Shown: piece by piece, positions 1 through 64,000 of the stretch | Numbering within the stretch: the stretch's first letter is position 1 | Layout of the letters: the number at the start of each line of letters is the position of its first letter | From: an uncultured Clostridia bacterium | Lineage (GTDB): Bacteria > Bacillota > Clostridia > TANB77 > CAG-508 | Assembly: GCA_944386325.1 (NCBI GenBank) | Contig: CALXAP010000002.1 | Span: 63,030-127,029 of the forward strand | Direction: 5' to 3' | DNA: 64,000 nucleotides | Made by a program: the position numbers and the translations under genes | Notes under the pieces: model-generated | What the model was told of the DNA's origin: nothing | The model's input: only the letters and a program-made list of their open reading frames with translations | Databases searched by the model: none

Positions 1-893
1 TCATAATTATCATCCCATCCAATCAATACAACATCATGATTTGGTGTTACATCTTTATTATTACAATAATATGCTAATCCCCCTGGTGCGGCTGAATATA
101 TATCATAATAATAATAATGTGTTGTAGTATAAGAAGATCCTCCACCCTGGTAATGCCTTACATTATAACTACCTAATACATTAAATTGAGTTTTATATCT
201 GTATTTAAAATAACTATCTGCTCTATATATCTTTGAAGCAACTCCACCATATTTCAATATATGTTCTTTTATATTTTGCCTATTTTCCATAACTTCTGCT
301 GGTGTATACATTGTTGTATCTCTATCCCATACATATGTAATTCCATTTACATCATATTTATACATGTTTGGAAATTTTACATATTCTTCTACCTTTGTTG
401 ATGGGGTTTTTCCTTGTATTGTACTTAAACTTACTTTATTTAAATTATTTTCAAACTTCATTTCATTTTCTGTTATTGGTCCTCTTCCACTTGTTATATA
501 TCCTAGGGCTACTTGCATATTTCCTCCTGACCCTAAGTTTCTATAATGCGGATTTGGTGTTCCTTCATTTGTTGAGTTCATTGCTGTTGAATAATCCATA
601 TGTCTCATTGAAAAATCTCCACCTAAGCCTGTTCCATTAAACTCTAGCAGTCTTGATGCTACTAATGCCCAGTTTTCATTTGTTGAGCCATATGTTTTAT
701 CTGTTATATATTTATATACTCTTAAATCGAAAAATCCTGGTGCTCCTAATGCTTTATCTACTAGTAAGGAATCTACTGTTTCTATATTATCTATATTTCT
801 AAATTCATTTTCTTGTGCAAATGCTTTTCCTGTTACTAATAAACTAAGCATAATAGACAAAAATACTACTTTTTTCTTTGTGCTAGACTTCAT
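1..893 (-). CDS. secreted papain-like (C1-type) peptidase-domain protein. Only the N-terminal part is in the window; the ORF runs off the window start
   Basis: Minus-strand ORF with ATG at 891-893 and signal peptide MKSSTKKKVVFLSIMLSLLVTGKAFA, open down to position 1. The last residues in the window, NKDVTPNHDVVLIGWDDNY, resemble the papain/cathepsin-B His loop (GHAIRILGWG). The expected Cys-motif region reads GSTNENWALVAS, so the catalytic Cys is not confirmed. Confidence 0.4.
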   Translation of the reverse strand, partial: MKSSTKKKVVFLSIMLSLLVTGKAFAQENEFRNIDNIETVDSLLVDKALGAPGFFDLRVYKYITDKTYGSTNENWALVASRLLEFNGTGLGGDFSMRHMDYSTAMNSTNEGTPNPHYRNLGSGGNMQVALGYITSGRGPITENEMKFENNLNKVSLSTIQGKTPSTKVEEYVKFPNMYKYDVNGITYVWDRDTTMYTPAEVMENRQNIKEHILKYGGVASKIYRADSYFKYRYKTQFNVLGSYNVRHYQGGGSSYTTTHYYYYDIYSAAPGGLAYYCNNKDVTPNHDVVLIGWDDNY

Positions 894-1475
894 TTAATTG
901 CCTCCTTTCTTCTTTTTATATATAACAACACCTATAATAGCTAATACAATAATCACAATAGCTATTGCTCCAATAATATAAAATTTATTATAGTACTTTT
1001 GTGTTTTTAGCTCTATACTTCCATCTATTCCATTTATATCTTGATTACCATCTGTTGATTGAGCTTGATTAATAGATATATTTGTACTTTCTACTTCTAT
1101 ATTATCTTTAGCTTTTAAAGTTATTTGAAAAACAGATTCATTTTCCTTTGTTTGACTATTTCTTTCTAGTATCAATTTATTATTATCTGGATTAAATAAT
1201 AATCCTCCCCATTGTCCTACTGCTTTTACATCACTTGTTTCAATATTCTCAAAAACATTATTATCATAAGATATGCTTGCTAATAATAAATCTATTCCCT
1301 CATTTGGTGTATCAATATTTTGGATACTTGCTGTTAAAACTATAGTTTCTCCTGGTTTTACTATATCTTTATCAGATTCAAGTTTCATTTCAAATCCACT
1401 TGCATTAACTATACTTAAAGTAATTAACATGGTTACAATAAAAGTAATAGAGCCTACAAACAATAATCTTTTCAC
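894..1475 (-). CDS. membrane-anchored cohesin-domain-like surface protein
   Basis: 193 aa with an N-terminal signal peptide. The segment VKPGETIVLTASIQNIDTPNEGIDLLLASISYDNNVFENIE has the spacing and character of type-I cohesin domains (VKPGDTV...GI...YDPNVLE). The C-terminus has a TM helix and a KKKK tail. Confidence 0.5.
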   Translation of the reverse strand: MKRLLFVGSITFIVTMLITLSIVNASGFEMKLESDKDIVKPGETIVLTASIQNIDTPNEGIDLLLASISYDNNVFENIETSDVKAVGQWGGLLFNPDNNKLILERNSQTKENESVFQITLKAKDNIEVESTNISINQAQSTDGNQDINGIDGSIELKTQKYYNKFYIIGAIAIVIIVLAIIGVVIYKKKKGGN

Positions 1476-1878
1476 ATTATCACCTCACTATATATAATAG
1501 TAATATACCTTTATAAATCATTATAACTTACAAGAAAATATAATCAACATAACTTAAATCTTGTGTAATTGAATAAAATCCTATTTTTTATTACGGATTT
1601 TTTATATTTAAGAAAATCTAATTTAAATATTACATTTTCTTAACATTTTATATTTTTCTACATATATTAATAAATTTGTTTAGGGAAATATGTTTGATTT
1701 GTAATTTTATTTAAAATCAAACATATTAATTCTCCATTTATAATATTATTCTATTCCTAATATTTGTTTTCTTAATAAAGACACATTATGTTATTGTTGT
1801 TTGTCCATTTTCATTTATGTCTTCTTTTACTATTACCAGATATTCTACTTATTCATCTATTTCTGCTTCTTTTGTATT

Positions 1879-4800
1879 CTATTCTTTTTTATGACTTTTT
1901 CTTTTAATCATTACAATTATTCCTGCTATTATAATAAGTATTAATGCTCCTGCTACATAATATTTTGCAATTTCTCCTCCTAATGGTTTAGTTATATTAA
2001 TTTTTCTTGCTTGAGTATTATCAACTTCATTATTATCGCTATTTGGTACATAATTTCCTGGTATTCCTCTGTATGCTCTTCTTCCTGCTTCATTACTTCT
2101 TTGAACAATTTCTAAACAATTTTGGAATGATAAAGTTGCATTATCATCTTGCGGTGATATTACTTTACTTAGCACTATATACCCAACTATTTCTGTCTGA
2201 CCGCCTTCTTGTGCTTCTTTACTACCTATTGGATATAATTCTACTCTTAATCCATCTGTTTGCAATATTTGTAAGTTTTGCTCTTCTACTGCTTCTAATA
2301 CATTATCAGCAACTTTATTTGCTTGTGTAGTTTCTATTCTTTCCCATATATCTCCATTTTCTTCTGCTTTTTGTTCTTCTGGTTTATAAACAAAATTGCT
2401 ACTAATGTATTGATATACCCAATCAGCTTGTGTTGTAATAGTTTCATCACTTGCACCTTCTACATAATTGCTCATTTTATCTATCTCGCCAGTATTTCTT
2501 ATTCTAACTAGATATTTAACACGGATTTCTGCACCATGCATAATTTCCTCATCCATATATACTGAAATTGGAACTTTTTCTTCTTCTTTATCTAAACCAT
2601 TAACATTTTTATTAACACCTTTTTCTGTATCAACTATAATCTGTCCATCACTTAATTTTACTTGTATACCTGCTACTTCTTCTTCTAGACTCAATTCTGC
2701 TTTTGGTCTTTCTCTTAAACCTAGATTTACTTGTTCTACTTTATCTTTTAATACATTATTAGGAACAAAATTAACAGATTTCGTCTGTGCAGACATCTTT
2801 GTTTCTTCTGCTAATTTTCTAATTGCTTCTGTTTTTTGCTCTCCTTCCTTCATATTTCTTATACCTTCTACATCTAGCATTAATCCTAATTCTAGGTCAA
2901 ATGTACTAAATTTATCCATTTGTGCTATTCTTTCATCTTGATTATCTTTACCATAACTTCTATCCTCTTTTATAATACATTCTTCTAAAATTTGTTCATA
3001 TATTTTACCAACTATATCATTATACATATTTTCTGTATTAATTCTATATACTTTTCCTCTTCTTGGATTTGATTCTGTACCAAAAATCTGTTCAGAATCC
3101 TTTGTTAATATTGTAATTAAATCAATATTATTATCATCTAACTCTTCAATTTCTTTAATAACATCTTCATTTGTCTCTTCTGTTGGTCTACCATCTGTAA
3201 TTAAAATAATTATTTTCTTTCTACTATTATTGCTATATTCTGAAGACATTAAATTTATTGCTTTTTGTATACTTGTTTCACCTTCAGAAGTTAAACCTCT
3301 AATTGTATTTTGTAAATCTGTTTGATTGTCTCCTAATTGACCTAGTACCGCCGCTTCACTATTATAAGCAACTAGACCTATTTTTACTCCTGATAATTGT
3401 TCATTTAATTTTCTAACCAATTCTATTGCTGCTCTTTTTTCTTGATTAATTGGCTCTCCACTCATACTATTTGAAATATCTAATCCAAGCATTATTTCTA
3501 CATCAGAATAATTATTAGTTGCATCTGTATCTTTATATATATCTTCTGTTGCAACAGCTTGATAATCTTGACCATTATATTTTAAATTGTGTTTTAGTTG
3601 TTCTTCTTCACCGTAAATAAATTCCACATGATAATTTCCTGCAGATAATCTACTAAATCTATATCCACCATTTAATTCTTCATTATTACTTATAGATAAT
3701 TGTCTGCCTGTTCTTGCCTCATCTACTTTTTTAGTTAAACTTGCCCCTGTTTGTGGATTTGTAAATGTTTCATACAATTCTACTCTTACATAATCTACTA
3801 GTGGCTCATTTCTTTGTCTTATTCCATCTCCAACTATTTGATTATTTGATAAAGTAACTGTATTATTTCCATGTCTTAAATCATCCCAAACATTTCCTTC
3901 TATTGTATTTCCATAACGATTATTTTCTTCACTATCATCATCCATAACTAATCTTAGATTTGGTGATCTGTCTTCATCATCTTCATATGTACTTTTATCT
4001 GTATTTGGATTCAAATTACCTGGTCTAGAATTTTCATCAATTAAACCAACTACACTTCCATCATCTTTATTAAATGTTCTGTAACCGTTAATTTCTGCTA
4101 TATTTGCATTATCACCTTCTAATATAACTGCATTATTGTTTTTATTTATTTTAAATATAATGTGTAACTCTATATATTTTCCATTTCCTACTTCTAGATT
4201 TTCTAAACTTTGTGTATACATTTTATTATATTCTGAATATTGATTACTTTGTCCATATTTTGAATTTTGACTCCAATCAACTTTTATCTTATTTTCATCC
4301 TGAACTGTTTCACTTTCTGTAATATTTTCAGATTTCACAACAGCCCATGATGTCATTTCAATATCTCTGTAGCTATCATTACTATAAATCAAATTTTTAC
4401 TATAATAATCTGCCAATTCGGTTATTTTTGCTATATCATTTTCACCAGTATTTCTAATAATCATCATATAATCTAAATAAACTTCTAATTCGCAATCATT
4501 TGCATTTGCCCATACAGACGCTAAACTATCATCCCATCTCCATTCATAATCAGCTCTATTAACATATTGAGTATAATCTGATATATCTTGTATCTGATCT
4601 TTATTTCTCAAATTTTTCTCATTATAAGCAAACCTTTGTGTCATTCCTTTTATAGAAAATGTAGATTCATATACATCTAAAGTTAGATTTTCATTTGTTT
4701 TCTCTCTTTCTGATAATCCTAAATCGATATTTTTTTCATCTTCTATCATCATATATTCAACTTTGTTAATTGTAAATTTTTCAGTTAAAGGATAATATAT

Positions 4801-7800
4801 ATTACTGCTCGCTGTATTAGTAGCAATTTCATATTGTTGTCTAGAAACTTCATTTTCATTTCTAGTTACAATTTTACTATTGTTACCTTCTTGTCTATAC
4901 TCTAAATTAGTTGTTGTTCCATCTGTTCCAATTGCTCCATTTGGAGTAATTTCATAATAACGATTATTTAAATTCTGTCTATTCTCTTTTGTCTCTTCTG
5001 CCTTTGAATTATTAATATATTTTTCATCATCTGGATTATTCTTATAATCTGTTACATTTCCATTTATTAAAAATTTTGTAGTCCTATATGTTTGTCCATC
5101 ATATTTGTATTCTATTTCATATAAACCAGGTCTTATATTTTCAAAACGATAGTTTCCATTTTCATCTGTGTAAACAGGATTTTGACTTGTTAATTTTGTC
5201 GTTGGAGTAGTTTCATCTTTTTTATATAATGTAACTTTTACACCTTTTATTTTCTTTTCATTATTCTCGTTAATTCCATTAGATATCATTTCATTTTGGT
5301 CATTCCACACATTTCCTTCAAAATTCATAGTTAACCTAATTTTTCCATCAATATCTAATTCTTGTATGTGTTTTTTATATTCTTTTTTTACCCAATCTAC
5401 TTCTATTAATTTTTGCGAATCTACTCTTCCTAAAGTAACTTTATCTGCAATTAAATAATATGTATGTCCTATAATATGTGCATCTTGCATTCCATGAGGA
5501 CAACTTCTTCCTCCTGGGCATCTTTCTGTTCTATATCCAGCTTTCCATTCTACTTCATTATAAGTTCCTTCCAAAATGCTATACTTAGCATCTATATTTA
5601 ATTCTTGATGTTCTATTTCTATTTTACTAATCTCTCTTACATTTTCATTTGCTTCATCATCTATCACAAAATAAAACTCTTCATTTGGATAAGGATATGG
5701 ATATTCTTCATATGTTTCTGCTCTATTTTGTAATTTTTTATTTTCATCATATTCAATATTCCATGTATTTGATGGTATTATATTACCATCCTGATCATAT
5801 ATTCTAATTTCTTTTATTCCACTAAACTCAATTTTTTCTCCACCTTTTTCTGTATAACTCCTTAAATAGTCTACTTTATATGGACCTATAATAATTTTTT
5901 TAGATTCTACATTGTATCCAACTACAGTATCTAATTTCTCCTGACTTGTTTTATATCCACCTTGTCCATCTATTTGTTTTCTGAATTTAGCATATTCTTT
6001 TGCTTCTATAGATATTTTATTATCTGGAGCTGAAGCCCCCTCATTTATACCTATTGCATACATTGCCAATTGACTTTGTGATTGTAAACTATTGTTTTCA
6101 TCTAAGAAAGATAATATATATGCTTCTTCATCTGTTGCATTTCCCTCTTTTCCTTCTCTTATAGGTGGAATTGTTTCAAAATATTTTCCAATAGAATGAC
6201 TCTTTGTATCTGTATAAATATTTTTTAAATTCGTACCATCTTCAACATACTTTTCACCTATTATTTGACCTCTATATGGATTTTTTACATACATCTTAAA
6301 GTCTCCGCTTTCCACTGTTGCATCAAGTTGTGTTCCATTACTCATTGCTGGAATATGTACCCCATTTGCAATACAATATAAATATTTATCTTGATCTACT
6401 TCCTCTTCTGGTATAAATCTTCCACCATCTGGCTCTAATTTTTTAGAAATCATAAATCCTAATCTTGCAGGCTCTATTTGTGTTGGATATTTACCTTCTG
6501 TTGTATTAAGTGTAAAATACACACCATGATGACTATAACTTATTCTGTCATATTCTAGGCCCTCTGGTATATTTATATTATAAGTAAATTTATGAGTTTC
6601 ACCTTGACTCATAGTATAATTGTTTAATACTATAAGAAAGCTTTTTACTTTGCTAAAATCCCTAGGTGTCATTGTCCATCCATTCGATGAATCATTTAAA
6701 TCTTTAGTAGCATTTATTTTTTCTGAATAATACACTTTCGCTACACTTCTTAATATTGGAGGTACTGTAATACCTTCATTTGTCATTGTTGTACTGTAAT
6801 CTGATCCTATGTCTTTTCCATTAATAACATATTTTGAGCCTTCTGTTGGTATTATACCTAATATTGAAATCTCACTAATTACTCCAGAATAGTTATTTGT
6901 AATATTAACCTCTACTGTAGCAGTTCTTTGATCTTTTGCAACTTCAGCCACCCTAGGAGATACAGCAATACTTCCTTCATCATCATAGTTTAAACCTCTC
7001 TGCCCTGTTACTAGTGAATTTGATGCAATCAATGCAATTGTTCTTTCTGTTGTTCCTATCTTTTCATCTATATTATTATTTTCATTTACATCATAGATAT
7101 CACTTACTATGTCTGGTTCATAATCTACACCAATTTCATTATATGTGTACAATTCTAATTCTTCATCTTGAGTTGGCGAACCTGGATTTGGTGTTATTGT
7201 ACAATCTAGATATATTAGGAAATATTGTGGGTTATCATTTTTTGTTTTTATTTTAACAAAAACACTTCCCTCACTATAGTATTTATAATAATTTTCTATT
7301 TTTACATTAGGGTTATCTGTTGTAATATTTTTTATTTCCACATCCGCTATATCTGGTGGAAATTTTAATAAAAATTGTCCATTTTTCCATGGAGATATGA
7401 TATCAGTATATGAATCAAACTTATTTTTTGGTACACCGATTCTTATTTGCATATCTTGTGATTTTTGTGTAGATACAACTGTTTCATCACTATAATAATC
7501 ATTGTTATCTATATCCATACCAACCAAAGATATTGGATATATATATCTTGCTGTATCATCAGTACTTAAATGCCACTCTCCTGCATATGCTTCTACATAA
7601 CTTTCTATGTAAGAAAATGTATCAAATACTTCTTTAGAATAAGTGTTTGTAATATATGTATCATCTAATTCTTTTGTATTATATACATAAAAATATGAGT
7701 TTGTATTATATAATTTACTCGTTTCCACCCTTATGTGTTTGACTGGTTTTTTATACCAATAAGGATTATTTTCACTATACCTATTCATATTTTGTATATT

Positions 7801-9315
7801 AAAAGTTACTAATAATTCATTAGTATCATCATTATATACATTTATCCAACCATCATTTCCAAGCATATTTATATTATATGGTATATATATTGCAGCATGT
7901 TTACTGAAATTTTCCATACTTATTTGTTGTCCATCTGTAGTAATGATTACATCTGATTTCTTTTTCTCTCCATTTGGAGTCTCTTTTAATACTACACCAT
8001 TTTCATAAACTCCACCATCGCCATCAAATCTCCATTCTACTGGATAATAATCTCCTGTTTCATTTTTTGATAAATTGTTATATATTCTTGCTGGCTTTTC
8101 TTTTGATACATAATACATACTATAAATATCATAACTATATAAACTTGATAAATAATAACCTACATCTATGTATAAATATGGTCTTACTATTGGCACAGGT
8201 CTTGGTCTAAATAAATTTAAATTTATTGTAGCTTGTACTTCATTAGATTTATATGGGTTCTGAAATTCCCCACTTGGATTATTGTACGAATTTATATAAA
8301 CTTTTACTGGAACTTGCACATCTTGTTCACCCAAAACCTTATTATATGCTTCCATAGGATATGTTACATTTAATCTTACATACTTATAATAAGAATAATC
8401 ACTAAACCCTCCTGTTTTTTCAATAACAAAATTGCCTGTGTTGCTATCATATGTTACTTTACTATAACTGTCTGTTGTTGTTACACTTAAAGCACTATAT
8501 CCATTTAACTTTGGTATTGTTCCTTCTATATGCATATCTTTAGTCTCTAATTGCCTTATATTCTCTCTTATAGATATCTCAAAATCTACTTCTATGACAT
8601 TTTCTTCTTCATTTACCATATCATCTTCATAATTATATTGATTAGTATCGCTAGAATCCCATTGAATTTTATTTGTACCATACCAATCGACTTGGAAATT
8701 TACTGTCTTTTGTATTGGTGTTTCTTTAGTTGTACCATCCGGTAAAGTTTCTACATGTATACCTGTTAAAGTTATAGAATTTATTTTTGAATATTTGTCT
8801 CTATTTAGCGGTGTACTTGGTGATTTTACTATACCAGATATGAGCATATGTGTTCCATTTTCTAAATTATTAAATTCTATATTACTTATATTACTTCCTA
8901 TATAATTATCTTTTATTTGAGTATCTGCTGCTAATTGTGTTGTTAATTGGAAATTTCCACCATAGTTAGTACCATTAACAGTTATTCTTCCATCTTTTAA
9001 ATAACCATTTTCAACTACTTCTAACTCCATATATAAAGTATCTGATTCTCCTATTTCTTTACATGTTCCTCTTACCTTATCTGCAATTCCATCATTGTTC
9101 AAATCTTTGAAAAAATATGAATCAAACTTAACATATTGAGAATTCGTAGATTCTTCTCCTATTTGTACTTGAGGGTATGTCATTGCTAAAATATTTTCTG
9201 GTCTACTATTTATAATCATATTATTTATTTGTTTATAGCATAATGGTATTAGAGCTATTATTATCATTATAACTCCTAATATCATAATTATTTTTTTATA
9301 TTTCTTTATTTTCAT
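1879..9315 (-). CDS. giant (2478 aa) cell-surface adhesin-like protein with a vWA domain and Cna-B-type repeats; C-terminal TM anchor
   Basis: Single uninterrupted ORF with an N-terminal signal/TM (MKIKKYKKIIMILGVIMIIIALIPLCY). MIDAS-type vWA motif DISNSMSG...ILITDG. Prealbumin/Cna-B-like segments (VKVTLYKKDETTP...NGNYRFENIRPGLYEIEY; GGYRFSRLSAGNYHVEF). C-terminal hydrophobic helix plus KRKSHKKE tail. No LPXTG seen. Confidence 0.75.
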   Translation of the reverse strand: MKIKKYKKIIMILGVIMIIIALIPLCYKQINNMIINSRPENILAMTYPQVQIGEESTNSQYVKFDSYFFKDLNNDGIADKVRGTCKEIGESDTLYMELEVVENGYLKDGRITVNGTNYGGNFQLTTQLAADTQIKDNYIGSNISNIEFNNLENGTHMLISGIVKSPSTPLNRDKYSKINSITLTGIHVETLPDGTTKETPIQKTVNFQVDWYGTNKIQWDSSDTNQYNYEDDMVNEEENVIEVDFEISIRENIRQLETKDMHIEGTIPKLNGYSALSVTTTDSYSKVTYDSNTGNFVIEKTGGFSDYSYYKYVRLNVTYPMEAYNKVLGEQDVQVPVKVYINSYNNPSGEFQNPYKSNEVQATINLNLFRPRPVPIVRPYLYIDVGYYLSSLYSYDIYSMYYVSKEKPARIYNNLSKNETGDYYPVEWRFDGDGGVYENGVVLKETPNGEKKKSDVIITTDGQQISMENFSKHAAIYIPYNINMLGNDGWINVYNDDTNELLVTFNIQNMNRYSENNPYWYKKPVKHIRVETSKLYNTNSYFYVYNTKELDDTYITNTYSKEVFDTFSYIESYVEAYAGEWHLSTDDTARYIYPISLVGMDIDNNDYYSDETVVSTQKSQDMQIRIGVPKNKFDSYTDIISPWKNGQFLLKFPPDIADVEIKNITTDNPNVKIENYYKYYSEGSVFVKIKTKNDNPQYFLIYLDCTITPNPGSPTQDEELELYTYNEIGVDYEPDIVSDIYDVNENNNIDEKIGTTERTIALIASNSLVTGQRGLNYDDEGSIAVSPRVAEVAKDQRTATVEVNITNNYSGVISEISILGIIPTEGSKYVINGKDIGSDYSTTMTNEGITVPPILRSVAKVYYSEKINATKDLNDSSNGWTMTPRDFSKVKSFLIVLNNYTMSQGETHKFTYNINIPEGLEYDRISYSHHGVYFTLNTTEGKYPTQIEPARLGFMISKKLEPDGGRFIPEEEVDQDKYLYCIANGVHIPAMSNGTQLDATVESGDFKMYVKNPYRGQIIGEKYVEDGTNLKNIYTDTKSHSIGKYFETIPPIREGKEGNATDEEAYILSFLDENNSLQSQSQLAMYAIGINEGASAPDNKISIEAKEYAKFRKQIDGQGGYKTSQEKLDTVVGYNVESKKIIIGPYKVDYLRSYTEKGGEKIEFSGIKEIRIYDQDGNIIPSNTWNIEYDENKKLQNRAETYEEYPYPYPNEEFYFVIDDEANENVREISKIEIEHQELNIDAKYSILEGTYNEVEWKAGYRTERCPGGRSCPHGMQDAHIIGHTYYLIADKVTLGRVDSQKLIEVDWVKKEYKKHIQELDIDGKIRLTMNFEGNVWNDQNEMISNGINENNEKKIKGVKVTLYKKDETTPTTKLTSQNPVYTDENGNYRFENIRPGLYEIEYKYDGQTYRTTKFLINGNVTDYKNNPDDEKYINNSKAEETKENRQNLNNRYYEITPNGAIGTDGTTTNLEYRQEGNNSKIVTRNENEVSRQQYEIATNTASSNIYYPLTEKFTINKVEYMMIEDEKNIDLGLSEREKTNENLTLDVYESTFSIKGMTQRFAYNEKNLRNKDQIQDISDYTQYVNRADYEWRWDDSLASVWANANDCELEVYLDYMMIIRNTGENDIAKITELADYYSKNLIYSNDSYRDIEMTSWAVVKSENITESETVQDENKIKVDWSQNSKYGQSNQYSEYNKMYTQSLENLEVGNGKYIELHIIFKINKNNNAVILEGDNANIAEINGYRTFNKDDGSVVGLIDENSRPGNLNPNTDKSTYEDDEDRSPNLRLVMDDDSEENNRYGNTIEGNVWDDLRHGNNTVTLSNNQIVGDGIRQRNEPLVDYVRVELYETFTNPQTGASLTKKVDEARTGRQLSISNNEELNGGYRFSRLSAGNYHVEFIYGEEEQLKHNLKYNGQDYQAVATEDIYKDTDATNNYSDVEIMLGLDISNSMSGEPINQEKRAAIELVRKLNEQLSGVKIGLVAYNSEAAVLGQLGDNQTDLQNTIRGLTSEGETSIQKAINLMSSEYSNNSRKKIIILITDGRPTEETNEDVIKEIEELDDNNIDLITILTKDSEQIFGTESNPRRGKVYRINTENMYNDIVGKIYEQILEECIIKEDRSYGKDNQDERIAQMDKFSTFDLELGLMLDVEGIRNMKEGEQKTEAIRKLAEETKMSAQTKSVNFVPNNVLKDKVEQVNLGLRERPKAELSLEEEVAGIQVKLSDGQIIVDTEKGVNKNVNGLDKEEEKVPISVYMDEEIMHGAEIRVKYLVRIRNTGEIDKMSNYVEGASDETITTQADWVYQYISSNFVYKPEEQKAEENGDIWERIETTQANKVADNVLEAVEEQNLQILQTDGLRVELYPIGSKEAQEGGQTEIVGYIVLSKVISPQDDNATLSFQNCLEIVQRSNEAGRRAYRGIPGNYVPNSDNNEVDNTQARKINITKPLGGEIAKYYVAGALILIIIAGIIVMIKRKSHKKE

Positions 9316-9678
9316 TGGTACCCCCTAGCTATATAAAATGCGTTCTACATTTTTATTATTATCTATATTTAATTTTAAAATCTTTATTTTTAAAGTCAAC
9401 ATATCCATTTTTATATAAATACAACATAAATCAACATTTATTTTACGGATTTAATATAATAAATACTTTTATTATCTAATAATATTTTTTTATGACATTT
9501 TTATGAAATAATATTTACAATCTTATTATTTTACTAGGGAAACATACAATTTTTAATCATTCTATTTAATTAACTTTAAAAAGTTTTTTTACATTTTTTT
9601 AACTATTATTTAATCCAAATAATGTTTATATATAATCAAATACATAAAAAAAATAGCCCTATTGAGCTATTCTTTTAA

Positions 9679-10818
9679 TTATAATTTATCTATATCTTTT
9701 TCTAAATCTGACTTTTTCTCATTCATATCTACTAATATTCCAAGTTTCATTAATATTCTTTTGAATACAGAAACTTTACTTGGTTTTAATTCCACTAGAT
9801 TTAAATTTTCCGAAATGGGTGTTTTCTTTATTACACCATGTTCTTTTATATATTCTTTTTTAGCTTCAAACTCTTCCATTTTCTTAATATAATATTTATT
9901 ATAAAAATCGTAATCTGCAGTATAACCAATTATATCTTTAAAATTATATATTCTAGATTTAAAATATTTTAAATCTTCCATTGTTCTAATTTCATTAAAT
10001 TCAGTTTCAAAACATAATTCAATAATAAAATCTTGTGTTTCTATAAAAAGATTTGCAATTTTATCTTTACATTGATCAATCAATTGATTTGTTTGCTTTA
10101 TTTTTCTTTGCCTATTTGTATATTTTACTTCTGTAGTTAAAGTATTTAATAGTGCTTCTAAGGTTAATAATTCATCTACATTTTTCTCAATTTTATAATA
10201 TGCCCTCTTTCCAAATTTAGAGCTAAATGTATTTTTAAATACATCATCACTATATAAAGTACTATGATATAATGGATAATTTCCTGTAAAATACATCATT
10301 TCTTTTAATATTACACATTGTAATGGATAATATTCTGGACTTTCTGTAACTAAGAATAAATCATAATATTTTACTTTATCTATTGGCGCACCACTTGCTG
10401 TTGCAGCCATAAGTTGAACTGCAGCTTCATTTAGCCCCATACCTTTATTTGAACCTTCTGATATATCATACAAACCTAATCTTAATAAATTTCCCTTTTC
10501 ATCTTTTATTTCTTGTAAATAATGTATACACTCATGAATTGCAAACTCCTCTATTTCATCAATAGAAAATTTATCATTAAAATATATAGATTGATTTTTA
10601 TAAAAATACTTTGCAGCTGATGCATCTTCTGGCATTTGAGCAAAATACATCTGCAACCTAGATATTGATATAAATAGATCACTTTCATTTATATTATGTT
10701 CATTAAAAGTTTCATATAATTTATGAGAAATATTTTTAGAAATTTTATTAATTGTAAGTATATCTAGTGGTCTTATATTTGTGATTCCTTCTTTTTTCAA
10801 TACAGATTTTATATTCAT
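9679..10818 (-). CDS. hypothetical protein with an HExxH metallopeptidase-like motif
   Basis: 379-aa ORF containing AIHECIHYLQE (HExxH), with no signal peptide. Possibly related to the ImmA/IrrE (M78) fold, but no HTH partner is present. Confidence 0.45.
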   Translation of the reverse strand: MNIKSVLKKEGITNIRPLDILTINKISKNISHKLYETFNEHNINESDLFISISRLQMYFAQMPEDASAAKYFYKNQSIYFNDKFSIDEIEEFAIHECIHYLQEIKDEKGNLLRLGLYDISEGSNKGMGLNEAAVQLMAATASGAPIDKVKYYDLFLVTESPEYYPLQCVILKEMMYFTGNYPLYHSTLYSDDVFKNTFSSKFGKRAYYKIEKNVDELLTLEALLNTLTTEVKYTNRQRKIKQTNQLIDQCKDKIANLFIETQDFIIELCFETEFNEIRTMEDLKYFKSRIYNFKDIIGYTADYDFYNKYYIKKMEEFEAKKEYIKEHGVIKKTPISENLNLVELKPSKVSVFKRILMKLGILVDMNEKKSDLEKDIDKL

Positions 10819-10928
10819 ATTAACCCCTTTTCTCTTTTGAATACTATAACAATTATTATAACCTAATTGTATTTAAAAACATATTTCATACTTGTTAAAT
10901 TTGTATTACATTTTAATTACAATTACGT

Positions 10929-12233
10929 CTACCTTACACAAAACACCGCATATAGTGGAATTGATTTTATATTATTCTCAAATCCAAAATTTCTAGTTGA
11001 AAATCTTATTCCATATTTAGGTCTATAATATTTCATATACATATTTAAACTAACTGATCTTACATTATTTCCGCTTTTTACCTCTATTGGAATAATTCCA
11101 TCTTCTTCACTATACAAAACAAAATCTATTTCAGCATTTCTATTAGAAGACCAATAATATAGTGATTCACCTTTAGAACTTATTTCTTGTGCTATATAAT
11201 TTTCTGTAATAGCACCTTTATAAAGAAAAGTTCTATCAAGCATTATATCTGTATATCTTATTTCGCTCATACTTGTTAATATTCCTACATCACTTAAATA
11301 TAACTTAAACATATCTTCATCTATATATACTTTAAGCGGTATTTCCATTCTTTTTGATTTATAATTTATTAAAATCATCCTAGATGCTACTAGCCAATCA
11401 ATTGAACTTTCATATTTTCTTTTTCTTCCTGTTTCTTCTACAAAATTATATTGAAAATTCTTATTTTCTTTAGCTAACTGACTAGGAATGTTTTTATATA
11501 TTTTCTCAATTTTAACAGTTTCTAAACTGCTTTTTACATATTTTTGCATATCTGCAATGTACATATCTTTTATATCTGAAAGAATGTGAGAATCGAATTT
11601 TAATATATCTTGATTATTCTCTATAAAATTGTTTACTGCTTCTGGCATACCTCCCACGCACAAATATTTCCTATATAGTTCTATTGCTTTTTCATGAGCA
11701 AAATCAGGCATTTTAGACATTGATTTATAACATTCTTCTATTTTATTTTTTAACATTTCATTACCAGTAGCTATTAAAAATTCTTCAAAATTCATTGGAT
11801 ACATATATTCTATTCTAATTTTTCCAACAGGAAATGAACTTTTAAACCTATTAATTTTAACACCTAACAAACTTCCTGCACATATTATTTTATAGTTTTT
11901 CTCTGATTCATTAAAATATTTAAGTGATACAATAAAATTTTCGCTTACTTGTATTTCATCAAAAAACATTATTGTTTTTTCTATATCTATCTTTTTACCT
12001 ATATATAATTCCAAATTTTCGATAATCTTTGTATCATCAATTGTTTGCTCAAATATATTTCTTACATCATTACTTTTTTCTAAATTAAAATATAAGTATT
12101 GTTCAAAATTTTCTTTAGCAAATTTTTCTAAAATATAAGTTTTTCCAATCTGTCTTGCTCCTACTACCATTAATGGTTTTTTCATTCCAGTTTCTTTCCA
12201 TTCCATTAATTTATTTTCAAATAATCTTTTCAT
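10929..12233 (-). CDS. AAA family ATPase (DUF4143-type, archaeal-ATPase-like)
   Basis: 434 aa. Walker A VVGARQIGKTYIL near the N-terminus. Overall pattern matches the widespread AAA+DUF4143 ATPase family. Confidence 0.65.
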   Translation of the reverse strand: MKRLFENKLMEWKETGMKKPLMVVGARQIGKTYILEKFAKENFEQYLYFNLEKSNDVRNIFEQTIDDTKIIENLELYIGKKIDIEKTIMFFDEIQVSENFIVSLKYFNESEKNYKIICAGSLLGVKINRFKSSFPVGKIRIEYMYPMNFEEFLIATGNEMLKNKIEECYKSMSKMPDFAHEKAIELYRKYLCVGGMPEAVNNFIENNQDILKFDSHILSDIKDMYIADMQKYVKSSLETVKIEKIYKNIPSQLAKENKNFQYNFVEETGRKRKYESSIDWLVASRMILINYKSKRMEIPLKVYIDEDMFKLYLSDVGILTSMSEIRYTDIMLDRTFLYKGAITENYIAQEISSKGESLYYWSSNRNAEIDFVLYSEEDGIIPIEVKSGNNVRSVSLNMYMKYYRPKYGIRFSTRNFGFENNIKSIPLYAVFCVR

Positions 12234-12427
12234 ACACTTCCTCCATTTTCTTATATTTTAACATACTTTTTTTAATAATCAATAATTTTTGCCACTTTTT
12301 GCAGGATTGTTTTTAAAAAGATTGCCACTTTTCGCAGGGATATATCTGCAACCGATGGTTGCAATGAATAATGAATGGTGAAGAATGAAGAATGAATAAT
12401 TTTAATAATATTTAAATAAATAGAGAA

Positions 12428-12527
12428 GTATAAGAAGGATATATATAATAATTTAGAAGTCAAAGGCATTTAGGAAGACCCCAGCTATCATTTTGACGAT
12501 AAATTATTATATATATCCTTCTTATAC
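12428..12527 (+). repeat. long-stem hairpin element (family G), copy 1
   Basis: 27-bp inverted repeat GTATAAGAAGGATATATATAATAATTT / AAATTATTATATATATCCTTCTTATAC flanking a conserved 46-nt core AGAAGTCAAAGGCATTTAGGAAGACCCCAGCTATCATTTTGACGAT. The same element recurs at 14109 and 38414. Confidence 0.8.
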
Positions 12528-12675
12528 GGTTTGTTTTTTATACAAATTTTTATTTTAAAGATATTTCTATTTATTTTTTATATTATATCAAAATCTAGTA
12601 CTGCAGAGCTATTTTTCAAAATGTTAGACATATAAATTTTAGCTGTAAATAGTTAAATTTTGTTATTTTTCATTT

Positions 12676-13944
12676 TTAAAATTGCAAATATTTTATTATA
12701 CTCTTTGCAGCCTCTCTTCCAGCTTTACTAGCCCAAGCAACTGTACATTTACCACCAATTAAATCTCCACCTGCAAATACACCTTCTATATTTGTGTTAT
12801 AATTCTCATCTACTTTTACATAACCCTTTTCATTTAATTCTAATCCATTTTCTATCGCTAGTTTTTTATTTATTTTTGAACCAATTGCCATTATTACATA
12901 ATCCATATTTATTTGATAATTACTATTTTCTATATTAACAGGATATTCTCTTGTTTCTCCTTCTTTTTTTACTAACTCTGTTTTTATTAATTCTATTTTC
13001 TCTACACGATTATTTCCAATTATTTTTACCAAATTTGCTTTATGTATAAAATTTACTCCTTCATTTTTTGCATCATTAATTTCTTTTGGTTCAGCAGGCA
13101 TTTGCTTTTCTTCTCTTCTATAAATAATATTAACACTTTTTGCATTTAATCTTTTTACAGTTCTTGCTATATCTATTGCTACATTTCCTCCGCCTATTAT
13201 AGCTACATCTTTTCCACTATAATCTGGATGTTCATTATATTTTAACAATTCATTAGCACCATATACATTTTCTAAATCTTTTCCTTCAACATCCATAAAA
13301 CAAGAATTATTTGCACCAAAAGCTAAATATATAGCATCATATTCTTTTTTCAAATTTTCCAAGTTCAAATTTTCACCAAGTATATATCCATTTTTTACAT
13401 TTATACCTAAATCTACTATTTTTTCAATTGTATTATTAATCACTTTTTTATCCAATCTAAAATCAGGTATTCCATAATTTAATATTCCACCTAATTTTTC
13501 TTCTTTCTCATATATTGTAACATTGCATCCGCTTCTTGCAAGAAAAGCTGCTGCAGTAAGTCCACTAGGACCTCCACCTATTATTGCTACTTTTTTATTG
13601 CTTACTAAATTTTCTTTTAGATTTATATTTTTGTCTTTATTTGCATCTCCAACAAAAGACTCTAACAAACCAATATCCACAGGTTTACCCTTTATTCCTC
13701 TTACACAATTTCCTTCACACTGTTTACTGTGCGGACATATTCTACCACATATTGAAGAAAGGACAGTAGTCTCTTGTAAAACATTGAAAGCTTCTTCTAA
13801 TTTATCTTCTTTTACACATTTTATAAATTCAGGAATATTATTTCCTAGTGGGCAACCATTTTGGCATGGCTTTGTCTTACAATTTAGGCAATAATTTGCT
13901 ATTTCCATTATTTCATCTATTTTTTCCATAACTTTTCCTTTCAA
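12676..13944 (-). CDS. glutamate-synthase small-subunit family (GltD/NfnB/SudA-like) FAD/NAD(P)-dependent oxidoreductase with N-terminal Fe-S
   Basis: N-terminal Cys cluster CLNCKTKPCQNGCP...CGRICPHSKQCEGNC, followed by an IIGGGPSGLTAA dinucleotide-binding motif and a second GGGNVAID Rossmann motif. Confidence 0.7.
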   Translation of the reverse strand: MKGKVMEKIDEIMEIANYCLNCKTKPCQNGCPLGNNIPEFIKCVKEDKLEEAFNVLQETTVLSSICGRICPHSKQCEGNCVRGIKGKPVDIGLLESFVGDANKDKNINLKENLVSNKKVAIIGGGPSGLTAAAFLARSGCNVTIYEKEEKLGGILNYGIPDFRLDKKVINNTIEKIVDLGINVKNGYILGENLNLENLKKEYDAIYLAFGANNSCFMDVEGKDLENVYGANELLKYNEHPDYSGKDVAIIGGGNVAIDIARTVKRLNAKSVNIIYRREEKQMPAEPKEINDAKNEGVNFIHKANLVKIIGNNRVEKIELIKTELVKKEGETREYPVNIENSNYQINMDYVIMAIGSKINKKLAIENGLELNEKGYVKVDENYNTNIEGVFAGGDLIGGKCTVAWASKAGREAAKSIIKYLQF

Positions 13945-14108
13945 TATATATTTAATATATTAATTTTATTATACATAATTTTTTCTTTCAATTATTTTGA
14001 CCATTTATTCAGGAAAATTTATTTTTCATATTTTGCTATTTACAGCCAAAATTTTATATAAAGATTTTGATATAATTTTGAATAAGTAGGAAAATTAATA
14101 AATAGAGA

Positions 14109-14208
14109 AGTATAAGAAGGATATATATAATAATTTAGAAGTCAAAGGCATTTAGGAAGACCCCAGCTATCATTTTGACGATAAATTATTATATATATTC
14201 TTTTTATA
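14109..14208 (+). repeat. long-stem hairpin element (family G), copy 2
   Basis: Near-identical to the copy at 12428-12527. The right arm has a few mismatches. Confidence 0.8.
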
Positions 14209-14327
14209 CGATTTATTTTTGATGTGAATTTTTATTTAAAGAAATTTCTCCGAAGCGCGGGCGAACAATGTTCGCCCCTACAAATATATTACTATTTTTT
14301 TATCTAAATGTTCTACTTTATAAACAT

Positions 14328-14891
14328 TTAAAGTAACATTCTCCTCTTTACCTCTTTTAAATCTTTCCAAAAATATATTTTCTTAGTATCATCTCTAAGT
14401 AGTGCAGCTGGATGAAAAGTTGGCATATATAAAATTCCGTTTTTATTAAACCATTTACCTCTTGATTTTGTAATTCCTAAATCTTTACTTAATATAGCTT
14501 TTAATGCAATACTTCCTAACAACACTATTACTTTTGGTTTTATAAGTATAACTTGATTCCTTAAATAATCTAAACAAGCATCTACTTCATCATCTTGAGG
14601 ATTTCTATTTCCTGGTGGTCTACATTTAACTATATTTGCAATATATACTTCCTCTCTATTTATACCAATACCTTGAAACGCCATATTCATAAGTTTTCCT
14701 GCTTTTCCTACAAAAGGGATTCCAGAATAATCCTCGTCTGCTCCAGGTCCTTCTCCTATAAACATTAAATCTGCATTTTTATTTCCCTCACCAAAAACAA
14801 CATTTGTCCTTGTTTTACATAATTTACACTTTTTACACACTTTACAATTCTTTTCTAGCTCTTCCCAATTACTGTACATTTTTGCCTCCAC
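14328..14891 (-). CDS. udg: family-4 uracil-DNA glycosylase
   Basis: GEGPGADED...GIPFVGKAGKLM...NIVKCRPPGNRNP motifs typical of UDG family 4, with the CxxC Fe-S ligands near the N-terminus. Confidence 0.75.
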   Translation of the reverse strand: MEAKMYSNWEELEKNCKVCKKCKLCKTRTNVVFGEGNKNADLMFIGEGPGADEDYSGIPFVGKAGKLMNMAFQGIGINREEVYIANIVKCRPPGNRNPQDDEVDACLDYLRNQVILIKPKVIVLLGSIALKAILSKDLGITKSRGKWFNKNGILYMPTFHPAALLRDDTKKIYFWKDLKEVKRRMLL

Positions 14892-15730
14892 TATTTTATA
14901 TATATTAATGAAACATTTACTCCATACTTTTCTTGTGTTTCTAGTCTTGAAGAATGTAAAATATCTGGATTACACATACTACAAATATTTGAATCTACAA
15001 TATTTTCATCTCTTATATTCAATTCTTTCATTAAAATTTTGTTTATTAATACAGTATCTATATAATATTTTTGTTTATTATTTTTTATATCACCTTTATA
15101 TATTATTTTTTCTAGCATATTTGTATAAGAATACTTATCTTTAAACATTTCCATTACATCTTCATCAACTTCAAAGTGGCATTTTCGTATGCTTGGACAT
15201 ATACAGCATATTATATCAGAAGGATTACTGCCAAATTCTTCTTCCATTTTTATTATTTCTTGTTTTATTATTCCACTTAAAGTTCCTCTCCAACCAGAAT
15301 GAACATTTCCTATAATGTTTTTAGCTTTGTCATATAGCATAATTATAACACAATCTGCATTTGTTGCTGCTAGTACAATATTTCTCTTTGCTGTTATCAA
15401 TCCATCTATTTCATTTAAACTTTTATTTTCAAAATCTGGTTCATTTAAATTTTCTTTATTTCTTATGACTTTAACATTATTACTGTGTGTAAAAATAGGC
15501 TTTACTAAATTATTATAATCCATTCCTAAACTATTAAATATTTTTCTATAACCATTTTTAGCAATAATTATATTTTCTGGTTTTCCTCTTGTTTTTAAAT
15601 TTATTCCATCATTTTTTAATATATAATAATGTTGTATTTTATTATTATATTCTAATAATTTTCTAAACTGTAAATATTTTATACCGTTTTTTTCACCTTG
15701 GATAACATCTTTATTAGTTAAATCTTTCAC
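14891..15730 (-). CDS. pgeF: YfiH/PgeF family (laccase-domain) peptidoglycan editing factor / purine nucleoside phosphorylase
   Basis: Conserved HSGWRGT motif and C-terminal CxxC...H pattern. Overlaps addB by 17 nt and udg by 1 nt (operon-like). Confidence 0.65.
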   Translation of the reverse strand: MKDLTNKDVIQGEKNGIKYLQFRKLLEYNNKIQHYYILKNDGINLKTRGKPENIIIAKNGYRKIFNSLGMDYNNLVKPIFTHSNNVKVIRNKENLNEPDFENKSLNEIDGLITAKRNIVLAATNADCVIIMLYDKAKNIIGNVHSGWRGTLSGIIKQEIIKMEEEFGSNPSDIICCICPSIRKCHFEVDEDVMEMFKDKYSYTNMLEKIIYKGDIKNNKQKYYIDTVLINKILMKELNIRDENIVDSNICSMCNPDILHSSRLETQEKYGVNVSLIYIK

Positions 15731-18700
15731 TTATCTTCTTTAATACCTCCTTTTTGTCCATATATTTTATATAATTATATTCATTATTCTTATTTCTAGT
15801 ATTAAAATTACATATCGATCTATAGTTACAATACTCACATGGAGTTTTTTTAGATTTATCATAAAATGGTTTTATATCTATCTTACCACTCATTATTTCT
15901 TTTCCAATATCTTTTATAGTATCTATAACCTGCTTTTGTAAATTCTTAAAATCATCTTTGTTAATAGCATTAGAAAACTTCTCACTTATATTTCCATCTT
16001 TATCTATATATGCAGGTATATATTGCGAAAATCCTTTCTCTAAATTATTATCCATCATTTTAATAACTTTTACATCTGCTAAAATTAAACCATGCATCTT
16101 AAATTTTTTTCTTATTTCCTCTTCTATTTGTTTTTCATCTGCATTATTTGAAACATTAACTATTGGATCTGTTAAATTAAAATATAATATTCCTGCTGAT
16201 GAATAATTCTCTTCTTTTGTTATACTATCTAAATAAGTTAACAGTTGTAATTGCAAACCATAAACAACTTCATTTAAATCTATATCCTTAACACTAGATT
16301 TATAATCAATTATTCTTATATATTTTCCATCATCATTTTCTGCATAATCCACTCTATCTATTTTACCTGTTATTTCTATTTTTCTATTGTCATCAAGCTC
16401 TATTTTTATAGGAGGATAGTTTCCCCCATTTTTAAATTCAATCTCATTTCCTAATACTTTAAAATTACTATTTTTTAATTGCTCAATTATATAGAAAATA
16501 GATTTTTTAACAACATTTTTTAATCTTTTAGTTAATATAATAAATCTAGTTGAACATGTAAATTTATAATATTTAGCTAAATTCAATTTATCATTTATAA
16601 TTTTATTTATTATATCTTCTGTTTGTTTCATTTGAATATTTTTAATATCTATATTATTTTTATTCACATAATCAAAAAATTCATCTATAACTTCATGCAT
16701 AAATGTTCCAGTATCAACAGATTGTATTTTAAAAGTTTCTTCCTCTTTTAATTTTAATCCATATTTTAAATAAAAAGAATATGGACATTTTCTATATTGT
16801 TCAAGCCTAGATATACTTGTTTTAAGCTCATCTCCATATAATTTTTCTATATATTCTTCATTTATCTTTTCTGGTAAATTAGTATAATGTATTCCTTTTA
16901 AAGCAGTTTTTAGTTTTTCTTTCCACATATTATCCTCTTTATAATAATTATATACATCATACCATATATCATCTATATTATTTCCATCTTTTAGTTTATA
17001 TATATTTTCTAATAACTCATCAAAAGTAGATTCTTTTGTACCAATAAAATTTTCTTTTTTTATTATATCACTTTCTCTTTTTATATTAGGAAAAATATTT
17101 TTTATTTTAGATATTAACACAGATGGTCTTATTGCTTTTCCTTCGTTATTTGTTGATGTATATGAAAGAAATAATCTATTTTCCGCTATTGTTAATGCTT
17201 TATATATATTAAATTGTTCATCATATAATTGCTCTATAGTTGTTTTTGCAATTTCTAACTGTTTACTTCTTAATACCTCTCTATCTTTATTATCCAAAAA
17301 TCCTTCACTCTTATTTACACTTGGGAAAACTCCATCATTCATTCCTATAATAAAACAAATATCTACTTTATGAGTTCTAGATCTTTCAATATCTCCAAAA
17401 ATAACTTGGTCTTGAAAACCAGGAATTGTGCCTAAATCTTTATTTTGTATTCCTATTGTAAGCAATTCTTTATATCTATCAAAACCTATTTTTTCATCTC
17501 CAAATATATTAACAATTTCATCTAATACTTCTACAATTATATTTAAACCTGTTTCATATTCTCTTGCTATTTCTACTTCACCAATTTCTTCTAATCTTTT
17601 TATTTTACTTTCAAGTTTAGAAAGTACATTTTCATTTAAAAAATAATAGATTTCTTTTGAAATAGTTCTTACATTTTTCTCTTCAAAAATTTTATTCTTC
17701 AAATTAATAAGTGGATTAACAATTTTCTTCCTTAATTCATTTAATCTTGTTAAATCTTCACTATCTAAATTTCCATAATTCCAATCTTCTTTATACCACT
17801 TATTGCCTTTTATTCCCCATTTTACACAATACTTTTCTAATACAAAAATATCTTCATTTTCTATATCCAACAAACCTGTTTTAATATATCCAAAAACCGC
17901 TTCATATGACCAATTCTTAGAAAAAATCTCAAGCATAGATATTATTAGTTTAATTAATATATTTTTACTCAAATCTCTTTTTTCGTCTATGTACACAGGA
18001 ATATTATATTTATAAAATATGGCTTTTGCTATAGAATTATAGCTTTCTATATTTTTTGTAATTATTGCTATATCTTTATATCTATAATTTTCATCTCTAA
18101 CTAATTTTATTATTTTCTTTGCAACAAATTCTAATTCTGAATATGGATTCATAGCTAAAAAGATATTTATATTTTTAGTTTCATTTTCAAACTTTTTATA
18201 ATTTATATTATACAAATTATTCTCCAAAAACTTTAGTTCATTATTTTTGAATCTATATAAATTTTTCAGTTCAATAGGTTTATCTATTTTTATATTATTC
18301 TCTTTGGCTATTTGAATAATTTTCATAATGGCTTTTTTATTTGGATAGAACACATCAATTTCTGGCATAGTATTTTCTTCTAATATATCTATACACATTG
18401 TTATATTAACTTGTTTTGCTTTTTTCATTAATTCTTGTATTATTAAATATTCTTGTTTTGTAAAACCAGCAAATTCATCTATATATATTAAAGAATTATC
18501 AAAGCTTTTACTATATTTAATTTTTTCAAATAATATAGTTAATAAATCTATATTATTTATATAATTATTTCTTATTCTCTCTTCGTAATTTTTATATATT
18601 ATATCTATATCATTCAATTTAGTCTTTAAATATATATCATCTATATCTTTTGCAACATCTGCTAATTTATTTTCTGTAACATTATGTTTTTTAAGTTCAG

Positions 18701-19064
18701 TAAATAGTCTATTTATAATATCTACATTTTTATCTGTTTTCCCTAAAAACTTTAGATTTTTTCTTTCTTTTCTTAAAATGTCGTAAATAAGCATAGAAGT
18801 TCCACAATCTGTTAAAACAGTATCTGTAATTCCTCCAACCTCCTGCAACACTCTATACGCCATCCTATTAAAAGTAAGAACCTCTGCATTAATAGTACTA
18901 TTTTCTGTAATAGTATTTAGCAATTTTTGCTCAGCTGTAAAAGAAAACTGCTCAGGAGTTATAATATATATTTTTTCTTCACTTTTTATTCTATCTTTAA
19001 TTTCATTAAAACAATATGTCGTTTTTCCACTTCCTGCTCTTCCATATATTATTCTTAAACTCAT
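15714..19064 (-). CDS. addB: helicase-nuclease AddB (RexB) subunit of the AddAB DSB-repair complex
   Basis: N-terminal IYGRAGSGKTTY Walker A as in AddB. C-terminal RecB-type nuclease with Fe-S Cys cluster (CPYSFYLKYG...IDYKSS...CEYCNYRSICNF). 1116 aa. Confidence 0.8.
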   Translation of the reverse strand: MSLRIIYGRAGSGKTTYCFNEIKDRIKSEEKIYIITPEQFSFTAEQKLLNTITENSTINAEVLTFNRMAYRVLQEVGGITDTVLTDCGTSMLIYDILRKERKNLKFLGKTDKNVDIINRLFTELKKHNVTENKLADVAKDIDDIYLKTKLNDIDIIYKNYEERIRNNYINNIDLLTILFEKIKYSKSFDNSLIYIDEFAGFTKQEYLIIQELMKKAKQVNITMCIDILEENTMPEIDVFYPNKKAIMKIIQIAKENNIKIDKPIELKNLYRFKNNELKFLENNLYNINYKKFENETKNINIFLAMNPYSELEFVAKKIIKLVRDENYRYKDIAIITKNIESYNSIAKAIFYKYNIPVYIDEKRDLSKNILIKLIISMLEIFSKNWSYEAVFGYIKTGLLDIENEDIFVLEKYCVKWGIKGNKWYKEDWNYGNLDSEDLTRLNELRKKIVNPLINLKNKIFEEKNVRTISKEIYYFLNENVLSKLESKIKRLEEIGEVEIAREYETGLNIIVEVLDEIVNIFGDEKIGFDRYKELLTIGIQNKDLGTIPGFQDQVIFGDIERSRTHKVDICFIIGMNDGVFPSVNKSEGFLDNKDREVLRSKQLEIAKTTIEQLYDEQFNIYKALTIAENRLFLSYTSTNNEGKAIRPSVLISKIKNIFPNIKRESDIIKKENFIGTKESTFDELLENIYKLKDGNNIDDIWYDVYNYYKEDNMWKEKLKTALKGIHYTNLPEKINEEYIEKLYGDELKTSISRLEQYRKCPYSFYLKYGLKLKEEETFKIQSVDTGTFMHEVIDEFFDYVNKNNIDIKNIQMKQTEDIINKIINDKLNLAKYYKFTCSTRFIILTKRLKNVVKKSIFYIIEQLKNSNFKVLGNEIEFKNGGNYPPIKIELDDNRKIEITGKIDRVDYAENDDGKYIRIIDYKSSVKDIDLNEVVYGLQLQLLTYLDSITKEENYSSAGILYFNLTDPIVNVSNNADEKQIEEEIRKKFKMHGLILADVKVIKMMDNNLEKGFSQYIPAYIDKDGNISEKFSNAINKDDFKNLQKQVIDTIKDIGKEIMSGKIDIKPFYDKSKKTPCEYCNYRSICNFNTRNKNNEYNYIKYMDKKEVLKKISERFN

Positions 19065-19455
19065 AAACTCACCATAAGTATTTTATCATATATAACATTA
19101 CTCTTCTAGAATTGTGCATAAATTTTTTAAATTATTTATTGTCTTTTTGTAGTATTATATATAGCACAAAGAAAGACTAGAGTGGCATCTCTAGTCTTTT
19201 TTTGTGCCTTTTGATGGGCAAATTATTAAATTATCTTGTATATCAATTATATATTTTTTATTCTTTTTAGTCAACTATTTTTATATAAATCTTCCTGCAG
19301 AATATAACTATTCAGGAGTAGAATTAATATTTTCAGTTTTTCGAGAAATAGCACACTAGAACGGGCGAACACTGTTCGCCCCTACAAATATTATATTAGA
19401 TTTTTTCTATTTCATGTTTTACAGATTTTACCTCTGAATAGTTATCGCAGAATTT

Positions 19456-21474
19456 TTAACTCTTTTCTTTTTTTATTAACTTATTTCCACACATTTTTAT
19501 TATATCAATTATAAAAGTCATAACAACAAAAACAATCATAATTCCAAGTAATGCATTAACATCTGTTTGAACAAATCCAGGACTTGTTCCTATTATAGCT
19601 TCTTTAAATAAATTCAAAGAATATGTCATAGGCATAAATGGATTTATAGTTTGATATCCTTGTGGTAATGTCTCCATTGGAAATGTTCCACCACATGCTG
19701 AAAGTTGAATCACTAAAAATAAAATCGCTATAAATTTACCAACATCTCCAAAATTAACCATTAAAAATTGTATTATACTTAAAAATGCTAGAGATACTAA
19801 TATACATGAACCATAGTATAATAAATTATTATTTACTTCAAAGCCTAATCCTACTTTTAATAATAATCCTAAGATAACAGCTTGCGCTATTGCTATTAAA
19901 AGATATATAAATGTACGAAACGCTCTATTTGGTGCATCTCTTCCAATTTTCTTAAATCTATTATGTGGATCAAAGTAAATACCAACAAATATCATTAGTC
20001 CTCCAATCCACAAAGATAATGACATAAAATAAGGTGCAAATCCAATTCCATAGTTATCCACAGGTTCTACATCCTTTTCTTCTATTTCTACAGCATTTTT
20101 TGTGTATTCACTTAATCCATTTAATTTAACTAATTCTGCCCTTGTTTCCTCTATCGATTCACCTATTTGACTAGTAAATTCATTTTGTCCATTTAATAAT
20201 GTATTGCTTCCTTCTAATGCTTCTTCTGTTCCTCTTTTTAATTCACTAATTCCAGACTTTATTTCTTCAGAACTAGAACTTAAAGTTTCAGTACCTTCTT
20301 TTAAAGTTCTACTTCCTTTTTGTAATTCTTCTGCTCCAGATTTTATCTTATATAATCCATCTTCAATAGTTTTTATTCCAATACTTACTTGTGGCAAAGA
20401 ATTAGTAACATTAGATAAACTTTTTACACTTTCATTCATTACATTACTATTTGTTTTTAATACTTCTCCTAAAGATTCTAATTTTTCTAAACTATTTGAA
20501 TTAGCTAACCCAATTATACTTTCATATATTTCTTTAAACTGTGCATCTGTTAATACTTCTGGATTTGCATTTACATATTTAATTATATTTTCTAATAAAA
20601 TATTAATTTGATTTGTTGCACTATTTACTCCATCTATATATTGGACAATTCCATTATTTAATTCATTTTCCTTTTCTGCTAATGTACTAAAAGATTGACT
20701 AATTTTTGATAAATCCTTTGTATTGTCTGTTAAAGTTTTACTTCCATTATATAAATCATTAATACCAGTACTTAATTTATCTGTTCCATTTTCTAAATCT
20801 TGTGTTGCGTTATCCACAGTAGAAACACCATTATTGAAAATATTATAATTATCTTCTAATGTACCAACACCATTATCAATTTTTTGAACACCTTCTGTTA
20901 AAGTTTTGCTCCCATTTTCTAGTTTTATTGCTGCTTCTTCCACAGTTTCTAATTGTGTTGGTACATCATTTAATTTTTCAGATAAATTATCCACAACCTT
21001 ACCAGTAACTTCTTCTTGAATTTTTACTTCAATTTGTGTTACAGCATTATCTATTATTTGTGAAGCCAAAAAATTAGATTTTTGATTAGGTGAATATGTA
21101 ATACTAGCTATTTGTTTATTTTCTGTTTCTCCACTATTTAATTTTTCTGTAAAATCCTCTGGGATTTCAATTATTGCATAATATTTTTTATTAATTAACC
21201 CATTATTTGCCTCATCTTCATTTACTAATTGAAAATCCATTTGCTTTTCTTCTAATAAATTATCCACAAAGTTATTTCCTAAATTTTCATTATTATAGCC
21301 ACTATCTTTATTAACTATTGCTACTGGTATATTTTCTAAATTAGAATATGGATCCCAAAATGCCTTTAAATAAAAGAAACTGTATATAAGCGGGATTATT
21401 ATTATACCAATTATCATTAATGGCTTCATAATTTTATTTTTCTTAGTTTCTTTATCCATTTTTAAATTAATCAC
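19456..21474 (-). CDS. YhgE/Pip-domain (phage infection protein-like) membrane protein
   Basis: N-terminal TM, then a ~450-aa low-complexity coiled-coil ectodomain rich in N/S/T/E/L repeats, then a C-terminal polytopic ABC-2-like membrane domain. Confidence 0.65.
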   Translation of the reverse strand: MINLKMDKETKKNKIMKPLMIIGIIIIPLIYSFFYLKAFWDPYSNLENIPVAIVNKDSGYNNENLGNNFVDNLLEEKQMDFQLVNEDEANNGLINKKYYAIIEIPEDFTEKLNSGETENKQIASITYSPNQKSNFLASQIIDNAVTQIEVKIQEEVTGKVVDNLSEKLNDVPTQLETVEEAAIKLENGSKTLTEGVQKIDNGVGTLEDNYNIFNNGVSTVDNATQDLENGTDKLSTGINDLYNGSKTLTDNTKDLSKISQSFSTLAEKENELNNGIVQYIDGVNSATNQINILLENIIKYVNANPEVLTDAQFKEIYESIIGLANSNSLEKLESLGEVLKTNSNVMNESVKSLSNVTNSLPQVSIGIKTIEDGLYKIKSGAEELQKGSRTLKEGTETLSSSSEEIKSGISELKRGTEEALEGSNTLLNGQNEFTSQIGESIEETRAELVKLNGLSEYTKNAVEIEEKDVEPVDNYGIGFAPYFMSLSLWIGGLMIFVGIYFDPHNRFKKIGRDAPNRAFRTFIYLLIAIAQAVILGLLLKVGLGFEVNNNLLYYGSCILVSLAFLSIIQFLMVNFGDVGKFIAILFLVIQLSACGGTFPMETLPQGYQTINPFMPMTYSLNLFKEAIIGTSPGFVQTDVNALLGIMIVFVVMTFIIDIIKMCGNKLIKKEKS

Positions 21475-22042
21475 TTCCTTGAATTAAAATTCCATTTTTT
21501 AATATCTCAAATACTTCATTTGAAATATCCTTTTCATCTATATTTGTACTATCTAATTCACTCTCAAAAATTAAAGCCATATAAACTTTATAAATTACAA
21601 AAGTTAATACATCTAAATTACAATCTCTTATATATTTGTGTTCCTTTGCATATACTAATTTATTCTTTATATATTGTTTAACTTCTGTATCTAAAATTTT
21701 TATGGCTTCTATTATCTTTTGGTTTTTAAAATCTTGTGCTTCTTTTGTTATTGTACTTAAAAAATTGTTTTCTTTTTTATATTTTAATACTGTAAAAATG
21801 GTTTCATGTACCATTTCTAAAAAAGGTAATTTCTTGTTTTCGATATTTGTTACTGCCACACGCATTTTATCTAATTCTTCAAATATAAAATATTTTAACA
21901 ATTCTTCCTTATCTTTAAAATATGCATATACTGTTTTTTTGCTTACATTTGCTTCTCTTGCAATTTCATCCATACTGACTTTTTTATAGCCATATTTAGT
22001 AAATAATTTTCTTGCTGATTCTATTATTTGTTCCTTTTTCAT
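21467..22042 (-). CDS. TetR/AcrR family transcriptional regulator
   Basis: N-terminal HTH ESARKLFTKYGYKKVSMDEIAREANVSKKTVYAYF. Overlaps the downstream yhgE start by 8 nt. Confidence 0.8.
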   Translation of the reverse strand: MKKEQIIESARKLFTKYGYKKVSMDEIAREANVSKKTVYAYFKDKEELLKYFIFEELDKMRVAVTNIENKKLPFLEMVHETIFTVLKYKKENNFLSTITKEAQDFKNQKIIEAIKILDTEVKQYIKNKLVYAKEHKYIRDCNLDVLTFVIYKVYMALIFESELDSTNIDEKDISNEVFEILKNGILIQGSD

Positions 22043-22326
22043 ATATCCACCTCTTTTATACTATTACACTATTTTAGTTTACTAGTATAGTATACTCTTT
22101 TTATTATATGCTGTCAATATTATTTATTAGTATTTTTTATATAATAAATAACTGATTACTAATAATAATTAAAATTTATATTTTTGATTTTTTTGAGAAA
22201 TGGCTTTGTAGTTCAGGCGAACACTGTTCGCCCATACAATTATTTTTCTATATTATGTTTTATAGATTTTGGATATTTACCATAACAAAAAACTGATGTA
22301 TTGAAACATCAGTTTTTTGTTTGTAC

Positions 22327-22698
22327 TCACTTATAATAAAATTTGCTTAAATTACATGGATAAAATTTTTCAATTTTCCACACATCATTTAAATATATAT
22401 ACTTTGATTTTTTGCGGATAATTGGTTTTACTAAATTTACCTTGACTATTGCAGAATTTATATCGTCAAGTTCAATTAACTTTTCATCCCACTTATTAAA
22501 ATATTCAAAGGAATATTCTAAGCTTTTTTCTATAATCGAAAAATAATAAATTTTATTCGATTTTACTTTTTTCTTCAATACACGTGGCAAAACCAAATGT
22601 GTCTTTGTTATAACTATTCCTACAATAACATCTTTTTTATTTTCTCTCCAAATAAAAAAGCGATTATTTAAAAATCTCCGTAAACTTCTTAGAAGCAT
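22327..22698 (-). CDS. small basic hypothetical protein, member of a 4-gene tandem paralog array
   Basis: 123 aa. Basic N-terminus MLLRSLRRFLN, like its neighbours. Confidence 0.45.
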   Translation of the reverse strand: MLLRSLRRFLNNRFFIWRENKKDVIVGIVITKTHLVLPRVLKKKVKSNKIYYFSIIEKSLEYSFEYFNKWDEKLIELDDINSAIVKVNLVKPIIRKKSKYIYLNDVWKIEKFYPCNLSKFYYK

Positions 22699-22737
22699 AA
22701 TTATACCTCTTTTCTAAATTAATAATTTAATAGAATA

Positions 22738-23127
22738 TCATTTTTTTAAATACAATAAAAGGAACTTTTTTTCAATTTCTATAATATCTTTTAATGAAAA
22801 ATACCTTTTATTTTCATCTATTGTTTCAGGAAACTTTTCATTAATCATTCTTATAGCCTCAGGATTTATTTTTATGTTACTTATTTTTAAGCCCCTTTCA
22901 TTAGGAATTTCTTCGAAAAACTCCTCTGAAGATAAAATATCAAAATATCTAATCAGACAATTTGAAAATGGTCTTTTGTCCTTTTCTGTTCTAAGAACTT
23001 TTGCATCTACAATTGTTTCCCCCTTTTTTACTAAAGCAACTACTGTGCCTTCTCTTACATACTTTAAATTTTTTGCCTTTTTTTTCATTATAAAATCAAT
23101 TAGTTTCCGCAATTTCTTAAAAAACAT
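22738..23127 (-). CDS. small basic hypothetical protein, tandem paralog
   Basis: 129 aa. N-terminus MFFKKLRKLIDFIMKKK. Confidence 0.45.
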   Translation of the reverse strand: MFFKKLRKLIDFIMKKKAKNLKYVREGTVVALVKKGETIVDAKVLRTEKDKRPFSNCLIRYFDILSSEEFFEEIPNERGLKISNIKINPEAIRMINEKFPETIDENKRYFSLKDIIEIEKKFLLLYLKK

Positions 23128-23191
23128 TCAAAACACCTCTTTTAAATTTAATGCATTATTATTATATCATTATTTTTTTTAGTTTACAATA

Positions 23192-23279
23192 ATGTATTAG
23201 ACAAAAAAATTACATTATGTATTAGACAAAAAAATTACATATATTATTTCGAAATCTCAAAAATAATATATGTAATTTT
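23192..23279. promoter_or_regulatory. operator-like site: 24-bp tandem direct repeat overlapping an 18-bp perfect inverted repeat
   Basis: ATGTATTAGACAAAAAAATTACAT occurs twice (23192-23215 and 23217-23240). AAATTACATATATTATTT-N11-AAATAATATATGTAATTT lies at 23233-23279. The site is 65-150 bp upstream of the 22738..23127 gene. Confidence 0.5.
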
Positions 23280-23287
23280 AATAAATA

Positions 23288-23695
23288 TTATTTCATTATA
23301 TTAGGTAACTCTTTCTTTCTAATAGTTATTTCATTTTCATCTAAACCATTATAAAACGTATTTATCATTTCTTTTTCATATTTTTGATTTATAGTTTGAA
23401 TCACGCTTTTTACTGGTAGCCATTTTTCAATATAAAAACTTTTAACATCTTTTTGATTTTCAGAGATTTTTCTCTTTGAATCAATTGTATGAAAATAAAT
23501 TTCTAAACCAAAATGCTCCATTTTCATAACAGCAAGTTCATAAGATGTACTTCCATCTTTTTCATGAATTTTTACACCAACTAATCCGCTTTTACTAATA
23601 ACATCTTCATCTTTCTTTCCTAAAAACACTACATATTTTATATAGTTATAAGACTTCCGAAAACTTTTACCTAAATTTTTTAACATACTAGTCAT
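23288..23695 (-). CDS. small basic hypothetical protein, tandem paralog
   Basis: 135 aa. C-terminal region EKWLPVKSVIQTINQKYEKEMINTFYNGLDENEITIRKKELPNIMK aligns with the 23707..24099 protein. Confidence 0.5.
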   Translation of the reverse strand: MTSMLKNLGKSFRKSYNYIKYVVFLGKKDEDVISKSGLVGVKIHEKDGSTSYELAVMKMEHFGLEIYFHTIDSKRKISENQKDVKSFYIEKWLPVKSVIQTINQKYEKEMINTFYNGLDENEITIRKKELPNIMK

Positions 23696-23706
23696 TCCCT
23701 TCTAGA

Positions 23707-24099
23707 TTAAATAATTGTTGGTAATTCTTTTATTAGTATTTGATATTCCTCCTCTTCTAAACCCTCGTGTAAATTGCATATTACTTCTTTTTTATGTTTT
23801 TTATTAATTCTTTGTGTTACTTCATGAATAGGCATCCATTCTGTAACACCTACTTTTTCACTAGGTTTTTTCCAGTTAAAAATCACTTGGTGCATATCAC
23901 TTTTGCCATGAAGAAGAAAACCTTCAGATTCTTTTTGTGCTAAAAAGTTCTCATATGTGCCATCTAAATTCTTATATTTTACAATACCTAAATTGTATTT
24001 CATTAGCACATAATTTCTTTCCTGAGCACATGCAATTAATTCAAAATCCTTCCACCACTTTTTTAATCTCCGTAAAAAATTAATTAATTTTTTTAGCAT
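23707..24099 (-). CDS. small basic hypothetical protein, tandem paralog
   Basis: 130 aa. TEWMPIHEVTQRINKKHKKEVICNLHEGLEEEEYQILIKELPTII parallels its neighbour. N-terminus MLKKLINFLRRLKKWWK. Confidence 0.5.
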   Translation of the reverse strand: MLKKLINFLRRLKKWWKDFELIACAQERNYVLMKYNLGIVKYKNLDGTYENFLAQKESEGFLLHGKSDMHQVIFNWKKPSEKVGVTEWMPIHEVTQRINKKHKKEVICNLHEGLEEEEYQILIKELPTII

Positions 24100-24179
24100 T
24101 ATAATTCATCCTCTCTAAATAAGATTGCGACTCTTATTATACCATATTTATAAACACTTTACAATCCCATTTTTTCATA

Positions 24180-25085
24180 CTATGCTTCTCTCTTCCAATA
24201 AAATAAATACTGCTGTGCAATTCCCGCTAAATTACTATATTTCTTTTCAGCCAATCTTCTTATATCTTCTTTTTTTACTTTTGATTCATCTTCATTTTTT
24301 ATGTACAATTCATTCATAACTCTTCTTACCCATACATCAACAGGAAATACATCAAATCTCCTCATTGAAAATAGCATTATACAATCAGCAACTTTATCTC
24401 CTACTCCAGGAAATTTATTTAATTCTTCTCTTAGTACATTAGAATCTTGTATTTTCTCTATCTCATCTAATGATATTTCATTATTTAATATCATTTGTGT
24501 TGTATCATATACTCTCTTATCTCTAAAACCTAAACCTATATTTCTTAAATCCTGAACAGAAGCCTTACTTAATTCTTCTGGTGTTGGAAATGTATAATAT
24601 TTATTTTCTCTCCATATAATTTCTTTTCCATATTTTTCAGATAATTTTTCTATAATCTTTTTTATTCTTGGAATATTATTATTTGCAGAAATAATAAATG
24701 ATATTAATGTTTCCCATTTATCTTGTTTTAATATACGTATTCCTTCACCATATTTAATACTATTTTTAACATTTTCATCTATTTTTGAAAGTTCTTCTTT
24801 TATTTTTCTGTAATCTGTATCTAAATCAAAATATTTTCCGCATATTTCTTTGATATCTCCAGATAGATTTCCACAAAATATTATATCATTGTTAACTTTT
24901 TTCACATTTAATACATTTTTTCCAAATACACCAGTATAGCTACCATCTTCTTGTTTATTCCATCTAAAACATTGTCCACATTCAAAAATATGTTTTGGTT
25001 CAAAAGAATCTGCATTTTTTAATATATATGTTTGTTCCAAAATTATCTCCTCCATATAATAATTAATATTCATTTCTTTAAGCAA
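24180..25085 (-). CDS. ogg: HhH-GPD DNA glycosylase, 8-oxoguanine DNA glycosylase (Ogg)-like
   Basis: N-terminal CGQCFRW motif as in the OGG1 N-domain. FPGVGDKVADCIMLF...PVDVWVRRV matches the OGG HhH-GPD catalytic region. Confidence 0.6.
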   Translation of the reverse strand: MLKEMNINYYMEEIILEQTYILKNADSFEPKHIFECGQCFRWNKQEDGSYTGVFGKNVLNVKKVNNDIIFCGNLSGDIKEICGKYFDLDTDYRKIKEELSKIDENVKNSIKYGEGIRILKQDKWETLISFIISANNNIPRIKKIIEKLSEKYGKEIIWRENKYYTFPTPEELSKASVQDLRNIGLGFRDKRVYDTTQMILNNEISLDEIEKIQDSNVLREELNKFPGVGDKVADCIMLFSMRRFDVFPVDVWVRRVMNELYIKNEDESKVKKEDIRRLAEKKYSNLAGIAQQYLFYWKREA

Positions 25086-25086
25086 T

Positions 25087-26004
25087 TTAAATTTTTTCCA
25101 AATTATTTTCTACTATATCACTACCTTCTTTAAAGCCCTTTCCAAATACCTCTCTTGCATTAGAAATAACAATAAATGCATTTTTATCCACTTCATCTAC
25201 TATCTTTCTTATTTTCGAAACCTCATTTCTATTAACAACACATAATAAAATAGTTCTTTCTTTATTTGTATACATTCCTTTACCATATAAACCAGTAGTA
25301 CCTCTTGCTAAAACTTTATTTATACTATCTGATATTTGATCATATTTATCAGAAATAATAACTATCATTTTTGAAAAATTTATTCCCTCAAATGATATAT
25401 CTATCATTTTTCCCATTAGATATATTGCTATTGCAGAATATAAACCAACTTCTATAGTTCTAAAAAATAACACACTTAGTAATACTATTATTGTATCAAA
25501 AATTATAACAATATTACTAGTTCTAATTTGTACATTAAATTTTTTTAATATAGTAGTTATTAAATCTGTACCACCTGTTGAAGCATTAGCTTTAAATATT
25601 AAAGCTGTACCAAATCCCATTAATATTCCACCATATATACATGCTAATAATCTATCCTCAGTAAGTGATGGCAATGTTTCTAATATATTTAGAAACAAGG
25701 ATAATGAAATTGTACCTCCAATCGCTTTTAATATAAAATATTTTCCTATTTTTAAATATGCTAATATTAATAGTGGTATATTTATTACAAAATTAGTTGT
25801 TCCTACTGGTATATTCCACAAATAATATACTATAGTTCCTATACCAGAAAAACCTCCTGTTGATAAATGATTAGGAAGTAAAAACTGAGCAGTTGCAAAT
25901 GCCATTATTAAACTTCCCAATATAGTATATAAAATTTCTAAAAATATATTTTTAAAATAGTTACTCATACTAAAAGTATGAGTAATTTTACTATTTTTAT
26001 TCAA
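25087..26004 (-). CDS. YitT-family (DUF161/DUF2179) membrane protein
   Basis: Polytopic N-terminal domain with GGTDL-type motifs and a soluble C-terminal DUF2179-like domain. Confidence 0.55.
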   Translation of the reverse strand: MNKNSKITHTFSMSNYFKNIFLEILYTILGSLIMAFATAQFLLPNHLSTGGFSGIGTIVYYLWNIPVGTTNFVINIPLLILAYLKIGKYFILKAIGGTISLSLFLNILETLPSLTEDRLLACIYGGILMGFGTALIFKANASTGGTDLITTILKKFNVQIRTSNIVIIFDTIIVLLSVLFFRTIEVGLYSAIAIYLMGKMIDISFEGINFSKMIVIISDKYDQISDSINKVLARGTTGLYGKGMYTNKERTILLCVVNRNEVSKIRKIVDEVDKNAFIVISNAREVFGKGFKEGSDIVENNLEKI

Positions 26005-26062
26005 TTATTTTTTTATCTTATTTTCTTCTAAAAAATCTGAATATTTTTTTAAAATTTTTATA

Positions 26063-27076
26063 TCAAAATCTCCGAACTTTTCTTTCTGCATCTTGTACTA
26101 TTTTCAAATCTACATCATATAAATCTTTTAATTTATTAATATTTTCTTTTTTATGTCCTATCACATTATTAACATTTATTGGATTTACCGATATTTCAAC
26201 CTCTTTGACTTTTACATTAAATGTTTTTATTCTATTTACTATACTATCATACCAAACTGCATCTTCAACTAATTGACCAAATGCTTCATGATATGGACCT
26301 GCTACAACTTCACTTTCTTCATTTTCTGGAGATGATATTATATCTGTATTTTGCAAACCAATTCTTATAACTTCAATTTTTTTATTTCTAAAAAAGTAAT
26401 ACAATTCTTTACATCTTTCCACTGCTTGTTCTAAACTTAAAGGTATATATTCTCCACTTTTATATTCTTGCTCTAATTGTGTATTTTTTATTACTAAAAC
26501 AGGATATATTCTAATCATTTTTGGTTTTAATTTAGCTAAATCTTCTGCTGTTTTCATTTCATCTTTTTTTGTACTATCAGGCAATCCTACCATCATTTGA
26601 TGCCCTAATATGAAACCTTTTCTTCTTATCATTTTAGAAGCTTTTTTTACATCTTCAAAATTATGATTTCTTTTACATCTATCTAATAAATAATCATTAG
26701 AAGTTTGAACACCTAATTCTATAACTTTAACTCCATATTTTTTTAACATTTTTAGTATGTCTTTACTAATATAATCTGGTCTTGTTGATATTCTAATACT
26801 ATTAATATCACCACTTTTAATATATTCATGTGCAACTTTTAATAAATTTTCTTGTTTATTAATATCTATTCCTGTAAAACTGCCACCAAAAAAAGCTATT
26901 TCTTTATATGCAGTCTTATCTTTTAAATTTTCTAAATAAAAATTTACTATTTTTCTTACATCATTTTCTTTCACTTCTTCTAATTGTCCACTAATACTTC
27001 TTTGATTGCAAAATATACAATCATTAGGGCAACCCAAATGTGGTACAAATATTGGTATTATATAACGTTTTTTCAT
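26063..27076 (-). CDS. radical SAM protein (ELP3/TIGR01212-like)
   Basis: CPNDCIFCNQRS (CxxxCxxC) motif close to the N-terminus. Immediately downstream of rnc, as in many Clostridia. Confidence 0.7.
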   Translation of the reverse strand: MKKRYIIPIFVPHLGCPNDCIFCNQRSISGQLEEVKENDVRKIVNFYLENLKDKTAYKEIAFFGGSFTGIDINKQENLLKVAHEYIKSGDINSIRISTRPDYISKDILKMLKKYGVKVIELGVQTSNDYLLDRCKRNHNFEDVKKASKMIRRKGFILGHQMMVGLPDSTKKDEMKTAEDLAKLKPKMIRIYPVLVIKNTQLEQEYKSGEYIPLSLEQAVERCKELYYFFRNKKIEVIRIGLQNTDIISSPENEESEVVAGPYHEAFGQLVEDAVWYDSIVNRIKTFNVKVKEVEISVNPINVNNVIGHKKENINKLKDLYDVDLKIVQDAERKVRRF

Positions 27077-27087
27077 CCTTATGCCTC

Positions 27088-27765
27088 CTATTTCAATTTA
27101 GTTAAAGCTTCCTTAGCTGCATTCATCTCTGCTGATTTTTTTGTATTCCCCTCCCCTGTTGATATTATTTTACCATTCACACATAGTTCTACAGTAAATA
27201 CTTTTTTATGATCAGGTCCACTTTCTCCAATAGTTTTGTATTCTATATGAACATCTCCATGTTCTTGTAATTTTTCTTGTAATACAGTTTTATAATCCTT
27301 CATACCCACATGTTTTGTAGAAATTTCTATTGTTTCTTTCAGATTAGAAATGACAAATTTTTCAGCATTTTCAATTTCACCATCTAAATATATTGCAGCA
27401 ATTATAGCTTCAACAGAATCTGCAAGTATTGCTGGTCTACTTTTACCATCATTAACTATTTCACTCTTACCTAGAAATAAGAAATCACTAAAATTATGCT
27501 TTTTAGCTACTTGATATAAACTATTTTCACATACTACACTTGCTCTAACTTTAGTCATTTCTCCTTCTGATAAATTATTGTAATTTAGGAACAAGAATTT
27601 ACTTACTATTACCTCTAATATTGCATCTCCTAAAAACTCTAACTTCTCATTACTTTCTACTTTATTTTCATACGCATATGATGTATGTGTTAATGCTTTT
27701 TTTAATAATTGTTTATTTTTAAATTTATAACCTATATTTTGTTCTATTTGTGTAAAATTTTCCAT
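27088..27765 (-). CDS. rnc: ribonuclease III
   Basis: RNase III signature EKLEFLGDAILEVIVSKFLF and a C-terminal dsRBD. Confidence 0.9.
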   Translation of the reverse strand: MENFTQIEQNIGYKFKNKQLLKKALTHTSYAYENKVESNEKLEFLGDAILEVIVSKFLFLNYNNLSEGEMTKVRASVVCENSLYQVAKKHNFSDFLFLGKSEIVNDGKSRPAILADSVEAIIAAIYLDGEIENAEKFVISNLKETIEISTKHVGMKDYKTVLQEKLQEHGDVHIEYKTIGESGPDHKKVFTVELCVNGKIISTGEGNTKKSAEMNAAKEALTKLK

Positions 27766-27878
27766 GATACCTCCATTTGTTTTTCTTGAAAATAATTATA
27801 TATCTAATATTTATTTTTGGCAATTTATTTTCGCAAAAAAAAAGATATTGTTTTAATTAACAATACCCTTTTTATTTT

Positions 27879-28130
27879 CTATGTGTTTTCTTTTATATAA
27901 TCAACAACATCTCCAACTGTAACAACTTTTTCAGCGTCAGCATCTGGAATTTCTATATTGAATTCTTCTTCTAATGCCATTATAAATTCAACAATATCTA
28001 AAGAATCAGCTCCTAAATCATCTATAAAAGATGCCTCCATAGTTATTGAAGCTTCTGCAACTCCTAATTGTTCAACTATTATAGCTTTTACTTTTTCAAA
28101 TATCTCTTCTTGATTCATTATTTTGTACAC
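27879..28130 (-). CDS. acpP: acyl carrier protein
   Basis: 83 aa with the [11 protein letters not shown] phosphopantetheine attachment motif. Confidence 0.9.
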
Positions 28131-28237
28131 CTCCTTTAGCTAACTATAGTGAATTTTTTATATACACACTTATATATTATAATTTATTAAAATTGTCAAG
28201 TGTATTTTACTATAAATTATTTTTATTATTAATTTTT

Positions 28238-28417
28238 GTTTACAATTCACGGCATCAGATTTTGATATAATAATATTTCATAAATTTTTCGGCTCAATAC
28301 GATATTTAAGAATTTGTAATATATAAAAATCCAATGTAGGGGCGAACATTGTTCGCCCGCGCTACGAAGCTATTTCTAAAAAAATTGAACATATAAATTT
28401 TAGCCGTGAATTGTAAC
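28238..28417 (-). repeat. composite MITE-like intergenic element (reverse orientation) between acpP and plsX
   Basis: Terminal inverted repeats GTTTACAATTCACGGC ... GCCGTGAATTGTAAC. The interior holds the reverse complement of the E-module tail, the GC palindrome TGTAGGGGCGAACATTGTTCGCCCGCGCTACGAAG (28335-28369), and a reverse B module. Confidence 0.7.
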
Positions 28418-28420
28418 ACT

Positions 28421-29452
28421 TTACTTGTTAACTGTAATCTTTTCAAATTCTTTCATCATAATATTTACAGAATCGCTTTTTGCAAATTGTTCTGCTTGTT
28501 TTATTGTAAAATAAAATAAAAACTCATCACTACTTCCATGTGCTTTTACAACTGGTCTTTTCACTCCTAGAAATAATGCTCCACCATATTCTCTATAATC
28601 TAATTTTTTCTTAAACTTATTAATTGCAGGTAAAGTAGGTATAGTACAAATTTTTGACCATAAATTATGTGTTAAACTATCAACTAATGTATTTTTAACT
28701 AATTTCCCCATACCTTCTACAGTTTTTAGAAAAACATTACCAGTAAATCCATCTGTGATAAGTGCATCAATTTCACCAGAAAATGCATCTCGACCTTCTA
28801 CATTTCCAACAAAATTAATTCCCAATTCTTTCGATTTTTCTTTTAGTAATTTATAACTTTCTTTCATTAAGTCATTTCCTTTTGTTTCTTCAGTTCCTAT
28901 ATTTAATAATCCTATTGCAGGACTTTCGATTTTATACGTATTTTTTAAATAAAAATTAGCCATTTGTGCAAATTGCAATAAATTAATAGGTTTACAATTT
29001 GTATTTGCACCTGCATCCATAAGCATTAATCCTTTTTTATATGCAGGAAGCATTGGCGCAATAGCTGGTCTATCTATTCCTTTTATTCTTCCTACCAATA
29101 AAGTGGCACCTGTTAACAAAGCACCAGAATTTCCAGCAGAAATAAATACATCTCCTTTTCCTTCTTTTAATAATCTAAAACCTACTACCATAGATGAATC
29201 TTTTTTAGTTTTTATTGCATGTGTTGGAATATCTTCCATATTTATTACTTCTGTTGTATTATGTATTTTTATTTTATTTGTAATTTCCGATATACTATTT
29301 TTATCATACAACTCTTTAATTCTTTTATTAATAACATCTTCATTTCCTACAAGTGTAATGGTTCCTTCTATTTCATTTGAGGCTTTTATTGCACCTTTTA
29401 TTACTGCATCTGGGGCATTATCTCCACCCATTGCATCTACTAATATATTCAC
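28421..29452 (-). CDS. plsX: phosphate acyltransferase PlsX
   Basis: N-terminus MNILVDAMGGDNAP and overall PlsX pattern. Confidence 0.9.
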   Translation of the reverse strand: MNILVDAMGGDNAPDAVIKGAIKASNEIEGTITLVGNEDVINKRIKELYDKNSISEITNKIKIHNTTEVINMEDIPTHAIKTKKDSSMVVGFRLLKEGKGDVFISAGNSGALLTGATLLVGRIKGIDRPAIAPMLPAYKKGLMLMDAGANTNCKPINLLQFAQMANFYLKNTYKIESPAIGLLNIGTEETKGNDLMKESYKLLKEKSKELGINFVGNVEGRDAFSGEIDALITDGFTGNVFLKTVEGMGKLVKNTLVDSLTHNLWSKICTIPTLPAINKFKKKLDYREYGGALFLGVKRPVVKAHGSSDEFLFYFTIKQAEQFAKSDSVNIMMKEFEKITVNK

Positions 29453-29562
29453 AGTATAAATTCCTCACTTTCAATTTATTTTAAACCACTTTTATTTTAT
29501 TTTTTTTTCTCAAAAAAATCAATAGCTTTTGACCAAATAGTCTAATTTTATTAAAAAAATAA

Positions 29563-29718
29563 TTACTATTCACAGCTTATAAAATTATATATTCAATTTT
29601 TGAGAAATAATTTTATAGTGCGGGCGAACACTGTTCGCCCCTACAACTATATTTTTTTGTATTATGTTATATAGATTTTGATATAATTATATCAAAATCG
29701 AATGACGTAAATTATAAC
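29563..29718 (+). repeat. composite MITE-like element (modules A-B-C-D-A') with terminal inverted repeats, between plsX and tuf
   Basis: TTACTATTCACAGC ... GACGTAAATTATAAC termini. Contains ATATATTCAATTTTTGAGAAAT (B), the GC palindrome TAGTGCGGGCGAACACTGTTCGCCCCTACA (29616-29646), and TATAGATTTTGATATAAT (D). Confidence 0.75.
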
Positions 29719-29775
29719 AAAAGATAAAAAAAATAAGAAAAATCTTTGATTTTTCTTATTTTTTCTTTTATCTTT

Positions 29776-30978
29776 TTATTCAATTATATCAGCAACTATA
29801 CCAGAACCAACTGTTCTTCCACCTTCACGAATAGCAAATCTTAATCCTTTTTCTATAGCTATTGGTGTAATTAATTCTATTTCCATAGAAACATTATCTC
29901 CTGGCATAACCATTTCTGTTCCAGCAGGTAATTCTATAACACCTGTAACATCTGTTGTTCTGAAATAGAATTGTGGTCTATATCCATTGAAGAATGGTGT
30001 ATGTCTTCCACCTTCTTCTTTTGTTAATACATAAACTTCTGCTTTGAATTTTGTATGTGGATGTATTGTTCCTGGTTTTGCTAAAACTTGACCTCTTTCA
30101 ATTTCATTTCTTTGAATTCCTCTTAAAAGAACTCCTATATTATCTCCAGCTTCTGCTTGATCTAATAATTTTCTGAACATTTCAACACCTGTAACAACTG
30201 TCTTTTTCTTTTCTTGTGAAAGTCCAACAATTTCAACTTCTTCAGAAACTTTTATTGTTCCTCTTTCTACTCTACCTGTTGCAACTGTTCCTCTACCAGT
30301 AATTGTGAATACATCTTCTACTGGCATTAAGAATGGTTGATCAACTGGTCTTTCTGGTGTTGGTATATATGAATCAACTGCATCCATTAATTCTTTTATG
30401 CATTGATATTCTGGTGCATTAGGATCTGTTGATGTAGACTCTAATACTTTTAATGAAGATCCTTTTATTACTGGGATTTCATCTCCTGGGAAATCATAGC
30501 TTGATAATAAGTCTCTAACTTCCATTTCAACTAAATCTAATAATTCTGGATCATCAACCATGTCGCATTTGTTTAAATATACAACTATATATTTAACACC
30601 AACTTGTCTTGCAAGTAATATATGCTCTCTTGTTTGAGGCATTGGACCATCAGCTGCAGAAACAACTAATATTGCTCCATCCATTTGTGCAGCACCTGTA
30701 ATCATATTTTTTACATAGTCAGCATGACCTGGACAGTCAACATGTGCATAATGTCTTTTTTCTGTTTCATACTCAACATGTGCTGTATTTATTGTGATTC
30801 CTCTTGCTTTCTCCTCTGGTGCTCCATCAATTTGATCATATGCTGTATATTGTGCTTTTCCTAACAATCCTAAGTATTTTGTGATTGCTGCTGTTGTTGT
30901 TGTTTTTCCATGGTCTACGTGACCAATTGTACCAATGTTAACATGTGGTTTTGTTCTTTCAAATTTTGCTTTTGCCAT
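29776..30978 (-). CDS. tuf: elongation factor Tu
   Basis: [21 protein letters not shown] motifs. 400 aa. Last gene of the rpsL-rpsG-fusA-tuf str operon. Confidence 0.97.
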
Positions 30979-31164
30979 TTAAAAATCCTCCTTTAATTTT
31001 TTAGATGTTTTACATCTATCTATATTTTCAAAATTGAAAACTTATTTTCCATTTATGGGTATTTTACAATAAATTTTCTAATTATGCAAGCTTTTTAATT
31101 TATTTTATTAATTGTATTACTATTCACAGCTATAATTTATATATTCAATTTTTTGAGAAAATTA

Positions 31165-31195
31165 GTAGGGCAAGCGAACTATGTTCGCTCCTACA
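31165..31195 (+). repeat. GC-rich palindrome family C, degenerate copy, inside the fusA-tuf intergenic region
   Basis: GTAGGGCAAGCGAACTATGTTCGCTCCTACA preceded by ATATATTCAATTTTTTGAGAAA (B module) and TATTCACAGC (A module). Confidence 0.7.
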
Positions 31196-31276
31196 TCTTT
31201 TTTGCAATTTATAAATGTGTTATTTATTAAATATTACATTTTCTCAATATGAGTTATTATAAATTTAAACTATGAA

Positions 31277-33361
31277 TTATTCTTCACTTTTCTTTCTAGA
31301 TGCTACAATAGTTTCTAAAACAGATTTTGGAACTTCTTCATAATGTGATGGTTCCATTGCATATGTTCCTCTTCCTTGAGTTTTAGAACGTAAATCTGTT
31401 GCATATCCAAACATTTCAGAAAGTGGAATAAATCCTCTTATTATTTGATTTCCATTTCTAGCTTCCATTCCTTCCATTCTTCCACGTCTAGAGTTAATAT
31501 CTCCAATAACATCTCCCATATATTCTTCTGGAACTGTTACTTCTACTTTCATAATTGGCTCTAATATAACTGGACTCGCTTTTTTACATCCATCTTTGAA
31601 AGCCATTGATGCAGCTATTTTAAATGCCATTTCTGAAGAGTCAACTTCATGATATGAACCATCTACTAAAGTAGCTTTAAAATCTATAACTGGATATCCA
31701 GCAAGTACACCACTTTCAGCTGCTTCTCTAATACCTGCTTCTATAGGTTTTACATATTCTTTTGGAACAGCTCCACCTACTATTTTACTTTCAAATTCTA
31801 TACCTTTTCCTGGCTCTAATGGTTCAAGTTCTAACCAAACATGACCATATTGTCCTTTACCACCAGATTGACGTATAAATTTACCTTCTACTCTAACAGG
31901 TTTTCTAATTGTTTCTTTGTACGCAACTTGTGGTTTTCCTACATTAGCTTCTACTTTGAATTCTCTTTTTAATCTATCTACTATTATATCCAAATGCAAT
32001 TCACCCATACCAGCTATAACTGTTTGACCTGTTTCATGATTTGTATATGTTTTAAATGTTGGATCCTCTTCAGCAAGTTTTGCTAAAGCAATACCCATTT
32101 TCTCTTGAGCAACTTTGTCTTTTGGCTCAATTGCTATATCGATAACAGGTTCTGGGAATTCCATAGATTCTAATATTACAGGATTATCTATATCACATAA
32201 TGTATCACCTGTTGTTACTTCTTTTAATCCAACTGCTGCTGCAATATCACCAGCATATACTTTTTCTATATCCTCTCTGTGATTTGCATGCATTTGTAAT
32301 ATTCTTCCTATTCTTTCTTTTTTATCTTTATTAGCATTTAATACTGTTGAACCAGATGATAATGTTCCTGAATATACTCTAAAGAAACATAATTTACCAA
32401 CAAATGGATCTGTAGCTATTTTAAATGCTAATGCTGCAAATGGTTGATCATCTCCTGTAATTCTTTCTGTTTCATTTCCATCTAAATCCACACCTTTAAT
32501 ATGTGGTATATCTAATGGAGAAGGCATATATTCAACTATATTATTTAATAATTCTTGTACACCTTTATTTTTATATGATGATCCACAACATACTGGTACT
32601 ATATTGTTAGCTATAGTTCCTTTTCTTATAGCAGCTTTTATTTCTTGTTCTGTTAATTCTGCACCATCTAAATATTTCATCATCAATTCATCATCTTGTT
32701 CTGCTGCAGCTTCTATTAATTGAGCATGATATTTTTCTGCTAATTCTTTCATATCTTCTGGAATATCTTTTTCTTCTATTTCTTTTCCTAAATCATCTTT
32801 ATGAACGAATGCTCTCATTTTTATTAAATCAACTATTCCAACAAAAGAATCTTCTGCTCCTATTGGTAATTGTACTGGAACAGCATTTGCATTTAATCTT
32901 GATTTCATTTGTTCAACACAACCAAAGAAATTTGCACCTGTAATATCCATTTTATTAACATATGCCATTCTTGGTACACGATACTTATCTGCTTGTCTCC
33001 AAACAGTTTCTGATTGTGGTTGTACACCACCTTTAGCACAAAATACAGTAACTGAACCATCTAATACTCTTAAAGATCTTTCAACCTCAACTGTAAAATC
33101 AACGTGTCCAGGTGTATCTATAATATTTATTCTATGTCCTAACCATTGACAAGTAGTAGCAGCAGAAGTAATTGTTATACCTCTTTCTTGTTCTTGTTCC
33201 ATCCAGTCCATTGTTGCTGCACCTTCATGAACTTCTCCTATTTTATGTGTTTTACCTGTATAAAATAGAATTCTTTCAGTTGTCGTTGTTTTTCCAGCAT
33301 CTATATGTGCCATTATTCCTATATTTCTTGTTTTCTCAAGTGGAAAAGCTCTTCCTGCCAT
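31277..33361 (-). CDS. fusA: elongation factor G
   Basis: [20 protein letters not shown] and full-length EF-G pattern. 694 aa. Confidence 0.97.
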
Positions 33362-33455
33362 TGCTCTTATTTCCCTCCTTTAAGTAATACTATTTCGTAC
33401 ACTTATTACATATATTATAATCCAAAACTTTTAAAATATTAGTTTTGTTTAAATT

Positions 33456-33926
33456 TTACCATTTATAATGTGCAAAAGCTCTATTTGCTTCAGCCATTCT
33501 ATGTGTATCTTCTTTCTTTTTGAAAGCTCCACCAGTGTTATTTATAGCATCTATAATTTCACCAGCTAATTTTTCAGCCATTGTTTTTTCATGTCTGTTT
33601 CTTGCATAAGTAACAAGCCATCTTAAACCTAAAGTTTGTTTTCTTTCAGGTCTTATTTCGATTGGAACTTGATATGTAGCTCCACCTACTCTTCTTGCTT
33701 TAACTTCAAGAACAGGCATAATATTATTTAATGCTAATTCAAAAACTTCTAATGGATTTTTTTGTTCCTTTTCCTTTACAATATCAAAAGCACCATAAAC
33801 AATATTTTGTGCTACTGTTTTTTTACCATCTAACATAATATTGTTTATTAATTTTGTAACTATTTTGCTATTATATATTGGATCTGGTAACACATCTCTT
33901 TTAGCTATATAACCTTTTCTTGGCAC
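33456..33926 (-). CDS. rpsG: 30S ribosomal protein S7
   Basis: 156 aa, typical S7 sequence. Confidence 0.95.
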
Positions 33927-34070
33927 TATTCTTCACTCCTTTACTAAAAACTATAATTTTAATAAAATACGATACTTTAAAAAAAGTATCAGTTACTCTG
34001 AAAAACTCAGTTTAGTGCTACATAAAAATTAATGTAATATATTTTATTTAGCACCTCAGGATAACCTATT

Positions 34071-34484
34071 TTATTTCTTAGGTTTTTTTGCTCCATATTT
34101 AGATCTAGCTTGATTTCTATCTTTAACTCCAGCTGTATCTAAAGTTCCTCTTATTATGTGATATCTAACACCAGGTAAGTCTTTAACTCTTCCACCTCTT
34201 ATTAAAACAACACTATGTTCTTGTAAGTTGTGACCTATTCCTGGTATGTATGAAGTAACTTCATAACCATTTGAAAGTCTTACCCTAGCAACTTTTCTTA
34301 AAGCTGAGTTTGGTTTTTTAGGTGTAACTGTTTTAACTACTGTACATACACCTCTTTTTTGTGGTGCTCTATTATCTGTTTGTCTATTCTTTTTAGAGTT
34401 AAAACCTTTTTGAAGAGCTGGTGCATTAGATTTTGTTGTTGAGCTTTTTCTTCCTTTTCTTACTAATTGATTAATTGTTGGCAT
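34071..34484 (-). CDS. rpsL: 30S ribosomal protein S12
   Basis: [12 protein letters not shown]... [11 protein letters not shown] typical S12. Confidence 0.95.
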
Positions 34485-34612
34485 TTTTTCACCTCCGCTA
34501 AATAAAATATATTACTAATATTCTCTATATTAGCATTGTATATTTTACCATTGTTTTAGCACTTAGTCAATATTTAGTGGAATTTATATCTTCAATTTTT
34601 AAGAAATATCTT

Positions 34613-34644
34613 TGTAGGACAGGCGAACACTGCTTTCCCCTACA
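34613..34644 (+). repeat. GC-rich palindrome family C copy, upstream of the rpsL operon
   Basis: TGTAGGACAGGCGAACACTGCTTTCCCCTACA, preceded by a B-like module AATTTATATCTTCAATTTTTAAGAAATATCTT. Confidence 0.7.
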
Positions 34645-34720
34645 ACTATAATATTAGATTTTATAAATCTTTTTGTACATATATTTTTTAGATAATAGAA
34701 ATTTAAATTTCCTATTATTT

Positions 34721-34752
34721 AAAAAACCGCACCTATATAGATGCGGTTTTTT
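34721..34752. terminator. bidirectional rho-independent terminator
   Basis: AAAAAACCGCACCTATATAGATGCGGTTTTTT, 5 bp after the stop of the 34757..34966 gene. Confidence 0.7.
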
Positions 34753-34756
34753 ACTT

Positions 34757-34966
34757 TCATTTTAAGAGTGAAATTATTTCATTCACTTTTATCCCTACGT
34801 CTGAATCTTCGTTTGATGTAGGTGATGTGATATCAAGAATATTTTTTTCATTTTCAATCACCTTTTTACTTTGATTGCTCATTGCTAATGCTTCTGAGCA
34901 ATTTACATTTACCGTTCCAAATACAATAGCTACACCCAAAAAAACATACAGCAATCTTGTAAACAT
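34757..34966 (-). CDS. small secreted protein (cassette 1 of a 5-gene array)
   Basis: 69 aa. GGAGG 8 nt upstream of the ATG. Signal peptide MFTRLLYVFLGVAIVFGTVNVNCSEA. Confidence 0.55.
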   Translation of the reverse strand: MFTRLLYVFLGVAIVFGTVNVNCSEALAMSNQSKKVIENEKNILDITSPTSNEDSDVGIKVNEIISLLK

Positions 34967-35071
34967 TTTAGTGTCCTCCTTAAAAATTATTAAATTACAA
35001 TATTTATATCATGTTTTATGTAAAGCTGTCAATGCTTTTGTTTAATTTTGTAAATTAAAAGGTAACTCTAT

Positions 35072-35322
35072 GTTACAATTCACAGCTAATAAAATATATA
35101 AAGATTTTGATATAATAATATTGAATAAATTTTGAATGCGATTGGAGATGTTTATAGAATTTGTTATATAATTTAATGAGGAATGTTCATGGGCAAAATC
35201 TTTGATTTTGAGCCTGAATGAAAGAGGCTCATTAAATTATTTTACAAATTCTTAAATATCGTATTGAGCCGAAAAATTTATGAAATATTATCATATCAAA
35301 ATCGTATGCCGTGAATAGTAAC
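35072..35322 (+). repeat. composite MITE-like element carrying the ~170-bp E module (copy 1)
   Basis: Termini GTTACAATTCACAGC ... GCCGTGAATAGTAAC. Interior nearly identical to 45204-45453 and 63361-63573. Contains the RBS + micro-ORF at 35189..35221. Confidence 0.8.
35189..35221 (+). other. conserved 10-codon micro-ORF MGKIFDFEPE inside the E module (copy 1), overlapped by the hairpin GAGCCTGAATGAAAGAGGCTC
   Basis: GAGGA 6 nt upstream of the ATG. Identical ORFs at 45319..45351 and 63440..63472. Confidence 0.35.
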
Positions 35323-35372
35323 AACTCTATTAAGAAGTAGAATTAATATATTCAATTTTTGAGAAATATCTT

Positions 35373-35404
35373 TGTAGTTCGGGCGAACACTGTTTGCCCC
35401 TACA
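35373..35404 (+). repeat. GC-rich palindrome family C copy
   Basis: TGTAGTTCGGGCGAACACTGTTTGCCCCTACA preceded by ATATATTCAATTTTTGAGAAATATCTT. Confidence 0.75.
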
Positions 35405-35457
35405 TCTATTCTATTAGATTTTTTCTATTTTAGATTTTACATCTAAATAGTTAAATT

Positions 35458-35487
35458 AAAAGAGATGCCTATTAAAAGCATCTCTAT
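35458..35487 (-). terminator. rho-independent terminator of cassette 2
   Basis: AGAGATGC-TTTTAAT-AGGCATCTCT hairpin followed by a T-run on the minus strand. Confidence 0.65.
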
Positions 35488-35503
35488 GGAGTCATCATTA
35501 TTG

Positions 35504-35845
35504 CTAAGTATCAATAGGTATAAATTTTATTTTTGCATAAAATTTTCCTTTATAATCACTACTGCAATTATTATAGATAATAAGATAATTTTCTGGTGCA
35601 TCTAGCACATTTAAAGAGTACATTATATCTTGTAATACCTTGCTATCATAATCAATCAGCAATTCTAATTTTTTATTAGAGTTATCTGCCAGAAAATTCA
35701 TAATTGTTTTCAAATCTGATTCTTCAAGTTGATACACTTGATTATCGTCATTTTCAACTCGTACAACTGCAGATGCATCTGTAGTTGTTGTCATAGCATT
35801 TGCTAATATAAATAAGAATGCAACTACAAGTAATAACTTTTTCAT
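35504..35845 (-). CDS. small secreted protein (cassette 2)
   Basis: Longest ORF reaches 35875, but AAGGAG sits before the internal ATG at 35845 (MKKLLLVVAFLFILANA signal peptide). Own sigma-A-like promoter and terminator. Confidence 0.55.
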   Translation of the reverse strand: MKKLLLVVAFLFILANAMTTTTDASAVVRVENDDNQVYQLEESDLKTIMNFLADNSNKKLELLIDYDSKVLQDIMYSLNVLDAPENYLIIYNNCSSDYKGKFYAKIKFIPIDT

Positions 35846-36022
35846 GATGAACCGACTCCTTTTTAAGTAATACATATTAAATGTCAGTATCTGTATTATA
35901 CCACTTTTTATAGTGCTTAGTAAACAATTTATGTTATTTTTATGAGCATTTTAAAAGAGGGCGTCTATTCAGACACCCTCCCATGGAGTCAACGAAAAAA
36001 ATTCACTTCACTACTTATTTAA

Positions 36023-36466
36023 TTATTTAATGTTCTCGCTCTGATATTGATTATACAGCGACAATGCCGCCACCACACTTTGTAGGGTTTTGTTTAGATT
36101 AGCCCTCCTTTCTTCTGCTTCTGGAGAAGAACCATCCAATACTTCAATTTCATAATATGATGTCCCATCGTCATACTCCCATTTCTTATGGTATATTATG
36201 AAAACATCTTCATTACTATATGCAGTTTCTAACTGCTTATTGAAATTAGATTTTTCTTCTCTATTGTCAAGCCAAACTTGAAATTCACCTCCAGCCTCCT
36301 TAACTAACGCTTTAAGTTCTTCTGGAGTAACTCCATTTAAATCATAAGCCACTGCATTTTCTGCAGTTCCAGTCTGTATGACAGGCTGTGCATAACTATG
36401 ATTTAAACCAAATCCCAAAATCAAACCCGAAACAACAACCAACATAGTAACTATCATTTTTTTCAT
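36023..36466 (-). CDS. small secreted protein (cassette 3)
   Basis: 147 aa. Signal peptide MKKMIVTMLVVVSGLILGFGLNHSYA. RBS GGAGG. Promoter TTTACA-N17-TATAAT at ~36505-36535 (minus strand). Confidence 0.6.
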   Translation of the reverse strand: MKKMIVTMLVVVSGLILGFGLNHSYAQPVIQTGTAENAVAYDLNGVTPEELKALVKEAGGEFQVWLDNREEKSNFNKQLETAYSNEDVFIIYHKKWEYDDGTSYYEIEVLDGSSPEAEERRANLNKTLQSVVAALSLYNQYQSENIK

Positions 36467-36689
36467 TTAATTTTCCTCCAAACTGAATACACTACGTTGA
36501 GCTCCATGACTATATTATAGCATTTTTAGCATAAGTTGTAAATGCTTTATGTTAATTTGATATATTAGTTCTACTTATACTTATTATTATTTAGAATTTC
36601 AACACTTTTATAAAGCATTTATTTTGATAAGCATATTAAAAGGAGGGTCTACTAAGACACCTCCCTATGGAGCAATTTTTTTACTACTA

Positions 36690-37031
36690 CTATTCTAAAT
36701 CAATTATAAATATATTTTGTTCCATTACTTCATCGTCTTTTCCAAACCATGTTGGTTCAGATAATATGATGTAGTAATTTCCATCCATTACAGCCTCTCC
36801 TAGGCTTGTAATTTTTAATTCATCCTCTGTCTTAACAGACATTACTTTAATTTTACTTATCCCTCCTCCTAATTCAGTAGCAAAAACTTCTTTACTCGTA
36901 TTTGCGATTTCATAGACATTCCCATCAATTTCAGCTGTAATTTCCTGATACTTTTGAGTATCAGATGCATTTGTAATGCTAGCAAAAGATAAGGTAATCA
37001 AAGCAATCATTAAAACAAATACTTTTTTCAT
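36690..37031 (-). CDS. small secreted protein (cassette 4)
   Basis: 113 aa. Signal peptide MKKVFVLMIALITLSFASITNA. Promoter TTTACA-N17-TATAAT at ~37070-37100 (minus strand), homologous to the cassette 3 promoter. Confidence 0.6.
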   Translation of the reverse strand: MKKVFVLMIALITLSFASITNASDTQKYQEITAEIDGNVYEIANTSKEVFATELGGGISKIKVMSVKTEDELKITSLGEAVMDGNYYIILSEPTWFGKDDEVMEQNIFIIDLE

Positions 37032-37271
37032 AAAAAATTACTCCCTTCAAAATGCAAAACATGTTGCTCCATGACTATATTATAACATTTTTAGCACAAT
37101 CTGTAAATGTATTATGTGAATTTTGTTATTAGTTATACTTATGCCTATTATTATTTTAATTATATATCATCTTATACTTTTTGATTTTTAGGCATTTTAA
37201 AAGAGATGCCTATTTAGACATCTCTTTTGGAGCAATTTGTTTATATCCGAAAAATATATGTTATTATTCAT

Positions 37272-37583
37272 TTATATCTCAAAAATATACCCACTTTCTA
37301 CTAAAACCTCATTTTGACTTTCTTTCCAGCTCCTGTTTGTAATCTTTATATAATAACCTCCATTATTCAACTTATTTATACTTGTCTTATCCCTACTTAT
37401 AGGTATCCGCTCTATTTTGTTAATTGATTGAAGATTTTGTTTTAAAGTTTCTACTGAATTATTTCGATTATTAATTCTACTAATTAAATCTTGATAACTA
37501 TTTACTCTATCATACGCCATACAATTTGTAGTATTAAGAACTAATAATCCAACAAATGAGAAAATCGCTAATAATGTTTTCAT
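37272..37583 (-). CDS. small secreted protein (cassette 5)
   Basis: 103 aa. Signal peptide MKTLLAIFSFVGLLVLNTTNCMA. Confidence 0.55.
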   Translation of the reverse strand: MKTLLAIFSFVGLLVLNTTNCMAYDRVNSYQDLISRINNRNNSVETLKQNLQSINKIERIPISRDKTSINKLNNGGYYIKITNRSWKESQNEVLVESGYIFEI

Positions 37584-37693
37584 TTTAATCGCTCCTTTTG
37601 TAATATACTAAGTTGCTCCAGTTTTTCTATTATATCACTTTTTTTATAAATCTCAATATTTTATGTGAATTTTTTTAATTTTATTATTTATGT

Positions 37694-37852
37694 GTTATTA
37701 TAATTCACAGCTTATATAGTTACATGTTCAATTTCTTGATAAATAGCTCTGTTGTGCGGGCGAACACTGCTTGCCCCTACAGCTATTCTATTAGATTCTT
37801 CTATATAAGTTTTTATAGATTTTGATATAATTATATAGCTGTAAATTGTAAC
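37694..37852 (+). repeat. composite MITE-like element (A-B-C-D-A') between cassette 5 and the Nudix gene
   Basis: GTTATTATAATTCACAGC ... AGCTGTAAATTGTAAC termini. Contains TGTTGTGCGGGCGAACACTGCTTGCCCCTACAGC (37750-37783). Confidence 0.75.
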
Positions 37853-37853
37853 T

Positions 37854-38255
37854 TTAATTTAAATCTTTTAAAACATCTCTTAAAACTTGTTTAGATTCCT
37901 CAAATGTAATCTCATCAAGAGCTTTCTCTACATCAACCCAAATAATTTGTGCCACTTCTTCTTCTTGGGGTTTATCTTCACCAGAAACTTTTCTTGCTAA
38001 AAAATAAATAACATCTTTTATAACACCTTCTTCTGGTGAATATGTTTCTTTATATACTTTATCGCTAATTATTTCAACATCAATATTTGTTTCTTCTTTT
38101 ATTTCTCTTATTGCAGTTTCTTTATCTGTTTCATTTTCTTCTGGATGTCCCTTTGGAAATCCTATATGCCCTTTTTGATGTTTTACAAGTAATACTTTTC
38201 CATGATCAATTACAATACATCCACATGATTTATCTTTTTTCATAAAAACCTCCAT
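37854..38255 (-). CDS. Nudix hydrolase
   Basis: Nudix box GFPKGHPEENETDKETAIREIKEETNI (GX5EX7REUXEEXGU). Confidence 0.8.
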   Translation of the reverse strand: MEVFMKKDKSCGCIVIDHGKVLLVKHQKGHIGFPKGHPEENETDKETAIREIKEETNIDVEIISDKVYKETYSPEEGVIKDVIYFLARKVSGEDKPQEEEVAQIIWVDVEKALDEITFEESKQVLRDVLKDLN

Positions 38256-38270
38256 TTGAGTAATTTCTTC

Positions 38271-38304
38271 GCAATACGGGCGAACAATGTTTGCCCCCTA
38301 CATA
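38271..38304 (+). repeat. GC-rich palindrome family C copy, 16 bp upstream of the Nudix start
   Basis: GCAATACGGGCGAACAATGTTTGCCCCCTACATA. Confidence 0.7.
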
Positions 38305-38413
38305 TCTACTATTATTTTTTTACTAAAATATTTAAATTCTCTACTTTCTAAGTATTAATTAACTAACTATATATCTTTTTGTAGTAGCTTCTTATATTAA
38401 AAAATTTAGAGTA

Positions 38414-38509
38414 GCTATTAAAGTGATATATAAACATTTAGAAGTCAAAGGCATTTAGGAAGACCCTAGCTATCATTTTGACAATAAATGTTTATATATC
38501 ACTTTAATA
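38414..38509 (+). repeat. long-stem hairpin element (family G), copy 3, with a co-varying stem
   Basis: Stem CTATTAAAGTGATATATAAACATTT / AAATGTTTATATATCACTTTAATAG is a perfect 25-bp inverted repeat. Its sequence differs from copies 1 and 2, but the 46-nt core AGAAGTCAAAGGCATTTAGGAAGACCCTAGCTATCATTTTGACAAT is conserved. Confidence 0.8.
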
Positions 38510-38542
38510 GCGGATTATTTTATAAGTGAACTACTAATTACT

Positions 38543-38962
38543 CTATGGCAATACATACCTTATATTTCTAGTTATTGTTGTGCCTTTACCTATTTCCATA
38601 TTTACTGCGACAACTTGTTTATAATCAATATTTATTAATTGAAACGTACATTTTTTTACATGATTAACTAATGCTACTTTATTTAAATATATCTTATTAT
38701 CCTGAAAAGTATATTTATTTCCACTACTAAATTCAATAGAATTACTTGTTACATTTGTAACTTCATTATTTAATTTTTTTACTTCTTCTACAAAAGCCAA
38801 ATTAAATTTACTATATTCTGCAACTCTATCTGTTGCTTCATTCATTTGTACAATATTCGTATTAATAAATGATATTATAACTGTAACTATTCCTATTATT
38901 ATAGTAAAACCTACTACATACACAACTAAATTTGCAAGTGTTATACCTTTATTATCTTTCAT
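38543..38962 (-). CDS. hypothetical single-pass membrane protein
   Basis: 139 aa. The N-terminus KGITLANLVVYVVGFTIIIGIVTVII is reminiscent of a pilin-like hydrophobic N-terminus but lacks the canonical G-F-T-L-I-E. Confidence 0.4.
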   Translation of the reverse strand: MKDNKGITLANLVVYVVGFTIIIGIVTVIISFINTNIVQMNEATDRVAEYSKFNLAFVEEVKKLNNEVTNVTSNSIEFSSGNKYTFQDNKIYLNKVALVNHVKKCTFQLINIDYKQVVAVNMEIGKGTTITRNIRYVLP

Positions 38963-38977
38963 AAAAACCTCTCTTTT

Positions 38978-40042
38978 CTATTGTATTTTTCCACCACCTA
39001 GAACAATTCCATCATCGTCATAAAAAACAATTGATTGTCCTGGTGTAATAGCCCTTTGCGGACTATCGAATACTACTTTTATAGTATCTTCATCTTTATG
39101 TATAAGCTCTGCATCTGCTTCTTTTGCAGAATATCTAATTTTAGCTTTTATTTTCATATTGTCTTTATTTATTGGAATTAACATATTTACATCATTTACA
39201 TATAATTCATTTCTAAATATATATTTTTCTTCTCCAACTATAACTTCATTTCTATCTAAATTCAATTTTACTACATATAAAGGATTTTTATATGCTATTC
39301 CTAATCCTTTTCTTTGACCAATTGTATAATTTATTATTCCTTTATGTCTTCCCAAAATTTCACCATTTACATGAACTATATTTCCTTCTATATTCTTGTT
39401 TACTCCATGATTTTTTAAGAATTTTACATAATCATTATCTGGTATGAAACATATTTCTTGGCTATCTGGCTTATTTGCTACATTTATACCATAATTTTTA
39501 GCTATTTGTCTAATCTTATCTTTTGTTTCAAAATTTCCAAGTGGAAATTTTATATATGGTATTATTTCTTTTTTTATTCCATATAATACATATGTCTGGT
39601 CTTTTGTTTTTGATCTAGATTTTTTTATTACATATGTTTTATATTTATTATTATACTCCACATTTGCATAATGACCTGTTGCTATATATTCACATCCTAA
39701 TTCTTTTGCTTTTTCGTAAAAGTAAGCAAACTTCAAATTCTTATTACATTCAATACATGGATTTGGTGTTTTTGCACATTTATAACAATTTATAAAATTA
39801 TCTATTACATTTTTCTTAAAACACTCTGTTGCATCAAATATATAATGTTTAATTTTAAGCTTTTCACATACCTTTTTAGCATCTTCTTGCTCTTTTAATG
39901 AATTATCATTTTTCCACAATTGCATAGTTGCTCCAATTACTTCATACCCTTGCTCTTGTAGTAATATTGCAGAAACACTACTATCAACACCACCACTCAT
40001 ACCAACTAAAACTTTTTCCACACTATACCTCATCATCTTCAA
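38978..40042 (-). CDS. mnmA: tRNA-specific 2-thiouridylase MnmA
   Basis: PP-loop VGMSGGVDSSV and overall MnmA pattern. Confidence 0.9.
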   Translation of the reverse strand: MKMMRYSVEKVLVGMSGGVDSSVSAILLQEQGYEVIGATMQLWKNDNSLKEQEDAKKVCEKLKIKHYIFDATECFKKNVIDNFINCYKCAKTPNPCIECNKNLKFAYFYEKAKELGCEYIATGHYANVEYNNKYKTYVIKKSRSKTKDQTYVLYGIKKEIIPYIKFPLGNFETKDKIRQIAKNYGINVANKPDSQEICFIPDNDYVKFLKNHGVNKNIEGNIVHVNGEILGRHKGIINYTIGQRKGLGIAYKNPLYVVKLNLDRNEVIVGEEKYIFRNELYVNDVNMLIPINKDNMKIKAKIRYSAKEADAELIHKDEDTIKVVFDSPQRAITPGQSIVFYDDDGIVLGGGKIQ

Positions 40043-41792
40043 TATCTATTTTAATATGCACATCTTTTAATTGTTGCTCAGATACTTTTGAAGGTGCCCT
40101 CATAAGCAAGTCTCTTGCTTTTTTATTTTTTGGAAATGCAATAACATTTCTTATATTATCTTCATGTTCTATTAACATTATTATCCTGTCTATTCCTGGT
40201 GCTGCTCCAGCATGTGGTGGTGCCCCATACATAAATGCATTAAATAATGCTCCAAATCTTTTTTCTACATCTTCTCTAGAATATCCAGCAATTTCAAATG
40301 CTTTAACCATTAGTTCTGGATCATGATTTCTTACTGCACCTGATGCAATTTCATAACCATTACATACTAAATCATATTGGTATGCATATATATCCAATGG
40401 ATCTTTATTTTCTAATGCATCTAATCCCCCTTGTGGCATAGAAAAAGGATTATGACAAAAATCTATTGTTCCTTCATCTGATAATTCATACATTGGAAAA
40501 TCTACTATTAAACAAAAACGATAACAATTTTCTTCTAATAAATTTAATCTTTTTCCTAATTCAATTCTTAAATTACCTGCTAATTTTTGAACTACACCAT
40601 TTTTGTCAGCTATAAAAAATACAGCATCATCTTCCTTAATATCTAATTTTTCTATTAATTTTTGTTTTATTTCTTCTGATATAAATTTTGCAATTGAACC
40701 TGTAATATTTTTATTTTCACCTATTTTTATCCATGATAAGCCTGATGCTCCTAATTCTTCTGTTGCAAATTTAACCATATTGTCAAAGAATTTTCTTGAA
40801 TTATTTGCTCCATTTTGAACTTTAATAGCTTTTATAATTTTTCCTTCGAATCCTTTAAAGTCCATATATTCTAATTGTTTTGTAACATCTTCTATTATTA
40901 AAGGGTTTCTTAAATCTGGTTTATCTGTTCCATACTTTTCCATAGATTCTTTATATGGTATTCTTATAAAAGGTGTTTTGTCTACTTTCCAATCTGAATG
41001 TTTTTTAAATACACTTGGTATTACTGTTTCTAATATCTCGAAAATGTCTTCTTGTGTTGCAAATGACATCTCAAAATCTAATTGATAAAATTCTCCTGGC
41101 GATCTATCTGCTCTTGGGTCTTCATCTCTAAAACATGGAGCTATCTGAAAATATCTACTAAATCCAGAAATCATTAACAATTGCTTAAATTGTTGAGGTG
41201 CTTGTGGAAGTGCATAAAATTCACCTGGATGTAATCTGCTTGGTACCAAAAAATCTCTAGCTCCCTCTGGCGATGAATTTGCAAGTATTGGTGTTTGTAT
41301 TTCAACAAAATTTAATTTTCTCATTTCTTCTCTTATTGTATGTAAAATTTCAGATCTTAACAAAATATTTTTATGAAGTTTTTCATTTCTCAAATCCAAA
41401 AATCTATACTCTAGTCTTAAGTCTTCTCTTGCTTCGTTTTTATCTGAATTTATTTCAAATGGTAATACATTTTTACATTTACCTAACACTTCAATTTCTT
41501 CCACAATAATTTCAATTTCACCTGTTGAAATTTTTAAATTTTTACTTGCTCTTTCCACAACTTTTCCATATGCAGATATTGTACATTCTGTATTTATTTC
41601 ATTAAATACTTCTGAAAACTTTTCTATATCTGATATAACAAGTTGTGTAATCCCTGTTTCATCTCGCAAATCTATAAATACCATTCCACCCAAATTTCTA
41701 ATTTTTTGTACCCAGCCTGCAATTCTTACATATTTATCTTTATCTTTTATTGTTAGTTCTCCACAACTATTTGTTCTATATTTGTTCTTCAT
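40023..41792 (-). CDS. aspS: aspartyl-tRNA synthetase
   Basis: Class-II motifs FIDLRDETG, QIAPCFRDEDPRADR, GAPPHAGAAPGIDR. 589 aa. Confidence 0.9.
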   Translation of the reverse strand: MKNKYRTNSCGELTIKDKDKYVRIAGWVQKIRNLGGMVFIDLRDETGITQLVISDIEKFSEVFNEINTECTISAYGKVVERASKNLKISTGEIEIIVEEIEVLGKCKNVLPFEINSDKNEAREDLRLEYRFLDLRNEKLHKNILLRSEILHTIREEMRKLNFVEIQTPILANSSPEGARDFLVPSRLHPGEFYALPQAPQQFKQLLMISGFSRYFQIAPCFRDEDPRADRSPGEFYQLDFEMSFATQEDIFEILETVIPSVFKKHSDWKVDKTPFIRIPYKESMEKYGTDKPDLRNPLIIEDVTKQLEYMDFKGFEGKIIKAIKVQNGANNSRKFFDNMVKFATEELGASGLSWIKIGENKNITGSIAKFISEEIKQKLIEKLDIKEDDAVFFIADKNGVVQKLAGNLRIELGKRLNLLEENCYRFCLIVDFPMYELSDEGTIDFCHNPFSMPQGGLDALENKDPLDIYAYQYDLVCNGYEIASGAVRNHDPELMVKAFEIAGYSREDVEKRFGALFNAFMYGAPPHAGAAPGIDRIIMLIEHEDNIRNVIAFPKNKKARDLLMRAPSKVSEQQLKDVHIKIDIEDDEV

Positions 41793-41817
41793 AATTACAT
41801 ATCATTCCTTTCTAAAG

Positions 41818-42426
41818 TTACAAATTGGTTGGAAAAGAATTAGATTCTCTAGCCTTTTCTCCTTGCACTTTTTCTTCAATTTCTAACTGCTCATCTTTTA
41901 CACTTGGTAAATCTGGTAAATCATCCAAAGATGAGTATCCAAATAATTTTAAAAATTCATTTGTAACTTTATATGTCATTGGTTTTCCTGGTGCATCAGA
42001 CTTTCCAGCTTCTATAATTAAACCATAATCTAATAATTTATATATTACACCATCTGATGCAACTCCTCTTATTGAGTCTATTTCAGCTCTTGTTATTCTT
42101 GGGTTATATGCAATTATAGATAATATTTCTACCATTGCATTTGAAAGTGTTGGCTTTTTTCTTTTATCTACTAATTTATATATATAACTATAATATTCTT
42201 TCTTTGTACACATTTGATAAGTATTTTGAATTTTTATTATTTGTATTCCTCTATTTTTTTCCTCATATTCTAATCTCATTTGTTGAAGTATTAATTCAGC
42301 TTCTTTTCTATCCATATCTAGTATTTGCATTATTTCGTCTATCTTCACTGCTCTACCTGTTGCAAATAACATTGCTTCTATTATAGCTTTTTGCTCTTTT
42401 ATATCCATTTTTCTCACCTTTAACAT
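41818..42426 (-). CDS. scpB: segregation and condensation protein B
   Basis: IIEAMLFATGRAV...LSNAMVEILSIIAYNPRITRAEIDSIRGV winged-helix pattern of ScpB. Confidence 0.8.
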   Translation of the reverse strand: MLKVRKMDIKEQKAIIEAMLFATGRAVKIDEIMQILDMDRKEAELILQQMRLEYEEKNRGIQIIKIQNTYQMCTKKEYYSYIYKLVDKRKKPTLSNAMVEILSIIAYNPRITRAEIDSIRGVASDGVIYKLLDYGLIIEAGKSDAPGKPMTYKVTNEFLKLFGYSSLDDLPDLPSVKDEQLEIEEKVQGEKARESNSFPTNL

Positions 42427-42556
42427 TTTATATTATTACACTTATTGCCTTATATGTCAATAATTTTGACATGTTTGTTCTCTTATGCTATACTATACCT
42501 AATTTTAGCATAATTTAGTAAATTTTATATATATAATATTAATTGGAGGTTTAAAA

Positions 42557-42748
42557 ATGTCAGAAAAAGAAGATAAATTAGAAATTATAGAAGGTGATGG
42601 TTCAGGTATAAATATGTCACCAGTATCTAATTATATTATTTCTATGCAACCTAAAACTAAAAAGAAATCAAAAAATGTTGTTATTCCAAATGATTCTAAA
42701 AATAAGAAGAAATTTAACAAGAAAAAGAAAGATAACGAACAAATCTAA
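42557..42748 (+). CDS. small lysine-rich hypothetical protein
   Basis: 63 aa, strong RBS TTGGAGGT 8 nt upstream. Divergent from scpB. Confidence 0.4.
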   Translation: MSEKEDKLEIIEGDGSGINMSPVSNYIISMQPKTKKKSKNVVIPNDSKNKKKFNKKKKDNEQI

Positions 42749-42819
42749 CTTTGCTAGACCTTTTTCTAATTTTAATATTTTTTACATTAATTTAAGGTCT
42801 AGCAAGAAGCGTATAAGAT

Positions 42820-42905
42820 CTGTCGACGCGAAAAATTTCTTTGCAATTTTTTTGTGCATTTATTTTATTACTTTATAGGAAATTGCATTTCCTATAAAGT
42901 AAGAA
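42820..42905. repeat. AT-rich palindrome-containing intergenic repeat (family I), copy 1
   Basis: GACGCGAAAAATTTCTTTGCAATTTTTTTGTGCATTTATTTTATTACTTTATAGGAAATTGCATTTCCTATAAAGTAAGAAAAG is ~75% identical to 63035-63120. It contains the perfect palindrome TATAGGAAAT-TGC-ATTTCCTATA. Confidence 0.6.
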
Positions 42906-43115
42906 AAGAGGATATAACGAAATCAAAGATTTCTATATCCTCACATGTGCAAAATTGCTTCGCAATTTTACACAAATAAATGAACTTAACCTTGTTGTAT
43001 AGGAAATTTCTTTTGTTCTTTTTTATTGCTTACGCTTGCTAACACGCAAGCTATCAATAAAAAAGTCGATTTTTCCTATACAATAATAAAAGTGCAACTT
43101 TATAAAGCTGCACTT

Positions 43116-45164
43116 TTATAAATCAATTCTTTCTTTTAATTTACTATCAATAATCTTTTTAAATCTGATATTTTTTTCTAATTTTAGTTCTGGATCTTCA
43201 TTTAATATTTTAATAGCTATACTTTGTATACTTTTTAGCATTTCCATATCTTGATATATATTTGCTATTTTAAATTCTGGTAATCCATGCTGTTTTGTTC
43301 CAAAAAACTCTCCAGAACCTCTTAGTTCTAAATCTTTTTCAGAAATTACAAATCCGTCATTTGTATCTTGCATTATTTTCATTCTCTGTCTTATTACATC
43401 TGAATTTCCTTGATATTTTAATATACAGTATGATTTGTATTCTCCTCTTCCAACTCTACCTCTTAATTGATGTAACTGTGCTAAACCAAATCTTTCTGCA
43501 TTTTCTACAACCATAATACTAGCATTTGGCACATTTACTCCAACTTCAATAACTGTTGTAGATATTAAAATATCTATATTTCCTTTTTTAAATTCTTCCA
43601 TTATTTCATCTTTTTCTTTAGCTTTCATTTTTCCATGTAAATATTCTACTTTATAATCTTTAAAAATTTCATTTTTATATTTTTCAGCTAATTCTAAGAC
43701 AGATTTAGCATTTATTTCTTCACTTTCCTCAACTAAAGGACAAACAACATATACTTGTCTTCCTTCATTTATTTGCTTTTTTATAAAATTATTTACTCTA
43801 TTTTCTAAGCTCTTTGTAACTGCAAAAGTATCTATTTTCTTTCTATTTGGTGGAAGTTCATCAATTATTGAAATATCTAAATCCGCATATAATATTAATG
43901 CTAATGTTCTTGGAATAGGAGTAGCTGTCATAACTATAGTATCTGGATTTGTTCCTTTAGAAATTATTTTTTCTCTTTGTTTTACACCAAATCTATGTTG
44001 TTCATCTGTTACAACTAATCCTAATTTATTAAATACTACATTTTCTTCAAGTAATGCATGTGTACCAATTATTATATCTATTTCACCATTTTTTAATTTT
44101 TCTAGAATTTCATTTTTATTTTTCTTAGTTATAGAACTTATTAATAATTCACATTTAATATCATATTTAGAAAGTATTTTATTAAATTCCTCTAGGTGCT
44201 GACTTGCTAGAATTGCAGTTGGAGCCATTATAGCTACTTGCATTCCACTTTTAACAGCCTTATATGATGCAATGATTGAAACAACAGTCTTGCCTGAGCC
44301 CACATCACCTTGTAATAATCTATTCATGCATTTTTTACTTTCCATATCTGAATCAATTTCTTCTAAAACTCTTAATTGAGCTTTGGTTAATTTATATGGT
44401 AAATCATTTATAACATGAGACATTTTTATATTTTTATCAAATTGAATTCCATTCAATTCATTATTATAATTTTTCTTCAATTTCATTAATAATAATTGCA
44501 TTATCATTATTTCTTCAAATGCTAAACGCTTTCGTGCAATATTGTATTCAGAAAAATTATTTGGAAAATGTATTTTTTTTATTGCATATTCTAGATTACA
44601 CAAATTATATTCCTTTAAAATATAATCTGGCAATGTTTCTACTATTCTTCCACTAATTTCTTTTATTGCATTTTCCACAATCGCTCTTAACACATTTTGT
44701 GTTAAATTATTTGTTAGAGAATATATAGGAACTATTTTTCCAGTATTTTTAGAAACATTCATATCTTCAACTATAGGTGTATTCATCTCTAGTTTTCCAT
44801 ATTTATTACTCACTTTTCCATAAAATTTATATGTATTTCCTTGTCTAATTTTTTCTTTAATATATTCTTGATTATACCAAGTTATTTCACAATTATTACT
44901 ATTGTCTGATACAATTACCTTATATATTGTAAGACCTTTTCTTATTTTTCTTACAACTAATTTTGTTATAACTTTTGCAATAATTAATATTTCTTCTCCA
45001 TCATAAACATCACTTAATTTCTTAGTTTTGCTTCTATCTTCATATGTCCTTGGATAATAATTAATAACATCATTTAAAGTATGTATTCCAAGTTTATTTA
45101 ATAGCTTTACTCTTGCTGGTCCAACACCTTTTATGTATTGAATATTTTTATTTAAATCTAACAT
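43116..45164 (-). CDS. recG: ATP-dependent DNA helicase RecG
   Basis: Typical RecG N-terminus (IQYIKGVGPARVKLLNKLGI), DVGSGKT Walker A, DEQHRFG. 682 aa. Confidence 0.9.
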   Translation of the reverse strand: MLDLNKNIQYIKGVGPARVKLLNKLGIHTLNDVINYYPRTYEDRSKTKKLSDVYDGEEILIIAKVITKLVVRKIRKGLTIYKVIVSDNSNNCEITWYNQEYIKEKIRQGNTYKFYGKVSNKYGKLEMNTPIVEDMNVSKNTGKIVPIYSLTNNLTQNVLRAIVENAIKEISGRIVETLPDYILKEYNLCNLEYAIKKIHFPNNFSEYNIARKRLAFEEIMIMQLLLMKLKKNYNNELNGIQFDKNIKMSHVINDLPYKLTKAQLRVLEEIDSDMESKKCMNRLLQGDVGSGKTVVSIIASYKAVKSGMQVAIMAPTAILASQHLEEFNKILSKYDIKCELLISSITKKNKNEILEKLKNGEIDIIIGTHALLEENVVFNKLGLVVTDEQHRFGVKQREKIISKGTNPDTIVMTATPIPRTLALILYADLDISIIDELPPNRKKIDTFAVTKSLENRVNNFIKKQINEGRQVYVVCPLVEESEEINAKSVLELAEKYKNEIFKDYKVEYLHGKMKAKEKDEIMEEFKKGNIDILISTTVIEVGVNVPNASIMVVENAERFGLAQLHQLRGRVGRGEYKSYCILKYQGNSDVIRQRMKIMQDTNDGFVISEKDLELRGSGEFFGTKQHGLPEFKIANIYQDMEMLKSIQSIAIKILNEDPELKLEKNIRFKKIIDSKLKERIDL

Positions 45165-45203
45165 AATTTCTCCTATGAAAAATTTATTTATTCTTATTAT
45201 TTT

Positions 45204-45453
45204 GTTATAATTAACGGCATAAAATAATATAAAGAATTTGATATAATAATATTGAATAAATTTTGAATGTGATTGGAGATGTTTATAGAATTTGTTATAT
45301 AATTTAATGAGGAATGTTCATGGGCAAAATCTTTGATTTTGAGCCTGAATGAAAGAGGCTCATTTAATTATTTTACAAATTCTTAAATATCGTATTGAGC
45401 CGAAAAATTTATGAAATATTATTATTTCAAATTCATATAGCGTAAATTGTAAC
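45204..45453 (+). repeat. composite MITE-like element carrying the E module (copy 2)
   Basis: GTTATAATTAACGGC ... AGCGTAAATTGTAAC termini. Micro-ORF MGKIFDFEPE at 45319..45351. Confidence 0.8.
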
Positions 45454-45553
45454 TATTTTTTTACATTATATACTTTTATTTTTTTTCAATCAATATCTTT
45501 TTCACTCAAAACATGATATAATATATTTATGTAAATTTAAAGGAGGGTTTGTT

Positions 45554-45724
45554 ATGAAAGTTTTACTTACAGATTCCAATGATTGCATTATTTTTAATGA
45601 GCTTGGGCAAGAAGAAATTCTTCATAGTAATGAATTTCGGTCAATGTATTCAGAAATTTTCTATCGTTTAGAAAAGGAACGATATTTAGAAAGGAAAGGT
45701 AAAATAACGATAATAAAAAAATAA
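45554..45724 (+). CDS. 56-aa hypothetical protein (not in the ORF track because it is under 60 aa)
   Basis: AAAGGAGGG RBS 5-13 nt upstream of the ATG. The ORF reads MKVLLTDSNDCIIFNELGQEEILHSNEFRSMYSEIFYRLEKERYLERKGKITIIKK. Followed by the terminator hairpin AAAAATGAGCTTT-ATTCCA-AAGCTCATTTTTAA (45733-45765). Confidence 0.4.
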   Translation: MKVLLTDSNDCIIFNELGQEEILHSNEFRSMYSEIFYRLEKERYLERKGKITIIKK

Positions 45725-45825
45725 TAAACCCTAAAAATGAGCTTTTATTCCAAAGCTCATTTTTAATTTATACAATAAAATAGCCTGTATTCTAAGATAC
45801 AAGCTATTTACATAAATTTTTATAT

Positions 45826-45902
45826 TGGTAGCGAAGATGTGATTCGAACACATGACCCTTCGGGTATGAACCGAATGCTCTAGCCAACTGAGCTACTTCG
45901 CC
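45826..45902 (-). tRNA. tRNA-Met (CAU anticodon; could alternatively be tRNA-Ile2 or an initiator-type, not distinguishable here)
   Basis: Reverse complement GGCGAAGTAGCTCAGTTGGCTAGAGCATTCGGTTCATACCCGAAGGGTCATGTGTTCGAATCACATCTTCGCTACCA folds as a cloverleaf. 7-bp acceptor stem with G1-U72. Anticodon loop TTCATAC. T-loop GTTCGAATC. Encoded CCA. Confidence 0.85.
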
Positions 45903-46006
45903 ATTTACAACACTTAGTATTATACTGGTTTTTTACTATTTTGTCAATAAAAATTGTAAAATAAAATATTAATATTTTATTTTACAATTTTTTAGAAGTA
46001 TTTCAT

Positions 46007-46363
46007 CTACTCACCTATTTCCCTATCATATCTTTTATTTTTATATTTATTCTTCTCATTTATTTCTATTGTCTTATTTTTTAATTTTATTTCTTTTTTA
46101 ATTTTTGAACTATTACTAGTATTACCTTTCTTCTTATTTTTTATGATAAAATCTTTTCCTTCTTCTAAGCTAGTAGATTTAATTACTTCTACTTCCTTTG
46201 CTAAGTCTTCATCATTTGGCTCATTTTCAAGAATAACTCCAAATGTATTCTTAAAAAATTCTTTGATCGGACTTATTATTCTTTTTTCTTTTTCCATTTC
46301 TTTTTTCATAAATTCTATATTAATATATTTATGAATACACCTCTTTCTTCTATTTTTTGCCAT
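46007..46363 (-). CDS. lysine-rich hypothetical protein
   Basis: 118 aa, highly basic, with K/N/E low complexity. Confidence 0.35.
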   Translation of the reverse strand: MAKNRRKRCIHKYINIEFMKKEMEKEKRIISPIKEFFKNTFGVILENEPNDEDLAKEVEVIKSTSLEEGKDFIIKNKKKGNTSNSSKIKKEIKLKNKTIEINEKNKYKNKRYDREIGE

Positions 46364-46413
46364 TAGACAAATATTAGATATAGTTTACCATAAATACATA
46401 AAAAATGCAAGTT

Positions 46414-47529
46414 TTAACTCATATAATCTTTTAATCTTTTGCTTCTACTTGGATGTCTTAGTTTTCTTAATGCTTTTGCTTCTATTTGTCTTATTCTTTC
46501 TCTTGTAACCATGAATTCTTTTCCCACTTCTTCTAATGTTCTTGCTTTTCCATCTTCTAATCCAAATCTTAATTTTAAAACTTTTGCTTCTCTTGGAGTT
46601 AAAGTATTCATAACTTCTTCTAATTGTTCTTTTAAAAGAGTATATGCTGCTGAGTCGTGTGGTGCTGGTGAGTCTTCATCTTGTATAAAATCACCTAAAT
46701 GGCTATCATCTTCTTCTCCTATTGGAGTTTCTAGTGATACAGGATCTTGTGCTATTTTTTGTATTTCCATTACTTTTTCTACTGGCATCTCTAATTCTTT
46801 TGCTAATTCTTCTGGAGTTGGTTCTCTTCCCATTTGTTGTAATAGATGTCTTGATGTACGTATAAGTTTATTAATTGTTTCAACCATATGAACTGGTATT
46901 CTTATAGTTCTTGCTTGATCTGCAATAGCTCTAGTAATAGCTTGTCTAATCCACCATGTAGCATATGTGCTGAATTTATATCCTTTTGTATAATCAAATT
47001 TTTCTACAGCTTTTATTAACCCCATATTTCCTTCTTGAATTAAATCCAAGAATAACATTCCTCTTCCAACATATTTTTTTGCAATACTAACAACTAATCT
47101 TAAATTTGATTCTGCGAGTTTTTGCTTTGCTTCTTCGTCTCCTTCTAAAACTTTCTTCGCTAATTCTAACTCTTCATCATATGATAATAATGGGATTTTT
47201 CCTATTTCTCTTAAATACATTCTTACAGGATCATCTATATTTGTATTTTCTACTATATTCTCATTTATATCTTCTAATGGTATATCTTCAACTTCCTCTA
47301 AATCTTCTAGATCTGGCTCCTCTTCTATATCATCTTTTAATACATTTACACCATACTTTTCGAAAGCATCAAATATTTTATCAATTTCCTTTGGGTTTAC
47401 ATCTACTAATTCATTTGCTAATTCACCATATGTTATTTTTCCATTATCTTTTGCTTTTTTTATTATTTTATTTATTTTCTCCTCTGTAACCCCTTTATCA
47501 TTGTCTTTTATTTCTTCTTTTTTTCCCAT
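46414..47529 (-). CDS. sigA: RNA polymerase sigma factor SigA/RpoD (sigma-70)
   Basis: Region 2 [41 protein letters not shown] and region 4 motifs. 371 aa. Downstream of dnaG, as in the MMS operon. Confidence 0.95.
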
Positions 47530-47539
47530 TTTATACCTC

Positions 47540-49330
47540 CTATTTTAGCTTAGATATTTTATTAATAACATCAATCAGTTCACTCTCTAATTTTTTACTA
47601 TCTTCAATAGATAAATTTTCACTACTTATTTTATTTAAAATTAAACTCTTTTTTTCTAATAGCTTATCCTTTTGAAAATTTAACATTATGTCTTTAATAC
47701 CTTTATTTATATCAGTAATTTCTAAGTTTTCAGACATTATTCCAGTTATATAATCTACATCTGATTGTTCAAATAAATTTAATAAGCTATTTATATTAAT
47801 ATTTCCCTTTTCAAATTCTTCATACAGTTTTTTTACTATATTTTTATTTTTATCTATTTTTATATCATCTAGTTCAATTACATTTTTTACTTCACTATAT
47901 GTTTCTTTCGGGTAATTTATTAATAACCATATTAACATTTTTTCTCTTTTTAAATCGTTTTCTGTAATATTTTTATCCATTGTTTTTTGGTTTATACTTT
48001 TAAAATTATTTCGTTTTATTTCCAATGTTTTTTGCCCTTGTGAATTTGAATATATTAATTTATTAATCTGAGAATATATCGCTTCTTTTGTTATATTATA
48101 CTCTTTTGAAATTTTATCTATATATATTTCTTGTTCCATTTTATTATCTATATTAGAAATTATTTTAGAAATTTCTAATAAGAATTTTATTTTGTCATTA
48201 ACATTTTCCAAATTCATATTATTTCTTAGAGTTTTAATTTTAAATTCAACTAATGAAATTGCTTTATCTACTAATAAATTAAACCTTCCACTTCCGTATT
48301 TTATAACATATTCATCTGGATCTTTTGCACCATCCATCTGTAATATTCTTATATCACAACCTAAATTATTAAGAATTTCTAATCCTCTCATTGTAGCATT
48401 TTGCCCTGCTGAATCAGAATCGTAACCTATTATAATTTTTTCTCCATACCTTCTAAGTAATCTTCCTTGCGCTTCAGTTAAAGCTGTACCCAAAGATGCA
48501 ACTGCATTACTTATTCCCCTTTGATGTAAAGATATACAATCCATATATCCTTCTACTATAATAATATCTTTAGCATTACTTTTTCTAGCTACATTTAATC
48601 CATATAGATGTCTACCTTTAGAATAAATAAGACCCTCTGGAGAATTTATATATTTAGGAAGAGAATCATCTAATACTCTTCCTCCAAAAGCTATTACTCT
48701 ATTTTTTATATCTTGTATTGGAAATATAAGTCTTTTTCTAAATCTATCTATATATCTTCCATCTTGTGTTTTGTTTACCAAATTAGATTTTAATATTTCC
48801 TCATCTTTAAATCCATGCTCTTTCAGATATTTATATAAAACATTACTTGAAGATGAATATCCTATCAAAAAGTTTTTTAAAGTATTATTATCTAATTTTC
48901 TTTTCTTTATATATTCTTGTGCTGTTTTTGATTCTGGTTTATATAAATTCTCATGATAAAATTTAGCTACAATCTCGTTTATTTTATAAATTTTTGACTT
49001 TAATTCTATTATTTCATTACTTTCCTCATTATCTAATTTAGGTAGTTGTACATTTCCTCTTTCTGCTAATATTTGTAAAGTTTCTACAAAGTTTATTCCC
49101 TCAATTTTGCTCAAAAAGTGTATTACATTACCTCCGACTCCACAACCAAAGCAGTGAAATATTTGCTTATCTGGTGAAACAGAAAAAGAAGGTGATTTTT
49201 CTTTATGGAAAGGACACAATCCAAAAAAGTTTCTTCCACTTCTTTTTAATGTTACATATTGTGAAACAACATCGACTATATCATTTGCATTTCTAACTTC
49301 TTCTATTATTTCTTCACTATATCGTACCAT
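47540..49330 (-). CDS. dnaG: DNA primase DnaG
   Basis: Zinc-ribbon [26 protein letters not shown] and a TOPRIM domain (EGYMDCIS...DSDSAG). Confidence 0.9.
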
Positions 49331-49517
49331 AGTCTCAACCTCTTTTAATATTATTCGACAGTTTTTAAATAAATCCTTCTATTTTTTGTCTTTTGAGTCA
49401 TATTTCATGTTTAGAATTTTATTTTTTATAATAATTATTGTTTCTTATATTATTCGCTATATTTACATATATTAACAAAAATTATTTTGGCACAATATAT
49501 ATTTTTTTATTCTACAA

Positions 49518-50198
49518 CTAATTTTCTATTATATTTTTTACTTTTTCTTCAATCTCCTCACTTATTTCATCTATTTCTCTTACTTTCCCACCTTCAACAC
49601 ATTTTATTTCTTCCCAATTATATATTTTTGCAAGTTCACATGCTGTATCATAAGATTTTTTCATATACTCCATATTTTTTTCATGTATATCTTCTTTTTT
49701 ATATTCAAATCTATTATCCCTATTTTTTAATAATTTACTAGAATATTCTATTGGCATATTTAAAAATATAACTTTATCTGGCTTAGGAATTTTATAAATA
49801 TTATATTCTAAATCAAAAAGCCAATTTAAAAACTTTTTTTGTTCTTCTTTATCGCTTATTTTACTTGCTTGATGTAACATATTAGAGCTAACATATCTAT
49901 CTGAAATAACAATTCCACCATCATTATAAAACTTACCAAAATCTGTTATGTATGCAGCATATCTATCCACTGCAAAAAAAGTTGAAGCAATATATGGACT
50001 TACATCCATTGCATTATCTCCAAATTCTCCATCTAAATACATTTTTACCAAACTAGATGATGGTTTTTCATAACATGGAAATGATATTGTTCTATAATTT
50101 AACTTTCTTTCTTCTAATTTTTTAGCTAATAAATTCATTTGCGTATTTTTTCCACTTCCATCTGTTCCTTCTATAACAATAATTTTTCCTTTTTTCAT
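49518..50198 (-). CDS. thymidylate kinase family protein (Tmk-like)
   Basis: IVIEGTDGSGKNTQ P-loop as in dTMP kinase, followed by DRY-like VISDRYVSS. 226 aa. Confidence 0.55.
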   Translation of the reverse strand: MKKGKIIVIEGTDGSGKNTQMNLLAKKLEERKLNYRTISFPCYEKPSSSLVKMYLDGEFGDNAMDVSPYIASTFFAVDRYAAYITDFGKFYNDGGIVISDRYVSSNMLHQASKISDKEEQKKFLNWLFDLEYNIYKIPKPDKVIFLNMPIEYSSKLLKNRDNRFEYKKEDIHEKNMEYMKKSYDTACELAKIYNWEEIKCVEGGKVREIDEISEEIEEKVKNIIEN

Positions 50199-50330
50199 AA
50201 TATTCCTCCAAATTTATCTATTTTATATAAAATTCCTATTGCAAAACTCGTGACATTATGTAATAATATGTGTAAAAGTGAAATCTTATATTTACTTTTA
50301 TTATAATACTAAAGAAAGGATGAAAAAACA

Positions 50331-51020
50331 ATGGAAAAAAATTTATTAGTTAGAGATTTATTTAAGAAATATCAAAAATATTACATACCAATACTTTTTG
50401 TTTTTGTTGTTGTAATTTTTGCATTATTTATACTTTTTAATAATTTAGCTAATATTGCTATTAATACAACAGGAACAACAGATGCTAATGTTATCTCTTC
50501 TATAAAGTATGATTTTATAGGTGTACAACTTTTACGTTTTATAACATTTTTATTAGCATGTGTACTACCAATAATATTAGCTTTAATAATGGGTACATAT
50601 AGCAGTAAACAAGAAGTAGATAAAAGTAATATTGGAGGAAGTCAATTATTTTCTACTAGAATAGTAACTGGTTCATTATTTATTTTAATACCTTTCTTAA
50701 TAAATCTATTAATTTATTTTATTTTAAATATTTCAGGATTTTTTGGAAGTTTTTATAATTCATCTATGGGACAAATGCTTATAATGACTATTTTTGGATT
50801 AGTATTAAGTATGTTAGCGTTTCTACTAATATGTACAATTAATATAGCATTAAAAAATAGAATTGTTGATTCATTATTAACACTTGCTATAGTATTGTTT
50901 ATAACTCATGTATTTTACAATTATAGTATAAATCCAATTATCTTAATAGTAATTATAGTTTTTGTATGGCTAGCTTTATTATTCTTAGGATATTCAATGA
51001 GCAAGAAAAAAGATAGATAG
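50331..51020 (+). CDS. polytopic membrane protein, unknown function
   Basis: 229 aa with 5-6 predicted hydrophobic helices and a C-terminal KKKDR. Confidence 0.45.
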   Translation: MEKNLLVRDLFKKYQKYYIPILFVFVVVIFALFILFNNLANIAINTTGTTDANVISSIKYDFIGVQLLRFITFLLACVLPIILALIMGTYSSKQEVDKSNIGGSQLFSTRIVTGSLFILIPFLINLLIYFILNISGFFGSFYNSSMGQMLIMTIFGLVLSMLAFLLICTINIALKNRIVDSLLTLAIVLFITHVFYNYSINPIILIVIIVFVWLALLFLGYSMSKKKDR

Positions 51021-51067
51021 ATAAAAAATAAAACATACTAAATTTTGAATTTAGTATGTTTTATTTT

Positions 51068-51601
51068 TTAATAATTTTCCGCTTTTATTTCAAAGAATGA
51101 TTGAGGATGATTACATGCAGGACATACATCTGGAGCTTCTTTACTTACATGTATATATCCACAATTTCTACATTTCCATATATAAACATCATCTCTTTTA
51201 AATACTTTTCCTTCTTCTAGATTTTTTAATAATTTTCTAAATCTCTCTTCATGCTCTTTTTCTATTGAAGCTATCATTCTGAATTTTTCTGCAATCTCTG
51301 TGAATCCTTCTTCTTCAGCATCTTTTGCAAAATCTTCATACATTGTTACCCACTCATAATTTTCACCTTTTGCAGCATCTAATAAATTTTCCTTTGTATT
51401 TCCTATTCCACTTAAATATTTTAAATGTATTTTAGCATGTTCTTTTTCATTATCTGCAGTTTCTTGAAATAAACTTGCTATTTGTTCATATCCTTCTTTT
51501 TTTGCTACACTTGCATAAAATGTATATCTTGTTCTAGCTTGTGATTCTCCTGAAAAAGCATCTCTTAAATTTCTCTCTGTTTTTGAACCTTTTAATTCCA
51601 T
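51068..51601 (-). CDS. rbr: rubrerythrin
   Basis: Ferritin-like diiron EKEHAKIH / EKEHEERF motifs plus a C-terminal rubredoxin-like CRNCGY...CPACNHP. Confidence 0.85.
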
Positions 51602-51711
51602 TTAATTACCTCCTTTAATTTTCATCATTTTATAACATTAATATTTAATTGTCAATGATATTTTTAAATGATATTAATTATCATATTTTTTACTTATCAC
51701 TTAAAAATATA

Positions 51712-52560
51712 TTATATACATATTAAATTATATACAAATGTTGTAAATATACATAATACTATTCCACATATTGTAGGCAATACGAATGCTAATGCTGCCC
51801 ATCTCCATTTTCCACTTTCTTTTTTTATGGTAAGTAATGTAGTACTACAAGGGAAATGTAATAAACAAATTATCATTGTATTAATAGCTGTTAATATAGT
51901 CCAGCCATTTTGAACTAAAATTTCTCCTATACTTGCTATATCATCTATTTTTATTAGTTGATTATTTGCTAAATAACTCATTAATATTATTGGTAGTACA
52001 ATTTCATTTGCAGGTAATCCAAGTATAAAAGCTGTTAATATATATCCATCTAATCCCATAATTTGTGCAAATGGATTTAAAAAATTAGCAATATAATTTA
52101 ATAATGTAATATCATTTATTGATAAATTTGCAAGTAACCATATTACAATTCCAGCAGGTGCAGCAATTAATACTGCTCTACCTAATACAAATATAATTTT
52201 ATTTATTACTGATTGTATTATTGTTTTTATTATCTGTGGTTTTCTATATGGTGGTAATTCTAAGACAAAAGAAGTTTTTTCAACTTTTAAAATCGTTTTA
52301 GATAAAATTTTAGATATTATTAATGTTAATATTATTCCTATTAATACTATTACCAGAACTACTATTGTAGAAATAATTGAACTATATTGATTTGTAAAAT
52401 ATGCAGCTATAAAAATACTTGATATAGTTATAAGCATTGGAAATCTTCCATTGCACGGAACAAATGCATTTGTAACCATTGCTATTATTTTTTCTTTTGT
52501 AGAATTTATAATTCTACATCCTACTACTCCAGCTGCATTACAACCAAATCCCATGCACAT
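51712..52560 (-). pseudogene. feoB: feoB C-terminal membrane-domain fragment (ferrous iron transporter B), separated from its N-terminal half by the inserted element
   Basis: Starts MCMGFGCNAAGVVGC (FeoB gate motif GFGCN). No RBS upstream. The first 4 residues duplicate the last in-frame host residues of the N-terminal fragment at 60565-60579. Confidence 0.75.
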
Positions 52561-52751
52561 GGTAGTAACAATATTGGTACATGTTTACAAGTTATGATAA
52601 TAAGTTTATAATTAATAGTAAACGACTGACGAATGCTGTTCGTCAGTCGTTTACTATTAATTTATTGTAATTCAGTAGAAAATTTACTAATATAAAAATT
52701 AAATCTATTTTTATGCAGTAATATTAATTTATATAAATATTTAAAAATACA

Positions 52752-64000: not shown

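Follow-up and report, generated by a model that had tools for sequence, protein, structure and literature searches.

The cysteine protease Cwp84 of C. difficile is held by CWB2 wall-binding repeats, and the non-cellulosomal cohesin and dockerin modules of C. perfringens sit on secreted glycoside hydrolases, linking the enzymes to one another. Cwp84 matures the S-layer protein SlpA (PMC5817068). Single cohesins carried on a transmembrane helix have been described in Lachnoclostridium sp. MSJ-17, H. luporum and C. cibarium, as have sortase-anchored scaffoldins in Ruminococcus, and for proteins that combine one cohesin with a C-terminal transmembrane helix a function as anchoring scaffoldins has been proposed in other Clostridia (PMC11557425).

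The locus described here lies in a 64-kb stretch of DNA (the window) and resembles Cwp84 (4ci7, 4d59/4d5a) in encoding a secreted C1A protease followed by a lectin-like domain (PF18560) and a predicted non-covalent surface tether. Unlike in Cwp84, anchoring is assigned to a type I dockerin, and the operon also encodes a conserved, apparently dead paralogue with six Big_2 domains as its stalk; the locus showed no S-layer gene. With the C. perfringens modules (2vo8, 2jh2, 2w1n), which were closest to the model of the cohesin protein Coh1 (TM 0.74-0.80 relative to target), it would share cohesin-dockerin pairing outside cellulose degradation, although its own cohesins belong to dedicated anchor and adaptor proteins and the predicted cargo is a protease pair. 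Wall- or membrane-anchored single cohesins, a cohesin-dockerin adaptor and one sortase-anchored scaffoldin are features in common with cellulosome scaffoldins (e.g. C. thermocellum OlpC, 4dh2). Glycoside hydrolases, CBMs, SLH domains and multi-cohesin scaffoldins are all missing from the locus, which is therefore not a cellulosome. The host is an uncultured member of the Clostridia, known from metagenomes alone.

Two independent surface modules, a giant adhesin and the start of a cohesin-dockerin operon, probably make up the region, and every function assigned to them below is a prediction. An earlier note on this DNA had proposed a surface-protein locus of three genes; all three are on the minus strand at the coordinates given there, as seen in the open reading frames of the window, and they do encode a vWA/SdrD_B giant, a cohesin with a membrane helix and a secreted papain-family homologue. 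The features are as follows.

1..893, minus strand: pseudo-C1 gene, first 297 of 1220 codons, covering the signal peptide and most of an apparently dead papain-family (C1) domain
894..1475, minus strand: Coh1, 193 aa (Pfam Cohesin, 31 bits; cut-off 24.1)
1476..1878, minus strand: intergenic region between the giant gene and Coh1 (sequence inspection and promoter scan)
9315..1879, minus strand: giant surface protein gene, 2478 aa (open reading frame; Pfam)
6436..9210, minus strand: conserved N-terminal Ig-like module of the giant, residues 36-960 (AlphaFold2 and Foldseek)
5071..5310, minus strand: SdrD_B/prealbumin-like domain of the giant, residues 1336-1415 (Pfam SdrD_B, E=3.6e-14)
3088..3495, minus strand: vWA domain of the giant, residues 1941-2076 (Pfam VWA, E=9.9e-18; VWA_2, E=3.7e-16)
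1882..2613, minus strand: widely conserved C-terminal module of the giant, approximately residues 2235-2478, beta-rich with conserved motifs SN..GRR and PGNxxP, then the tail (per-column information content)
1882..1992, minus strand: tail of the giant, with TKPLG at 2442-2446, spacer GEIAKYY, helix 2454-2470 and basic KRKSHKKE

The giant protein and its insertion at the locus

From N- to C-terminus the giant consists of a helix (residues 9-25), Ig-like domains (approximately 36-960), an unassigned stretch that includes a Cys/His-rich patch at residues 1264-1284, the SdrD_B domain, the vWA domain and the C-terminal module with its tail. Residues 36-980 were modelled with AlphaFold2 (pLDDT 84.8) as an all-beta chain of Ig-like beta-sandwiches, for which the best Foldseek PDB matches were the Ig-like domains of PrgB (8beg, E=1e-16), integrin alpha legs and the C-terminal domains of antigen I/II, with low whole-chain TM-scores of 0.1-0.2 as expected for a multi-domain chain. 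Based on this model, residues 36-960 are likely a stalk or binding region. A vWA domain combined with several Cna-B repeats had been proposed, and the vWA part was supported by the MIDAS motif DISNS (residues 1946-1950, nt 3466-3480) and by PDB matches to BatB-like vWA proteins. The repeats were reduced to a single SdrD_B stretch at 1336-1415, overlapped by Pfam SpaA and CarboxypepD_reg matches, and a weaker second stretch near 1866-1919 that missed the cut-off in a scan of its own.

More than 110 giant Clostridia proteins have residues 1-960 only in common with the giant, while residues 2090-2478 only are common to a second large family with LPPFG-type tails. The giant would thus be a mosaic fibrillar adhesin made of an Ig-like N-terminal module, SdrD_B, a ligand-binding MIDAS vWA domain and a C-terminal module from that second family. 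It is similar to Gram-positive fibrillar adhesins (PrgB, 8beg; CLIPPER/DUF11, CnaB and SdrD_B stalks, PMC12617251) in its great length, mostly beta-sandwich fold, MIDAS vWA domain, N-terminal export signal and C-terminal anchor, and differs from those with isopeptide-type stalks in being a two-family mosaic with a TKPLG/LPPFG tail rather than LPXTG.

The same five operon genes were found at the same chromosomal site in related genomes (loci L007-L013), where Coh1 identity falls to 45% and the giant gene is absent. Since the operon is syntenic in genomes lacking it, the giant is a lineage-specific, self-contained ~8-kb insertion (window positions ~1694-9683), present in this lineage only; from position 1693 of the window the sequence is again homologous to L007, which has no giant gene. 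The intergenic region contains a 13-bp perfect AT-rich inverted repeat at approximately 1688-1726 and a promoter-like site at 1547..1520, and no Rfam riboswitch was identified in it.

C-terminal tails of the giant and of Coh1

The giant ends ...ITKPLGGEIAKYY-VAGALILIIIAGIIVMI-KRKSHKKE and, as the earlier note had held, is without a canonical LPXTG, the tail having no xPxTG motif. When giant residues 2090-2478 were searched against 1.84 billion representatives, E<=1e-3 was reached by at least 692 protein clusters and E<=1e-10 by 358. Query and target were aligned as far as their C-termini, and the best-matched stretches were mostly query residues ~145-385 of 389. The family consensus was ILPPFGE-x3-YY-helix-IKKKVL, with ITKPLGGEIAKYY at the same place in the giant, and an HMM of 145 family tails (consensus ...AERVIILPPFGENRIYYILG...GGIILIKKKVLKK) scored the giant at 54.1 bits. 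Position 3 was Pro and position 5 was Gly in 149 of 150 tails. A YY pair followed the motif in 68 of 145, TKPLG was the form in 9 of 145 representatives, and about 14% had xPPTG, including one LPPTG. Neither Pfam nor NCBIfam has a model for the LPPFG-type tail. Judged by sequence, the giant tail is a diverged TKPLG member of this LPXTG-like 'LPPFG' family, which has the pentapeptide, hydrophobic helix and basic cluster of the LPXTG signal (TIGR01167/PF00746) at the extreme C-terminus but near-invariant Pro3 and Gly5 instead of Pro2 and Thr4.

The giant would be held at the cell surface through this tail, comprising the motif, often YY, a Gly-containing helix and a KKKVL-type basic cluster, and a retained or slowly processed membrane anchor is the favoured fate of its TKPLG tail. 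That Pro and Gly are invariant speaks for a recognition site, which weakens the case for a plain membrane anchor. A tentative possibility is that the TKPLG and LPPFG tails are substrates of a sortase or other transpeptidase, with cleavage ahead of the invariant Gly and covalent attachment of the protein to the wall. The motif sits exactly at the place of LPXTG in the same three-part layout, L-P-P-F-G and L-P-x-T-G differ at position 4 only, and the xPPTG forms and the constancy of Pro3 and Gly5 point the same way. Two members without the consensus Phe (TPPTG and TKPYG) narrowly pass the TIGR01167 LPXTG_anchor model (16.4-16.5 against 15.9), and the genome uses sortase signals, as a third cohesin of the operon carries LPYTG. 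However, neither TIGR01167 nor Gram_pos_anchor (PF00746) was among the matches of the giant tail, no sortase gene adjoined any of four family members in the neighbourhoods inspected, and the 64-kb window contained no sortase signature (TLxTC). We know of no sortase that takes Phe or Leu for the scissile Thr, and no paper on an LPPFG-like motif was found in a full-text literature search. Were these tails sortase substrates after all, the 'non-sortase' premise of the earlier note would be wrong.

That premise belonged to a proposal that the giant and Coh1 share a new C-terminal signal, KYY before the helix, served by one dedicated enzyme. Both proteins do end in a literal KYY, a helix and a basic tail, with Coh1 reading ...LKTQKYYNK-FYIIGAIAIVIIVLAIIGVVIY-KKKKGGN. 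KYY occurs 10 times in the 14,241 aa of the window's long minus-strand open reading frames, giving a chance near 0.006 of finding it within ~8 residues of the second helix, for a pattern that was spotted post hoc. Down to 70% identity Coh1 orthologues keep YY, and the giant and cohesin tails both match NCBIfam GG_III-CTERM weakly (21.0 and 10.6 bits, cut-off 22). The K, however, varies in closer orthologues (QNYYNKF at 85-88% identity) and KYY is lost altogether at about 45% (LKVQKTGMNVW). Coh1 also lacks the invariant xxPxG, its tail scored 10.7 bits on the giant-tail HMM, at the level of ordinary LPXTG tails (10-12) and far from the giant, and the other tail-family members had no GG_III-CTERM match at E<=1. 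Most Coh1-carrying genomes are without the giant, and a rhombosortase-like or other processing enzyme, which had been suggested as a check, had no candidate within the 64-kb window. The orthologue comparison largely refutes a shared KYY signal, which we regard as very unlikely. A conserved non-canonical signature does survive in the tail of the giant, with YY as a part of it, but 'non-sortase' is unproven because the family signature aligns with LPXTG itself (LPPFG, TPPTG, TKPLG).

The cohesin-dockerin operon

A metagenome contig (L001), 100% identical to the window across an 11,475-bp overlap, runs on past base 1 and supplied the missing part of the pseudo-C1 gene. The operon order is Coh1, pseudo-C1 (1220 aa), a cohesin-dockerin adaptor (289 aa), a presumably active C1 peptidase (651 aa) and a cohesin with LPYTG (282 aa).

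Coh1 comprises a signal peptide, one cohesin module (~27-158), a 6-residue spacer, a helix at 165-186 and KKKKGGN. Its AlphaFold2 model (pLDDT 83.5) best matched the C. perfringens cohesin 2vo8 (TM 0.80 relative to target), then 2jh2 and 2w1n, together with the type I cohesin of OlpC, and these matches and the Pfam score identified what had been called cohesin-like as a genuine cohesin followed by a membrane helix and basic tail. It would act as a membrane-proximal anchoring cohesin; only ~6 residues separate fold and helix, which would place it under the wall, where access to it may be limited.

The pseudo-C1 ATG directly follows the Coh1 stop codon. Beyond the window the protein continues with a lectin-like domain (Pfam Lectin_like 5e-20), six Big_2 domains (1.5e-96) and a dockerin (Dockerin_1 6e-11). 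The 297 residues within the window had no Pfam match at E<=0.1 and aligned weakly with Cwp84 (4d59, E=0.0017), matching its His loop, but strongly with the active paralogue downstream (E=4e-46). GSTNENW is at residues 69-75 and NHDVVLIGWDD at 285-295; Asn74 (nt 672-674) replaces the catalytic Cys, opposite Cys95 of the paralogue, the Gln is Tyr68 and the triad Asn is Asp, while His286 (nt 36-38) is kept. The Cys to Asn, Gln to Tyr and LNS to DAD changes were found in all five orthologues examined. The earlier note had described a secreted papain-like protein in which the catalytic Cys was not found, and on these residues the domain is predicted to be catalytically dead. A hydrolase with another nucleophile, or a decaying pseudogene, is extremely unlikely. 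His286 and its loop are retained and the sole Cys of the 297 residues, C277, lies nine residues upstream of His286, but C277 aligns with a Ser of the active paralogue and not with the catalytic position, and three of four catalytic or oxyanion residues were replaced jointly by conserved substitutions. The 1220-codon reading frame was intact at all loci examined, and dN/dS was 0.17-0.29 (0.105-0.15 for the active paralogue), a sign of purifying selection, which excludes decay.

The 651-aa enzyme (Peptidase_C1 1.4e-10, Lectin_like 2.4e-27, Dockerin_1 4.4e-8) matched Cwp84 (4ci7) at 1.4e-21, with its Cys aligned to the C116A position of the crystal construct. In the adaptor, Dockerin_1 (3e-11) was accompanied by a Cohesin match of 2.6e-4 (21.6, below the cut-off of 24.1). 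The 282-aa protein, a cohesin paralogue by BLASTP (5e-12 and 9e-16) that ends SSLPYTG, a helix and KYRNME, had no Pfam match at E<=0.01 in this strain. The cohesin assignments of the 289- and 282-aa proteins are therefore putative, drawing on paralogy and a Cohesin match recorded for the orthologue at L012.

The dockerin partners that had been sought for the cohesin lie directly downstream of the window end, three in number, one of them on the partial pseudo-C1 gene itself. It is unlikely that these modules do not pair, the dockerins binding cohesins elsewhere or only stabilising through calcium and the clustering being incidental. The helices of the adaptor and active-protease dockerins are nearly identical while the three cohesins are mutually only 24-35% identical, and orphan cohesins and dockerins were reported in other genomes (PMC11557425). 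However, three cohesins and three dockerins are kept in the same order down to 45% Coh1 identity, the Coh1 stop abuts the start of a dockerin-bearing gene, and no other dockerin-like calcium loop was found within the 64-kb window. Pairing within the operon is thus preferred; given their near-identity, the adaptor and active-protease dockerins may compete for one cohesin, and the order of assembly is not deducible.

In the proposed mechanism three single-cohesin proteins, Coh1 on the membrane via its helix, the soluble cohesin-dockerin adaptor and the LPYTG sortase substrate with its long Pro/Thr/Asn-rich linker, would capture the three dockerin-bearing proteins in a calcium-dependent manner. 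One cargo would be the active Cwp84-like C1 cysteine protease with its lectin-like domain, and another its paralogue, which has lost the active-site Cys, Gln and Asn and keeps the lectin-like domain on a six-Big_2 stalk. Through the operon the cell probably exposes a Cwp84-like cysteine protease on its surface, together with the catalytically dead twin. The likely role would be to present the protease non-covalently, alongside a dead-protease subunit for binding, at two different depths within the envelope.

The operon and its surroundings

GC content in the window was about 25% and the minus strand carried nearly all genes. The neighbouring genes were chromosomal housekeeping genes including addB, uracil-DNA glycosylase (UDG), translation genes and a TetR/ABC pair, and bases 1-12000 had no match in the plasmid and phage collections searched by megablast. 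The genes of interest, a giant surface protein, a cohesin protein (Coh1) and a papain-like partial gene, were arranged as follows.

10818..9679, minus strand: 379-aa HExxH protein, with a terminator-like hairpin after it
9315..1879, minus strand: open reading frame of the giant, 2478 aa
403 bp: spacer between the giant and Coh1
1475..894, minus strand: open reading frame of Coh1, 193 aa
893..1, minus strand: partial gene, with its ATG directly after the Coh1 stop codon, exiting the window

Searching Rfam upstream of the giant and Coh1 gave chance sub-threshold matches only, with no riboswitch such as the c-di-GMP class found for C. difficile adhesins. When the truncated papain-like fragment was used as a query, the only homologues were two short metagenome fragments. 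An exact-sequence look-up of Coh1 led to metagenome contigs including L001, which was 100% identical to the window over an 11,475-bp overlap and was therefore usable as a stand-in for the sequence beyond the edge. The remainder of the partial gene, which the earlier note had called for, was obtained in this way as part of a 1220-aa protein, and L001 carried the following products after Coh1, in this order.

1220 aa (the partial gene): dead C1 domain, lectin-like domain (PF18560), six Big_2 domains and a type I dockerin
289 aa: cohesin-like module and dockerin
651 aa: Peptidase_C1 domain, lectin-like domain and dockerin
282 aa: cohesin paralogue with a Pro/Thr/Asn-rich linker, then SSLPYTG, a helix and a basic tail

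The three dockerins matched PF00404 at E=6.3e-11, 3.2e-11 and 4.4e-8, all over the cut-off of 22.9, and each of them showed both calcium-binding loops (DxNxDGxxxxxD) with a helix after each loop. The earlier note suggested looking elsewhere in the genome for a dockerin partner of the cohesin; candidate partners do exist, but directly downstream, and the partial gene itself carries one. The rest of the 64-kb window had no sortase signature (TLxTC), LPXTG-like tail or dockerin-like calcium loop.

The identification of the 193-aa protein as a cohesin was confirmed. Coh1 was above the Pfam threshold for PF00963 (31 bits vs 24.1, E=3.4e-7, profile positions 5-137 of 139) and its AlphaFold2 model (pLDDT 83.5) had the nine-stranded jelly-roll fold of cohesins. 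Every one of the top 26 Foldseek matches in the PDB was a cohesin, led by 2vo8 (TM 0.80 relative to the target, rmsd 2.7 Å), and the model superposed on the non-cellulosomal cohesins of C. perfringens as well as on type I cohesins. Other Clostridia have been described as having single-cohesin scaffoldins with a helix anchor (PMC11557425).

Coh1 and the four genes after it, five in all, recurred with unchanged order and chromosomal position (addB, UDG, oxidoreductase, HExxH protein) in L007, a locus from a related metagenome-assembled genome labelled uncultured Clostridia bacterium, and the set was also present in more distant metagenome lineages (L008-L013) in which Coh1 was only 45% identical. 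Neither the giant nor any homologue of it was found in L007-L013. Alignment with L007 placed the difference at window positions ~1694-9683, where roughly 8 kb in the window corresponded to 225 bp in L007. Membership of the giant in the cohesin-dockerin system was considered and rejected, since Pfam gave no cohesin or dockerin match in it and it was absent from every other operon-bearing locus; the giant and the operon are therefore two modules that happen to adjoin in this lineage.

Several further features of this region were recorded. An AT-rich, perfectly matched inverted repeat of 13 bp (ATATGTTTGATTT ... AAATCAAACATAT) was located between the giant and Coh1 at about 1688-1726, the point where homology to L007 resumes (window 1693); it could act as a weak terminator or be a trace left by the 8-kb insertion. 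Fragments of a second Lectin_like–Big_2–Dockerin gene (343/243-aa and 54-aa pieces) were found in L012 (8225-9665) and L013 (8525-9665), occupying the interval from the HExxH gene to Coh1 where the giant sits in the window; insertions or duplications seem to recur at this site. The HExxH protein itself (9679-10818, minus strand) had the motif FAIHECIHYLQ and no signal peptide, with no Pfam or NCBIfam match at E<=0.1 and no PDB match at E<=1; a gene of 378-402 aa was directly upstream of the operon in every related locus, whether or not the giant was present. Between the oxidoreductase and HExxH genes was an AAA_14/DUF4143 ATPase gene (10929-12233, minus strand), also present in L001 but not at this place in L007, L008 and L012, and thus a second lineage-specific insertion adjoining the operon.

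The predicted active protease and its paralogue

The 651-aa protein featured the motif DQGSSKSCW and a His loop, NHQVTIIGWDDNY, and passed PF00112 (42.1 bits vs 20.7). It matched C. difficile Cwp84 at 1.4e-21, with its cysteine opposite the mutated Cys116 of the crystal construct. Both paralogues had the Cwp84-like layout of a C1A domain followed by a lectin-like domain (PF18560, E=5e-20 and 2.4e-27). CWB2 repeats gave no match, the C-terminus being a dockerin instead, and the protein is therefore not Cwp84 proper.

The signal peptide, the His loop NHDVVLIGWDD and the sequence GSTNENW at the expected cysteine motif, all described previously for the partial gene, were confirmed. Pfam gave no match to this part, PF00112 included, Cwp84 matched its His loop weakly, and the first 606 residues of the 1220-aa protein matched no PDB sequence at E<=0.01. 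Homology to the C1 fold was evident from the 651-aa paralogue (33% identity, E=4e-46). In that alignment the catalytic cysteine of (Q)GxCGSCW, Cys95 in the paralogue, was replaced by Asn74, the oxyanion-hole glutamine by Tyr68 and the triad asparagine (LNS) by aspartate (DAD), while His286 was retained; two additional Tyr-rich insertions flanked the His strand. The catalytic cysteine was thus missing as had been claimed, nor was it displaced, since C277, the sole cysteine of the part within the window, aligned with a serine. Judged from these residues, the partial gene encodes a predicted non-peptidase homologue and not an enzyme of the C1 family.

The catalytic replacements were kept in 5 orthologues and were identical in four other loci, down to 64% domain identity, and dN/dS was 0.17-0.29 for the dead domain vs 0.105-0.15 for the active domain. 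The conserved replacements and the dN/dS of the dead domain indicate a maintained pseudo-enzyme rather than a decaying gene.

Domains and C-terminal tail of the giant

The vWA domain proposed for the giant was borne out by a Pfam VWA match (E=9.9e-18, residues 1941-2076) and an intact MIDAS motif (DxSxS...T...D), with DISNS at 1946-1950 and GETSIQ and ITDG in the translation. The several Cna-B repeats described with it were a generous count at the sequence level, as a single SdrD_B/prealbumin-like domain was clear (1336-1415) and a second was weak. Residues 36-980 were modelled by AlphaFold2 (pLDDT 84.8) as a chain of Ig-like beta-sandwiches, the best PDB matches being PrgB Ig-like domains, integrin legs and antigen I/II C-domains. 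A Cys/His-rich patch, ERCPGGRSCPHGMQDAHIIGH, at residues 1264-1284 (window 5464-5526) could be a metal site, judging from its composition; it sits within a ~370-residue stretch (960-1330) that had no Pfam match and that, among the homologues of the full-length giant found, was common only to the close orthologues P0026-P0028 (>=87% identical).

The absence of LPXTG from the giant was upheld, as was its ending in a helix and basic tail. The hydrophobic helix VAGALILIIIAGIIVMI is followed by KRKSHKKE, the combination of helix and basic cluster of sortase substrates, and the pentapeptide position reads TKPLG. No [LISNP]Px[TSAG][GASN] motif was present in the last 60 residues, and TIGR01167 and PF00746 were not among the matches of the tail at E<=10. 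A search of the last 389 residues against 1.84 billion representative proteins gave at least 692 matches at E<=1e-3, with alignments reaching the extreme C-terminus of both partners and a tail consensus of ...PTEVDSDKAERVIILPPFGENRIYYILG...LIGGIILIKKKVLKK. We refer to these as the LPPFG-type tail family, which was defined in this analysis rather than curated, by a PGNxxP...E.D..A...I.I module followed by xxP[FTLY]G and, after a short spacer, by a Gly-containing helix and then a K-rich end. The giant had this organization and scored 54.1 bits on an HMM of 145 tails. The Pro and Gly of the pentapeptide were present in 149/150 family tails, with LPPFG in 76, TPPTG in 13 and the giant's own TKPLG in 9. 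NCBIfam NF041738 (GG_III-CTERM) was rejected as a name for a tail shared with Coh1, because the giant (21.0 bits, with Coh1 at 10.6) was below the cut-off of 22 and six other family tails were also unmatched at E<=1.

The earlier note had taken KYY, just before the helix in both the giant and Coh1, as a hint of a shared sorting or anchoring signal independent of sortase. The KYY is present in both sequences, but it was not kept among Coh1 orthologues, being QNYY in some close orthologues and LKVQKTGMNVW in the 45% clade, where the helix and K-rich end were the only features kept. The Coh1 tail scored 10.7 bits on the tail HMM, as did canonical LPXTG control tails (10-12), and it is therefore not a member of the LPPFG-type family; its end is predicted to be a plain C-terminal membrane helix. 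In the giant, a tyrosine pair near the helix is a real family feature, found after the pentapeptide glycine in 68/145 tails, mostly 4-5 residues on, but the idea of a signal shared with Coh1 was not supported.

The tail of the giant may itself be a sortase-type substrate, against the non-sortase reading of the earlier note. The motif sits where LPXTG would be, Phe in place of Thr is the only departure of its consensus from LPXTG, a minority of tails read xPPTG, and two members without the consensus Phe (TPPTG and TKPYG) narrowly passed TIGR01167. Against this, the curated LPXTG anchor models did not match the giant's own tail, there was no sortase gene in the window or beside the four family members whose surroundings were examined, and no description of an LPPFG-type tail or such a motif was found in the searchable full-text literature. 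A tentative and rather doubtful proposal is that the tails of the giant and the at least 692 clusters are an undescribed Clostridia sorting signal (...PGNxxP..E.D..AE.V.ILPPFGE-x3-YY-helix(..GGI..)-IKKKVL) with a dedicated enzyme, separate from the LPXTG route of this genome that the LPYTG cohesin would use. Such an enzyme would be either a sortase subclass whose scissile position tolerates Phe or Leu, or a processing enzyme unrelated to sortases.

A complete C-terminal anchor was present in ~73 homologues of the giant's N-terminal module (P0029-P0145). About 16 of these were canonical xPxTG, while ~50 had a conserved '...DNxxxAxxxIxIxTG' followed by a helix and basic tail, which is a second widespread LPXTG-like variant without the Pro. 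In other genomes this tail type was also found on the gene just upstream of an LPPFG-type gene. In L015 (3669-15553), L017 (349-10597), L018 (822-16361) and L019 (2056-12281) the LPPFG-tail gene came directly after a second giant gene with CLIPPER and SdrD_B domains that ended in ...VTGN or ...KTGE and a helix. Three small divergently transcribed genes (47-48, 120-135 and 103-136 aa) were located upstream in L015, L016 and L018, in what is a recurring gene cluster.

The LPPFG tail family is large, LPXTG-like and covered by no curated model. Should such tails be processed, the present annotation of many clostridial surface proteins as plain membrane proteins would be wrong.

Proposed arrangement on the cell envelope

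The components of the locus are of known kinds, namely cohesin, dockerin, a Cwp84-like C1A and lectin-like protease, Big_2 stalks, a vWA fibrillar adhesin and an LPXTG anchor. The pairing of cohesin with dockerin is familiar mostly as what holds the cellulosome together, with dockerin-bearing glycoside hydrolases assembled on a multi-cohesin primary scaffoldin. The locus, in contrast, had a C1 peptidase and its dead paralogue as sole cargo and one cohesin per scaffold; with no CAZyme cargo and no multi-cohesin scaffoldin in the locus, it is not a cellulosome. Non-cellulosomal cohesins are known from C. perfringens (PDB entries), and dockerin-bearing papain-like modules are reportedly known in Ruminococcus flavefaciens. 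An operon with three differently anchored cohesins, a Cwp84-like protease and a dead paralogue was not found described in the searchable literature.

All functions given below are inferred from what was observed, namely domain architectures, synteny, purifying selection and lost catalytic residues. The three cohesins would capture the three dockerins in a calcium-dependent manner. With ~6 residues between its fold and its helix, Coh1 would lie almost on the membrane, and the best-guess pairing, from the adjoining genes, would be with the dead protease on its long stalk of six Big_2 domains, which could reach across the wall. A linker of ~100 residues would let the LPYTG cohesin present cargo at the surface of the wall, and the cohesin-dockerin protein would be an adaptor. 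The adaptor and active-protease dockerins had near-identical recognition helices and that of the dead protease differed, which suggests two specificities without fixing the wiring. By analogy with Cwp84, the active protease may process other surface proteins (PMC5817068).

The operon, compact and conserved, appears to fix a Cwp84-like protease to the cell envelope through cohesin-dockerin pairing, together with its deliberately kept dead paralogue, using anchors at two depths, one on the membrane and one on the wall. It would offer a simple natural system for the wiring of non-cellulosomal cohesin-dockerin sets, for the contribution of a pseudo-protease to a surface protease and for the placement of proteins at defined depths in Gram-positive cells.

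Follow-up and report, generated by a model that had tools for sequence, protein, structure and literature searches.

Stem-loop repeat families are common in the intergenic regions of bacteria, and the SLS families among them lie between genes, are often co-transcribed and have been proposed to act at the RNA level (PMC2267715). In pneumococci, the BOX, RUP and SPRITE repeats occur in clusters and are found inserted within each other, with a terminator-like motif present in SPRITE (PMC10969869). REP/BIME elements, which are extragenic palindromes with an orientation bias, have proposed roles in termination and mRNA stabilisation (PMC3733652). Here we analyse a hairpin repeat, family G, in a 64,000-nucleotide stretch of DNA from an uncultured Clostridia bacterium (the window, meaning that whole stretch) and in related assemblies. 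Its copies are always intergenic and are embedded in mosaics with other repeat modules. The host genome is unusually rich in modular intergenic repeats.

A pattern search of the window bore out the claim of a preliminary description that three copies have a 46-nt core in common: the core matches exactly three times, always on the + strand (12455-12500, 14137-14182 and 38440-38485), whereas 0 matches are expected by chance and 0 were found in 100 shuffles of the window. Each core copy caps a near-perfect inverted repeat of 27-28 bp, and the loop between the arms measures 44 nt in all three window copies. The arms of copy 1 (12428-12455 and 12500-12527) pair perfectly over 28 bp, those of copy 2 (14110-14137 and 14182-14209) extend over 28 bp with two G.T positions, and those of copy 3 (38414-38440 and 38485-38511) are perfect over 27 bp. 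The inverted repeats recognised earlier are therefore real but slightly longer than described, copies 1 and 2 having been assigned 27 bp (with the coordinates of copy 2 off by one base) and copy 3 a perfect repeat of 25 bp ending at 38509. The copy 3 stem had also been called completely different; it is instead homologous to that of copy 1 (22 of 30 aligned columns, with symmetric indels), the two stems having GATATATA..ATTTA in common and likewise TAGAG.AG in the outer flank. As + strand RNA, the 130-nt units fold with energies of -42 to -47 kcal/mol, and fold z-scores for family G on both strands range from -6.5 to -11.3, a stability equalled by 0 of 200 shuffles.

The repeat unit exceeds the hairpin and spans ~144-145 nt. 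The copy 1 unit (12415-12558) is 94% identical to 14097-14240 and 68% identical to 38400-38543, and is matched over its full length both by nhmmer and by a covariance model. The features of the copies and of the modules that adjoin them are as follows.

12340..12400, + strand: H module left of copy 1, a hairpin TGCAACCGATGGTTGCA followed by GAATGA-type repeats.
12415..12558, + strand: G repeat unit copy 1, subfamily A (A-rich left flank, hairpin, T-run, right flank), part of the 144-nt direct repeat D1/D5.
12415..12427, + strand: A-rich left flank of copy 1, AATAAATAGAGAA; the minus (gene-sense) strand reads TTCTCTATTTATT straight after the hairpin.
12428..12455, + strand: left arm of copy 1, GTATAAGAAGGATATATATAATAATTTA, 28/28 complementary to 12500-12527.
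12456..12499, + strand: apical 44 nt of copy 1, an invariant inner helix with a 25-nt terminal loop.
12459-12465 and 12491-12497, + strand: inner helix of copy 1, GTCAAAG and TTTTGAC, invariant in all copies.
12500..12527, + strand: right arm of copy 1, complement of the left arm.
12528..12539, + strand: T-run of copy 1, GG + TTTGTTTTTT, directly 3' of the hairpin.
12582-12596, minus strand: second site of the extended -10-like module.
14062..14076, + strand: extended -10-like module AGATTTTGATATAAT (TGnTATAAT); on the T-run strand, it precedes copy 2 by 33 nt.
14097..14240, + strand: G repeat unit copy 2, subfamily A, with its loop at 14138-14181 and T-run at 14212-14220.
14235..14301, + strand: D1 module, which abuts copy 2 and forms a GC-rich hairpin, GGGCGAAC-N3-GTTCGCCC, whose heads read (C)GAAG/GTAG..CTAC.
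38400..38543, + strand: G repeat unit copy 3, subfamily B, with its loop at 38441-38484.

The flanks of the hairpin resemble those of a terminator. On one strand, a T-run begins 2-3 nt past the stem and is conserved as GG(T/A)TT(T/C)(A/G)TTTT in all copies; the opposite strand reads T(T/A)CTCTATTTATT, which is U-rich, directly after the stem, and the A-rich left flank pairs with the T-run in RNAfold. Canonical terminators have short GC-rich stems and loops of 3-8 nt. A consensus terminator scan called no terminator at the hairpins, because their stem is AT-rich (<3 GC pairs near the loop) and their loop, at 44 nt, is longer than 8 nt. The hairpins are placed 34-150 nt past stop codons and ~170-195 nt ahead of the next start. 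Their orientation relative to genes is the same at 9/10 loci, and the better T-run is antisense to the neighbouring genes at 9/10 loci, so that host genes would use the weaker U-rich tail. The common orientation ascribed to all copies in the preliminary description thus holds within the window and breaks down elsewhere, with the copy on contig L003 reversed relative to genes and the loop on L002 inverted.

The surroundings of family G are modular and variable. The order G-D1 recurs at L002, L003 and L044, the H module also precedes G in L009 and L044, and in L009a and L044 G lies at the 3' end of a longer composite, which opens with the promoter-like TGnTATAAT module seen upstream of copy 2. 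The L004 copy is nested in an element with GGGACCAGCAAGCTTACAGTCTGT-type inverted ends. Matches to the extended -10-like module number 29 in the window, compared with 8 expected. Copy 2 alone has a strong -10, TGATATAAT, directly upstream (33 nt); sequences upstream of the other copies are unrelated, comprising a gene terminator in L003, the inside of another repeat in L004, the end of a gene in L006 and, for copies 1 and 3, sequence with no good -10. Copies 1 and 2 bracket the gene of a 417-aa oxidoreductase as direct repeats. The idea that this gene is an IS/TnpB gene was rejected, as its Pfam domains (Fer4_20 + Pyr_redox_2) are those of an NAD(P)-dependent oxidoreductase, and relatives carry the gene in synteny.

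Eight further copies were found in related metagenome assemblies, and the model alignment holds ten copies. In this alignment, 10/28 outer stem pairs display compensatory change on both sides and 99.6% of cells pair; 0/500 shuffles reach this level of covariation, and slid controls pair in 37-57% of cells. Stems of subfamilies A and B are ~73% identical, with indels mirrored in both arms. The covariation around a conserved loop proposed from three copies is therefore strengthened by the additional ones, whose stems stay complementary. The further step from covariation to a selected secondary structure does not follow as directly: compensated arms in a DNA palindrome are insufficient to demonstrate selection at the RNA level, because intra-palindrome correction yields the same pattern. 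The sole strand-specific evidence comes from the stem cells that depart from Watson-Crick pairing, which comprise 10 G.T and 0 A.C when every copy, the flipped one included, is read on the T-run strand. Because all 10 cells are G.T on that strand, they point to its folding as what is preserved, although the asymmetry corresponds to about six independent events or positions (two-sided p ~0.03) and mutation bias may contribute. The T-run strand folds better than its opposite by up to 9 kcal/mol, as illustrated by copy 2 (-36.7 kcal/mol on the + strand, which carries the T-run, vs -27.4 on the minus strand) and by L009a (-39.6 vs -30.0). A covariance-model search (R1, 215 kb) returned the known copies only, together with one unrelated terminator at 19151-19225.

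The tip evolves differently from the stem. Between subfamilies A and B it is 96-98% identical, compared with ~73% for the arms; one arm plus the flanks differs in 29-39% of columns vs 1/44 in the tip (Fisher p 4e-4 to 4e-6). The inner stem noted earlier within the core is present as a helix, but it is invariant in all copies, and the ten-copy alignment contains no covariation inside the tip. In the orthologous pair L044 and L039, the loop is retained at 43/44 positions, which is no better than the surrounding unique spacer (~95%), and loop SNPs segregate between strains. For these two reasons the case for constraint on the tip is drawn from the comparison of subfamilies A and B, a pattern that gene conversion could also produce. 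Several other accounts of the tip and stem were considered and rejected. A 12-codon ORF in the tip (MIAGVFLNAFDF) has no ribosome-binding site, is shifted out of frame by a 7-nt deletion in L006 and changes G to R in copy 3; a search of 5.8 billion proteins gave no counterpart of a 65-aa ORF that runs across the left arm. A K-turn at the junction of stem and tip would require a GA that is not conserved (G/A variable). Insertion of the core into pre-existing hairpins was likewise discarded, since in the window neither type of arm nor the flanks occur without a core.

A comparison of one orthologous locus reveals that the tip can invert in place. Downstream of mnmG, G lies between this gene and repeat modules in convergent orientation. 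With the D1-G site and its flanks the same, the window species has the loop in the standard orientation (5 assemblies), whereas a sister species has it inverted, both in 13 assemblies and in the reference MAG contig L002. Flipping within a species was rejected, as orientation is uniform across 13/13 assemblies of one species and across 5/5 of the other; because an assembly is a consensus, these counts cover the consensus orientation rather than minor subpopulations. Spontaneous small inversions mediated by hairpins are known from other AT-rich genomes; in chloroplasts, as in family G, a non-coding loop of up to ~50 bp between inverted repeats flips in place between close relatives, and no dedicated enzyme is needed (PMC12371153). 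Chloroplasts are a different type of genome, and the parallel covers how the tip flipped, not the role of the element.

Family G is confined to a narrow lineage. An 18-mer scan of 185,579 species genomes identified true copies in two MAGs only; there are 3 copies per 64 kb window and 5 in the reference MAG, or ~4-5 known per genome. The hosts are a few closely related uncultured Clostridia of ~25% GC, titled 'uncultured Clostridia bacterium' and 'uncultured Roseburia sp.' among NCBI MAGs. Signs of a wider distribution were dismissed, as 19-mer matches in JGI metagenomes all proved to be chance matches inside GC-rich genes, and so was a phage or plasmid origin, since blastn against 72,556 plasmids and 50,697 phages gave no match and viral contigs gave no hit. 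Contigs L015-L017, L019 and L020 end inside the family G repeat.

Presence of the element varies even among close relatives. The copy 1 and copy 2 sites are without G in species whose oxidoreductase is 87%, 84% or 79% identical, where the spacer measures 112 or 74 bp vs 398 bp in the window, and G is missing from the mnmG site in three lineages whose MnmG is 93-98% identical. The same-species strains L029 and L035 lack the copy 3 segment, and their allele holds 18 other bases, including a 13-nt remnant of an arm, and looks like a deletion. The L029 allele was rejected as a clean empty site, since an arm fragment is kept and no insertion boundaries were obtained.

We lean, with moderate confidence, towards reading family G as a lineage-specific, dispersed intergenic hairpin repeat of ~145 bp whose function is intrinsic termination in both directions or the stabilisation of RNA 3' ends; we infer the termination role from anatomy alone. 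When transcribed, the unit would fold into a long hairpin with an A-rich tract on one side and a T-run on the other, and this hairpin may serve as a two-way stop or 3'-end stabiliser between the host gene and transcription arriving from the neighbouring modules. The strand with preserved folding would be the one with the 3' T-run, antisense to the flanking genes at most loci. Complementarity of the arms would be maintained by selection on pairing, probably together with intra-palindrome correction, and the tip may flip through recombination or template switching between the arms. A terminator role leaves the near-invariance of the 44-nt tip unexplained; such a tip would imply a sequence-specific partner, whether protein or RNA.

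A minor but real share of our belief goes to an account at the level of DNA, in which family G is a palindromic repeat with no RNA function, either foldback or MITE-like or the target or product of an HUH/Y1-type or other hairpin-recognising enzyme. Repair or conversion within the palindrome would keep the arms, and the tip would persist as a recognition site of the enzyme or through homogenisation of copies. Pairing that is perfect or near-perfect over 27-28 bp exceeds what an RNA requires and fits such an account, as do the indels mirrored in both arms, the varying presence among strains and species, and the nesting with other MITE-like modules (for example, the L004 copy). The strong orientation bias relative to gene and replication direction resembles that of ssDNA-transposing elements, and palindromes typically undergo changes such as the loop flip and the deletion allele. 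However, variability is greatest at the outer ends of the arms and conservation greatest at the inner ends, the reverse of transposase-bound terminal repeats, and no target-site duplication was seen, there being no direct repeat next to the arms or to the 144-nt unit. The window yielded no related IS or transposase gene, and no IS end matched the element; a DDE_Tnp_1 gene at the end of L046 is unconnected to G, as the L046 lineage has no G at mnmG. Repair should, moreover, leave A.C as often as G.T, against a count of 10 G.T to 0 A.C.

A lesser share goes to a structured small RNA that would be multi-copy and produced from the T-run strand; its stem would present, or RNase III would release from it, the 44-nt apical domain for protein or RNA targets. 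Such an RNA would account for a tip far more conserved between subfamilies than the stem and flanks, for mismatches that are G.U only on the T-run strand and for the T-run after the hairpin; a perfect TGnTATAAT lies 33 nt upstream of copy 2 on the same strand, and the L009a and L044 composites begin with a promoter-like module and carry G at their 3' end. It is opposed by the upstream sequences, which provide no constant promoter or 5' context (L003, L004, L006, copies 1 and 3), and a free-standing gene for the small RNA of ~100 nt considered in the preliminary description gains no support for that reason. At the gathering threshold, an Rfam scan of the window yields only a tRNA, and at E<10 there is no meaningful family match over 12300-12700, the best being a plant miRNA precursor (26.7 bits vs a gathering score of 211), a generic long-hairpin match. 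No complement of the tip of at least 12 nt occurs in ~250 kb of sequence, the tip is without internal covariation, and the flipped copy retains its sequence though it would present the complement.

More specifically, the hairpin of the T-run strand could be a precursor cut by RNase III, in the manner of a pre-miRNA, releasing an apical RNA of ~44 nt that acts in trans on a protein or RNA, with the flipped copy making its exact complement. We regard this version as improbable. If true, it would endow the family with a built-in sense/antisense pair and make the copy set a small evolvable regulatory family instead of junk repeats or plain terminators.

It is very improbable that family G is an inverton, in which expression would be switched as a recombinase inverts the 44 bp enclosed by the 28-bp inverted repeats. 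Both tip orientations do occur at one orthologous locus, and an architecture flanked by inverted repeats would suit it, but orientation is fixed per species (13 and 5 assemblies) and neither orientation supplies a promoter: direct reading of the tip finds TTGACG and TTGACT boxes with no -10 at 16-18 bp, and a promoter scan found no site contained within it. A spacer of 44 bp is also too short for ordinary synapsis. No recombinase or invertase gene is present in the neighbourhoods, and the recombination site suggested earlier likewise finds no recombinase, integron or transposase context. The spontaneous small inversions of other AT-rich genomes (PMC12371153) provide a further argument against a dedicated switch. 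Finally, integron-type attC sites bounding gene cassettes, a reading prompted by copies 1 and 2 flanking one gene in the same orientation, are refuted, as the gene they enclose is a housekeeping gene, conserved and syntenic, that sister species carry without G, direct reading finds perfect arms with no extrahelical bases and no GTTRRRY/RYYYAAC boxes, the centre of G is conserved where attC centres are variable, and neither an integrase nor a cassette array is present, with the third copy 24 kb away.

Family G matters in several respects. It breaks short-read assemblies of these gut Clostridia, and it offers a clean, small example of the compensatory evolution of a long stem, with a tip that stays constant while the rest of the element diverges by ~30%. 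Its loop inversion in place, fixed between sister species, is a process well documented in plastids; to our knowledge, such inversion of a hairpin loop has rarely been demonstrated in bacteria. If the tip binds a specific partner, it would provide a handle on the RNA or DNA biology of a lineage without cultured members; otherwise, family G would be an ordinary terminator-like repeat.

Family G can be compared with several known systems. The likeness to REP/BIME (GTAG-/CGTC-tagged, RAYT-associated) resides in the neighbouring D1 module, not in G: REPs are high-copy, 20-40 bp long and have a conserved head tetranucleotide, whereas G is a low-copy 100-bp hairpin whose heads vary (GTAT, GTAC, GTAG, GCTA, GCAA). 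IS200/IS605-type ends and PATEs have two small subterminal hairpins and no inverted ends, insert beside a fixed tetranucleotide and show a strand bias that follows replication; G is a single 100-bp hairpin with a strand bias at 9/10 loci, no duplication, no tnpA/tnpB in the sequence examined and no fixed tetranucleotide evident by eye over its flanks. MITEs (Correia/NEMIS, RUP) resemble it in size, in having inverted repeats and no ORF, and in multi-copy occurrence, insertion polymorphism and nesting (PMC10969869). Family G is indeed small, non-coding, multi-copy and polymorphic for presence or absence, but it departs from MITEs in its inverted-repeat termini, which are its least conserved part: the outer 7-10 bp vary most (GTATAAG, GTACAAG, GTAGAAG, GCTATTA, GCAATAA) while the inner ends are fixed. 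It also differs from them in having no target-site duplication and no cognate IS, and arm sequences do not occur elsewhere in the window.

Like G, ERIC/IRU, bcr1 and the other SLS families of Petrillo and Cozzuto et al. are single long imperfect palindromes of 100-150 bp (PMC2267715). Those families conserve the whole palindrome, whereas the stem of G diverges with compensation around a fixed tip, in a few uncultured species only. Pneumococcal repeats of the SPRITE kind are, like G, small, non-coding, AT-rich intergenic repeats of a low-GC Firmicute, with stable terminator-like hairpins, clustered or nested with other families and variable among strains (PMC10969869). G has no sequence similarity to them, and its stem is much longer, a perfect 27-28 bp surmounted by a large conserved tip of 44 nt. 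Termination by G is putative, and ~4-5 copies are known per genome; the pneumococcal families run to about a hundred copies. Family G most likely adds one more family to the well-known stem-loop repeats of bacterial intergenic regions, of the SPRITE, ERIC and MITE kind, rather than representing a new kind of system.

The 46-nt core of family G, an intergenic hairpin with a long stem and a 44-nt tip, has three matches in the window, all on the + strand (12455–12500, 14137–14182 and 38440–38485), and none in 100 dinucleotide-preserving shuffles. Re-measurement of the inverted repeats found arms of 27–28 bp around all three cores with an inter-arm spacing of 44 nt in every case. The preliminary description was thus right about three cores in one orientation and the inverted repeats around them, and its hairpin coordinates were correct to 1–2 bases.

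Arms and neighboring genes of the window copies
12428–12455 / 12500–12527, + strand: copy 1, 28 bp, perfect; between an AAA_14/DUF4143 ATPase gene and a Fer4_20/Pyr_redox_2 oxidoreductase gene
14110–14137 / 14182–14209, + strand: copy 2, 28 bp, two G·T positions; between the same oxidoreductase gene and a UDG-family gene
38414–38440 / 38485–38511, + strand: copy 3, 27 bp, perfect; between a NUDIX gene and a 139-aa ORF adjoining mnmA

The 130-nt units fold on the + strand at −42 to −47 kcal/mol, compared to about −16 kcal/mol for shuffles (z-scores of −6.5 to −11.3 over both strands), and the repeat unit is longer than the hairpin (∼144 nt; 12415–12558 for copy 1).

When one genome for each of 185,579 species was scanned with an exact 18-mer, just two assemblies had true G copies. 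Five are in the MAG “uncultured Clostridia bacterium BRZ_MK__bin25,” from a sister species (contigs L002, L003, and L004, and a tandem pair, a and b, in L009), and the other assembly contributes a single contig, L006, of ∼22% GC and binned as “Roseburia sp.,” an assignment that looks wrong given this composition. In L006 (3683–3721), the core lacks seven nucleotides of the tip (CAGCTAT), but the arms are intact. The remaining 18-mer matches and every JGI metagenome match were chance matches in GC-rich coding sequence, and viral contigs, plasmids, and phages gave no match. The window's own species has an additional copy, 3′ of mnmG (L044), and several short-read contigs break off inside G. In the Rfam scan that had been proposed, G matched no family at the gathering threshold or at E<10; the proposed covariance-model search, with ten copies over 215 kb (the window and related loci), recovered the known copies but no new ones.

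Covariation was counted on the model-based alignment of these ten copies. In the outer helix (28 pairs), 15 pairs never vary, two vary on one side, and ten vary on both, while 99.6% of cells pair, confirming that stem changes are compensatory. None of 500 column shuffles reached the observed covariation values, pairing fell to 37–57% when the partner was slid by 1–3 columns, and RNAalifold agreed; one position occurs as U-A, C-G, and G-C, with a U-G intermediate. The inner helix (GUCAAAG/UUUUGAC) is identical throughout and hence uninformative on covariation. The copies form subfamily A (copies 1 and 2, L002, L003, L006, L009a/b, and L044) and subfamily B (copy 3 and L004). Although the copy 3 stem had been described as completely different, 22 of 30 arm columns match between A and B, indels in one arm are mirrored in the other, and the outer flanks can be aligned too, so the stems are homologous. 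Between subfamilies, 29–39% of columns differ in one arm plus both flanks, versus one of 44 in the tip (Fisher p of 4e-4 to 4e-6), which upholds the view of a conserved loop amid differing stems.

The stem mismatches are strand-asymmetric. With each copy read on the strand carrying the T-run that follows the hairpin (+ for window copies), all ten non-Watson-Crick positions are G·T or T·G and none is A·C; these cells are spread over at least six positions and thus represent at least six events, a small sample with a two-sided p of about 0.03. The copy with an inverted tip (L002) conforms as well, indicating that the asymmetry tracks the flanks and not the tip. As a result, the T-run strand outfolds its complement (−36.7 versus −27.4 kcal/mol for copy 2; −39.6 versus −30.0 kcal/mol for L009a). 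Leading-strand sequence usually shows an excess of C-to-T change, which we infer would give A·C on the T-run strand; that G·T is seen instead argues, within this small sample, for selection on T-run-strand pairing, as RNA or as single-stranded DNA. A palindromic mobile or recombination element acting at the DNA level only is a plausible alternative: it would account for the strand bias, the mirrored indels, and the perfect arms, but not for the 10:0 asymmetry or the variable termini.

The flanks resemble those of terminators. A conserved GG(T/A)TT(T/C)(A/G)TTTT lies 3′ of the stem on the T-run strand, T(T/A)CTCTATTTATT lies directly 3′ of the stem on the opposite strand, and the A-rich left flank is able to pair with the T-run. 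Judged by sequence, G is built like a bidirectional intrinsic terminator whose stem is unusually long and AT-rich and whose tip is large. A consensus terminator scan made no call at G because it requires at least three GC pairs and a 3–8-nt loop. Upstream of addB, a canonical GC-containing bidirectional terminator (GCACAAAGAAAGACTAGAG-TGGCAT-CTCTAGTCTTTTTTTGTGC, 19163–19204) indicates that the organism uses ordinary terminators too. The window has a GC content of ∼25%, and its + strand is strongly negative in both GC skew and AT skew; same-species contigs place it ∼80–150 kb from dnaA, with genes co-oriented with replication. All window copies are intergenic, and every sizeable ORF near them is on the minus strand; a stop codon lies 34–150 nt upstream of the hairpins and the next start ∼170–195 nt downstream. 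Relative to the adjoining genes, the T-run strand is the antisense one at nine of ten loci (all but L003). Most likely, G serves as a bidirectional terminator or RNA 3′-end structure that separates host genes from transcription converging on them out of neighboring repeat modules; selection would act on pairing of the T-run-strand transcript and the tip would have a putative sequence-specific partner.

This genome carries many repeat modules besides G.

Other repeat modules
D1 (∼67 nt, 11 window copies in one orientation): 14235–14301, 19339–19405, 22191–22257, 29598–29664, 34597–34663, 35357–35423, 37734–37800, 38254–38320, 54175–54241, 56691–56757, 63279–63345
D2 (242 nt, copies 90–93% identical): 35091–35332, 45222–45463, 63342–63583; also L002:1629–1913, L006:2874–3035
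H module (hairpin TGCAACCGATGGTTGCA, then GAATGA/GGTGAA-type short repeats): 12340–12400; L009:55–115 and 300–365; L044:12330–12400 (minus)
TTTTGATATAAT sites (examples): 12582–12593 (minus), 14065–14076, 28260–28271, 29676–29697, 37820–37831, 57675–57686, 63356–63367

The right flank of G merges into D1, a GC-rich hairpin (GGGCGAAC-N3-GTTCGCCC) framed by GTAG...CTAC, and the G-D1 order recurs in copy 2, L002, L003, and L044. To the left, on the T-run strand, G is preceded by the H module in copy 1 and L009b, by the 5′ half of D2 plus the H module in L009a and L044, by a perfect TGnTATAAT module in copy 2, by a gene's own terminator in L003, and by the interior of another inverted-repeat element in L004; where present, the H module lies immediately upstream of G. 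With such differing contexts, the copies share no constant promoter, and a free-standing sRNA gene becomes less likely; a processed sRNA would fit the tip conservation but meets the same difficulty. At the NUDIX gene, the D1 tail reaches the ribosome-binding site. Gram-positive LexA boxes are spaced one base wider than CGAAC-N3-GTTCG, and D1 is accordingly no match. D1 is similar to GTAG-tagged REPs (PMC3733652). D2 shares with G a long AT-rich stem and ∼45-nt tip; its inward-facing ends (AGATTTTGATATAATAATAT) are perfect extended −10 elements (TGnTATAAT), and its inner hairpin (25–29-bp arms) has a 47-nt loop with GAGGAA-N5-ATG and a 10–12-codon ORF (MGKIFDFEPE) that is probably not coding, since its length differs among copies. 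In L004 (5578–5790), the subfamily B copy lies between both ends of a further inverted-repeat family (GGGACCAGCAAGCTTACAGTCTGT / ACAGACTGTGC.CTGCTGGGA); a 169-bp segment opening with the right end of this family is present in L021 (11430–11600), inserted exactly 5′ of TCTCTATTTATT, and absent from L023 of the same species. Allowing one mismatch, TTTTGATATAAT has 29 window sites on both strands versus 8 expected, mostly within a longer module (..CACAGC..ATAAAATATATAAAGATTTTGATATAATAATAT); these are candidate promoters, transposon ends, or both.

The presence of G is variable. Three sister species, whose oxidoreductases share 87%, 84%, or 79% identity with that of the window, keep the UDG-oxidoreductase synteny, but G is missing from the sites of copies 1 and 2, and the spacer is 112 or 74 bp versus 398 bp in the window; the ATPase gene (10929–12233, minus) is missing as well. 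In all three, the oxidoreductase gene is followed directly by a 379-aa gene, and repeat modules lie on both sides of the ATPase gene in the window, which together indicate a lineage-specific insertion. The window also encodes a 2478-aa surface-type protein with SdrD_B, SpaA, and VWA domains (1879–9315, minus), in whose place the sister species has cohesin/dockerin, lectin-like, and Peptidase_C1 genes (L021:13288–21240), suggesting a variable cell-surface locus. Two strains of the window's species (L029 and L035) do not have the ∼200-nt segment holding copy 3; L029 retains a 13-nt arm piece (AATGTTTATATAT), so its state looks like a deletion and not like an unoccupied site. Lineages with 93–98% identical MnmG have a different spacer 3′ of mnmG and no G. 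That spacer encodes a 56-aa hydrophobic small ORF (MISRSTVECVLMLFITVLSIILIVDTMDLFIRHLQEFIGFLYKNIRIIIETYYFNF; L046:12052–12222, L048:4974–5144, L049:4973–5143) with a strong ribosome-binding site, then a GC hairpin terminator. None of the G sites examined showed a target-site duplication or a clean boundary of insertion.

The window's species has the same mnmG-downstream spacer, 6 kb from dnaA, as the species of BRZ_MK__bin25: identity outside the repeats is ∼95%, and the D1-G arrangement and its flanks match. The 44-nt tip in one species, however, is the reverse complement of that in the other, with 43 of 44 positions identical once this is allowed for. Tip orientation is uniform within each species (five and 13 assemblies, respectively), pointing to an evolutionary inversion across the 28-bp arms and not to visible phase variation. 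The non-coding DNA of plastids offers well-known examples of hairpin-mediated inversions, 4–50 bp in size (PMC12371153). Comparison of the two orthologous mnmG sites shows the tip to be conserved no better than the unique spacer around it, and tip SNPs segregate among strains; the evidence for tip constraint is thus the contrast between subfamilies A and B, which could alternatively reflect gene conversion between copies.

In sum, G is an intergenic stem-loop repeat of low copy number, restricted to one lineage and variable in presence; its arms are compensated, its tip is conserved and can flip, and its stem mismatches are strand-asymmetric. An inverton, given the uniform orientation, and an attC site were both rejected on the features tested; G also failed the defining tests for a MITE (conserved termini and duplication) and for a REP. 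It joins an established class, the terminator-like or stem-loop repeat families of other bacteria. ERIC is one such family with nesting behavior, and G is like it as a stem-loop repeat. The same nesting behavior is common to G and the SPRITE, BOX, and RUP repeats of pneumococcus (PMC10969869), as well as the SLS families (PMC2267715). G has no sequence relationship to any of these, and what is unusual in it is a fixed tip on a co-varying stem, together with a documented in-place inversion.

Follow-up and report, generated by a model that had tools for sequence, protein, structure and literature searches.

Related expression shells, exchanged alleles and predicted mRNA end pairing in an array of small secreted-protein genes of a low-GC gut bacterium

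The window (the whole 64,000-nucleotide stretch of DNA analysed, from an uncultured low-GC gut bacterium) carries between rpsL and a Nudix gene five real open reading frames (ORFs), which lie on the minus strand in the order G5-G4-G3-G2-G1 and adjoin the ribosomal-protein operon (Table 1). The true start of G2 is at MKKLLL, the mechanical ORF extending to 35875. By inspection of the translations, the N-termini of all five ORFs are Sec-signal-peptide-like, with Lys/Arg, a hydrophobic stretch and a small-x-small motif (MKK, 12–18 hydrophobic residues, and then ..NA|S, ..YA|Q, ..SA|V, ..MA|Y or ..LA|M). The AF2 model of G4 (pLDDT 85) showed the N-terminal segment as a low-confidence detached helix. 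An earlier note on this DNA had claimed five genes at this site, each with a signal peptide; the genes were borne out, and the signal peptides are probable on inspection. In six lineages the flanks of the array (precomputed Pfam) were scpB, aspS, mnmA, a gene for a 139-aa pilin-like protein and the Nudix gene on one side, and rpsL, rpsG, fusA and tuf on the other.

Table 1. Positions in the window of the genes, promoters, terminal elements and terminators of the array.
Feature	Position	Strand	Remarks
Nudix	37854-38255		one flank of the five-gene array
G5 promoter	37629..37656	-	TTGAGA-16-TATAAT, upstream TG
G5 5′ element	37613..37620	-	TGGAGCAA
G5	37272..37583	-	103-aa secreted protein, G4/G5 ("YQD") family; 100% aa identity within the species
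G5 3′ element	37228..37235	-	TTGCTCCA, abuts terminator
G5 intrinsic terminator	37199..37227	-	
G4 promoter	37079..37107	-	TTTACA-17-TATAAT, upstream TG
G4 5′ element	37064..37072	-	ATGGAGCAA, starts 7 nt past -10 box; predicted mRNA 5′ end
G4	36690..37031	-	113-aa secreted protein, G5 paralogue; hypervariable alleles, 53–100% aa identity within the species
G4 3′ element	36667..36675	-	TTGCTCCAT, exact complement of G4 5′ element; 1 nt upstream of terminator stem
G4 intrinsic terminator	36638..36665	-	GGGAGGTGTC..GACCCTCC, then T-run
G3 promoter	36514..36542	-	TTTACA-17-TATAAT, upstream TG
G3 5′ element	36495..36507	-	ATGGAGCTCAACG
G3	36023..36466	-	147-aa secreted protein, long C-terminal helix, G2 paralogue; alleles hypervariable and mosaic (66–100% aa identity)
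G3 3′ element	35983..35994	-	CGTTGACTCCAT, abuts terminator
G3 intrinsic terminator	35953..35982	-	
G2 promoter	35895..35924	-	TTTACT-18-TATAAT, upstream TG
G2	35504..35845	-	113-aa secreted protein, G2/G3 family; 98% conserved within the species
G2 3′ element	35486..35498	-	ATGATGACTCCAT, complementary to G2 SD/start region (GGAGTC..ATCAT; SD 35854-35859)
G2 intrinsic terminator	35458..35485	-	
G1 promoter	35003..35032	-	TTGACA-18-TATAAA, different shell type; read from sequence
G1	34757..34966	-	69-aa secreted protein or peptide precursor; separate family, own shell type
G1 terminator	34721..34752	.	palindromic hairpin, different type
rpsL	34071-34484		other flank of the five-gene array

A perfect TATAAT box with an upstream TG (TGnTATAAT) stands in front of G5, G4, G3 and G2, and the top three promoter matches in the 4-kb region were those of G5, G4 and G3. 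The promoter/leader is common to G3 and G4 and, more weakly, to G5. The promoter-leader segments of G4 and G3 were 75% identical (shuffle maximum 60%), and TATAATATAGTCATGGAGC had two occurrences and no more in the whole 64 kb, those upstream of these two genes, against 0.07 expected. Comparison of the G2 leader with the G3 and G4 leaders gave no detectable similarity. The 3′ hairpins consist of GC-rich stems followed by T-runs, and the terminator modules of G2–G5 were mutually 67–81% identical (shuffle maximum 59%); the similarity of mature-ORF DNA among the cassettes was not above that of shuffles. No Rfam family was found at gathering thresholds on the whole window or at E ≤ 1 on positions 34480–38350. 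Seven matches of the leader motif TAYAATATAGTCATGGAGC in metagenome contigs (31–56% GC) lay in unrelated contigs without homologous proteins, and were therefore discarded as chance matches.

The earlier note had described the shells as near-identical, with near-consensus promoters, leaders recognisably similar down to cassette 2 and related terminator hairpins. They are related only. TTTACA-17-TATAAT applies to G3 and G4, whereas the spacers or -35 boxes of G5, G2 and G1 differ and the -10 box of G1 is TATAAA. The leader similarity holds between G3 and G4, but the recognisable TGGAGC leader is in G5 and not in cassette 2. The terminators are indeed related in G2–G5; G1 has an unrelated promoter and a different terminator.

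The mature proteins, previously taken as unrelated, include two pairs of paralogues. G4 and G5 were matched by BLASTP (E 2e-6), a relationship also visible in the family alignment, and G2 and G3 by hhalign with the signal peptides removed (probability 95%, E 4e-8); the genes for 156 aa and 114 aa are among the intermediates that connect the latter two. G4 and G5 form one family, G2 and G3 another, and G1 is separate. Since four of the five ORFs fall into these pairs, duplication and divergence account for the array, and ordinary divergent paralogues, which the earlier note had set against its own reading, are largely what was found. Single-linkage phmmer joined G2–G5 and the 125-aa family in one group, as if a single superfamily covered the array, but the group was lost at the profile level after strict removal of signal peptides and no superfamily is claimed. 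Relatives amounted to 19 clusters among 5.8 billion proteins and nine representatives among 1.84 billion. In Pfam-A, NCBIfam, PHROG, PADLOC and PDB no significant match was obtained, only sub-threshold ones below the curated cut-offs. An initial word-based search with G4, which returned two clusters and implied an invariant orphan, was a sensitivity artefact, as alleles of 53–61% identity exist. A search of genome contigs with the Nudix protein gave nothing but remote relatives, of ≤56% identity, in MAGs of other Clostridia and of Bacilli, and yielded no syntenic array. The ORFs encode small alpha/beta secreted proteins, members of rapidly diverging paralogous families that are restricted to a narrow clade of low-GC gut bacteria.

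Comparison across strains showed the G3 and G4 ORFs replaced inside almost unchanged shells. The flanking genes had 99–100% DNA identity (dS 0–0.04) between strains in which the G4 ORF had 69.5–75.5% and the G3 ORF 76–90%, with dS of 0.26–1.55 and dN/dS of 0.2–0.36 for these two ORFs. Identity between strains was 85–100% in the promoter, both terminal elements and the terminator, the divergence being confined to the ORF, the part of the leader next to it (with the SD) and the proximal 3′UTR; the G4-G3 intergenic region was 93% identical versus ORF dS values of 1.55 and 0.31. G4 and G3 alleles reassort independently, and the allele G4a was seen together with no fewer than four alleles of G3. 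Contig L102 is a mosaic between lineages, with G5 and G2 of the sister-lineage type and the G4/G3 alleles of contig L101, the two contigs having identical G3 and near-identical G4 proteins. Between the window and the sister lineage, dS was 0.24 for G4 and 0.76 for both Nudix and G2. G3 and G4 thus occur as old, deeply diverged alleles that pass from strain to strain and even from one sister lineage to the other. Such alleles could also be explained by import from unsampled lineages, and as dN/dS is below 1 positive selection is unsupported.

Cassettes were also gained and lost. At the Nudix...rpsL site the lineages carried cassettes of 103/113/147/113/69 aa, 102/113/112/70/125 aa, 109/143/114/110/69/125 aa and 109/156/69/125 aa, and the junctions of the cassette indels lay in or right after the terminator modules. 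G3 is absent from a single contig (L089); its apparent loss in L097, and that of G1 in L114, were scaffold gaps (runs of N) and not deletions. The earlier note had proposed cassette shuffling or duplication-and-replacement, for example at a strongly expressed effector/immunity or surface-antigen locus, to be checked by cassette gain and loss across strains and opposed by an invariant locus together with ordinary paralogy. The locus is clearly not invariant, and the variable cassette locus stands, its effector, immunity or antigen role and its strong expression being conjectural; the placing of unrelated ORFs in a common shell finds no support.

Shells conserved around mature-ORF DNA no more similar than shuffles, inverted repeats flanking each ORF and indel junctions at the terminator hairpins are features that would also be expected if foreign, unrelated ORFs had been inserted in a fixed shell by integron-like, site-specific recombination at the hairpins. 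As in integron arrays, small ORFs stand in a row with a hairpin-forming repeat behind each of them, and cassettes are present or absent depending on the genome. The ORFs, however, are paralogues; every unit, in contrast to the cassettes of integrons, comes with a promoter of its own; and the GC-rich stems and T-runs mark the hairpins as terminators. Neither a recombinase nor an integrase was found among the genes within about 6 kb on either side of the array (scpB, aspS, mnmA and Nudix on one side, rpsL, rpsG, fusA and tuf on the other), all of them housekeeping, and the integron hallmarks intI and attI were absent among the array-flanking genes in the six lineages and the larger window ORFs scanned (AddB, RecG, PlsX, ABC-2 permease, VWA adhesin). 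The families are found nowhere outside the clade, so that no external cassette pool is visible. Capture of this kind is regarded as highly improbable.

If transcription begins 7 nt downstream of the -10 box, as is assumed here, transcripts of G3- and G4-type cassettes start with bases complementary to those abutting their own terminator. In G3 the two elements can pair at 12 positions around one bulged C (at 11 in the MFE), and the extension specific to the G3 class (TCAACG/CGTTGA) covaries and is kept in five lineages whose ORFs are down to 49% identical or of another length class. Matching whole leaders to whole 3′UTRs with RNAduplex told little, since sequences so rich in AT anneal into long, loose duplexes, and full-length partition-function folds were used instead. 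In these thermodynamic folds of translated mRNAs of 430–560 nt, for which such folds are unreliable, the predicted probability that the 5′ end is paired to the 3′UTR was 0.65–0.98 in every G3-/G4-type unit of all lineages, and in the MFE structure the 5′/3′ helix directly abuts the terminator stem. The observed pairing was reached by none of 30 shuffles of the first 16 nt for either G4 or G3 of the window, and by two of 30 for the unit L112_2. For G5 the predicted pairing is weak (P 0.2), and in G2 the 5′ element has been lost. The thermodynamically predicted probability that the SD is paired with the 3′UTR was 0.00–0.01 in the G3-/G4-type, 0.65–1.0 in the G5-/G2-type and 0.59–0.64 in the 125-aa type; for the G1-type it was 0.36–0.82 in other lineages and 0.00 in the G1 of the window. 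A model of antitermination by pairing of CUCC with the left arm of the terminator was dropped, since a helix of 4 bp cannot outcompete stems of 10–13 bp.

The same elements could act at the DNA level, with ATGGAGC at +1 and GCTCCAT on the 3′ side serving as paired operators, possibly looping, for one regulator of all units. In G3, G4 and G5 the predicted +1 falls on the motif, an inverted copy follows each ORF, and conservation would be explained without RNA structure. A protein operator would not require a complementary G3-specific extension at both ends, though, and a role in RNA accounts better for a 3′ copy placed right at the terminator stem; no regulator gene was found within the locus. 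This reading is considered improbable.

A simpler account is an ordinary array of paralogues lacking any RNA mechanism, its shells left over from duplication and kept alike by gene conversion, the complementarity a by-product of a GGAG-containing initial transcript and CUCC in an extended terminator, and the ORF variation due to relaxed constraint or import. Exchange of 3′UTRs among G2–G5 keeps the pairing because the GGAG/CUCC core is common to them; the pairing is not cassette-specific. Much of the complementarity can therefore be put down to the shared ancestry of the shells, and independent covariation events are few. The dN/dS of 0.2–0.36, not above 1, and the maintenance of G2 with its 5′ element gone agree with this account. 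Yet divergence is far lower in the shells than at synonymous sites in the ORFs that they flank, a difference that calls for constraint or else for recurrent crossovers at precisely these places. In the G3 class, six additional complementary bases stand at matching positions on both sides (chance estimate about 3e-4, from base composition), and this extension persists across lineages with very different ORFs; the elements, moreover, sit exactly at the predicted 5′ end of the transcript and at the foot of the terminator. On balance we find this account rather unlikely.

We favour, as the probable explanation taken as a whole, that a single monocistronic expression unit was duplicated again and again to give the array, the unit being composed of an extended -10 sigma-A-type promoter, a short 5′ element, an SD, a signal-peptide ORF, a 3′ element and an intrinsic terminator. 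The shells would be kept constant because they are functional at the RNA level. In the G3-/G4-type, the 5′ AUGGAGC... may pair with the ...GCUCCAU abutting the terminator to give an mRNA panhandle stacked on the terminator hairpin, which, by analogy with hbs of B. subtilis, would shield the 5′ end from 5′-end-dependent RNases and leave the true SD free. In the G2-, G5-, G1′- and 125-aa-type, the 3′ CUCC motif would pair with the true SD, as in icaR of S. aureus. Exchange and indels would proceed by ordinary homologous or unequal recombination, with the conserved shells as homology arms, and the deep allelic polymorphism of the exported proteins suggests frequency-dependent selection by an outside agent, for instance phage, host immunity or competitors.

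An extension of this explanation, which we put forward tentatively and hold rather doubtful, is that the shells are plug-and-play modules. The pairing elements would also bracket the ORF as homology arms for population-wide exchange, the mRNA would be stabilised, and the 5′-terminal GGAG would act as a decoy keeping the 3′ anti-SD off the SD, so that a secreted protein under frequency-dependent selection could change without a change in expression. If true, this would be a family-wide, evolutionarily maintained end-to-end pairing of mRNA, so far known from single genes (hbs, icaR).

Should the predictions hold, the array would offer a rare natural 5′/3′-UTR interaction outside model organisms, conserved over a set of paralogous units, and covariation data at the sequence level for a mechanism known from few genes. 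The regulatory shell would be decoupled from a fast-evolving exported protein, and gut-commensal strains could swap alleles of exposed proteins with expression undisturbed; the G4/G5 and G2/G3 orphan secreted families of this chicken-gut lineage would then be likely targets of phage, host or competitors. Should they fail, the locus would remain a clear hotspot of recombination within the core genome, with alleles that cross lineages.

Individually transcribed paralogous genes for secreted proteins or lipoproteins, strain-variable in copy number and alleles, are also found in the ssl and lpl clusters of S. aureus (genomic island vSa-alpha). Their protein families are unrelated to those described here; the present array lies in a core housekeeping region rather than an island, and its regulatory shell stays almost invariant around the alleles that are exchanged. 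The agr specificity groups and pneumococcal comC/blp likewise have deeply diverged alleles with conserved flanks, shared across lineages, and dN/dS below 1 between allele classes; unlike them, this locus has no cognate receptor, transporter or immunity gene and encodes folded domains of about 90–120 aa instead of peptides.

With regard to mRNA end pairing, the icaR mRNA of S. aureus shows 5′-3′ UTR pairing through an anti-SD UCCCC motif in the 3′UTR (Ruiz de los Mozos 2013, PMC3868564). Similarly, a C-rich 3′UTR motif (CUCC, CUCCCC or UUCCCC) is predicted to pair with the own SD in the G2-, G5-, G1′- and 125-aa-type units. The 3′UTRs here, however, are only 20–75 nt long, and in the G3-/G4-type the partner is the 5′-terminal GGAG and not the SD; the likeness lies in the predicted pairing, not in a role of RNase III or translational repression. 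In the hbs mRNA of B. subtilis, a 14-nt sequence of the 5′-UTR pairs, with full complementarity, just upstream of the intrinsic terminator and limits attack by RNases Y and J1 (Braun, Durand & Condon 2017, PMC5737220). The predicted G4, G3 and G5 transcripts resemble it as short monocistronic small-protein mRNAs with a 5′-UTR segment complementary to the sequence just upstream of the terminator. The 5′ partner here is the predicted 5′ terminus itself, whereas in hbs the site lies downstream of 5′ hairpins, and the helix is of 8–12 bp compared with 14. The predicted pairing recurs across a whole family of tandem units, and the end-to-end complementarity of the G3-/G4-type cassettes, between their first bases and those abutting the terminator, appears from the sequence to be the new element of this locus.

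Five small secreted-protein genes on the minus strand, G1 to G5 numbered from the rpsL side, were found between the Nudix gene and rpsL, and each appears by inspection to begin with a Sec-type signal peptide. The window has a GC content of about 25%, and almost all genes in it are encoded by the minus strand. The neighbours of the array are housekeeping genes: scpB, aspS, mnmA and Nudix upstream, and rpsL, rpsG, fusA and tuf downstream. The str operon here begins right after the secreted-protein array, with rpsL not preceded by rpoB-rpoC, unlike the arrangement in many Firmicutes. The pilin-like protein encoded next to Nudix (MKDNKGITLANLVVYVVGF... at its N-terminus) gave nothing significant in a search for family matches; in sister lineages (contigs L102 and L108) it ends earlier, at 125 aa.

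Coordinates of the array and of neighbouring or repeated features (window positions unless a metagenome contig is named)
Feature	Position	Strand	Description
Surface adhesin-like protein	1879-9315	minus	2478 aa, VWA and SdrD_B domains
rpsL	34071-34484		one flank of the array
G1	34757-34966	minus	69 aa ORF
G2	35504-35845	minus	113 aa ORF, real start MKKLLL
G3	36023-36466	minus	147 aa ORF
G4	36690-37031	minus	113 aa ORF
G5	37272-37583	minus	103 aa ORF
Nudix	37854-38255		other flank of the array
Pilin-like protein	38543-38962	minus	139 aa, type IV pilin/pseudopilin-like N-terminus, between mnmA and Nudix
MITE-like element	~35072-35335	plus	~260 nt, between G2 and G1
MITE-like core copies	45341-45370, 63461-63490	plus	
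31-nt inverted arms	35103-35133/35273-35303		within MITE-like element
25-nt inverted arms	35156-35180/35228-35252		nested with the 31-nt arms
Tiny ORF	35190-35222		MGKIFDFEPE, GAGGAA ahead, in MITE-like element
REP-like copies	34576-34671, 35336-35431, 37713-37808, 38255-38325; also 14259, 19363, 22215, 28336, 29622, 56715, 63303		
125-aa cassette	L089 3872-4249; L108 9538-9915; L112 8521-8898		between G1 and rpsL, sister lineages

The earlier note had described near-identical promoter, leader and terminator modules (shells) around unrelated coding sequences. Similarity is indeed seen among four of the terminators and two or three of the leaders, but "near-identical" is too strong, and the promoter and terminator of G1 are of a different type. 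G5, G4, G3 and G2 all have an exact TATAAT with a TG ahead of it and an acceptable -35 box, the first three having the best promoter matches of the region. The 64 kb contain exactly two copies of the leader motif TATAATATAGTCATGGAGC, one upstream of G3 and one upstream of G4. The G5-G4 and G4-G3 intergenic regions could be aligned over their full length; the promoter-leaders of G4 and G3 are 75% identical, that of G5 resembles them marginally, and that of G2 does not. The terminator modules of G2 to G5 have pairwise identities of 67-81% (shuffle maximum 59%). Mature-ORF DNA was no more similar between cassettes than shuffled sequence.

"Unrelated" proved wrong for at least two pairs of products, G4/G5 and G2/G3, which are paralogues. 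The G1-G5 proteins gave no significant match to curated families, solved structures or viral structures, and the families are clade-restricted: collections of 5.8 billion and 1.84 billion proteins contain 19 clusters and 9 representatives, respectively, of the G4/G5 family, and G3 comprises 10 clusters with a lowest identity of 49%. The homology of G3 and G2 was obtained with signal peptides removed (hhalign probability 95%, E 4e-8) and is bridged by 156-aa and 114-aa genes of other lineages. G1 stands alone, outside both pairs. Its 41 aa after the signal peptide are highly charged and end in a conserved NE[IM]I[SC]LLK (homologues L089_4, L108_5 and L112_3); the product could be a secreted peptide precursor instead of a folded protein. 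No receptor gene was found near G1.

Variants of the locus were gathered from many metagenome contigs by exact and near-exact look-ups; one related run, SRR7683033, is from chicken faeces (PMC7469296). This comparison across strains and lineages revealed allele replacement in conserved shells and cassette gain and loss. The observation of the earlier note thus holds up, and gains in interest when populations are compared instead of the single window being read alone, but the note's interpretation is only half correct. Within the species the flanks are near-identical but the G3 and G4 ORFs are not. Amino acid identity to the window was 98-99% for Nudix, 100% for G5, 98% for G2 and 100% for rpsL (dS 0-0.04 for each), against 95-100%, 61% or 53% for G4 (DNA down to 69.5%) and 100, 88, 85, 82, 73 or 66% for G3. 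Diverged G3 and G4 alleles have dS of 0.26-1.55; their dN/dS is 0.2-0.36, below 1, and thus does not demonstrate positive selection. Between the window and contig L101 the divergence is sharply bounded within the G4 unit: DNA identity is 100% in the G5 terminator, spacer and G4 promoter, 85% in the leader, where every difference lies 3' of the ATGGAGCAAC... element, 56% in the signal-peptide codons, 67% in the mature ORF and 95% in the 3'UTR and terminator.

At least four different G3 alleles are paired with one G4 allele class (G4a), and G3 alleles are themselves mosaics. On contig L102, G5 and G2 are of the sister-lineage type, yet the G3 protein is identical to that of L101 and the G4 allele near-identical. 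Comparing the window with the sister lineage gives a dS of 0.24 for G4 against 0.76 for Nudix and G2, so allele age is decoupled from lineage age. An external agent may maintain the G3/G4 polymorphism. Scaffold runs of N lie exactly inside G3 (L097, ~5640-5800) or G1 (L114, ~3230-3240) and mimic gene loss; they probably reflect several alleles together in one sample.

The cassette set at this single chromosomal site also differs between contigs and lineages: in aa, 103/113/147/113/69 in the window, 102/113/112/70/125 in L089, 109/143/114/110/69/125 in L108, 109/156/69/125 in L112 and 111/138/110 in L115. G3 is cleanly absent from L089, the junction falling directly after the terminator T-run, between ...CCTCCTTTTAAAATGCTT and TAAATAAAAATAACAT; in L115 the 114-aa unit of L108 is missing, and the crossover lies within the terminator module. 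No recombinase was found near the array, and the simplest mechanism of turnover would be recombination, homologous or unequal, that uses the repeated shells as homology arms. The extra 125-aa secreted-protein cassette of sister lineages, absent in the window species, has a G1-type terminator and a UUCCCC motif 3' of the stop codon.

Two repeated elements were also observed around the array. The three window copies of a MITE-like element are ~98% identical over ~205 nt; it folds as a single long hairpin (z = -9 to -12) and has no match in Rfam. It is missing between G2 and G1 in L090, L091, L096 and L101, and lies between G1 and rpsL instead in L090 and L101; these different sites in different strains indicate that it is, or recently was, mobile. 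It directly adjoins copies of a REP-like intergenic repeat, whose core GGGCGAACACTGTTCGCCCCTAC forms an 8-bp hairpin in a conserved ~96-nt unit. At least 11 copies occur in 64 kb (0 expected), 10/11 in the same orientation relative to genes; one constitutes the Nudix 5' UTR. Copies vary between strains, that between G1 and rpsL being absent from L096.

When units of all lineages were read side by side, the sequence starting 4-8 nt past the -10 box proved to be the reverse complement of the sequence abutting the terminator of the same unit, that is, at the two ends of the putative transcript. The 5' and 3' elements are ATGGAGCAA and TTGCTCCAT in G4-type, TGGAGCAA and TTGCTCCA in G5-type, and ATGGAGCTCAACG and CGTTGACTCCAT in G3-type units. 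In the sister lineage the G5-type helix reaches a ninth pair, U-A, at the position of an A-U pair in G4-type units. The G3-type elements add six complementary bases on each side, with one bulged C, and this longer pairing is kept in the window, L101, L108, L112 and L115 despite greatly different ORFs; the chance of such an extension occurring at the right position is ~3e-4 by our estimate from base composition. The G3-type 3' element of L110 has lost its first C. The swapped DNA segment (SD, ORF and proximal 3'UTR) is exactly bracketed by the two pairing elements.

In partition-function folds of full predicted mRNAs (430-560 nt), the predicted probability that the 5' end pairs with the 3'UTR lay between 0.65 and 0.98 in all G3- and G4-type units, on six contigs and in all allele classes; it was 0.2-0.4 for G5 and ~0 for G2- and 125-aa-type units. 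With the first 16 nt shuffled, the observed pairing was reached in 0/30 (G4), 0/30 (G3) and 2/30 (the L112 gene L112_2) cases. In the predicted MFE structure the helix ends 0-1 nt from the terminator stem. 3'UTRs swapped among G2-G5 still pair, so the pairing is generic to the module rather than specific to each gene. For units other than the G3 and G4 types, the predicted partner of the true SD is a CUCC, CUCCCC or UUCCCC motif 3' of the stop codon (P 0.36-1.0), the exception being the window's own G1 (P 0.00); in G3- and G4-type units no pairing of the SD with the 3'UTR is predicted.

The locus is thus a tandem array of exported paralogues with allelic-replacement behaviour. Pairing of the mRNA ends may account for the conservation of the shells and, if formed in vivo, would stabilise the mRNA or tune translation; the folds predict an interaction of mRNA ends, hbs- or icaR-like, common to the whole unit family. 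Among systems studied by experiment, the nearest are the long-range interaction of the hbs mRNA, where 14 nt of the 5' UTR pair with a stretch immediately upstream of the terminator and restrict access by RNase Y/J1 (PMC5737220), and the 3'-UTR anti-SD of icaR (PMC3868564).

Follow-up and report, generated by a model that had tools for sequence, protein, structure and literature searches.

A mobile element of gut Clostridia with a conserved structured core that probably acts at the RNA level

Introduction

Why should a stretch of about 170 bp be kept almost letter for letter at several places in one small bacterial genome? The question is raised by a 64-kb window from an uncultured Clostridia bacterium (GenBank assembly GCA_944386325.1, contig CALXAP010000002.1, positions 63,030 to 127,029; the window is this whole stretch of 64,000 nt, and all coordinates below refer to it). 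An earlier note, made from the sequence alone, had seen there a repeat, the E module, with a ribosome binding site, a ten-codon open reading frame and a hairpin. It proposed three possible reasons for the near-identity of the copies: recent mobility, strong constraint such as that on a leader peptide or attenuator, or a small toxin or small RNA gene. We followed these readings through the window and 43 further loci (handles beginning with L), about 0.5 Mb of DNA.

Results

The repeat itself is real. A covariance model placed E cores at 35118-35296 (model R1, 178.5 bits; a rod-shaped hairpin with helices P1-P6), 45249-45427 and 63369-63547, all on the + strand, with pairwise identities of 97.8, 96.6 and 95.5% over 179 nt. 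This bears out the ~170-bp repeat in three copies more than 95% identical of the earlier note, although its word 'identical' was slightly too strong for copies that are near-identical. Three such 179-nt copies within 64 kb cannot be due to chance. The differences lie mostly at the outer edges of the cores; within core positions 7-164, copy 1 has 2 differences from copy 2 and 1 from copy 3, and the arms and terminal repeats of copies 1 and 2 differ by ~14-23%. The reversed tail noticed earlier was also found: it is the 3' half of E, inverted, at 28240-28330, lying in a chimeric repeat-bounded element on the - strand (28239-28417), which joins a D1 module to only this half of E and is inverted relative to the other copies. 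The load of the window comes to 3.5 copies, and another lies just past its end.

The extent first given to the repeat captured the core, but the full unit is larger. Copy 1 is a complete, strain-polymorphic element of 251 bp (35072-35322, + strand) with 15-bp terminal inverted repeats, GTTACAATTCACRGC, which a repeat scan placed on the + strand at 35072-35086 on the left (GTTACAATTCACAGC, scanned against shuffles) and at 35308-35322 on the right (GCCGTGAATAGTAAC). Comparison of filled and empty sites gave an 8-bp target duplication, AACTCTAT, at 35064-35071 and 35323-35330. The terminal repeat has 14 matches in the window at up to 3 mismatches, against 1.15 in shuffles. Copy 2 (45204-45453, + strand, from model placement and repeat scan) has degenerate terminal repeats, while the third core lies in a composite element of 383 bp (63191-63573, + strand) made of a left repeat, a REP-like D1 module, the E core and a right repeat, whose right end at 63573 is 43 nt upstream of the dut start codon. 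Elements range in size from 251 to 383 bp and are multi-copy without conserved coding capacity. The D1 module has 11 copies of GTAG plus GGGGCGAACAnTGTTCGCCC, read on the - strand, with the GTAG next to a short G+C-rich hairpin; the description of a GTAG-tagged palindromic (REP) repeat fits D1, which adjoins E, and we do not extend it to E. D1-type elements also contain an 'empty' palindrome, GATTTTGATATAAT joined to TATATCAAAATC.

Strain comparison gave strong support to recent mobility as proposed in the earlier note. Copy 1 is present in the window and in one other locus (L022), where AACTCTAT flanks the element on both sides, and four loci (L018, L019, L025 and L026) have the exact empty site, GGT-AACTCTAT-TAAGAAG. 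Another strain-specific insertion lies 0.5 kb away in L019 and L026, at a site that is empty in the window. The insertions are recent: at these two polymorphic sites, strains with identical S12 proteins are unlike each other. A second perfect 8-bp target duplication, GATTTTCT, was found in L005; that of the L019 insertion matches at 7 of 8 positions, and those of older copies are degenerate. Copy 2 is fixed in five same-species strains and missing in sister species whose RecG is 92-94% identical, the composite copy 3 element is identical in another strain (L028), and contigs break within E, as a repeat would give.

The E module thus almost certainly forms the inside of a MITE, a DNA transposon that is not autonomous. 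A DDE-type transposase encoded at another place would move it in trans. No cognate autonomous element sharing the terminal repeats turned up in the window and the 43 loci, no locus examined had terminal-repeat pairs 1-2 kb apart, and among 10 window ORFs a Pfam search identified housekeeping genes and a serine recombinase, with no DDE transposase. L023 carries the one insertion sequence that was seen (DDE_Tnp_1), which was set aside as a partner for E, its ends being different.

Across strains and species, it is the core that is best kept. At the syntenic locus of L002 and L006, E with its inner arm is identical at 185 of 186 positions, compared with 86% over the surrounding 3.5 kb; the outer arms have diverged there and yet are self-complementary (53 of 57 and 51 of 53 Watson-Crick pairs). 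At the dtd locus E is kept in three species, with a core 97-99.5% identical between flanks of 80-89%. There is also a truncated copy in L010 and a lost one in L043, and no copy was found in the sampled sister-species loci (L020-L024, L038-L041). Because the distribution is so patchy, it argues against an indispensable host function, and horizontal spread may explain part of the cross-species conservation.

The interior folds as a rod. The ~170-nt module forms a hairpin of 47-50 bp, 24 of them with compensatory double changes. In the alignment fitted to the covariance model, on which the count of 24 of 50 pairs rests, 97.7% of cells are paired; 0 of 500 shuffles reached this, and slid controls gave 37-48%. 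An independent MAFFT/alifold alignment that was not fitted to the model gave double changes in 24 of 47 pairs. The covariation check suggested in the earlier note therefore comes out in favor of the helices of the rod, but not of the hairpin that it had singled out, GAGCCT/AGGCTC at 35210-35230 (+ strand). As a functional helix this alternative pairing was rejected: 95% of E1 cells can form it, yet it has zero double changes, not above shuffles, and it is missing from E2 and E3 and from the minimum-energy fold.

These comparisons show that the interior of E belongs to a wider family of 150-180-nt rod-shaped hairpins, in classes E1, E2 and E3, whose helices covary. Even a distant E3 copy (L042; the RecG of its genome is 75% identical) retains the rod architecture. 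Every copy examined caps a further near-perfect stem of 13-57 bp whose sequence varies by carrier, and the same core sits in other species within unrelated long perfect hairpins. The whole 251-bp element folds as a single rod (-77.7 kcal/mol, z = -9.9).

The large internal loop is nearly invariant on both of its strands, the 5' strand GAATGCGATTGGA (35134-35146, + strand) with GAATG and GGA invariant in E1, E2 and E3, and the 3' strand CGTATTGAGCCGAAA (35260-35274, + strand), where an exact 22-mer is common to nine MAGs and CCGA is invariant in all classes. The near-invariant consensus reads 5' CGAAUGUR..YGGAR and 3' CGUA..RMCCGAR, and some 30 loop nucleotides in all are unpaired and invariant across genera.

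Whether this constraint acts on RNA or DNA can be approached through mismatches, as G·U pairs are tolerated in 36 cells at 8 pair positions and A·C in 2 cells at 2 positions, an asymmetry that rests on about ten independent sites only. With G·U accepted and A·C not, the core would act as an RNA read from the + strand of the window. The opposite strand folds almost as well (-71.6 versus -77.7 kcal/mol), and a DNA-level hairpin is therefore still conceivable. On balance we lean, from the substitution pattern, toward a constraint on the core that acts at the RNA level.

The ten-codon reading frame is explained by the same fold. Each full copy does carry the GAGGA-N6-ATG, the ORF and the hairpin that had been described: ATGGGCAAAATCTTTGATTTTGAGCCTGAATGA, encoding MGKIFDFEPE, occurs at 35189-35221 (+ strand), 45320-45352 and 63440-63472, with GAGGA in copy 1 at 35178-35182, 6 nt ahead of the ATG, and the TGA stop (35219-35221) lies in the loop of GAGCCT...AGGCTC. 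(By inspection, the peptide is acidic and polar and not toxin-like.) The ATG, however, is confined to the lineage of the window. Lineages B, C and D have ACG in its place and E2 and E3 lack it; overall, the other lineages carrying the element show ACG, GCG or none. The GAGG is kept, and its conservation is due to pairing with CUCA in one of the helices. The start and stop codons sit in the two strands of helix P5, in which TTCAT (35186-35190) pairs with ATGAA (35218-35222) around the variable apex P6 (together 35186-35222, + strand) in both the comparative and the minimum-energy folds. T35190 of the start codon pairs with A35218, and other lineages have C-G there: at this P5 pair, in alignment columns 73/104, 7 sequences have CG and 4 have UA (the columns are 74/112 in the alignment fitted to the covariance model). 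As read from these alignments, the start-codon T is shown to belong to a compensatory change from C-G to U-A.

Such reading frames are also ordinary here. The window has 35 ORFs of 8-30 codons that begin with an SD-preceded ATG, and shuffles give 33.3 +/- 4.5. The only ORFs of at least 20 aa inside the element are of 21 and 30 aa, in the repeat and arm regions, with sequences not common to other lineages; on the reverse strand the only one is of 30 aa, lies in the arm region and starts with TTG. No ORF conserved across lineages was found on either strand of E. We are very confident that the micro-ORF is spurious; it is an accident of base-pairing and not a micro-gene. The coding readings of the earlier note, a leader peptide with an attenuator hairpin or a small toxin, are scarcely credible, even though ribosome binding site, ORF and stop-containing hairpin are identical in all copies of the window's lineage. 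The earlier note had named, as one thing that would refute it, a lack of conservation of ATG, ribosome binding site or hairpin among homologous copies, and for the ATG this is what the other lineages show. For a toxin there is no conserved ORF and a peptide of the wrong character; a small RNA, named in the same option, is still conceivable. For an attenuator, the ATG is lineage-restricted with its change compensated in P5, the hairpin has no covariation, no terminator is predicted, and there is usually no co-oriented gene downstream, E being, in crude ORF calls, more often antisense than upstream of a co-oriented neighbor. Of the strong constraint that the earlier note had suspected, the covarying helices and a core far better conserved than its flanks stand, and the leader peptide and attenuator fail.

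Signals for expression of neighboring genes were few. No intrinsic (U-tract) terminator was predicted in or beside E, and matches in a promoter scan were not above shuffles. One internal promoter-like match, TGGAGA-18-TATAAT, scores 10/12; its -10 is not conserved beyond the window's lineage and reads TAATCA there. By a tally of crude ORF calls, E is antisense to both neighbors at about 9 of 11 co-directional gene pairs.

The module did not match anything catalogued in the collections we searched. Rfam 15 at the gathering threshold gave only a tRNA in the whole window. At E <= 10, queries of E1 (window and L002) and E3 (L042) gave only far-sub-threshold snoRNA and miRNA hairpin models and nothing bacterial, and 6S RNA (RF00013) did not match even at this level. 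The 251-bp element had no blastn match among plasmids and phages, a scan of viral contigs gave 0 copies, and a metagenome scan gave only four further copies, all of one species already seen. A broader covariance model, R2, added no distant members in the DNA examined. The conserved loop strings gave only unrelated primer matches in the literature searched, and a topic search gave nothing relevant. Judged by the alignments and folds above, a conserved, uncatalogued structured core spans several species.

Discussion

Our goal was to explain the near-identity of the E copies, and the evidence taken together makes it likely that E is a new MITE family around a conserved, probably RNA-level, structured module. 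How such a module would work can be described only tentatively: the invariant loop would be a protein-binding platform, and the long outer stem would make the transcript a processing substrate, double-strand-specific (RNase III-type), or an insulating one. This combination of protein binding and processing is possible, and we do not favor it beyond that.

Several known systems resemble parts of E. [quoted passage not shown] Like E, it is thus a small, strain-variable non-coding repeat of Firmicutes with flanking direct repeats and compensatory changes. However, bcr1 duplicates 5 bp and folds into a cruciform of two stem-loops, whereas E forms one rod, with a duplication of 8 bp and terminal repeats of 15 bp, and the E core, unlike bcr1, is common to several genera in unrelated carriers and has no sequence similarity to it. 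The Correia (NEMIS/CREE) elements of Neisseria, ERIC and RUP are, like E, strain-polymorphic MITEs with inverted repeats, target duplications and long hairpins, theirs being 100-160 bp long. Hairpin transcripts of Correia elements have been reported as RNase III substrates. These elements differ in having TA duplications and the terminal repeat as their conserved part, while the interior of E is better conserved than its terminal repeats and has ~30 invariant unpaired nucleotides.

The likeness to 6S RNA (SsrS/BsrA) is one of shape only: a rod of ~180 nt that is closed by a long stem, opens into a large two-sided bubble at its center and continues in a long internal stem. Unlike 6S RNA, E has no RF00013 match and is multi-copy, transposon-borne, patchy and dispensable in some strains. 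The strings UGAGCCGA and GAAUGUG presumably occur also in E. coli 6S RNA, and we treated this sharing as chance, given the different strands and different order. IS1397/ISKpn1 and IS621 are autonomous transposase-encoding insertion sequences that target palindromic (REP) units (work cited in PMC3184786; see also PMC3733652). E is likewise always central in a palindrome, pre-existing or co-evolving, and the palindromes of the window are REP-like and GTAG-tagged; E is non-coding, unlike these insertion sequences, and either insertion into a palindrome or deletion from one could have produced what we see. Eukaryotic SINEs (Alu from 7SL) offer an analogy only, that of a structured RNA-like module amplified through borrowed mobility functions. 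SINEs move through RNA and reverse transcription, while the repeats and duplications of E indicate DNA transposition.

Other explanations of these data have to be weighed. It is rather unlikely, in our judgment, that E is a purely selfish DNA palindrome whose hairpin and loops matter at the DNA level only, its RNA having no role. The loops would then be transposase-binding sites or part of a hairpin or cruciform intermediate that targets the loops of other palindromes, and the cross-species conservation would reflect recent horizontal spread. Such a view accommodates the clear mobility, the central place of E in a longer palindrome together with the empty palindrome of D1-type elements, the patchy distribution with truncated and deleted copies, the good folding of both strands, and the near-perfect arms, which suggest arm-to-arm homogenization rather than selection. 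It has more difficulty with terminal repeats, the expected transposase sites, that are less conserved than the core, with the same core in unrelated arms, with G·U at 8 sites against A·C at 2, and with the well-kept core of the dtd locus, where neutral decay after insertion predicts otherwise. An inverton, in which long inverted repeats surround a segment flipped by a site-specific recombinase, is very improbable. Inverted repeats of 13-57 bp do surround every copy, the orientation of E between its arms is opposite in L010 and L006, and the window has a large serine recombinase gene at 58869-60482, but copies 2 and 3 keep the same orientation in all same-species strains sampled, most copies have no adjacent recombinase, an inverton has no need of a covarying hairpin as interior, and the single inversion needs no more than ordinary recombination between repeats of 50 bp.

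Two further alternatives give E a role for the host. It could be a trans-acting non-coding RNA gene, rod-shaped and protein-binding like 6S or SRP RNA, which is single-copy and syntenic in some species and was captured and amplified by a DNA transposon in the window's lineage. The dtd-linked syntenic copy conserved beyond the level of its neighbor genes, the 6S-like architecture (closing stem, 13-15-nt two-sided bubble, long internal stem), the loops invariant across genera and a -10-like TGnTAnnnT seen by eye 4-8 nt before P1 in most lineages all fit this. We nevertheless find it unlikely: no 6S or other bacterial Rfam family matches even at E <= 10, the element is dispensable in some strains and absent from the sampled sister-species loci, an extrapolated load of dozens of copies per 1.1-Mb genome would be odd for a dosage-sensitive regulator, and the opposite arm has the -10-like box in mirror image, so that the box is not strand-specific. 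That E represents an unrecognized class of protein-binding structured RNA, a maintained gene in some small-genome gut Clostridia that a transposon has amplified to dozens of expressed copies elsewhere, is speculative and on the unlikely side. Correia elements carry promoters (PMC3184786), and E might similarly be a mobile cis-acting module that gives its neighbors a promoter or a terminator/insulator hairpin. It faces the downstream gene in several divergent intergenic regions (dut, at 43 nt; L007; L012), contains the 10/12 promoter-like match, and in L002, L006 and L042 is in terminator position behind a co-oriented gene. Against this stand the lineage-restricted -10, a promoter count not above shuffles, the lack of any predicted U-tract terminator, the predominantly antisense orientation, and ~30 invariant loop nucleotides that a simple promoter or terminator does not need, so that we regard it as quite improbable.

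The reading of E as a MITE around a structured module has practical consequences. A convincing ribosome binding site, ATG, stop and hairpin can come entirely from the geometry of an RNA or DNA helix, and micro-ORF callers should check homologues first. The E module has unusually good covariation support and lacks an Rfam family or any plasmid or phage match; a seed alignment could be made from it now. The element is currently active in a gut bacterium whose genome is ~1.1 Mb, and can serve as a strain marker and is a source of variation in a reduced genome. A core better conserved than the transposon ends and found in unrelated carriers points to either a host RNA captured by a transposon or a structured element that colonizes the tips of hairpins, neither of which is, to our knowledge, well documented in bacteria. 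If the core should prove to be a captured protein-binding RNA, E would be, by analogy, a bacterial, DNA-mediated counterpart of the origin of Alu from 7SL RNA.

Copies and homologues of E

The window has a G+C content of about 25% and carries nearly all of its genes on the - strand. Our covariance model places three full copies of E, a hairpin module of about 170 nt, on the + strand, with cores at 35118-35296, 45249-45427 and 63369-63547 (copies 1, 2 and 3), and the 3' half alone lies reversed at 28240-28330. The module is where the earlier note had put it, and the features described there (GAGGA-N6-ATG, a 10-codon ORF ending in TGA and a GAGCCT/AGGCTC hairpin) were found in every full copy. 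Identity among the three is 95.5-97.8% over 179 nt, with almost every difference at the outer edges, and the repeat is certainly not due to chance.

A search with a 22-mer out of the 3' part of E returned 13 loci from nine uncultured Clostridia/Bacillota gut MAGs, and a metagenome scan added four more. The viral scan gave no locus, no plasmid or phage record was similar to E, and E matched no family in Rfam 15, 6S RNA included. About six independent lineages could be compared. There are two divergent classes, E2 (L010:4326-4483 and L003:3204-3363) and E3 (L042:4617-4770; the RecG of that genome shows no more than 75% identity).

E is carried by an active transposon

Insertions were compared among ten related assemblies retrieved through the S12 protein of the window. 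The spacer between the genes for a 113-aa and a 69-aa protein measures 538 nt in both the window and L022, and 279 nt in L018, L019, L025 and L026. The empty site of this spacer, at 35 kb, reads GGT-AACTCTAT-TAAGAAG and the filled site AACTCTAT, GTTACAATTCACAGC ... 251 bp ... GCCGTGAATAGTAAC, AACTCTAT. This is the textbook signature of a MITE (a small non-autonomous transposon), here at 35072..35322, with 15-bp terminal inverted repeats and an 8-bp duplication; L005 has a second perfect 8-bp duplication, GATTTTCT. In L019 and L026 the interval from the 69-aa gene to rpsL holds a separate insertion, and in the window this site is empty. In five strains of the same species copy 2 is fixed; sister species with a 92-94% identical RecG lack it. 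Copy 3 has an identical counterpart in L028, and two contigs end within copy 3. We have shown that the E element is a DNA transposon of the non-autonomous kind, with an interior that is rod-shaped, conserved and covarying, and this transposon is active.

The window has 14 occurrences of the GTTAC terminal repeat, where 1.15 would be expected. The repeat bounds elements of several kinds: E-type of about 250 bp, D1-type of 156-180 bp, a D1 and E composite of 383 bp, and minimal elements of 73-78 bp. The window and the related loci examined yielded no transposase with GTTAC-repeat ends.

D1 forms a G+C-rich, REP-like hairpin tagged with GTAG (GTAG followed by GGGGCGAACAnTGTTCGCCC, reading the - strand). 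Its 11 direct copies (14235-14301, 19339-19405, 22191-22257, 29598-29664, 34597-34663, 35357-35423, 37734-37800, 38254-38320, 54175-54241, 56691-56757 and 63279-63345) all share one orientation, a strong bias, and one further copy is inverted (28335-28382). At L019:4440-5005 a strain-specific E-MITE has about 20 extra nucleotides beyond its left terminal repeat; L018:4785-5005 has the left part alone, followed by a deletion that takes out E and the neighbouring D1. In a sister species, tuf has as its neighbour an insertion sequence (L023:9742-10414) that encodes a DUF772/DDE_Tnp_1 transposase and whose ends bear no relation to the GTTAC repeat.

Structure and covariation of the core

When aligned and folded with RNAalifold, the sequences yield one rod with helices P1 to P5. 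P1 (AUAAAUUUU/AAAAUUUAU) is followed by a large internal loop (5' GAAUGYGAUUGGA, 3' CGUAUUGAGCCGAAA), the covarying P2, P3 (AGAAUUUGU/ACAAAUUCU), P4 of about 13 bp with AU, CG and GU alternatives, and P5 (UUCAY/RUGAA); inspection and single-sequence folding add a variable apical hairpin, P6. In a model-fitted alignment of 23 sequences, 97.7% of cells are paired and 24/50 pairs show double changes, a result reached by 0/500 shuffles, with slid controls 37-48% paired. An independent MAFFT alignment that includes E2 and E3, used as a second count, has 24/47 compensated pairs. The best conserved part of E is its unpaired loop strands, with GAAUG, GGA and CCGA invariant in E1, E2 and E3. On this comparative evidence the core is a well-supported, uncatalogued structured motif.

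The same alignments dispose of the micro-ORF that the earlier note had proposed. The window holds 35 ATG ORFs of 8-30 codons with a Shine-Dalgarno sequence, and shuffles hold 33.3 +/- 4.5, so that the 10-codon ORF may well be a chance product. In the homologue alignment ACG replaces ATG in all lineages except the window's own. The "start codon" has its T (35190) paired with A35218 (columns 73/104: CG in seven sequences, UA in four), and where other lineages have C its partner is G. Since the stop codon (35219-35221) lies in the opposite strand of the same helix, P5, the two strands of P5 delimit the ORF. Judged from these sequences the micro-ORF exists solely through one compensated substitution, and we have shown it to be spurious. 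The GAGCCT/AGGCTC hairpin can form in class E1, with no double changes and without beating shuffles, and is missing from E2 and E3. A leader peptide, attenuator or toxin was rejected, as the ORF is unconserved, E has the wrong orientation and terminator prediction gave none.

Constraint and dispensability

Within core positions 7-164, two bases separate copy 1 from copy 2 and a single base separates it from copy 3; the arms and terminal repeats of copies 1 and 2 differ by about 14-23%. The core also occurs outside the GTTAC carrier (lineages B and C, classes E2 and E3), where it always tips a further near-perfect stem of 13-57 bp whose sequence is unrelated from carrier to carrier. Two species (L002 and L006) share a locus between a 97-aa gene and dtd at which E and its inner arm are 185/186 identical, against 86% for the surrounding 3.5 kb; the outer arms are heavily diverged, each remaining self-complementary (53/57 and 51/53 Watson-Crick pairs). 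The core is not just filler within the transposon.

Four observations argue against a host role that is indispensable: the patchy distribution of E, the loss of E3 in L043, the apical insertion in L009 and the lack of any copy in the sister-species loci sampled. E3 lies within a terminator-like hairpin 3' of recG (L042:4590-4800); at L043:4555-4765, next to an identical RecG (P0046), E3 and its 5' arm are gone, a 146-nt difference, and the 3' arm is kept as a hairpin loop. The L009 copy (1865-2181, - strand) has P3 broken by a G-to-A change and about 170 nt inserted into its apical loop; the insert includes a hairpin, AAAATCTTTGATTTT, that is also the P6 apex in the window and the hairpin after tuf (about 29740-29760).

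At the dtd locus of a third species the E copy is truncated and inverted; comparing L010:3680-3846 with L006:2949-3122, E is flipped between the long arms with its 5' half gone, which suggests recombination between the 50-bp inverted arms. A weak model match (22-25 bits) at L004:2098-2193 (- strand), a hairpin of about 90 nt with 15-bp arms and TGAGACCGATAAAA, similar to the conserved 3' loop, may be a miniature relative of E or a chance match.

Mechanism and rival explanations

We are most confident that a DDE-type transposase acting in trans would move E, given the repeat and duplication signature. Next comes the core, which would act as a + strand RNA. Here one main rival is a purely DNA-level selfish palindrome colonising hairpin tips. 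Such a palindrome predicts symmetry, and selection on an RNA read from the + strand predicts an excess of G·U over A·C; G·U fills 36 cells at eight pair positions, A·C two cells at two. We are least confident in two putative roles together: the invariant two-sided loop would offer a platform for protein binding, and the long perfect outer stem would be a duplex for RNase III-type processing or for insulation.

The other main rivals are a host RNA gene captured and then amplified by the transposon, and a mobile promoter or terminator module. A -10-like TGnTAnnnT lies 4-8 nt upstream of P1 in most lineages, as seen by eye; given that the other arm has its mirror image and that the promoter scan was not above chance, we place little weight on it. 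No terminator was predicted. E is antisense to both neighbours in about 9/11 co-directional gene pairs, by our own tally from crude ORF calls, which is a trend and not proof. An inverton is not evident, the orientation being constant in all strains sampled.

Other neighbourhoods of the window

The small ORFs (69-147 aa) at 34757-37583 and in L018-L024 have no Pfam match in the related assemblies; those of the window have N-termini that by eye resemble signal peptides. Their number and sizes vary between assemblies with identical S12 protein, pointing to a hypervariable island adjoining the str operon. I8, a 144-nt repeat family with an internal inverted repeat (12415-12558, 14097-14240 and 38400-38543), has two copies, 94% identical, on either side of a gene for a 422-aa Fer4_20/Pyr_redox_2 oxidoreductase (12676-13944). 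The genes at 56795-60482 may be an integrated-element remnant or a defence islet: a large serine recombinase (58869-60482), a staphylococcal-nuclease homologue (57697-58590) and a probable HEPN/nucleotidyltransferase pair (57088-57483 and 56795-57112), placed by synteny with L028.

Comparison with known elements

The nearest analogues of E are the structured bacterial MITEs: bcr1 of the B. cereus group, a transcribed repeat with a short duplication and compensatory changes, and Correia, ERIC and RUP (PMC3184786). E differs from these in that conservation is higher in its interior than at its ends, one interior occurs in unrelated hairpin carriers across genera, about 30 unpaired nucleotides are invariant, and it is both a syntenic low-copy locus and an amplified MITE. 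In place of a micro-ORF, then, we have an active transposon and an uncatalogued structured motif.
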